Assembly (NCBI RefSeq): GCF_006345805.1
Contig: NW_021834021.1
Coordinates: 1 to 51,486, forward strand
DNA length: 51,486 bases
Source of the DNA: Octopus sinensis
Lineage: Eukaryota
Direction: 5' to 3'
Shown: positions 1 through 51,486 of the stretch, piece after piece
How the letters are laid out: the number at the start of each line of letters is the position of its first letter
Numbering within the stretch: position 1 is the stretch's first letter
Position numbers and translations under genes: made by a program
The notes under the pieces: generated by a model
The model's database searches: none
What the model saw: only the letters and a program-made list of their open reading frames with translations
What the model was told of the DNA's origin: nothing

Positions 1-173
1 TTTTGACTATTTAAAAGTGTATATTGACAAACATTTTGTGCTTAAAAGTTGCAATAACATCCACTGTAAACCTTTGATAAATATTGACAGAAAATTTTGC
101 CCCTTGTGGGCAAAATTTAAAAGAAAAAATTCTCATAGCCTTCGTGGTTTCATTTAGCCATTTTATTTCCAAA

Positions 174-2328
174 ATGGCCACTGGCCACCACGAGGCTGAG
201 TTGCAAGTCAAGCGTGACGCAGAAACAGAAAACAGGATGCTCTGTTAGCATACGCCGAACCTGACAACTCCACCACCACCAACAGCAACAAATACAAAAC
301 AAAGGTCGCAAGGCCAAGCACCGTCAACACCATCAGTGAGTCCACCACCACCACCAACACCATGGCAGAATCTGCTACTAAAACTGCTATCCCTACTAAA
401 GATATCGCCACCAATAACAACACCAACATCACCATCACCGCCACCAAAGACCGTGCCGTCAATGCTACTAATACTACCAACACCACCGCCGTCACCAAGA
501 ACGACAATAACAACAACAACAACAACAACAACGACGACAACAACAATTCCCTTCAACCACTGCTCACTCCATCACCAACAAGTGAAAAAATAACGACGAC
601 AAGCAAACGAAATGTCGAATTTTGCCCTAGTGCAGGACTAAAGTACGCAGGCAATTTTCCACCCCTTCCTACTTGCACGATCGAACCAAACACACCAATT
701 TTACAAACTGCAGCCAACAACAACATCACCACAAGCAACAACAATAACAAAACAACAACAAATTTCGCTGAGGCGATTAAAGAAAAAAAAACAACAATAT
801 ACTTTACGGCTCACAAATACAGGACACGAACATCAAAATAACAGAATCAGAAGGTATAGTAAAAATAAACATACCAGAAGATATTTTGGAAAATGAAAAA
901 AGACGAACAATCATTTATAAAATACTTAACAAAAAAAAAAAAAATCCAGAGAAGGCCAACACAAGCAAAATAGAGAAGTGCTTGAAACCCATCTGGGATC
1001 ACAAAGAATATGTAACCTGGTGGAACAAATTTGCCCACATACAAGTCGTTTTCTACACCGAAGAGTTAGCTAGACATTTCTCAACGCTAACTCTTCACTC
1101 AGATGAACTCCAACTTACACCAAGCTATCGGGGACAGAAAGTGACTAAGATCACTCTAAACAATGTCCCCAAAATAGCCAATAGTCTATGGCTTGTAAAG
1201 GCCTTATGCGTAAAAATGGCGAATTATACTATTTTGGAAACCACAGTCACAGAGCATAAAAACTGGGTGGGAAAAAAATAGAATTTCTTCTACATATACA
1301 TCATGAAGATATAAAAAAAATACCCACCCAGATATGTGTATCAGACGACCACAAGTTATATGTGGTCGTCGATGGCAGAAGACCACGTTGCTACATATGC
1401 GGCAGTGAGCAACACCTCAAAAAAGACTGCAAATCTGCCGCAAGAAAACAACAGCAACAACAACAGCAGCCGGAAACAAAAACAAATAAACAAGGTTTAC
1501 TACCCACACCACTTTTTGCAGGAACAAACCTCACCAAACCAACAACACCACACCAACTGCAGCACCAAGAACAGAAGCAGCATCACCAACAACAACAACC
1601 AAGAATATACCAACTCCCAAACCAAGGACATCTGCCAAAAAGACACCCAGCAAAAATGAAGAAACAATTACAACTCCAAATCCCCACAAAATTGAGACCC
1701 TAAACAACACAACAATACCCACAATCACTCAAACACAAAATACCCAACCCCACATCCAAAACCGCATACACCACAACCAAACGCTCACCAACCACACCAA
1801 CAACAAAACCAACACAGTCGACAATAGACCCCAATACTTTCCCTCTTCCAGACTCCGATTCGTCTGATCTGTCATTAGACGAAGAAGACACGGAAGATTG
1901 GCAAATAGCCACAGGGGGGAGAAGAAAAAGGGGAAAAAAAAGAAAAGAAATAACAACAAAGCGGGAAGATACACCACTCCCGAAACAAAAACATCCACAG
2001 AAAACACACACATCAACAACACAACACACCATCCATCAAACCCCCAAAAATGTTGACAGCCATAAACACAAACAACCACGACCTAATGGAACACATTAGG
2101 TCAAACACTAACATTACTGAAAACGACATAAAAACAAGTAACCACCCACACACAACACCACAACACATTAAAATAATATACGTGACACAGAACACATACA
2201 GCACCCTGAAATCTCTTTACCCTGATGCAGTAGGGAGATTTCAAAAGTACTCATCGAAAAAACTGTATAAAAGCCTCATAGAAGAAGACCGTGAGGTGAA
2301 AGACAAAGAACTTTCGAAAAACAAGTAA
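174..2328 (+). pseudogene. ORF1 (gag-like, CX2CX4HX4C zinc knuckle), broken reading frame
   Basis: Joinable from ATG 174 via -1 shifts near 230, the A-run 783-791 and the A-run 1272-1278: ...EGIVKINIPEDILENEKRRTIIYKIL...IEFLLHIHHEDIKKIPTQICVSDDHKLYVVVDGRRPRCYICGSEQHLKKDC. The low-complexity T/N/Q tail has a TAA at 1701-1703 and a further unresolved frame break. Confidence 0.75.
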
Positions 2329-2370
2329 CCTTTTCTCTCTCCTTTTCCTTTTTTGCACTTTTATCGGAAC

Positions 2371-5300
2371 ATGCTCAGAATAGGTAGTATAAATGTACGT
2401 GGCTTGGGGTCGCCTTGGAAACAAGGCTACCTGTTAAATGACATCAAGTCACTAAATCTGAATATCATAGCCATCAGTGAGACCAGACTCCACAGCTTGC
2501 GGGCACTCCAGCACATTTTCGGTACACATTTCAACATTTATTTTTCTCCGTGTCTACCGAGAATGGGCGGAGGTGGCACCGCGGTGCTTATCCGGAAGAG
2601 TCTGGATCTCAAAGTAAGAGCAAATTTCCTAGACCCGGAGGGTAGGCTGGTCGTTTTGGATGTCGATGGCAGCAATGAGTGTGCTTTTCGACTGATAGCA
2701 GTTTATGCTCCGTCCTTAACAGGCCGACCAGATTTCTTTCGACGTCTAGAGTCTTTCATGGGAACGTCTCGTCCTTTACTTTTAGTGGGGGATTGGAATG
2801 CCACCCTGGACACGCATCTAGACTACGTGGGCAGAGATAGCAATAGAAGGGGATGCAAATGCCTCAAAGACCTGCTCAGACGTTTCCAACTGTCTGACAG
2901 GTACCGACTGGACCACCCGAATGTGCCAATGTGGACATGGAGTAACCGCATCGGGTCGTCCAGATCATACTTAGATAGAGTATTCTGTAGGACAATAGAT
3001 AAAAATAGTGTAGGTTGTCCACAATTTCATATAGTCAGTTACACAGATCACAAGTTTGTGACTTGTACACTTGACTTAGATAAGACACATAGGCAGGGTC
3101 CTGGTTACTGGAAACTGAACGCGTCTTTTACAGCACGACAGGTTTACAGGGACCGGATCAGCACATTAGTTAAGAGAGCTTTGACGGGTACCATCATCAA
3201 CAACAGATGGTGGTATGCCCTAAAAAAAGCGATTAAAGCAGAATCAGTCAGATACAGTAGAGCCCTAGCATTAGACCGAAATAGAATAGAGGGAGAATTA
3301 GTTAAGGTTTTAGAAGAGGCACTTAGAACTGGCATCGCGTCCAACGTACTGGCGGCGAGATTGGCCCTCGACCAACACCTCAACGCCAAACACGAGGGAT
3401 GCGTTGTCAGAGCTAGGATGCGTGCTCTGAGGAACGAAGGAGTTGGAGCCGCCCAAGAGGCCCGAGTGGTGGAGACGCAACGAGGCAACAGAGCCACCAT
3501 CAAGTCTCTTATAGATGAACAGGGGCGCGAATTGCTCGAGCCTAAAAGGATGTGTGGGGTTTTTCAACAACACTTCACCCAACTGTTTGGGACAAGTGGT
3601 GAGTCAGAAAGCAGAGTGGACTTTAGTGCCTACCTGCATGCCTTGCCACGACTCTCAGCAAGGGAGGTGGAGTCTTGTGAAAAGCCTATCACAGCTGCGG
3701 ACGTACAAGATGCGATGGTAGGCTGCGCGAGAGACAAGTCACCAGGCTTGAAGGTCTGCCCTACGAATTTTATTTTCATATGCCAGACTTGTTTGGAGGC
3801 GTCTTGGCAGCTGTCTACTGCAACTGGCAGCAGAACGGGAGTATTCCTGCTTTTGTAAAGCGAGGAGCAGTGGCACTGATCAAGAAAGACCCAAACAAGG
3901 GGGACGTCATAGATAATTTCAGGCCCATCACTCTGCTAAACGCAGATTTGAAAATTTTGGCCAAGGTGTTAGCCGAGAGGTTGGCGCTTGTCATCAAGAA
4001 ACTAATCGACAAGGCGCAAACATGCGCCGTGCCGGGTAGAAGTATTCATGACAACCTCCATCTGATGCGCTACATCATAGACAGGGTAGTTAAAAATCCT
4101 GGCATGGGTGGGGCGCTGATCAATTTGGATCAATCAAAAGCCTTCGATAGGGTAGACCATCACTACTTGGAGGCTGTCCTCAAAGCGGCTGGTTTCGGTC
4201 CAGTTTTCCGCGGTTGGATCGCTGCCTTATACAGCGGCATCCGCTCAGTAGTTCGCGTAAATGGTCATCTATCCAGACCTTTTAACATCATGCGTTCGGT
4301 TCGTCAGGGATGCCCCCTCTCATCGCTGCTGTATGTACTGACTCTTGAGCCACTACTGCGGAAACTGGCGACGCTGAGGGGCATCCCACGAGAGCTGGGA
4401 TGCGGGAGGAGCGTGTCTGCATACGCGGATGACGTCACCGTCATAGTGTCGAGCTACGAGCACATCGAGCTGGTCGGCGAGACACTGAAAGAATACGAAG
4501 CGGTAACGGGAGCAAAAATTAACCGGGAAAAGTCAGTGGGCTTGCGGCTCGGCACCTGGAGAAGCAAGCCCATGCCGTCCAACAGCGTCTCCATCGTGGG
4601 ACGCTGGACGGACGGACCGGTTAAATTGCTCGGGGTCTGGTTCGGTCCGGACCTCCAAATGGAGAAGAACTGGGGCGAGATAACGACTAGGGTGGCTACT
4701 CTCACCCAGAAATGGACTGAGAGAAAGCTATCCCTAAAAGGTCGGGCGGAGGTGGCGAACGCGTACATCGCATCCGTCATCGAGTATCGTCTGACCGTCG
4801 TGCCTTGTCCCGACCCTACCATCACCAAACTGGAACGCATACTCTTCCGCTTCTTGTGGAAGGGAAACGTTCCGATGGTTAGGCGATCCATTTGCTGCCA
4901 ACACCCGCTAAATGGAGGGCTGGGCATGCCGTGGTTGATGATGCGCAGACATACGCTGAGACTGCGACATCTCCGGCGCTTCATAGACAACGGTGAACAG
5001 GGTGGTCGCCTTTTGTGCGGCGCGCTTTCCCGCAGCTCGTCTCCTTGGACGAACTACAGTCATGGATCAAGCAGAGACCGAGGCTAGGCGAATGGCACCG
5101 CGAGTGTCGCGTTGCTCTCAAGCAACTCTGCCGTCCGGGATCGAACTTGTGCGACTCCATCACAACAAAGGCATTCTATAGAGGATTAGTGGAGGGGAGG
5201 TGCGACGACGAACTCGGGCAGAGTCTGGGCGTCGACGAGGAACACCTGACCCGCCTGTTCAGGACACTTTCGGGCCGGGACCTATGAACAATACCAAAGA

Positions 5301-5804
5301 TCCCTGGCCTGGCAGTGCTATCGAGAAGCATTACCTGTTCGGGATAAGCTCTACAGACACGGTTCCAGACACACTGGACCGACTTGCCCGAGATGCGGTC
5401 AGAGCGACGAAACCGTTCTGCACGCACTCGTGCAATGTCCAACCATTTCCGACCTGTGGGCTTATGCCGAACGGCTGCTGTCACGTGTGGGACGAATCCG
5501 CCTATCGGCTGAGTCTATCGTGAGAATTGCTCCGCCCCCTTCCCTCAACCGGGAAGGCAAGGCAGTTTTCATCGTACTGGTGGCCATGGTGAAAGAATGT
5601 GTGTGGTGGACTCGAGCGAAAGGATTAGAGACAAACACTTACCTCTCTGGCCAATCGCTCATCAACTTTTTCAAGTACCACTTGAAAAGGAAGGTGAGAA
5701 TGGAGAGGGAAGTTTTGTCTCGCGAAAGATTAAAAAAAAGATGGGTGAATGTTGCAAAGATGGTGCGTGCTAGTAACGAAACCATTTTGAGCATGATCCT
5801 GTAG
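2371..5804 (+). CDS. ORF2: apurinic-type endonuclease + reverse transcriptase + C-terminal zinc-binding domain, split by four single-base deletions
   Basis: APE motifs GSINVRG, SETRL, LVGDWN, YLDRVF, TDHK; RT motifs FRPITLLNADLKILAK, LDQSKAFDRV, QGCPLS, YADD; CPRCGQSDETVLHALVQC. -1 shifts at ~3751, ~5001, ~5265 and ~5294; no in-frame stop in the joined frame (~1145 aa). Confidence 0.92.
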
Positions 5805-6106
5805 ATCGTAAAAAAGAAAGAAAGAGAGCATTTTTGACCTCATGTGTTTATTTCCTCCCTGACTGGGGTTCCCGTGGTCTTTTCTGTAGGCTTTTCTTCC
5901 CACGGATGAACCCAATCTTGTTATATCAATGTTTACACCATTATTTCTGTGATACACGATTTTCCTTTTTTTCCTTTTTTTTCCTCCTCTCGACCCCTTT
6001 TGATCGCAATCTTACATTTTTTATTTTTTTCCACCCTCGAAAAGAAAAGCTCTGCATTTGTATTTGTCCCCTCTCTATTCAGCCCTGTGTGGCTAATAAA
6101 AGAAAG

Positions 6107-6469
<363 letters not shown>

Positions 6470-6567
6470 TGGAGATGAATGGATTTATGGTTAGATCGTA
6501 TGTGATCTTTTTCTAGCATATGGCTGTCCACATAGTGGTTTTTAGCCCTAAATATACACATGTATAT

Positions 6568-6601
<34 letters not shown>

Positions 6602-6689
6602 ATATATATATATATATATTAAACAATGATAGTTTTGATTGTTATTTTCATATTTGTGTATGTCTATGTCTCTATTTGTGCGTTATCAC

Positions 6690-6728
<39 letters not shown>

Positions 6729-8578
6729 TATCATCATTTAACATCCACTCACCATACTGGCATGTGTCGGCTGGTTTGACAGGAGATTATGAGTCGGTGA
6801 GCTGCCCCACGTTCCTGTCTGATTTGGCATGGTTTCTACAGCTTGATGTCCTTCCTAATGCCAACCACCCCAGGTGTGTAACTGGTGCTTTCACATGCCA
6901 CTGGCACGGGTGCCACTTGCATGACACCGACAATGTCCACGACTACGATTCACGGATGGTTGCCATTTAAATGGCACCACCAATGACGATAATTCCCAGG
7001 TGCCAATTTACATGGCACCATCAGTGGCCACAATTACGATACCCAGGTGTCATTGACATGGCACCGGAAGCGAACAGCCACATCTATGATGCACGGGTGC
7101 CACTTATAGGACACTGGCACGACCACATCCTTATCATCACTTTGCCTGACATGTCCTCTCTCGCAGAGAATATCACCAGGGCTTTCGGCCACTTGTCATC
7201 TCTTCCATAATGCCCAACGGTTGGAGATCATTCTTCATCAACTCATCGAAAGTCTTCTTGGGTCTCCGTCTTCCAAAGGATCCTTCCACAGTTAGAGATC
7301 GGCACTTTTTGACACAGCTGTCCATGTCCATACACATCGCAAGACCATACCAACGCAGACGTCTTTTTGCACACCCCACTTGATGTCTCCAATGCCCAGC
7401 TTTTCTCTCAAGGCCCCCATACTCTGTCGTACATGCACACTGACATTGTACACCCAGCGAGACATACTGGCTTCATTTCTTTCAAGCCTATGGAAGTCCT
7501 CAGAGAGGTCACATCCCATGTTTCACTGATATGTAACATAGTTGTTTACACACAGGCATCATAACATCTGCCTTTCAATCACAGGGAGACGTTCTTTGTT
7601 ACCATTAGAGTTAAGACCATTCTGAACTTTGCACATCTTATTCTTATTCTTGCAGCTATACTCAAGGAACAACCAACCACACTCCTGACTTGGCCACCTA
7701 GATAGCGGAAACTATCAACTCCCAGTAGCTTACTTACCTGGCAATTGATGGGCTCTATTTTCTCTACATTTGTGCTGTTTATTGTACCTGTGCACCTTCC
7801 ACACAGAAAAACTATTATCCCCGTTAACCTTCCTCTGATATTGCTGCAACACTTATGTGTCCATACCTTACATTGGGCACATCTTATGAACTTCCTACCT
7901 ACGCTTTTTCTACAGATCGAACAGTGCCATCTTCCTAAGGGGATTTGTGAATTGCCCGCTTTCCTACTTACTAAAACTGGTTTTTGTTAGACTAAGTTTA
8001 GGGTCCTTTGATTCTAGCCCTTACTGATATACCTAAAATTTACCTAGTTCTGAAAGTTATTCGGCTATGATAACAAGGTCATCAGCATTGGGGATCTCCT
8101 AGAAGCAGTTCATCTTAAATTCCTCTGTTATTGCCTGGAGGACTCTGATAAACAGGAAGGCGCTGAGGACTAATCCATGATGAACCCCTACTTGTACCCT
8201 AATTCATTGCTACACACGATGCCAAACCTCACCTTACTGACAGCATCCCTGTACATGGCTTGTAACGCTCTCACCAACCATTCGTCCATCCCTAGTTTTT
8301 GCAGTGACCGCCAAATAAGGGATCAAGGGATCCTGTCAAAGCCTTTCTCCGTGTTTAACAAAGGCCCAGTACAAGAGTTTATCTTTGGCTTTGTACTTCT
8401 CCTGCAGCTGCCTTATCAGGAATATAGCATCAGAGGTGCTTCGCTGTGGCACAAAACCAAATTGCATCTCTTCTGGTCTAACACCCGTCCTAATTATTTT
8501 GTCTGTGACCCTCTCTGTAATTTTCATTGCTTCATCTAATAGTTTGATACCTCTGTAATTATTTCCGTGCAAGGCATC
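6690..8578 (-). mobile_element. Decayed, 5'-truncated RTE-clade LINE with (GAT)n tail
   Basis: Minus-strand RT fragments NNYRGIKLL...MQFGFVPQRSTSDAIFLIRQLQEKY (8336-8572) and RRLRWYG...GRRRPKKT (7173-7379); GTGCC/GGCAC-repeat 3' UTR and GAT tail at ~6690-6737. Confidence 0.85.
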
Positions 8579-8774
8579 ATCCTCCCTGTATGTGTGTGTG
8601 GGTGTGTGAGTGTGTGTGCGTGTGTATGTATTTGTGATTATTTGGAATTTGGGTATACATTTAGAAGTATGCTACTTAAAGATCTTTCGCTGATTCGGTT
8701 ACCTCATGTCATCCACAGTTGAGCTATAAGTGACACTGGATCTACTTCATGTATTCTGCAGTGTTCGTTCAGTT

Positions 8775-9230
8775 TATAATGAATGAGGGAAGCAGAAAAT
8801 GGAGTTAATGAGAATTTTTATTCATCACAACGATTGTTTCAATCCATCTTGCATCGGGCCCTTGCAGGTAGGATATTGTATAACTGGTTGTGGGACATCC
8901 TCCGGTGCAGATGCATGTCATCGGGTGTCTTCTTTTAGAGAAGATACCTCTGTAAATATATTCGGTTTCGCTTGGAATGTTGTTGTTGCCAGGAGGCTGT
9001 TGTCTCTCATGTTGTAATCCAAGAAGCTTCTAGCAACAACATGTCAGTTGAAACTGAATGTATTTAGTGAGGTATCTTTACATTAAAACAAGGCACCCGA
9101 TGAGATGCATCTGCACTGGAGGATGCAACACATGTATAGTAGCCCACCCGCAAGCGACCGATGCAAGATGGGTCGAAACGGTCGTTGTGATGCATATTCT
9201 CGTGAACTCCGTTTCCCCAATTCATTATAT
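8775..9230. repeat. Diverged fold-back (inverted repeat), Penelope pseudo-LTR-like
   Basis: 8822-8929 is the reverse complement of 9093-9192 (cacccgatga(c/g)atgcatctgcac(c/t)ggaggatg...ccgatgcaagatgg...gaaac...tcgttgtgatg); weaker similarity extends inward to ~8997/9023. Confidence 0.7.
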
Positions 9231-9662
9231 GTATTTATATATGTAACACTGATGTTTATGTGTGTGTGTGCGTGCGTGCGCATTAGTTTTATGCATGTGG
9301 ACGCTAACCGGCTCAGCAGTTTTATGAACCCCTTATTAATGTAGCAACGTCAAAAGTAAACATTAGAAATCATAATTCTTCTTTACTTGACTTGATCTGC
9401 TAATCATGTGTTTACTCTAGTTCTGTTGCCCTACAACTTACTATAGTGAGGGGCAAATGTAGGACATCTTAATATGTTTATCATGTCTCTAACACACACA
9501 TGTATCAGGTTATAGAAGGTCCTTATGGAATATTTATTTCACTGGCAAACATCAAATGTATTTGATCAGTTTGATCTAGTACCCAGTAGAAAACTGTAAT
9601 GACATTGATATCAACCCTGATTTTCATGTAAATTTTCATTTTCCATTTTTACCTCCACAAAG

Positions 9663-9875
9663 GATTCGGTGAATTTAGAAATTGTGAACAAAGAATATAG
9701 GACACCATTGCTTGAAGCTGTTTCGGACGGTCACCTCGGAATAATGCAGCGGCTGATAGCCAGGGGCGCGAATGTAAATGTTGTCGAACATGGAGGAAAT
9801 AATTGCCTGCATCTGGCGTTAAAAAGAGAAAACAACTTTCATTCTGAGGTGGAGCACATGACCATGTTAGATCAG
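9663..9875 (+). CDS. Host gene exon A (ankyrin repeats, Mind-bomb-like); upstream exons not found in window
   Basis: cacaaag|GAT...CAG|gtaag, phase 0/0; DSVNLEIVNKEYRTPLLEAVSDGHLGIMQRLIARGANVNVVEHGGNNCLHLAL fits the ankyrin consensus. Confidence 0.88.
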
Positions 9876-10423
9876 GTAAGTTTTCACATTGTTTGTGACT
9901 ATGTGTGTGTGTGTGTGTGTGTGTGTGCATTTGTGCGTCTGTGTGTGTGTGTGTGTGTGTGTGCATTTGTGCGTCTGTGTGTGTGTAAAATAGACAAACT
10001 GACAGAGAAAGACAGACAGAAACAGACATTGTTTATATCGCAATTCTCACCTACCAACCCCATCCTCCATTACCATTTCCTGATCCAGTCACAATGGTAA
10101 CCCTTAGTTATATTATTATGTAACAAACACTATTCTCTATTCCGTCCCCTTCCGTCCTCAAAGGCACGACCTCTCCATGGTAGAGAAGGTGATCCATCTC
10201 GAATGTTGGCCATACAAACACGGTCATCAAAATTTGAAGGAGAAATGATCTATTCAAGACAGGAGATATTATTCTGAATTAACAATGATACTGGGTAGAA
10301 GAGAGGTTCATATGATAGACAGTAACATTTATAGTGCTGGGGCCATGATAATAAATACATCTTGTCCATTCCATGAAGAATTCTGCCTGAAACAGCTCTC
10401 TGTCACATTTCTTTTATATAATA

Positions 10424-10770
10424 CTAGCAGCATAGCCCGGCATTGCCCGGGTATGTAAGAGCCCCTAGTAGGCAACGACTAATCCCAATCTAGTCCTTTC
10501 CCTCTAGGGAACGAAGGTGCGTGTGTAGGTTGCAATATCTTCTCTTCACTCGAATACTTCTGTGTATACGATGTTCCTAGCTGTCCCTTTGGGCGATAAA
10601 AAGGTCGAGTTGCATCCTCTAGACAGAAGATGTGTTGCATATAAAAAGTTTAGATTCTCGACTCCATGTCGAATTTATCGATTTTTTTCAGAACTGGGGG
10701 AACTTTTCAAAATTTTCGCTGCGTTAGTTTTGAATTATGACATTGGGCTATTCCCATATGAATAAAGCTC
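10424..10770 (+). mobile_element. 5' part of non-autonomous Helentron/DINE-1-like element
   Basis: Begins at actagc with subterminal inverted repeat cccggca-t-tgcccggg. Confidence 0.45.
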
Positions 10771-11008
10771 ACTACAGATGACTGACTACTATTCAGGCAG
10801 TTGATGGTCATCTGTGTATTGTTGTAATGTCTACTTTGGTGAGAGGAACCTACTCTGACAGCCAGCGACCTCCCCACCTACTGGAATAGTCCATCAGACT
10901 AACACTGAACAAATTATCAACTATGCGTTGGTGTTCTGCCTCAACTGTGACACCGATTCTTACTTCCCTTACTTCACTTTCTTCATCAAAAGATGTTTCC
11001 TTATTAAT

Positions 11009-11600
11009 TCATCATCATCATCATCATGATAATGTATCGACTGTTTTCAAAGCTGGCATGGGTTCGACGCTTTGACAGAAGCTGGTCAGCTGAAAAGCTA
11101 CCTGGGCTCCATATCTCTTTTCGCATTGTTTCGACAGTTGGATGTCCTTCCTAATGCCACCCAATTTACATAATGTACTGCGTGCTTTTCTGCAGCACCG
11201 ACACGGATATTTGTATGTGACACCAACATGGGTGATTTTTCCGAAGCATCAGCACCCATGATCCCACAAGATTAGGATATCTCAGACGAAGAATGATACA
11301 GGGGTCATGACAGTATGCAAGGACAACGACGACTTAGCTTGGCATATCATCTCAAGTACAGCAGACTGCCAAAAGTATCGCTCCCATTTCATCCCCTCTG
11401 TGAGGCCCAACGTCTGACGGTCCTTTCTCACCACATTATTGCACGTCTTTCTGGGTCAACCCCTCCACACATTCCCTCCACAATGAGAGATCACCACTTC
11501 TTGATGAAGCTATCTTCATCCATATGCATCACATAACCATACCATGGTAGACTTCTCTCTTGCGCACAAAATCCGATGCCTTATATACCCTGTTTTTCTC
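11009..11600 (-). mobile_element. RTE-clade LINE 3' remnant
   Basis: Same 3' UTR family and GAT tail as 6690-8578; decayed C-terminal coding on the minus strand. Confidence 0.75.
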
Positions 11601-12379
11601 TCCAATCCACTTAATTAAAGAAACATTATTGATCTGCGTGGATATGTCTATGTGGTGTTGATTTAGTTGTTATGTCTGAAGGCCTTGCTATGTTGTTGCT
11701 GTTCTCTTTTCTGGTATAACTTATATTATTTGTGGTGTTATTCATATCTATAAGACAGTCCTTTGACGAAAATTTTATGCACATTTTGCTTTGGAGGTTA
11801 ATGGCAGCCAAACCGAGGCAAGGATACTAAATGCGTGGTGAGAATGAGACCCGCGATGGTTAAAATTCGCAAGCTATAAGATGTGGTTGCTATGGCAAAA
11901 AGAGTGATTTTTGGATCCCTCTATAACGACGTCTCTCTGTCACTCTTTCTTCCACCACCTCTCTCACTGTACGGCTGTCTGTATCTATAGACAGAAAGCG
12001 AGGACAACCGCAAAAGTTTAAATATTCTCGCCACAGGTCTTTTAGAACGGTGAATTAATATCGCCCACCTCCATCGCACAGTCATAACAGATATTATTAA
12101 ACAGATATATTGTGTTAATTTATATATATACTGTGTGCATATGTGGTTGGATTTGGCTAAAAATATGCACACCTATGTTAAAAGTGCTAGCGAGTTTGTA
12201 TTGGAACTTCGAATTTGCTCAATTGAAAGGCATGGACTCTAGGGCAAAATTCCTCATCTTTTAAAATGTGGCCCGCTTAGACCCGAATGAAATCGGGTTA
12301 TAATACCAAAACGAGTAAAACAATAATAAACTATTTTAATCCCGAACAAGGCCGGGTATGTATTTCTAATCTATCAAAT

Positions 12380-12869
12380 GAAGAAGGCGAACGATGATAC
12401 AAATTGGATTTTTATGTAAAAATATGTGTAATTGGGCCTGGAATGGGATTACAATTTAAAAGAGGGGGTAACTTGCGGTGAGAAATTGTTTGAGAGACTT
12501 TTGGGGCGCTACTGTGGTCGTTTTGGTGTGAAAATAGGGATTTTATTGATTTTGGGGGACAATTGGGGATTTAGATTGGACACCTTTTGCCCGATTTCAA
12601 TCAAATTTTCAACATGGTAAAGTAGAAGATTTGTAATTTAAGCACGGAAATCTAATTTTTTATAAATGGGAGATAGATAGATAGAGAAAGATAAAAAGCA
12701 AGAGAAAGTGAGGGAGAGTCCGAGATAAAGGAAGAGTAAGAGAGTGGGGATGCGAGAGAGAAAGGAGAGAGGAACAAAGAGGGTGAATATGGCGATAAGA
12801 AACAAAGGAAGCAATAGAAAGTAACAATCACACCCTCACCCACGCGTAGAGCGGGTCACCTTAAGCTAG
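12380..12869 (+). mobile_element. 3' part of Helentron/DINE-1-like non-autonomous element
   Basis: ccgatttcaatcaaattt core-like motif, GA-rich tract, end gcgggtcaccttaagctagt; a similar end motif occurs at ~12338-12368. Confidence 0.45.
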
Positions 12870-13375
12870 TACTTATATGTACAATACTCTTCCGTAAGTA
12901 TTTCTCTTGCTGTGGCCATTTGGCTTTATCAAGCCAGTTGTACAGATAGGTTCTTGTTGGTTTGTTGTCTTTCATTATTGTGACATTTCTGTCCTTATAT
13001 TGTGTATATTTGACTTGATGTTATAATAACTTTATATTGTGTTTTTATTGAATAGTTTGTGACATTTGTGATTGGCAAGTAAATATTTACTCATTAAATA
13101 TCATTGTTAAGCAATAACGTTGACCACTAATGTGCGTTTTGTTCAATATAATGATCATAATTTTTGTCTTAATGTAGAACGTAAAGTAAAACAAATGATA
13201 ATGAAAAGTGGACTCAACTAAGAGATGATGTAAGAAATCAACGCTGTGTGAATAGTTTAATCACTGGGGAAACAAACTATGTGTAAATGTAGTTGAACTG
13301 TTGTGTAATTTGGGGCATCTTTAGTATATGTTTGTGTAATCTTTAACTCATCATTTTATATTTCATCATTTGAAG

Positions 13376-13554
13376 TACTTAAAAGATCTGAAACTGGGAA
13401 AGAAAGAAAGGTACTCTGATGTGGTAGTTGCTTGCTACCTAGCCCACCACGGGGCCAACTTTTACTGTAAAAACAAAAGTGGTAGAACACCATTGGACCT
13501 AATAGAAAAGGAAAATTTTAAAAAGACGTTAAATATGTTATTCCCACCAACGCA
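13376..13554 (+). CDS. Host gene exon B (last ankyrin repeat)
   Basis: tttgaag|TAC...CA|gtaagt, phase 0/2; VVVACYLAHHGANFYCKNKSGRTPLDL resembles the Mind bomb VACFLAxxGAD...GxSPLDL segment. Confidence 0.88.
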
Positions 13555-14077
13555 GTAAGTATTCACTGGCAATGACAAGATAAACCATTACATTTTCTGT
13601 TTTGTATATAACCGTGTTTATATGTTTCTATTGTTTTAATTCTACTGATACATTATACTGTCTTAGTGGCTTAATGAAAGGTTACACAACAACAGTAAGA
13701 AGAACAATAAACGATATGCAGTTGTTAAGCTAATTAAAGAAAGAACACTATTTTGATTACATTCAAATGATTGGTTGTGTTGACTGTTATACCTCTCCTA
13801 AAATCCCAACCCACCTCTCTCAGTTCCCTATTTTAAAGATTTGGGACCAATGAGAAAATGTAGAAGTAAATAGTGAAGTGATGGAATTTATCTCTCTACC
13901 AACAGATTATTCCTCTGTCTTCTCTGTCCCAGCCAGTCATGTCCATGTGAGCTATCCTGAGAAAATCGCCTACAAACACATACAATTAGTGTACATACAT
14001 GAATACATACATACATATGTATTTATACATGCATACATAGATACATACATGTATATATATATATATATACATATATA

Positions 14078-14487
14078 GGCGCAGGAGTGGCTGTGTGGTA
14101 AGAAGCTTGTTTACCAACCACATGGTTCCGGGTTCAGTCCCACTGTGTGGCACCTTGGGCAAGTGTCTTCTACTATAGCCTTGGGCCGACCAAAGCCTTG
14201 TGAGTGGATTTGGTAGACGGAAACTGAAAGAAGTCCGTCGTATATATGTATATATATGTATGTGTGTGTACGTTTGTGTGTCTGTGTTTGTCCCCCTAGC
14301 ATTGCTTGACAACCAATGCTGGTGTGTTTATGTCCCCGTCACTTAGCGGTTCGGCAAAAGAGACCGATAGAATAAGTACTGGGCTTACAAAGAATAAGTC
14401 CCGGGGTCGAGTTACTCGATTAAAGGCGGTGCACCAGCATGGCCGCAGTCAAAATGACTGAAACAAGTAAAAAGAGAAAAAAGAGAA

Positions 14488-14489
<2 letters not shown>
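14078..14489 (+). mobile_element. tRNA-derived SINE (family 1); further copies at ~20795-21212, ~28520-28945 and ~29118-29500 (+), partial at ~39990-40150 (-)
   Basis: tRNA-like head ggcgcaggagtggctgtgtggtaag...ggttcagtccc, CORE-like ccttgggcaagtg, internal (TG)/(TA) tract, shared tail cagcatggccgcagtcaaatgactgaaac. Confidence 0.85.
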
Positions 14490-14570
<81 letters not shown>

Positions 14571-14575
14571 ATATA

Positions 14576-16042
14576 CTGTGGGGAGGAAATAAATATTCGT
14601 CTGTCAAAATTCTTTATTTAATTTCTAATGAACATAAATGGGATATACCACTATTATATATTTGCATACAGATGCATAAACTAAGAATAAGCAAAAGAAA
14701 CTAATAAATTATAGTAACTAATGAATTTATATACAATCATAAATATTTAGGGGTGAAAAAAGTATTCGTACAGAATAAATGTATGATTTTCTATGCCACA
14801 AAATACTGTTAAAATATTTTTTTACTAAAAATTTCTTGTTTATTCCAATAATCTTATCAGTTTTCATTTTTGAGTGTCAAAACACTAGCTTCTTCATTCA
14901 GCACTGAGACAACATAAAGTGATATCGCAATAATGGCGAAAAGTAAAGAACTCACAAATTCAGTGAAAAACTTAATTATTGAACTGTAGAAAGTAGGTAA
15001 AAGTTACAGGAAAATATCAGAGACACTTTGTATTCCGCTTACTACCATATCTTCATTTATTCAAAGATATAAGGAATCGGGAACTGTTGAAAACAGAATA
15101 AGATCCGGAGCACCACGCAAGATTTCCCCAAGATCTTTAAGAAAAATGAAGAGAAGAATATAAAAAAACGCAATAATCACCAGAAAGGAGTTTTCATAGG
15201 AATGAACTGAAGTCACGCTCTCCTAGAAAAACTCCTCTGTTGACTAAAAGGCATAGAGATGCCCGTTTAAAATTTGTTATGAACATAAAGATAAATCTGA
15301 TACATTCTGGTAAAATGTTCTATGGACAGACGAGACGAAAATTGAATTGTTTGGACGAAATTCGCTTACCCATGTCTGGAGTAAAAACACAATTCCTACC
15401 GTAAAGATTGGAGGTGTGGGGGTGTTTCTCTGCAAATGGTACTGGCAATTTACATGTGATAGATGGTAGAATGAATGCAGAGATGTACCAAAATATTTTG
15501 AACAATAATTTATGGGGCTCTATTGAAAAGCTCCAGCTTTGTGAAGGGTGGGTTTTACAACAGGGTAATGGCCCTAAGCACACGGTGAAGTCTACCATAT
15601 ATGGATTGTCAATCACAATATAAAATTATTGTAATGGCCAAGCCTGTCACCTGACTTGAACCCCATTGAAGAGCCCCAACATGCATTACAGATTTGAAGA
15701 AAATTTGTCAAGAAGAATAGGAAAATATTCCTAAAGAAACATGCGAGTCATTGGTGAAGAACTACAAGAAGAGATTGGTTGAAGTGGAACTGAATAATGG
15801 TTATGCTACGAAGTATCAAATCAAAATTATCAGTTATTTATATTCTGTACGAATACGTTTTTCACCCCTAAATATTTATAATTGTATATAAATTCCTTAG
15901 TTACCATAATTTATTAGTTTCTTTCGCATATTCTTAGTTTATGCATCTGTATGCAAATATATAATAGTGGTATATCCCATTTATGTTCATTAGAACTTAA
16001 ATAAAGAAAGAATTTTGACATTTACGAATATTTATTTCCCCC

Positions 16043-16045
<3 letters not shown>
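14576..16045 (+). mobile_element. Tc1-family DNA transposon with ~210-bp IR/DR terminal inverted repeats, internally deleted
   Basis: TIRs ~14576-14785 and ~15838-16045, TA flanks inside (TA)n; decayed transposase from ATG 14933 (MAKSKELT..., LWTDETKIELFG, WGCFSANG, QQGNGPKH, WPSLSPDLNPIE). Confidence 0.92.
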
Positions 16046-16081
<36 letters not shown>

Positions 16082-16083
16082 CG

Positions 16084-16166
<83 letters not shown>

Positions 16167-16225
16167 GGAGAGTTTACGAAAAAAACAAAAGACGATGACA
16201 GGTGGTGTTGAAGGAATAGAAAAAG

Positions 16226-16263
16226 CCTTTTACGTTTCGAGCCTTCGCTCTTCTACAGAAAGG
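16226..16263 (-). ncRNA. Minimal type I hammerhead-like motif (Penelope-type), core variant A6U
   Basis: Minus strand CCUUU-CUGUAGAA-GAGC(GAAG)GCUC-GAAAC-GUA-AAAGG: 5-bp stem I, 4-bp stem II, palindromic ACGU stem III. Confidence 0.6.
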
Positions 16264-16376
16264 GACACGGAAAAAAAAACAAGGATAGAAACAAGGAGAG
16301 AAAAAAATGTGTGTAGCGGCTAACAATCTATCATGGCGACTGACTCGGACACACACACACATATATATATATATAT

Positions 16377-16634
16377 AAGTGAATTATATTTCTGGAATAT
16401 ATGTTGTTCACTTTGTGTAAATCAGTTTTTGTGATGTATCAATGTCATGACATATACTTATTAATATTTGTGTCCATTTATATATATATATGTGTGTATG
16501 TGTGTGTGTATCTGTGTCTGTGTCTGTGTGTCTGTGTCTGTGTCTGTGTGTCTGTGTCTGCATTTATATACTCACAAATTCGCCCATATGTAATTGTTTA
16601 ATTGTGGCGTCGCATAATATTCTCTACTGTAAAT
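16377..16634 (+). repeat. Intronic block duplicated at 17589-17950
   Basis: Near-identical unique flanks (aagtgaattatatttctggaat...actgtaaat) around a variable (TG)n core. Confidence 0.9.
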
Positions 16635-16681
16635 TAAAGTGTCTCTGTGTAACGAAATGTAACTTGCTATTTATTCCACAG

Positions 16682-16729
16682 CCATGGTGGAGGAAGACGC
16701 ATGGACCAGGCACTGAAGGGACCAATCAG
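16682..16729 (+). CDS. Host gene exon C (48-nt linker, phase 2/2)
   Basis: ttccacag|C...AG|gtagtt; keeps the frame between exons B and D (HHGGGRRMDQALKGPIR). Confidence 0.62.
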
Positions 16730-17129
16730 GTAGTTGAACTATTTCTCACAGTCTTTCAGTCATTGAATAACAATGTACCTTGTAATGACCTGAGATCAAT
16801 CTGAAGTTTGTGGTGCAGTGATGGCAGATGGAAACATGTCATTTACTGCATTCAACTCATCACTTTTGAAAATAATTCCCTGGTTATGTACACACATATC
16901 GTATATAAATCTAAAGTTATTACTCTAATTTAGAACAATGACCTGTTTTGTGGCATGGATCAGCCATACATGAAGCTGTAGGAATTGTGTCCTATCTGTC
17001 CATCCATAAAATTCAAAGTCAAATGTCTAAGTATAGCCGACTTCTAAAACAGATTAGATACAATCAAGTGTTATATGTATGCATGTATGTATGCATGTAT
17101 GTACGTACGTACGTACGTATGTATGTATG

Positions 17130-17203
<74 letters not shown>

Positions 17204-17243
17204 TATACATACGTTCATACATATATTCATACACACATATATA

Positions 17244-17484
17244 TCACCTTGACCGACTAGTCCGTCGGGCGTCCAATTGACACCGCTGGTCACAGCACGC
17301 TGTCCACTCCTCTCTGGATCGCGCCTTCCTCATCCACGTGATCCCAATCGTCCTCCTGAAATCGTTACTCCACCGACGTGGAGGCCTTCCGGGTGGTCGT
17401 TTCCGCTCGCGCGGGTACCACTCGACAACTGCGCGTGTCCACAGATTTTCGGTGAGCTGGGCGATGTGTCCAGCCCATCTAAAC

Positions 17485-17486
<2 letters not shown>
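17244..17486 (-). mobile_element. RTE-like LINE 3' fragment
   Basis: FRWAGHIAQLTENLWTRAVVEWYPRERKRPPGRPPRRWSNDF; truncated end fused to (CATA)n. Confidence 0.85.
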
Positions 17487-17515
<29 letters not shown>

Positions 17516-17708
17516 TGTATGTATGTATGTATGTATGTATGTATGTATGTATGTATGTACGTATGTGTGTGTGTATGTGTATGTATATAAGTGAATTATA
17601 TTTCTGGAATATATGTTGTTCACTTTGCGTAAATCACTTTTTGTGATGTATCAATGTTATGACATATATTTATTAATATTTGTGTCCATTTATATATATA
17701 TATGTGTG

Positions 17709-17747
<39 letters not shown>

Positions 17748-17756
17748 TGTGTGTGT

Positions 17757-17794
<38 letters not shown>

Positions 17795-18020
17795 TGTGTG
17801 TGTGTGTATGTGTGTGTGTGTGTGTGTCTATGTGTGTGTGTGTTTGTGCGTGTGTTTGTGTGTGTGTCTGTGTATGCATTTATATACACACAAATTCGCC
17901 CATATGTAATTGTTTAATTGTGGTGTCGCATAATATTCTCTACTGTAAATATGCACACAATGTAATATTTGTTATAAATGAATGTTATTAATGGGATGTG
18001 TTCATGTTTTTGTTCCTCAG

Positions 18021-18163
18021 ATGTGTGTTTTGTGAAGACGAAGTGGCCACAGAGACGTTCTTTCCATGTAGACATCTTTCGCTGTGTAAGAAATGCTGTC
18101 TCCCAAAGATACCTAAACGATGCCCTATGTGTAGACAGAATATAACGAGCAAAAATAGTTTGG
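18021..18163 (+). CDS. Host gene exon D: C3HC4 RING finger
   Basis: ttcctcag|A...G|gtaaga, phase 2/1; C-x2-C-x11-C-x-H-x3-C-x2-C-x8-C-x2-C (CVFC...PCRH...CKKC...CPMCR). Confidence 0.92.
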
Positions 18164-19052
18164 GTAAGAATACTGTATGATCTGTCTGTTTGTCTCATAG
18201 GCTTTATGGTGTGGAATATTGTATCTCATGTTGTTGTGTAGATCCAGTTTTGCGATATTCAAGCACACTTTTGATAAAAGATGTTCCAGGTGTCTTTTCT
18301 CTGTCATATTATGTCTCTCACTACTCCCACTAAACATTGTTCTTGTCCAATTAGAAGACTTGTCACACTTCAAGATGGCTACTTTCTGCAACATAAAAAT
18401 AATAAAGAATACTGAATTATAAATGGTGACTAAATGCCAATAAATCACCAAGGTTCTATCAGTAAATACCGACATCTTGTGTGTGATTAGAGTGATTAAT
18501 GATTTATCAATATCTTCGGAAGCTGATAATTAAAAACAACTGCAATTTATATGAATATCAAAGTGAGCTTTTATAAAATAAGAGAGTCAATAAGAAAATC
18601 TCAACTGAGGGTTTAGGGGCCAACATTAGAGAGGGGACATCAAAAGGGTGGGGAAACTTTGATTGATGTATAGATTAGTATTCCCGAGTATCAGTTCTTC
18701 TGAACCGTTTCAAATATTTTCACAGCAATAATGTGTGGATGACAAGTTTTATGTCGTTAATGAGGTTTTGTGTGAATGTAGTGTGTTAATTTAGGACACA
18801 AGATATCACTTCCTGTTAGACCTGATGTCACTTTCTGTTCGACCTGCTTTATTCAGGAGGATGAATGACATTGAAATATCTTCAGATATTTCCCCACATC
18901 TGATTACATTCTGGAGAACTGTGATGCGGGTAATTAAAATTAAAGATTACTAGTAGTAACCAATAACAAAGAGAGCAAGTGTATATATATATATACATAT
19001 ATATCTATCTATATATATATATATATAGAGAGAGAGAGATAGATAGATAGAT

Positions 19053-19553
19053 ATATTGTTGTTTTTGGGAATGGGCATTTTGCCAGTTTAGCCAATAAAA
19101 ACACACGCACTATATATTTGGTGTTACTTTGCTTCAGTCTTATTTATTTTTTACATTAATCTTAATCTTATTTCGGCCAAAAGCAAAAACAAATTACACG
19201 TACGTATATAAACAGAAGATACAAATATTACAGGCACTTCACCCCCCCCCACGCACACTAACTAAACATAGACACACATAGAGGTATACGCATGCACAAA
19301 TGAGGACACGTACAATAGGAATACAAAATACAAAATGGTTGATGGTTAGTAAGGAGAGACACACAAATAAGAAAGAAGAAAGCAAAGGACCACTGATGAG
19401 GTCACAGAAGTGTGACGGAAGAACTCTTGCCGAAATAAGATTAAGATTAAAGTAAAAAATACATAACGCTGAAGCAAAGTAACACTAAATATATAGTGCG
19501 TGTGTTTTTATTCGCAAAACTGGCAAAATGACCATTCCTAAATACAACAATAT
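19053..19553. mobile_element. 500-bp element with ~125-bp terminal inverted arms (MITE-like or inverted Penelope pLTR)
   Basis: 19053-19177 is the reverse complement of 19429-19553; degenerate hammerhead half ctgatgag-gtcac..gtgac-ggaag at 19393-19421. Confidence 0.75.
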
Positions 19554-20047
19554 CTGTTTCAACACACCATTTCACATCAAAAATCTTGTAAAACAAATAG
19601 ATAGATATAGATATATATCCGTCTGGAAGTGGTGTGTCGCGTTTGAGGCTAGGACTTCGATGCTCAACTTGGTTGACACTGGATTTAAGCAGAAGATGAG
19701 ACGAATGTTGATTAGAGATGTCTTGTCATAGATCTAGCACAAACATAAGAAAACCCAAAAGAAGCTAAGAGACAATCGGTTATTAGGGGATAATTAAATG
19801 AGATAATTTCAGAATTGTTAGAATTGTTGGATGACTTAAGAGACAGAGAAGGGTTGTTAAGTGTAGTCTATTCTGTTGTGGACTCAAATAGTGAACCATT
19901 TCTTGGCCCCACTGTAGAAAGCATACAAATGTTCTCCAAAAGCATGTTGTCATCAGTGATGACACGAATGTCTCACAATAATAAAATATCGATTATTAGA
20001 AAGGATAAAGAAATTTTACTAAAACCACTTTGAAATGTATTTTTCAG

Positions 20048-20098
20048 TTGGTCCAAATTCGTCAAAGATGGAAGTCCAGATGGTGGCAGGACCAGTTG
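20048..20098 (+). CDS. Host gene exon E (51-nt, phase 1/1), probable degenerate duplicate of exon F
   Basis: tttttcag|TT...G|gtgagt; VGPNSSKMEVQMVAGPV. Confidence 0.7.
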
Positions 20099-20129
20099 GT
20101 GAGTATGAAATAACTGTACCTAATTATGT

Positions 20130-20348
20130 TATCCCATAAGAGGCATAGGGTTGGTTTCCCGGTTTCTCTAGCGTATACATTCCTCCCTGAACAGGACACT
20201 AGTTCGCTGTAAGATTACTTATTTTTGCCAGCTGAGTGGACGGAAGTGTTTTGCTCAAGAACGCAACGTATTGCCTGGTGAAGGAATCGAAACCCCAATC
20301 TTACAATCATGAGTCAAATACCCTAACCATTAAGCCCGGCGCCTCCAC
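20130..20348 (-). mobile_element. tRNA-derived SINE (family 2)
   Basis: Minus-strand head gtggaggcgccgggcttaatggttagggt...ggtttcgattcc with A/B-box-like motifs. Confidence 0.65.
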
Positions 20349-20947
20349 TTGCTATGACCAATTCGTTTCCATAAAACACAGGCGATGGAAAAATTTATAG
20401 AAATCAATGTACCTAACTGATTCCTATAAATTCTCCACTCCCTGAGCTGTTTTGTTTGTCAGAAGGACTGAGAACAGGGCCCATCTCTAATTTCCATTTG
20501 AAATGTTAGCTGCAAAAGGAGTCGATGAAATATATCGCTGAAATTTCATAAAATCTTTGTTGCCTTGGATGGAAAAAGGGATAAATTAGAAAACACAATA
20601 GAGTTAATATTGTCTTTTGGAACCAAGAACTAAGATATGTTGTTGTTTAGGGGTAAACAGGTGAACAGAAACTAGAAAAATGTGGACCAAAATCATAATG
20701 GTTACCAATTGACCATTGCAAGGAAGGAATGTCTCTCAATAATGTAACAAATTGCGTTTTTTGAAAGTTTAACTGTAAAGTAATTCTATTAAAGAGTGTC
20801 TGTGTGGTAAGTAGCTTGCTTACCGACCACATGGTTCCGGGTTCAGTCCCACTGCGTGGCATCTTGGGCAAGTGTCTTCTACTATAGCCTCGGGCCGACC
20901 AAGGCCTTGTGAGTGGATTTGGTAGACGGAAACAGAAATAAACTCGT

Positions 20948-20990
<43 letters not shown>

Positions 20991-21214
20991 ATATGTTTGT
21001 GTGTCTGTGCTTGTTCCCCCAACATCACTTGACAACCGATGCTGGTTTGTTTACGTCCCCGTAACTTATTTGTTCGAGAAAAGAGACCAATAGAATAAGT
21101 ACCAGGCTTACAAAGAATAAGTCCTGGGATCGATATGCCCGACTAAAGTCGGTGCTCCAGCATGGCCACAGTCAACTGACTGAAACAAATAAAAGAGTAA
21201 AGAGTAAAAGAGAG

Positions 21215-21960
21215 AAGACAGGAATCCCTGAATGTGTGGAACGTGCATTTTGAATCTGGGATGCGATACAAGATACAAAGAAGAACAAAAGCGATTTGAA
21301 TGTTGTATGGCTTGATCAGGTTAATGCTTATCGTTCTGTACTACACGAATTGTTGCTGAAAACAACGGACGTCTTTTATATACGAGAAAAGATTAAGAAT
21401 CTAATGAAGAGTTGCTGTAATAATTTCAAAATGCGCTTCAGGACAGAATATTTCACAACAGACTCGCATCGTCTTGAGACTGGAATTGCCGTGGGTTGCA
21501 CAATATCAGTCATTTTGTTTGTACTTGTTATGGAAATGTTTATTAGATCAGCAGATTGATCAGTAGAAATAACTCGAGTGAAGTCCCCTAAGACGACATT
21601 AATGGATGACATAACAACACAAACAACAGAGCAAAAGGATATGCAAATAGTTCTGAATAGACTGTATTAATTAATTAGTTGGTCAAGAATAGGGTTGAAG
21701 GCAAATAAATGTTGCCGTCATTTGCCAAAGCTCAGCAGAAATAAGTGAAATTCAAAGTAGCAGAAGAAAGCATGTCAAAGGTTAAAGAGAAACTGTTTAG
21801 GGTGATGGTACACTACCTCATTGTCCCACAAGAGTAGAGGCATCGAGATAATAGCACAAAAAGAAGACATCTTATAAGCAATAGATAAGCCAAAACTTTT
21901 GGGGAATAAAGGGTTTTAAAGAACTTCTTTATTAAGGAGTCTTAAAATATTTCCTGAATC
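21215..21960 (+). pseudogene. Decayed RT fragment of an RLE-type LINE (Hero/NeSL-like)
   Basis: VVWLDQVNAYRSVLHELL, TTDSHRLETGIAVGCTISVILFVLVME, KSPKTTLMDDIT; stops and frameshifts. Confidence 0.72.
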
Positions 21961-22222
21961 AGATGATGTTCTTGTGAACTGGGATGTGCGGAGTTACGAT
22001 TCAAGATTACCAACATCAACCCTTAACAAAGATGTCAGGTGTATGTTTATCCTACATGAATTTGTCTGCCGTGTATTTGTGGTTAGGTCTTTGGAAAACA
22101 CCTTGTTTGACATTAGAATTAAGCAGAAGATGAGAAAAATGTTGGTGAGTGAAGTCATGTCACAGGTTTGGTACAGATATAAGAAGGGAAATAGAGAACT
22201 GTGAGAAAAATAGTCTTATCAA

Positions 22223-23166
22223 CTGGTCTTCATAAATGACTTGCCCGACGACCTCACGCAACACACCATTCTATTTGCCGACGATATCAAACTGGTCGCT
22301 CCTCGCGGTGATATAGAGGATCTTCGTCGATGCCTCCACCAAATTTGGAAGTGGTCTAACGAATGGGAACTGTGTCTGAACGTGTCAAAGTGCTGTCATC
22401 TGCCTGTTGGCTCTCCTCCTGCAACTCAACTTGATTTCGAGCCGGGTCATCTGCTGCTGGAAAGGACCGATCAGGTAAAGGACCTGGGTATCTTGGTGGA
22501 TTCCTCCTTTTCGCCTTCGGCCCAGTGCGTCCATGCTGCCAACAAAGCACGCGGAATTCTGTTCTTGATTCGACGGTCATTCGGAATGCTCACAGCAGCC
22601 ATATTCCTACCACTCTATGTCACGCTGGTGAGACCCATATTGGAGTACGGGATTCAAGCCTCTTCTCCCTATCTCCTCAAAGACATACAGCATCTCGAAA
22701 GAGTCCAGAAGCTGGCTACCCGCATGGTTCATGGTCTCAAAAATTTGTCCTATGAAGAAAGGCTGAGGACGCTCGACCTTTATTCTCTTGGAAAACGCCG
22801 CTGCCGTGGTGATCTCATTCTCGCCCACAACATCATAAGCGGAAAGTGTAACCTCTCGAAAGAGCTGTTCTTCACTCCTGCTCCAGAGTGTCGGCTGCGG
22901 GGTCATTCCGAAAAGCTCTACCTGCGACGATTTCATCTCAATCGAAGGAGAGGAGCTTTCTCCGTCCGGGTTGCGGATCCGTGGAACAAGCTGCCAGACG
23001 AGATGGTGAAGATGCCGACGACCGCTTTGTTCAAAGCCTCCCTTGACCTCTAGTGTCCTGAACTCTTTATATGAACACCACCCTGTACTTAACTCCATGT
23101 CCCCCTACATGACCTTGCTATTTGCTTTTGAACCAAATTAACTAACTAACTAACTAACTAACTAAT
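22223..23166 (+). mobile_element. Young 5'-truncated CR1-clade LINE with (CTAA)n tail
   Basis: Open frame FINDLPDD..LFADDIK..KDLGILVD..LVRPILEY..LERVQKLATR..RGHSEKL..FSVRVADPWNKLP; tail 23138-23166. Confidence 0.92.
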
Positions 23167-23399
23167 TCAATGTGATAAATACAACATTGTTAGATTATGT
23201 AGGATGTCTTGATAGAGAGACGAAGTTTAAGAAGTTTAATCTATTTTGTTGTGGACCAAAATATTGAGCTATTACATAGATTAAAAAGGTTGACCAAAAT
23301 CATAGTGGTCACCAGTTGACCATTGATGATAAGCATGCCTCAAGAATAAAGATTAAGAAATTTAGTATAAATTATAAAATTTGGAAATATTTATTTCAG

Positions 23400-23471
23400 G
23401 GAGTCCACAGCTGAAGGAGAAGGATCTTCTGAGAGTGGCTAAGAGGTTAGGAAGAGATTGGTGGCAAGTAG
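23400..23471 (+). CDS. Host gene exon F: N-terminal part of Death domain
   Basis: tatttcag|GG...G|gtgagt, phase 1/1; SPQLKEKDLLRVAKRLGRDWWQV fits the Death-fold L..VA..LG.DW..L signature. Confidence 0.85.
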
Positions 23472-23911
23472 GTGAGTATAAAAGTACACTACCTAATTGA
23501 TTTCTATAAATTTTACATTCACCTGGGCTATTTCATTTGTCAGGATGAAAGAGAACAGGTTACATTCCTAATTTCCAGTGGAATGGTTAGCTGCAAAATA
23601 AATTCTATTAATGATATTACTGGTATTTCATAAAGTATCCACTGAGGTTGGTAATTGTGGATACACAAGAAAATACAAGTAGCATTTAATATAGGAAGAA
23701 AGAAGAAAAATATGTTGAGGGTAAACAGCTGAGTTTATTGACAACGTTTTTGGCTCGTCTTTACTCCATCAAAAGACCATGAGTTAGGGTCTTCTTGAAG
23801 CCATTAGGGATTGGGTTATTGTGTTTGAAAGTGATAATTGCAATTATTACACACATGTGATTGAGAACACTTTGAGATATATTTGGTATCTAACATATGT
23901 CAGATACTACG

Positions 23912-24017
23912 AGCGCTGCTTCTGATTGGTCAATCCATGGTGATGACCCGAGGTAACGGTGACAGCGCTGCTTCTGATTGGTCAATTCATGGTGATGACC
24001 CGAGGTCCCGGTGACAG
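23912..24017 (+). repeat. Two 52-bp tandem units
   Basis: agcgctgcttctgattggtcaat...ggtgac at 23912 and 23964. Confidence 0.9.
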
Positions 24018-24111
24018 CACTACTTTTGTCATTCATAAGTAACAACTAAACGTGAAGAATTTAGTTATTGGGTTAATAAAATATGGTTGTTTATTCGTGT
24101 GTAATAAATAA

Positions 24112-24251
24112 AATACCAAACTCATTCCCTATGGATACAGTATTTATTACAACGAGTGGCTTGTAAACGTATCTAACTTTCGCTCGTTAGATACGTTTAC
24201 AAGCCACTCGTTGTAATAAATACGGTATCCATAGGGAATTAGTTTGGTATT
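24112..24251. repeat. Near-perfect 140-bp hairpin (66-bp arms, 8-nt loop)
   Basis: 24112-24177 vs 24186-24251, 2 mismatches. Confidence 0.93.
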
Positions 24252-25392
24252 CTCTCTTTTATATTGCCATATTGAAATGACTTTACCACATGACATATGT
24301 TTGTAAATGCTTCAGTAAAAACAGACTTAGTATAGGGGTGACACAGCCAAATCATATCATATTCCCCACATCCAAAAAGAGAGAATGACTCTAAGGAAAT
24401 TTGCCAGAAAATGAATATTCACAAGTGAAGCCAGACCATGGCTGGTCTCTCTCTCTCACTGAGACATAAGAATAACTGAATGGGTTAAGGAGAATTGATT
24501 GAATCTGGAGTAGATTAAAAAAGGATTGAATTTGACTTAGAATAATCGACTGTTGGTCTATCATTATTCATTTGATTTTCAGTGTCATTTTGGGAACTTT
24601 GCAAGGTGATTGATTTCACAGAGAGACATTACTTTCATGACCCTTTGAGTATCAGATCTGAAATCTGCCAGATTAAGACAGATATATGGGATTTCTCTGA
24701 AGGGTCTCTGGAGTAATGTTGCCCAATAGGATTTATAGTTCAGAGATTTGGAAGTCTCTCCAGGTTGAGCCACTTCTTCACATCTCTGGTACCTAGGACA
24801 TGTGATCAGAATGTCGCAGGAATGAATTACAAGACAGGTTCTCAAAGTCAAACCAATGGAGTAGGAGACCCAGGGGTAGACCAAGCACTAAATAGTTGGA
24901 TGATATCCATAGACTTAGTTGTTGATGCTTGGGAATCCAACCAAAATATGTAATGATGGTTACATCTGATAGGCCCCTATGGAAGAAATGCCTGGGGACT
25001 CTATCCCCACAACTCTCCCAGAAATATTGAGCAGAGGAAATGAATGGATCAAATGGTTTGCCTGTTGGTACCCTATGTTGATTCTTTAGGTTCTCATACA
25101 CTTTTGCCTTCACAAACACATCTGCCATCGGTTTACCTTAAAAGATTCTCAAGTGTAAACTTTAATTAATTTTTTAAAAAAATCTCCATTAATTTAACCA
25201 CTTTGTTATTTTTCTCATCATCCCTAGAAATAGAAAACAATGTCTTATAATTTTCTTGTTTCTTAGCTATTTTTTTATATTTCTCTCTTGAAATAGTTTC
25301 TTTGTTATGTTTATAACAGCACACATCTTTTATATTATTGTTAATATTGTTGATGTTGTTGCATTTATCTCTTATTGTTGTGTCTTTTGCAG

Positions 25393-25592
25393 CAATTTTT
25401 TTAGGAGTTGATACAACTAAACTGAAAATTGATGATGAGTCTATTGACGCTGTAAAACAAGGCTACCTGATGCTTTACGAATGGTACAGGAATTGCGACC
25501 CAGAAACACGGACACACGCAACATTACGTGCAGCTCTTGAAGAAGCTGAATGTGTCGCTGCGATGGAATGTCTGTCATTAGACGCAAAGTGA
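25393..25592 (+). CDS. Host gene terminal exon G: rest of Death domain, stop TGA
   Basis: cttttgcag|CA, phase 1; AIFLGVDTTKL...KQGYLMLYEWYRNCDPETRTHATLRAALEEAEC; candidate AATAAA at 25835-25840. Confidence 0.87.
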
Positions 25593-27249
25593 ATTTCTGT
25601 GTAACTGTTGTTGTTTAGCCTCAGATTAACCTTGACCAAACAGAGACTTATGATCAAACGCATTCCAGCCAAGACCATCATGCCTATTTCCAAAGAGAAC
25701 CCACAACCACATTGTCCAATATGCCCTTCTGTACAGTGGTATCGTGTGAATTTAGCTACCAATTCTAGCAGGTATATCAACCACATAGTGATCCCTTCAC
25801 TGGTTTGGCTCCTTTGTTAAAAATTCACATTTAAAATAAAGACAAACTTTGAAATGTTCATTTATTATTGTTGCTGTTGTTGTATATCTAATCCCCTCCC
25901 TAAACAACCCCATTGTTATATAGACAGCTTTAATATCGTCTGCTATATTGATAGTTATCTACCTTCATTTTTAGCTGAGAGTAGAATGCCTGGTATATAT
26001 ATATATTGATGCCTTTTCCCTTTATATATCCTATAGAGATAGTATTTCTATATAATACATGATGTATCTAAGGATATATCTCACTTTGTCCTGTTGTGGT
26101 TTAAGACAGGCTTCTCCAAAGTGGTGGTGGTTGAATAAAAATTCAGTGGGTTTTGAGTGCAATATACAATATTCTAATTTTATATTCTTACTTTATGACC
26201 TTCGTTATTTACTAATGACTGCAATTTCCGTCAGTAAAAATAAAACTTCACTATTATACATATGAAAATAAATCAAAAAAATTATAATTAAACAATAGCT
26301 GTGCTGAAAAATCCTGACACAACATTTGTTGTTTTAATTGCATGTGATTGTGGAAAAGCCACAGTGTCTCCCTCTTCTTAAGTAACTTCAGATAAAGGAA
26401 GAGTACAATTCTTCCCTACAATATTTACCTTCATATTACTCCACTGTTATTTTAATTTGAAATTAGATTTCAAGTTCTTACAGCAGAGACCAAGATTAAA
26501 TAAGTAAAACACATGAGACCTTTATGTACATTATAAGATGTGACAGGAAGCTCTACCGAGCAGACTTTTGTGGAATTGGAAAGGAAGATTCATAAGTATT
26601 TTCCACTTTTTATTGGATTCTTTTGTGATAGAAGTGAACAAACCTGATTGTTTTCAAATTAAATAATCAAGATATTTAAATTAGATAAAAAGGAACTTTA
26701 TTCAGAAATTGATAATTACTATTAAAGCAAAACGAAATTTTACCGGTGAGTGTGTTAAATAATAAGGCACTAAAAGAGAATGACTCTCCCCAGACACAAC
26801 AAAATTATTTTGTATCAAACTTTGTACAAAATTCTTCTAAATAAATTGATAACATAAGTTTCTGATTTTTTGCTTGGATAACTGGGGGAGAAATTCTATT
26901 CACACATTATATGCCATGTAAATACACAACAAAATAATAAGGCTGTTCAAAGCTATAGGTTACTGTTTATATAGACCAGCTGGAGCAAATTTAGTTTAAC
27001 ATTTAATGCGTAGCAATAAACTCATTTATAAAAGTGTTAGTTTTCTTTAAATTGAGAAAATGTAAGACTTTTAGTGACTTTATAAAACTAAAAAGAGTAA
27101 CTTCAAACTTTGATGACCCCAGACAAATTCCTTTACTGACTGAGATCTTCATCTTGTTCTGGTCAATGACTGTCAAAGTAATTTTCATATTTTAAAAGCA
27201 TCAAAAGGAAAATTTGTTGCCTAGAGAAGAGAGGTTGAATTTGTCATCC

Positions 27250-27542
27250 GACTCGTAGCCGATGCCAGTACCGCCTCGTCTGGCTTCCGTGCCGGTGGCA
27301 CATAAAATGCACCAATCCGACTGTGGCCGTTGCCAGCCTCGCCTGGCACCTGTGCAGGTGGCACGTAAAAAGCACCCACTACACTCACGGAGTGGTTGGC
27401 GTTAGGAAGGGCATCCAGCTGTAGAAACACTGCCAGATAAGACTGGAGCCTGGGGCAGCCTTCTGGCTTCCCAGATCCCCGGTCGAACTGTCCAACCCAT
27501 GCTAGCATGGAGAACGGACGTTAAACGACGATGATGATGATA
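27250..27542 (+). mobile_element. RTE-family 3' UTR copy with GAT tail; another copy at ~36715-37073 (+)
   Basis: gtgccggtggcac repeats ... catgctagcatggagaacggacgttaaacgacgatgatga. Confidence 0.8.
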
Positions 27543-27559
27543 AAAGCACAGAGAATAAT

Positions 27560-27678
27560 GATGGACTGGACATTTTCTTTAGATTAATGATCAGAGGATC
27601 CCTAAACAGATGCTATATGCTAAACTTCTTTATGGAAAGAGCCCCCAGCAGAAACGAAGACTACGATTTAAGGACTGT
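27560..27678 (+). mobile_element. Short RTE C-terminal coding fragment
   Basis: RWTGHFL..NDQRIPKQMLYAKLLYGK...RLRFKDC. Confidence 0.65.
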
Positions 27679-27681
27679 ATA

Positions 27682-27737
<56 letters not shown>

Positions 27738-27740
<3 letters not shown>

Positions 27741-27869
27741 TAAGCAATTAAGGGTTTAGCAACGAATTGCCTCACCACACACCGAATTTAGAAATAGCAG
27801 TCAAAGAGTTATAGCTATTCTTTCTACTAAAAGGGGGATCTCAGTTGCTAAACCCTTAATTGCTTAGTA
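27738..27869. mobile_element. MITE-like element with perfect 26-bp inverted termini
   Basis: tactaagcaattaagggtttagcaac (27738-27763) / gttgctaaacccttaattgcttagta (27844-27869). Confidence 0.7.
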
Positions 27870-27970
27870 TTACTTAAATTTTCCTCGAATGAGGCTTTTA
27901 CATGCCGAAATCTACTTGGTGTAATTAATAATTATTCCAAATTAATTAATTTCACCCTTTATTGTTACTG

Positions 27971-28004
<34 letters not shown>

Positions 28005-28686
28005 CGGATACTTACCAGGCTGAAAAATGTACTTTAATGAGGTCAATTGGTTCGACTAAAAATCCTGCAAGGCGGTAACCCAGCATGGCCGCAATTTAAT
28101 GACTGAAACAATTAAAAAAAGAAGAAGCAATATACGAAAATTGTTATCGATGTCAACAACTTCTCCGTCCCGCTTTCACAAATTCAGCGAAACAGAAATG
28201 AAAGCACACACACACACACACACACACACATATTGGCTGACCCACACACTCATACAATTTCTTCAGAATGTCACGGTTTTAAGGTCAACATTTTTAAAGC
28301 ATAAATAGCTACGAGTGTGCGTTTTTGCATGTATCTATATGTGTGGGTGTTTGTGCGTGTGTGAGCACAGTCCACCCATACCCATGTTGGTCGCATCGTC
28401 TCATTTGACCCAGCCACGAAATTTTTTTTCTCCCTCGAGTGTTCCGGATCCCATTAATGAACTAATTTGCATACAACCAGTCAGAGCTCACCTTCAACTT
28501 GTTGTCAGGTTAATAAACAGGAGTGTCTGTATGGGAAGTAGCTCGCTTACCAACCACATAGTTCCGTGTTCAATCCCACTACATGGCACCATGGGCAAAT
28601 GTCTTCTACCATAGCCTACGGACCGACCAAAGCTTTGTCAGTGGATTTTGTACACGGAAACAGAAGGAAGCCCGTCGTATATATGA

Positions 28687-28730
<44 letters not shown>

Positions 28731-28961
28731 GTGTGTGTGTATGTTACTGTGTCTGTGTTTGTCCTCCCAACATAGTTTCACAACCGATGCTGGTGTGTTT
28801 GCGTCCCCTTAACTTAGCGGTTCGGTATAGGAGACCGATAGAATAAGTACTAGGTTTACAAATAATAGGTCCTCAGGTCGATCTACTGGACAAAAGTCGG
28901 TGCTCCAGCATGGCCACAGTCAAATGACTGAAACATGTAAAAGAGTATACAATATATATAG

Positions 28962-29024
<63 letters not shown>

Positions 29025-30128
29025 CAACCATATATGTATACATACATATATATATATATGGTTATAATTCGGAATGGTCATTTTGCCAGTTTAGGCAATA
29101 AATATATAAACATAGTCGCTGGAGTGGCAGTGTGGCTTGCTAACCAAACACATGGTTCTGGGTTCAGTCCCACTGCGTGGCATCTTGGGCAAGTGTCTTC
29201 TGCTATAGCCCCGGGCCGACCAAAGCCTTTTGAGTGGATTTGGTAGATGGAAACTGAAAGAAGCCCGTCGTATACATGTACATATATATATATGTATGTG
29301 TGTGTTTGTGTGTCTGTGTTTGTCCTCCTAGCATTGCTTGACAACCGATGCTGGTGTGTTTATGTCCCCGTCACTTAGCGGTTCGGCAAAAGAGACCGAT
29401 AGAATAAGTACTGGGCTTACAAAGAATAAGTCCCGGGGTCGATTTGCTCGACTAAAGCTGGTGCTCCAGCATGGCCGCAGTCAAATGACTGAAACAAGTA
29501 ATATATATATATATATATATATATATAGATATAGATATATAGATATATATATATGTATCTATATATCTATCTATCTATTTATCTATATATCTTCATACAT
29601 ACATACATACATACATACATACATACATACATACGTACATACATACATACATGCATACATACATACATACATAGGTGTATATACTCAGACACGCATATCT
29701 GAAACAAAATAATAACCAAGGGTTGTACTAGATATTGTTATTACTTTATATAGTTGTGGCGTGTAATTAAATGTAAATTATAAGCTAGTTGATGTTTAAT
29801 TGTTAAAGGTATCAGCAGGAAGCTTGCATGCGTATGTGTGTCTGTTGGTGCGCCAATGCTCGTGTCCCCTTCGCAAGCGAAAAACGAACCCATTTCAATT
29901 CGAAACTCTCACGTCGGTTTTATATGACGCAAGGGAAGTGATTCTAGATGTTATTTTTTATACCCTTCAGCCTTCATCAGGTGTCTTGGGGAAATTTGAG
30001 TTCACATTCCTAAGGTATTTTTTGGTACCTGTATCTATAGATATATTTCTCTCTCTTTCTCTCTCTCTCCCTCTCTCTCTCTCTCTCCTCGCACACATAT
30101 ATGTATATAGATAGATAGATAGATAGAT

Positions 30129-30171
<43 letters not shown>

Positions 30172-30660
30172 TGTTTCTTTATTAGCCACACAGTGCTGCA
30201 CACAGATAGAACAAATTACAAGGTAGAGCTTTTCTTTTGAAGGTTTAAAAAAAAAAGGAAAGGGGGGAGTTTCGATCAAAAGGGATCGTAAAAGGAGAGA
30301 AAGAGGACAAAAAAGGGGGGGTGAAAAGAGGGAGAGGAAAAAAAAAAAATTGATCAATAGGGATCGTTATCACAGAAATGTCAATATGAAGTGTAAAGGG
30401 GAGGACAGGTGAGGTTTACCCGTGGAAAGAAAAGCCTACGGAAAAGACCACGGTAACCTCGGTCAATGAAGTCACATTTTATATTTTTTTTTTTTTTTTT
30501 TTTTTTGCAAATAAGCAAATCTCTGTTTTCAATTTCTGGGTTCATAGGATTATGCTCAAGGTGGCTTCGTCATTCATACGTGCCATTCTTGCTACATTCA
30601 CCCATCTTTTTTTAAAACATACGCTCGACAAAACTTGCCTCTCTACTCTCACTTTCCTTA
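30172..30660 (-). mobile_element. 5'-truncated Tx1-clade copy related to 174-6107, with (GATA)n on both flanks
   Basis: Encodes RKVRVERQVLSSVCFKKRWVNVARMARMNDEATLSIIL* (cf. RKVRMEREVLSRERLKKRWVNVAKMVRASNETILSMIL*); same 3' end aaagaaaagctct...ctgtgtggctaataaa; GATA tracts 30106-30171 and 30661-30945. Confidence 0.92.
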
Positions 30661-30675
30661 GATAGATAGATAGAT

Positions 30676-30760
<85 letters not shown>

Positions 30761-30787
30761 GATAAATAGATAGATAGATAGATAGAG

Positions 30788-30846
<59 letters not shown>

Positions 30847-30870
30847 AAGAGAGATAGATAGATAGATAGT

Positions 30871-30938
<68 letters not shown>

Positions 30939-31034
30939 CAGACAGAGAAGTATAAAGACAAGTAGTGTGTATGTTCATACACTTCTTGTGCGCCTGTATG
31001 AATAGCAGACAATAACAAAAGAAAATCCAAAAAA

Positions 31035-31350
31035 TTAACGAGAAATATCATAGAAGCCAGAATATTTTTTGTCTTTGGAAAAGGTGAAGATATATTTATG
31101 CCTCACTTAAGTTTAATACCTTCAAATATTCCCTTCGAACTCAAACAACTTCAATTTCCAATACGTCAGTCTCTTGCGATGTCCATTGATAAGTACCAAG
31201 ATCAGACATTCAAAGTTACTTCTTTGCAATTAGAGAAGGCTTGTTTTTCACACAGACATATCCTGGGGTTCCAGAGTGGGGAGCAAAGACAATTTTTTCA
31301 TTTTCACCCCTACAGGTAAAACTCAAACCAATGTCTATAAGGACGTTTTT
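31035..31350 (+). pseudogene. Helitron RepHel (PIF1-type helicase) C-terminal fragment
   Basis: PHLSLIPSNIPFELKQLQFPIRQSLAMSIDKYQDQT...CFSH...SRVGSKDNFFIFTPTGKT matches the decayed FPVRLSFAMSINKSQGQT...CFSHGQLYV..SRVG motif. Confidence 0.85.
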
Positions 31351-31531
31351 AGCATGGGATCAACGGACAAGATTTGCAGAATGAATAAAAACTTTGAATT
31401 GAAATTGTCAACGCAACACTATATTCGCATAAGAAAATGTGTTTCTATTTTTTGGTTGTTGTAATACTGAAGTTCAATAATTCCGTTGTGTCTGGAGAGA
31501 ATCATTTTCTTTTTGTGCCTTATTATGTAAA

Positions 31532-31618
31532 ACACTCACCGGTAAAATTCCCACTTTTTTCTTATTTTTATTGTCCTAAAATTTTCGTTGCGTCTTGCAA
31601 CCTATATACATATGTATG

Positions 31619-31664
<46 letters not shown>

Positions 31665-31715
31665 TTGCAAGTACAATAAAAATAAGAAAAAAGTGGGAAT
31701 TTTACCGGTGAGTGT
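31532..31715. repeat. 37-bp inverted repeat bracketing a (TA)n tract
   Basis: acactcaccggtaaaattcccacttttttcttatttt (31532-31568) and its reverse complement (31679-31715); motif fragment also at ~26740. Confidence 0.8.
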
Positions 31716-31726
31716 GTTATATTATA

Positions 31727-32586
31727 ACATCCGAAAGGATGAAAGGCAAAGTCGACCTCGGCGGAATTGTTGAACTCAGAACGTAACGGCAGACGAAATA
31801 CCTATTTCTTTACTACCCATAAGGGGATAAACACCGACGGGACAAACAAGGACAGACAAACGGATTAAGTCATCTATATCGACCCCAGTGCGTAACTGGT
31901 ACTTATTTAATGGACCCCGAAAGGATGAAAGGCAAAGTCGACCTCGGCGGAATTTGAACTCAGAACGTAACGGCAGATGAAATACCTATTTCTTTACTAC
32001 CCACAAGGGGATAAACACAGAGAGGACAAACAAGGACAGACAAACGGATTAAGTCGGTAATATCGACCCTAGTGCGTAACTGGTACTTATTTAATGGACC
32101 CCGAAAGGATGAAAGGCAAAGTCGACCTCGGCGGAATTTGAACTCAGAACGTAACGGCAGATGAAATACCTATTTCTTTACTACCCACAAGGGGATAAAC
32201 ACAGAGAGGACAAACAAGGACAGACAAACGGATTAAGTCGTCTGTATCGACCCCAGTGCGTAACTGGTACTTATTTAATGGACCCCGAAAGGATGAAAGG
32301 CAAAGTCGACCTCGGCGGAATTTGAACTCAGAACGTAACGGCAGACGAAATACCTATTTCTTTACTACCCACAAGGGGCTAAACACAGACGGGACAAACA
32401 AGGACAGACAAACGGATTAAGTCGGTAATATCGACCCTAGTGCGTAACTGGTACTTATTTAATGGACCCCGAAAGGATGAAAGGCTAAGTCGACCTCGGC
32501 GGAATTTGAACCCAGAACGTAAGGGCAGACGAAATACTGCTAAGCATTTCGCCCGGCGTGCAAACGTTTCTGCCAGCTCGCGCCTT
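31727..32586 (-). mobile_element. tRNA-derived SINE (family 3) head followed by four 184-bp internal tandem units
   Basis: gaaaggatgaaaggc anchors at 31733, 31919, 32103, 32287 and 32471; tRNA-like head aaggcg..gagctggcagaaacgtt at the right end; related copies at ~39890-39990 and ~45505-45940. Confidence 0.88.
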
Positions 32587-32994
32587 AATAAAAGCGAAAT
32601 TCCCTTGTGCCTGTGACCCCTGTCCCTCAGTCTACATAGACATATTCTACCTTTTTGGAATCAGGATGATCCCAGGATTGAAACTCTGCTCTTCATTTGG
32701 TTCTTGAAGATCCAGTATTGGGATGTGGTTTAAAACCATTTTGGCTGCTATTTCTAGCAGATAAAGCCACAGTGGGAGGTACAAGAGTTACGTCCCTTAG
32801 TTTTAAAGTGTTACCAAGGAATTTTGTAGTTTTTTTCACTTTTTCAGTTATTAGACTGCGGCCACGCTGGGGCACCGCATTGAAGAATTTTAATCTAAGA
32901 AATTGACACCAGTTATTTCTCATTTTTGTCTGGTAGATTTTATTGGCCTATTATAGCGAACCGCTAAGTCACATGGAGATAAACGTAAATGACA

Positions 32995-33574
32995 GACACA
33001 CACACAAAGCCACAATACACACGCGCACACACACACACACATACATACATACATACATACATACGTACATACATACACACATACATACATACATACATAC
33101 ACACATACATACATACATACATACATACGTACATACGTACATGCATACGTATATACATACGTACATACGTACATACATACATACATACATACATACATAC
33201 AAACACATACATACATACGTACATACGTACATACATACATACATAATACGTACATACATACATACATACGTACATACTTACGTACATTCTTACGTACATA
33301 CATACATACATACATACATACATACACATACATACGTACATACATACATACATAATACGTACATACATACATCCATACGTACATACTTACGTACATTCTT
33401 ACGTACATACATACATACATACATACATACATACATACATACACATACATACATACGTACATACGTACATACATACATACATAATACGTACATACATACA
33501 TACATACGTACATACGTACATACATACATACATAATACATACATACATACCACATACATACACACAGAAATGTA

Positions 33575-33655
<81 letters not shown>
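32995..33655. repeat. Complex (ACAT/ACGT)n microsatellite then (AT)n
   Basis: Direct reading. Confidence 0.95.
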
Positions 33656-33657
<2 letters not shown>

Positions 33658-34418
33658 TCATCGTTTAACGTCATTTTTCCATGCTAGCATGGGTTGGACG
33701 GTTCGACCGTCGTCTGGGAAGCCAGGAGGCTGCACCAGGCTCCAATCTGATCAGGTATTGTCTCTACAACTGGATGCCCTTCCTAACGCCAACCACTCTG
33801 AGTTTAGAGGGCGCTTCTTACGTGCCACCAGCACAGGTACCCCAGGAGGCTGGCAACGGTCACGATCGGTTGGTGCTTTTTATGTGCCCCCAGCACGGAA
33901 GCCAGTCAAGACGGCGGTGGCATCAGCCTCGTTGAGATGGTGTTTTGTATGTGCCACTGGCACGGGTATCACAACTACAATTTCCATTTGATTTTTATTT
34001 CGATGTTGATGTACTTGTCTCAGTAGGTCTCCTCAAGCACAGCAGGTCACCCTACGATCGAAGGTAAGCACAGTAGGCCGTCCTGAGATCCAAGGTATTT
34101 TCGATGGGTTGGGGCTGTTATGTGAAGCTGGTGCAGGAAACAGCCTCACGTTATTTGTCGGGTCTTCGCTGTCACAGCATATCTCCAGAGGTCTCGGTCT
34201 TTCGTCATTGCCTCTGTGAGGCCCAACGCTCGAAGATCAAGCTTGATCACCTTATTCCACGTCTTCCTGGGTCTACCTCTACCCCGGATACCTTCAACTG
34301 TTTGGGAGTGGCACTTCTTCGCACATCTCTCCTCATCCCTCCGGAGTACATGACTATACCAGCGCAAACTTCTTTCTTGCATGCCACATCCGATGCTTGT
34401 TATGTCCAGCATTTCTCT
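33655..34418 (-). mobile_element. 5'-truncated RTE LINE (ORF C-terminus + 3' UTR + GAT tail); another 3' UTR copy at ~43021-43560 (-)
   Basis: QERSLRWYSHVLRRDEERCAKK...GRGRPRKTW...LWRYAV (34146-34421). Confidence 0.88.
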
Positions 34419-34662
34419 CATATATATATATTATTTTATAATTAATCAATATAGGCGGCAAAAAAATTTTGTAGAATTTTTTTGCCACCAGCGGCCTAGT
34501 GGGAAAAAAATTAAATAGTCATAGACCATTTTTAAGTTCAACATCAACAATCAAGGAACGGCCATAATAGGCCATTCACCCACTAGAAATAACAGCCAAA
34601 GCTTCAACCGCAAATAAAAATCAATTCCGTAAACAGGAGAAAATTTAAAAAACATTTACCCT

Positions 34663-34775
34663 GCAATTTCTTAGACGATGCACCGTTTCATCTGCTGTTT
34701 AATGGTAAACTAACCTGATTAAATTAAATCAAGCCAATCTTCCATAGGCCCTCAGATTCCTCAGTAAGAAATAGC
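34663..34775 (-). ncRNA. Type I hammerhead ribozyme (antisense-oriented unit)
   Basis: Reverse complement of the motif at 35476-35588. Confidence 0.85.
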
Positions 34776-35475
34776 CCAGTCGGAACAGATATTTTCACGA
34801 GGCATTTCCGACCCTGCCAAGGCAATATCTGACCTAAAATTTTCAAATCATCGCACTCGCGCCAAATTTATCGGCAGCAAATAAATATAAGCCGTCGATT
34901 CCATTACGGAATTAACCAGAAAATTCATAATTAATCAATATAGGGCGGCAAAAAAATTTTGTAGAATTTTTTTGCCACCAGCGGCCTAGTGGGAAAAAAA
35001 TTAAATAGTCATAGACCATTTTTAAGTTCAACATCAACAATCAAGGAACGGCCATAATAGGCCATTCACCCACTAGAAATAACAGCCAAAGCTTCAACCG
35101 CAAATAAAAATCAATTCCGTAAACAGGAGAAAATTTAAAAAACATTTACCCTGCAATTTCTTAGACTGTTATTTCTAGTGGGTGAATGGCCTATTATGGC
35201 CGTTCCTTGATTGTTGATGTTGAACTTAAAAATGGTCTATGACTATTTAATTTTTTTCCCACTAGGCCGCTGGTGGCAAAAAAATTCTACAAAATTTTTT
35301 TGCCGCCCTATATTGATTAATTATGAATTTTCTGGTTAATTCCGTAATGGAATCGACGGCTTATATTTATTTGCTGCCGATAAATTTGGCGCGAGTGCGA
35401 TGATTTGAAAATTTTAGGTCAGATATTGCCTTGGCAGGGTCGGAAATGCCTCGTGAAAATATCTGTTCCGACTGG

Positions 35476-35588
35476 GCTATTTCTTACTGAGGAATCTGAG
35501 GGCCTATGGAAGATTGGCTTGATTTAATTTAATCAGTTTAGTTTACCATTAAACAGCAGATGAAACGGTGCATCGTCTAAGAAATTGC
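35476..35588 (+). ncRNA. Type I hammerhead ribozyme, predicted cleavage after C35577 (GUC)
   Basis: Stem I GC-U-AUUUCUUA / UAAGAAAU-U-GC; core CUGAGGA (35487-35493); stem II AUCUG/CAGAU closing a 58-nt insert; GAAA (35562-35565); stem III ACGG(UGCA)UCGU; C17. Confidence 0.87.
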
Positions 35589-35964
35589 AGGGTAAATGTT
35601 TTTTAAATTTTCTCCTGTTACGGAATTGATTTTTATTTGCGGTTGAAGCTTTGGCTGTTATTTCTAGTGGGTGAATGGCCTATTATGGCCGTTCCTTGAT
35701 TGTTGATGTTGAACTTAAAAATGGTCTATGACTATTTAATTTTTTTCCCACTAGGCCGCTGGTGACAAAAAAATTCTACAAAATTTTTTTGCCGCCCTAT
35801 ATTGATTAATTATGAATTTTCTGGTTAATTCCGTAATGGAATCGACGGCTTATATTTATTTGCTGCCGATAAATTTGGCGCGAGTGCGATGATTTGAAAA
35901 TTTTAGGTCAGATAATGCCTTGGCAGGGTCGGAAATGCCTCGTGAAAATATCTGTTCCGACTGG

Positions 35965-36077
35965 GCTATTTCTTACTGAGGAATCTGAGGGCCTATGGAA
36001 GATTGGCTTGATTTAATTTAATCAGGTTAGTTTACCATTAAACAGCAGATGAAACGGTGCATCGTCTAAGAAATTGC
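35965..36077 (+). ncRNA. Type I hammerhead ribozyme, predicted cleavage after C36066
   Basis: Same core and stems as 35476-35588. Confidence 0.87.
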
Positions 36078-36454
36078 AGGGTAAATGTTTTTTAAATTTT
36101 CTCCTGTTTACGGAATTGATTTTTATTTGCGGTTGAAGCTTTGGCTGTTATTTCTAGTGGGTGAATGGCCTATTATGGCCGTTCCTTGATTGTTGATGTT
36201 GAACTTAAAAATGGTCTATGACTATTTAATTTTTTTCCCACTAGGCCGCTGGTGGCAAAAAAATTCTACAAAATTTTTTTGCCGCCCTATATTGATTAAT
36301 TATGAATTTTCTGGTTAATTCCGTAATGGAATCGACGGCTTATATTTATTTGCTGCCGATAAATTTGGCGCGAGTGCGATGATTTGAAAATTTTAGGTCA
36401 GATATTGCCTTGACAGGGTCGGAAATGCCTCGTGAAAATATCTGTTCCGACTGG

Positions 36455-36567
36455 GCTATTTCTTACTGAGGAATCTGAGGGCCTATGGAAGATTGGCTTG
36501 ATTTAATTTAATCAGGTTAGTTTACCATTAAACAGCAGATGAAACGGTGCATCGTCTAAGAAATTGC
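36455..36567 (+). ncRNA. Type I hammerhead ribozyme, predicted cleavage after C36556
   Basis: Same core and stems as 35476-35588. Confidence 0.87.
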
Positions 36568-37365
36568 AGGGTAAATGTTTTTTAAATTTTCTCCTGTTTA
36601 CGGAATTGATTTTTATTTGCGGTTGAAGCTTTGGCTGTTATTTCTAGTGGGTGAATGGCCTATTATGGCCGTTCCTTGATTGTTGATATATTATTTTATA
36701 TATATTATATATATTCAATTCGAATCGAAATCCAATTGAACCAGCCAGAACCCCTGGTCTGGTGGTACGTAAAAAGCACTATCCGACTCGTGGCCGATGC
36801 CAGCGCCGCCTCGACTGGCTTCCGTGCCGGTGGCACGTAAAATGCACCAATCCGACCGTGGCCGTTGCCAGCCTCGCCTGGCACCTGTGCGGGTGGCACG
36901 TAAAAAGCACCCACTACACTCTCGGAGTGGTTGGCGTTAGGAAGGGCATCCAGCTGTAGAAACATTGCCAGATAAGACTGGAGCCTGGTGCAGCCTTCTG
37001 GCTTCCCAGATCCCCGGTCGAACCGTCCAACCCATGCTAGCATGGAGAATGGACATTAAACAATGATGATGATTTTATTTTTATTTTATCTAGTTTCATC
37101 TCACGAGCTGTGACCATGCTGGGGCACCACCATTCTGCTGGGGCACCGCCATTATATATAGATAGATAGATAGATAGATAGATTATCTCTTTGTCTAAAT
37201 GGAATAAGTATAAAAATGAATATTGTCAATTTAATTAAAAAGGTCCATATGGCTGAAGAGTGCTTTACATTTTAAATCTGATGTAATACTTACATTGTTT
37301 AATAAATGAAGTAGCATGAAACGATTGTACTACACTACCTTTGGATATCCTTGTTGCTTGTATTG

Positions 37366-37420
<55 letters not shown>

Positions 37421-37886
37421 TAAATATATATGGTGACTCCGGCACTCGGGCCATTCGAGCTTAGCCCGAATATAAATTTAATAAGGTGGACGTGTATCTA
37501 TAAGCTGATTTCTGCCAACACTGACTTCAAGTATGTAATTGCAGCCAATAACTTGGGCTCCTTTTATTGAGCCTGGTCGCTGTTGGTTTATTTTCGTTCA
37601 CCCTCTTTGTCAGAAAATATCATTCGTAGTAGACGTTCTCTCGACATCGTTCACACGCGCCTGACTCGGGCTCAGAAGTTACAGCCCGAGTTCTTATCAA
37701 TAATCGTAAAAATTAAAATTAATTCAAATACAATATTTTCTTGAAACTATAAATTTTTTGAAAGATTAATATTTAAATTCAAATCCATGAAAAGTTTGCG
37801 TTCTGTAATATTCTTAAAGGAACGTTATATGAAATTGTCACCCATAGTTATGACCCTAGTATCGATCTATTGCATTTCGATATGTT

Positions 37887-51486: not shown

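What the first reader, a model, noticed from the sequence alone, without database searches (positions are those of the whole stretch)
34440..36687. Retrozyme-like array: every complete ~490-bp monomer carries a full type I hammerhead ribozyme
Seen: what looks like an AT-rich satellite contains, once per unit, the full hammerhead core (C3-U-G-A-G-G-A9, G12-A-A, A15.1-U16.1, GUC cleavage triplet). It has an 8+2-bp open stem I, a 5-bp stem II carrying a 58-nt insert with its own hairpin (cttgatt/aatcagg), and a short 4-bp stem III with a palindromic UGCA loop. Established: tandem repeats with one type I hammerhead per monomer define animal non-LTR retrozymes, whose transcripts self-cleave to monomers and form abundant circular RNAs; very short stem III motifs often work as dimers. 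Inference: this is a young retrozyme family in a probable cephalopod, with a monomer longer than the ~150-400 nt I recall for described animal retrozymes and an unusual expanded loop 2. I do not know of such a family being described in octopus, but cannot search.
Basis: partly seen in the sequence, partly recalled or inferred. Interest (0 to 1): 0.95.

Follow-up and report, generated by a model that had tools for sequence, protein, structure and literature searches.

The report
Hammerhead-ribozyme retrozyme insertion in a cephalopod
A 2.2-kb block of 490-bp repeats in a cephalopod genome is one young insertion of a non-coding mobile element (a "retrozyme") in which every full unit encodes a hammerhead self-cutting RNA motif; this kind of element is known in other animals, so it is a new member, not a new kind.

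Summary
All four complete 490-bp units carry a full type I hammerhead: 12 of 12 invariant core bases, an 8-bp open helix I, a 5-bp helix II extended by a 58-nt hairpin arm, a 4-bp helix III with a UGCA loop, and a GUC cleavage triplet. Only 1 of 20,000 shuffled monomers gave even a lenient match. Rfam Hammerhead_1 aligns full length but scores 19.3 bits against a cut-off of 34, because of the 58-nt insert.

- The left 727 bp is inverted, head-to-head with the 3.1-unit direct array.
- The whole 2,245-bp block is flanked by a 15-bp target-site duplication in a TA-rich site.
- Both outer ends fall on the monomer's only two TTGATTNNTNAT sites.

This is the tandem/inverted insertion signature of Penelope-like elements, the proposed mobilisers of animal retrozymes.

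The monomer is non-coding, 37% GC and strongly self-paired (z = -5). Helix III is a 12-nt quasi-palindrome, which predicts a double hammerhead.

The window is cephalopod, probably octopod. The 490-bp length is not unusual: ~500 bp in the cricket pDo500 satellite, and 51-972 bp in a 2026 survey.

Cleavage, circular RNA, other copies and covariation could not be tested. Verdict: new member of a known kind, moderate interest.

The parts
34426..34440 (.). Left copy of the 15-bp target-site duplication ATATATTATTTTATA
   Evidence: It is identical to 36686-36700 and abuts the repeat boundary. Under a conservative local TA-rich Markov model, P(>=15 nt) is about 0.003.
34441..35165 (-). Inverted block of about 1.49 monomers. 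In sense coordinates it runs from monomer position 488 through one full unit to about position 237.
   Evidence: BLAST of the monomer. Inverted-repeat arms are 99-100% complementary to the direct block (I1-I3).
35160..35166 (.). Head-to-head junction (cttagaC|TGTT). The inverted block ends 0-3 nt from the predicted cleavage site (sense GTC^TAAG). There is 5/7 microhomology with the direct block (ctttggC).
   Evidence: The palindrome is offset, with arms 68 nt apart (I3), so this is not a simple fold-back artefact.
35166..36685 (+). Direct tandem block of 3.1 monomers of 489-490 bp: monomer positions 79-490, 1-490 (a 489-bp copy), 1-490 and 1-131.
   Evidence: TRF period 490, 99% matches.
36686..36700 (.). 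Right copy of the 15-bp target-site duplication
34666..34772 (-). Hammerhead copy on the minus strand. Helix I 34772-34765 / 34673-34666; core C3-A9 34764-34758; helix II 34757-34753 / 34694-34690 with a 58-nt arm between; G12-A14 34689-34687; helix III 34686-34675; C17 34674.
   Evidence: Descriptor scan.
35479..35585 (+). Hammerhead copy 1. Helix I 35479-35486 / 35578-35585; core 35487-35493; helix II 35494-35498 / 35557-35561; arm 35499-35556; GAA 35562-35564; helix III 35565-35576; C17 35577. It carries a G>T change in the arm that breaks one C-G pair.
35968..36074 (+). Hammerhead copy 2 (C3 at 35976, G12 at 36051, C17 at 36066)
36458..36564 (+). Hammerhead copy 3 (C3 at 36466, G12 at 36541, C17 at 36556)
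   Evidence: Rfam Hammerhead_1 aligns full length at 36460-36562. The hammerhead fold lies 1.9 kcal/mol above the MFE of the 119-nt segment.
36676..36687 (+). Right outer end of the insertion, TTGATTGTTGAT (monomer 120-131). Presumed start point of cDNA primed from the bottom strand.
   Evidence: One of the only two TTGATTNNTNAT sites in the monomer.
34438..34449 (-). Left outer end of the insertion, sense TTGATTAATTAT (monomer 226-237). Presumed start point of cDNA primed from the top strand.
   Evidence: The second of the two TTGATTNNTNAT sites. Only 2 of 489 other positions are at least 9/12 identical to the right end.
36251..36286 (+). 15-bp A/U-rich hairpin GGUGGCAAAAAAAUUC..AAUUUUUUUGCCGCC, present once per monomer (also at 35272-35307, 35761-35796, and on the minus strand at 34454-34489 and 34944-34979). 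It is part of the predicted compact fold of the monomer RNA.

Best explanation
The block 34441-36685 is one recent retrotransposition of a non-coding, non-autonomous retrozyme of the animal (non-LTR, Penelope-associated) type, in a cephalopod genome.

Shown from sequence:
- Each 490-nt unit carries a complete type I hammerhead.
- The block is flanked by a 15-bp target-site duplication in a TA-rich site.
- It consists of a 727-bp inverted block joined head-to-head to a 1,520-bp direct tandem block.

Inferred mechanism:
1. Multimeric plus-strand transcripts self-cleave after GUC (C17). This most likely happens through double hammerheads, in which two units share a 12-bp helix III.
2. A host RNA ligase circularises the 490-nt monomers into a compact RNA.
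3. The reverse transcriptase/endonuclease of an autonomous Penelope-like element cuts both strands of a TA-rich target. It primes cDNA synthesis from both 3' ends at internal UUGAUUNNUNAU sites of the RNA and copies more than one unit length, either by rolling round a circle or by running along a multimer.
4. The two cDNAs are joined by microhomology. The result is the inverted-plus-direct array.
For: Hammerhead:
- 12 of 12 invariant core positions, type I topology and the GUC triplet in 4 of 4 full units, and nowhere else in 103 kb of scanned strand.
- 1 lenient and 0 equal-quality hits in 20,000 shuffled monomers.
- Rfam Hammerhead_1 aligns end to end on the same residues.
- The 119-nt segment folds with z = -3.5, and its MFE already contains helices I and II. 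The full hammerhead fold costs only 1.9 kcal/mol more.
- Helix III is -0.2 kcal/mol as a hairpin and -17.5 kcal/mol as a self-duplex. Cofolding two segments predicts a double hammerhead 13.5 kcal/mol better than two monomers.

Retrozyme features listed in PMC7229834:
- Tandem units.
- GC of 36.9% and a circular MFE of -143 kcal/mol, z = -5.0.
- No ORF above 42 aa.
- A TSD longer than 4 bp.

Single insertion event:
- The TSD has P of about 0.003 under a conservative model.
- There are only 6 singleton differences among the copies.

Penelope-like signature:
- Partial tandems with an adjacent inverted 5'-truncated copy, and a (TA)n insertion bias in the Naiad clade, are described for PLEs (PMC8557442).
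- A PLE protein cleaves and extends both DNA strands and initiates reverse transcription internally (PMC11167929).
- Both outer ends coincide with the only two TTGATTNNTNAT sites of the monomer.
- Retrozymes are reported as derivatives of PLE pLTRs.
- PLEs and 235 Rfam hammerhead_1 loci are reported in cephalopod genomes.
Against: - There is no experimental or transcript evidence for cleavage or circles.
- No second locus or diverged copy could be found, so there is no covariation and no proof of a family.
- The 10.1-11.1 pair is A-U rather than the highly conserved G-C, and helix II carries a 58-nt arm. Canonical loop 1-loop 2 contacts are therefore unlikely and activity could be low.
- The Rfam score is below gathering.
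- In the predicted circular MFE the 5' strand of helix I is sequestered by the core.
- No PLE (GIY-YIG + RT) ORF is present in the window.
- In vitro, PLE integration did not need hammerhead cleavage.
- The junction-at-cleavage-site coincidence (about 7/490 per end, two inner ends examined) and the end-motif coincidence (about 0.004-0.02) are post hoc.
Confidence: 0.7

Rival explanations
1. A relic. The array derives from a retrozyme or from solo pLTRs of a Penelope-like element, but the hammerhead no longer cleaves, because of A10.1-U11.1, the oversized helix II and the weak helix III. The repeat is simply a young tandem/inverted retro-insertion with no circular-RNA life cycle.
For: A-U replaces the highly conserved G10.1-C11.1 pair (conservation noted in PMC4209133). 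Rfam scores below gathering. PLE-type hammerheads show low activity in vitro, and PLE integration in vitro does not need cleavage. The singleton substitutions in the arm and in the large hairpin break pairs, with no compensation.
Against: All 12 invariant core bases and all three helices are intact in four of four copies. Changes at 10.1-11.1 occur in the cave-cricket satellite hammerhead family, whose transcripts self-cleave. The quasi-palindromic helix III is exactly the design of hammerheads that act as dimers. The insertion is too young for decay to be informative.
Confidence: 0.15
2. The element is the same, but it was mobilised by a LINE (twin priming of an AP-endonuclease LINE such as the one at 2353-5087), or the structure arose by a DNA-level duplication or inversion, not by a Penelope-like element.
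For: Twin priming by LINE-1-type elements also gives an inverted 5' block, a direct 3' block and a 7-20-bp TSD (established knowledge, not tested here). A LINE with endonuclease and RT ORFs lies in the same window. No PLE ORF is in the window.
Against: There is no poly(A) or LINE-like 3' tail at the end of the direct block. Both ends are internal sites of the unit that share a motif. The tandem plus inverted architecture is a described hallmark of PLEs, and TA-microsatellite targeting is described for the Naiad clade of PLEs. DNA-level inversion would not produce a TSD flanking the composite.
Confidence: 0.12
3. An ordinary AT-rich satellite with a chance hammerhead look-alike, and/or an inverted part that is an assembly artefact.
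For: There is only one locus. Rfam reports nothing at normal scale. Palindromic joins can be long-read artefacts.
Against: Shuffles give less than 1e-4 per monomer, and the covariance model aligns full length. The inverted and direct blocks are offset by 68 nt rather than forming a perfect fold-back (I3). A TSD brackets the composite. The inverted copies carry a private 1-nt deletion.
Confidence: 0.03

Closest known systems
Metazoan non-LTR retrozymes (Cervera and de la Pena 2020, PMC7229834; mussel, coral and axolotl families)
   Same: Short tandem non-coding repeats of low GC, with one type I hammerhead per unit. TSDs are longer than 4 bp. The predicted circular RNA is highly self-paired. 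A weak palindromic helix III implies dimeric cleavage.
   Different: The unit is 490 bp, against about 170-400 nt in that paper, though this is within the 51-972 bp of the 2026 survey. Helix II carries a 58-nt hairpin arm and an A10.1-U11.1 pair. The host is a cephalopod, for which the papers I could search describe no retrozyme. No RNA evidence is available here.
Penelope-like elements and their pLTR hammerheads (PMC4209133, PMC8557442, PMC11167929)
   Same: The insertion architecture matches: partial tandem plus an adjacent inverted 5'-truncated copy, and internal initiation of reverse transcription. A TA-rich target recalls the (TA)n bias described for the Naiad clade of PLEs. The type I hammerhead has a palindromic helix III and a longer than usual helix II.
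   Different: There is no RT/GIY-YIG ORF between the repeats or anywhere in the window. Helix III is 4 bp rather than absent or 1-2 bp. There is no bulged base between positions 9 and 10.1.
pDo500 satellite of Dolichopoda cave crickets and satellite 2 of newts
   Same: Animal tandem repeats of about 500 bp and about 330 bp whose transcripts are cut to monomers by a hammerhead. Double-hammerhead models exist for both. Variation at 10.1-11.1 is seen in pDo500.
   Different: Those are large satellite arrays making up per cent fractions of the genome. Here there is a single 4.6-unit insertion with a TSD and an inverted block.
Rfam Hammerhead_1 (RF00163)
   Same: Full-length alignment of the model (1-45/45) with the same core, helices and cleavage site.
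   Different: 19.3 bits against a gathering score of 34, owing to the 58-nt insertion in loop 2, a 6-nt versus 2-nt loop 3 region in the model alignment, and A-U at 10.1-11.1. Rfam-based genome annotation would not report it.
LINE-1 twin priming (5' inversion)
   Same: An inverted 5' block joined by microhomology to a direct 3' block, flanked by a TSD of about 15 bp.
   Different: No poly(A). The template is a repeat multimer or a circle. This comparison rests on my own knowledge, not on a tool result.

Membership tests
Hammerhead ribozyme, type I | Invariant core C3 U4 G5 A6 N7 G8 A9 / G12 A13 A14 / A15.1-U16.1 / H17 | tested here: met
   CUGAGGA ... GAA A...U C in all four full units. The same residues are aligned by RF00163.
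Hammerhead ribozyme, type I | Three helices around the core, with helix I open (5' and 3' ends in helix I) | tested here: met
   Helix I is 8 bp (plus 2 bp after a U.U mismatch). Helix II is 5 bp plus an extended arm. Helix III is 4 bp, including one G-U, with loop UGCA.
Hammerhead ribozyme, type I | G10.1-C11.1 closing pair of helix II (highly conserved, not invariant) | tested here: not met
   A10.1-U11.1 in all copies. Changes at this pair are reported in the pDo500 hammerheads.
Hammerhead ribozyme, type I | Rfam RF00163 gathering score | tested here: not met
   19.3 bits against 34. No hit at window or 2.5-kb scale. The shortfall is explained by the 58-nt loop-2 insertion.
Hammerhead ribozyme, type I | Helices supported by covariation among relatives | tested here: inconclusive
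   The copies differ at only 6 singleton sites, and no diverged copy was found anywhere.
Hammerhead ribozyme, type I | Site-specific self-cleavage after H17 | not testable with these tools
   Needs in vitro transcription of monomer and dimer constructs.
Metazoan non-LTR retrozyme | Tandem repeats in which every unit carries a type I hammerhead | tested here: met
   4 of 4 full units. This meets the 'active retrozyme' definition of the 2026 preprint.
Metazoan non-LTR retrozyme | Non-coding and low GC (<45-50%) | tested here: met
   The longest stop-to-stop frame is 42 aa. GC is 36.9%.
Metazoan non-LTR retrozyme | No LTR, primer-binding site or polypurine tract | not tested
   The array consists of plain head-to-tail units with no distinct internal region. 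No specific search for a primer-binding site or polypurine tract was run.
Metazoan non-LTR retrozyme | Target-site duplication longer than 4 bp | tested here: met
   15-bp ATATATTATTTTATA on both sides, P about 0.003.
Metazoan non-LTR retrozyme | Monomer RNA predicted to be compact and highly self-paired | tested here: met
   Circular plus strand -143.1 kcal/mol against -111.0 +/- 6.4 for shuffles, z = -5.0, 61% paired. The minus strand gives z = -3.9.
Metazoan non-LTR retrozyme | Dispersed multi-copy family in the genome | tested here: inconclusive
   No other copy in the 51-kb window. No cephalopod genome could be searched by DNA. Metagenome, viral and protein-word searches were empty or gave chance hits.
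Metazoan non-LTR retrozyme | Expression as linear and circular monomer RNA | not testable with these tools
   Needs RNA-seq, northern blot or RNase R.
Autonomous Penelope-like element | ORF with RT and GIY-YIG endonuclease between pseudo-LTRs | tested here: not met
   No ORF in the unit. No GIY-YIG among the 76 ORFs of at least 90 aa in the window.
Autonomous Penelope-like element | Partial tandem plus adjacent inverted 5'-truncated copy | tested here: met
   A 727-bp inverted block lies head-to-head with the 3.1-unit direct block inside one TSD. The architecture is as described in PMC8557442.

The most novel reading that the evidence does not exclude
This locus is a clean footprint of how animal retrozymes integrate. 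A Penelope-type enzyme primes cDNA from both strands of a TA-rich target at a specific internal RNA motif (UUGAUUNNUNAU), with one cDNA ending at the hammerhead cleavage site. The element also represents a cephalopod subclass of hammerheads with a long helix II arm and A10.1-U11.1. Rfam-based annotation cannot see this subclass, so it could be abundant and unannotated.
Probability: 0.25. Interest if true: 0.55.

Novelty: new member of a known kind. Interest (0 to 1): 0.4.

Why it matters
Animal retrozymes are thought to spread through small circular RNAs, but which enzyme copies them back into DNA is still argued. A 2020 review states that their sequences give no clue to the autonomous partner.

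This insertion is intact and very young, and it has three informative features:
- a TSD;
- a tandem/inverted architecture;
- two outer ends on the same short motif.

These are the kind of footprint that ties retrozymes to Penelope-like machinery, and it can be tested genome-wide in cephalopods.

The locus also shows that hammerheads with a long helix II arm fall below Rfam's threshold. Counts such as the 235 hammerhead_1 loci reported for the giant squid may therefore underestimate what is present.

If read through, the head-to-head structure would give about 690 bp of near-perfect double-stranded RNA. That could feed small-RNA or A-to-I editing pathways, which is speculative.

Tried and rejected
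- **Rfam at gathering threshold on the whole window, and at E <= 10 on 2.5 kb:** no hammerhead. Only the 141-nt search with lax filters shows it. The other weak Rfam hits (mir-5728, rli51 and others) are hairpin look-alikes far below threshold.
- **Search for other copies:**
  - BLAST of the monomer against the window found only the array.
  - Exact 20-23-mers of the ribozyme in viral and metagenome collections gave 0 hits.
  - The gapped core pattern in metagenomes gave 11 hits, all unrelated sequences without helices I or III.
  - Exact look-ups of four short ORFs of the unit gave none.
  - A word/HMMER search with all six-frame pieces of the unit joined gave none.
  - One 22-kb ENA contig (ERZ21867824; organism not identified) carrying a related LINE had no hammerhead and no similarity to the monomer.
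- **Exact look-up of the LINE RT ORF** to name the species: not on record.
- **Coding function of the unit:** rejected. The longest frame is 42 aa, and the database holds no relatives of any frame.
- **tRNA-derived SINE idea** for the unit or its neighbours: ARAGORN finds nothing.
- **Empty-site paralogue in the window:** none spans the junction.
- **An alternative register** giving G-C at 10.1-11.1 through a bulged base after A9: rejected, because it would leave an extra U before G12.
- **Fold-back assembly artefact:** rejected, because the arms are offset by 68 nt and a TSD brackets the composite.
Full report
**1. What is in the sequence**

Window 34441-36685 is built from one 490-bp unit.
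- TRF calls 35166-36687 as a tandem array of period 490 with 3.1 copies and 99% matches.
- BLAST of one unit against the window shows that 34435-35166 is the same unit in the opposite orientation, about 1.49 copies. The window holds no other copy or fragment.
- The inverted-repeat finder gives arms of 624-688 nt that are 99-100% complementary.

The 'array' is therefore a 727-bp inverted block joined head-to-head to a 1.52-kb direct block. The copies differ at only six singleton positions, four substitutions and two 1-nt indels.

**2. The hammerhead**

I scanned both strands of the window with a descriptor: CUGANGA, helix II, GAAA, helix III closed by A15.1-U16.1, H17, helix I. It finds four motifs, all in the array and one per complete unit. 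C17 lies at 35577, 36066 and 36556 on the plus strand and at 34674 on the minus strand.

Each motif has:
- helix I of 8 bp (AUUUCUUA/UAAGAAAU), plus 2 more pairs after a U.U mismatch;
- the core CUGAGGA;
- helix II AUCUG/CAGAU enclosing 58 nt;
- GAA;
- helix III ACGG-UGCA-UCGU;
- cleavage after GUC.

The 58 nt form a long imperfect hairpin with a 14-bp stem capped by UAAUUU.

Chance does not explain the motif:
- 20,000 dinucleotide shuffles of the unit, both strands, gave one hit at lenient thresholds and none at the observed helix lengths.
- 60 shuffles of the whole window gave none.

Rfam reports nothing at its gathering score or at E <= 10 on 2.5 kb. When only 141 nt are searched, Hammerhead_1 (RF00163) is the top family and aligns over its full length (1-45/45) to the same residues. 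The score is 19.3 bits against a gathering score of 34, E = 0.017. The model has to absorb a 58-nt insertion in loop 2. That explains the earlier silence, and it means Rfam-based annotation would miss this variant.

One feature deviates from the consensus. The pair closing helix II is A10.1-U11.1 instead of the highly conserved G-C (conservation stated in PMC4209133). Changes at this pair are reported in the cave-cricket satellite hammerheads (PMC2837043).

**3. Folding**

- The 119-nt ribozyme segment has an MFE of -35.0 kcal/mol (z = -3.5). That MFE already contains helix I, helix II and the arm. Enforcing helix III costs 1.9 kcal/mol.
- Helix III alone is marginal as a hairpin (-0.2 kcal/mol). 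Its 12 nt (ACGGUGCAUCGU) are quasi-palindromic and form a self-duplex of -17.5 kcal/mol.
- Cofolding two segments predicts a classical double hammerhead at -83.5 kcal/mol, against -70.0 for two separate monomers. This is the design described for newt, axolotl and Penelope-type hammerheads that cleave as dimers.
- The 490-nt unit folded as a circle gives -143.1 kcal/mol, against -111.0 +/- 6.4 for shuffles (z = -5.0, 61% paired). The minus polarity gives z = -3.9.
- In that circular fold the 5' strand of helix I pairs with the core. The circle is therefore predicted to be in a non-cleaving conformation. This is a prediction only.

**4. It is one insertion event**

The composite is bracketed by an exact 15-bp duplication, ATATATTATTTTATA, at 34426-34440 and 36686-36700, inside a TA-rich stretch. 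A deliberately conservative Markov model of the local TA-rich sequence gives P of about 0.003 for 15 nt or more.

In unit coordinates (position 1 is the first base after the cleavage site):
- The direct block runs from position 79 through two full units to position 131.
- The inverted block runs from position 488 through one full unit to position 237.

There is no poly(A). Both outer ends are internal sites, and they look alike: TTGATTGTTGAT (120-131) and TTGATTAATTAT (226-237). These are the only two matches to TTGATTNNTNAT in the unit. Only 2 of 489 other positions resemble the first end at 9 of 12 or better. Each end overlaps the duplication by an AT or ATA microhomology.

The inner junction reads cttagaC|TGTT.
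- The inverted block stops 0-3 nt from the predicted cleavage site (sense GTC^TAAG).
- It shares 5 of 7 bases with the direct block's ctttggC.

The junction coincidence (about 7/490 per end) and the end-motif coincidence (0.004-0.02) were both noticed after the fact. I treat them as suggestive.

The palindrome is offset, with arms 68 nt apart (I3). The inverted copies also carry a private 1-nt deletion. Together with the TSD, this argues against a fold-back assembly artefact.

**5. What it most likely is and how it works**

The unit is non-coding. The longest stop-to-stop frame is 42 aa, and the large protein collection holds no relatives of any frame. GC is 36.9%.

The array therefore has these sequence features of metazoan non-LTR retrozymes as defined in PMC7229834:
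- tandem units, each with a type I hammerhead;
- low GC;
- no protein-coding ORF;
- a TSD longer than 4 bp;
- a compact predicted circular RNA.

I did not search specifically for a primer-binding site or polypurine tract.

The insertion architecture matches what is described for Penelope-like elements.
- Partial tandems with an adjacent inverted 5'-truncated copy are typical, and a (TA)n insertion bias is described for the Naiad clade of PLEs (PMC8557442).
- In vitro, a PLE protein cleaves and extends both DNA strands and initiates reverse transcription at an internal RNA site (PMC11167929).

PLEs are the proposed mobilisers of animal retrozymes. A 2026 preprint derives retrozymes from PLE pseudo-LTRs.

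My best explanation (confidence 0.7) has four steps, and all four are inferred:
1. Multimeric plus-strand RNA is cut by double hammerheads.
2. The monomers are ligated into circles by a host ligase.
3. A PLE enzyme primes cDNA from both nicked strands of a TA-rich target at UUGAUU-type sites and copies more than one unit length.
4. The two cDNAs are joined by microhomology.

What the sequence itself shows is the motif, the TSD, the architecture and the youth of the array.

**6. Host and context**

- The window's LINE has an AP-endonuclease ORF at 2353-3858 and an RT ORF at 3780-5087.
- Its RT is closest to a protein of Argonauta hians (69% identity). Two JGI metagenome contigs follow at 76-80% over part of the query, and cuttlefish proteins at about 50%.
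- The window is therefore cephalopod and probably octopod.
- No GIY-YIG or PLE ORF is present among the 76 ORFs of at least 90 aa.
- According to the literature, cephalopods carry Penelope elements, and 235 Rfam hammerhead_1 loci were annotated in the giant squid (PMC6962438; PMC8557442).
- Full-text searches for hammerhead or retrozyme together with octopus or cephalopod found no paper describing such an array. The 2020 retrozyme paper does not mention cephalopods.

**7. Comparison and novelty**

Three points need correcting.
- The claim that 490 bp exceeds the described range does not hold. The pDo500 hammerhead satellite is about 500 bp, and retrozyme consensus lengths of 51-972 bp are reported.
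- A 'family' is not shown.
- The inverted block, the TSD and the PLE-type signature were overlooked.

The element fails two soft membership criteria for the canonical hammerhead: the G10.1-C11.1 pair and the Rfam gathering score. It meets the invariant core and the topology. I file it as a new member of a known kind.

It has two points of modest interest: a hammerhead with a 68-nt helix II that escapes Rfam, and an unusually legible insertion footprint.

**8. What could not be done**

- No cephalopod genome or transcriptome could be searched by nucleotide sequence. Copy number, covariation, an empty site and expression therefore remain open.
- All indirect routes were empty.
- Self-cleavage and circularity need bench work.

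Noticed in passing
window 36761-37080 (+), 27246-27538 (+), 33654-33957 (-), 43010-43382 (-), 6724-6915 (-): A ~310-bp interspersed repeat with internal 63-bp tandem units (GGTGGCACGTAAAAAGCACC...) occurs five times in the window at 74-95% identity. One copy lies about 60 bp to the right of the retrozyme insertion. It looks like a SINE-type element, although ARAGORN finds no tRNA.
   Followed up: partly
window 2353-5087: A LINE with an AP-type endonuclease ORF (2353-3858) and an RT ORF (3780-5087) in overlapping, different frames. The closest relative is a protein of the octopod Argonauta hians at 69% identity. This is the basis for calling the window cephalopod.
   Followed up: partly
window 31731-32537: A 184-bp tandem repeat, 4.4 copies at 95% identity, unrelated to the retrozyme unit. 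Its nature is unknown.
   Followed up: no
window 34454-36286: A transcript reading through the whole insertion would fold back into about 690 bp of near-perfect double-stranded RNA (arms 34454-35141 and 35599-36286, 99% complementary). That is a possible substrate for small-RNA or A-to-I editing pathways. This is speculation, with no RNA data.
   Followed up: no
window 22241-23053 and 46329-47105: Further fragments of reverse-transcriptase elements (weak RVT_1; zf-RVT). One ORF of at least 90 aa somewhere in the window has ankyrin repeats, and I did not locate it. The window is otherwise microsatellite-rich with no obvious host gene.
   Followed up: no
L001 (JGI metagenome 3300037598, contig Ga0314843_0099506): An environmental metagenome contig encodes a LINE RT that is 80% identical to the window's over 64% of the query. 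This suggests that some JGI 'metagenome' records contain cephalopod-like host DNA or RNA. The retrozyme itself was not found in that collection.
   Followed up: partly
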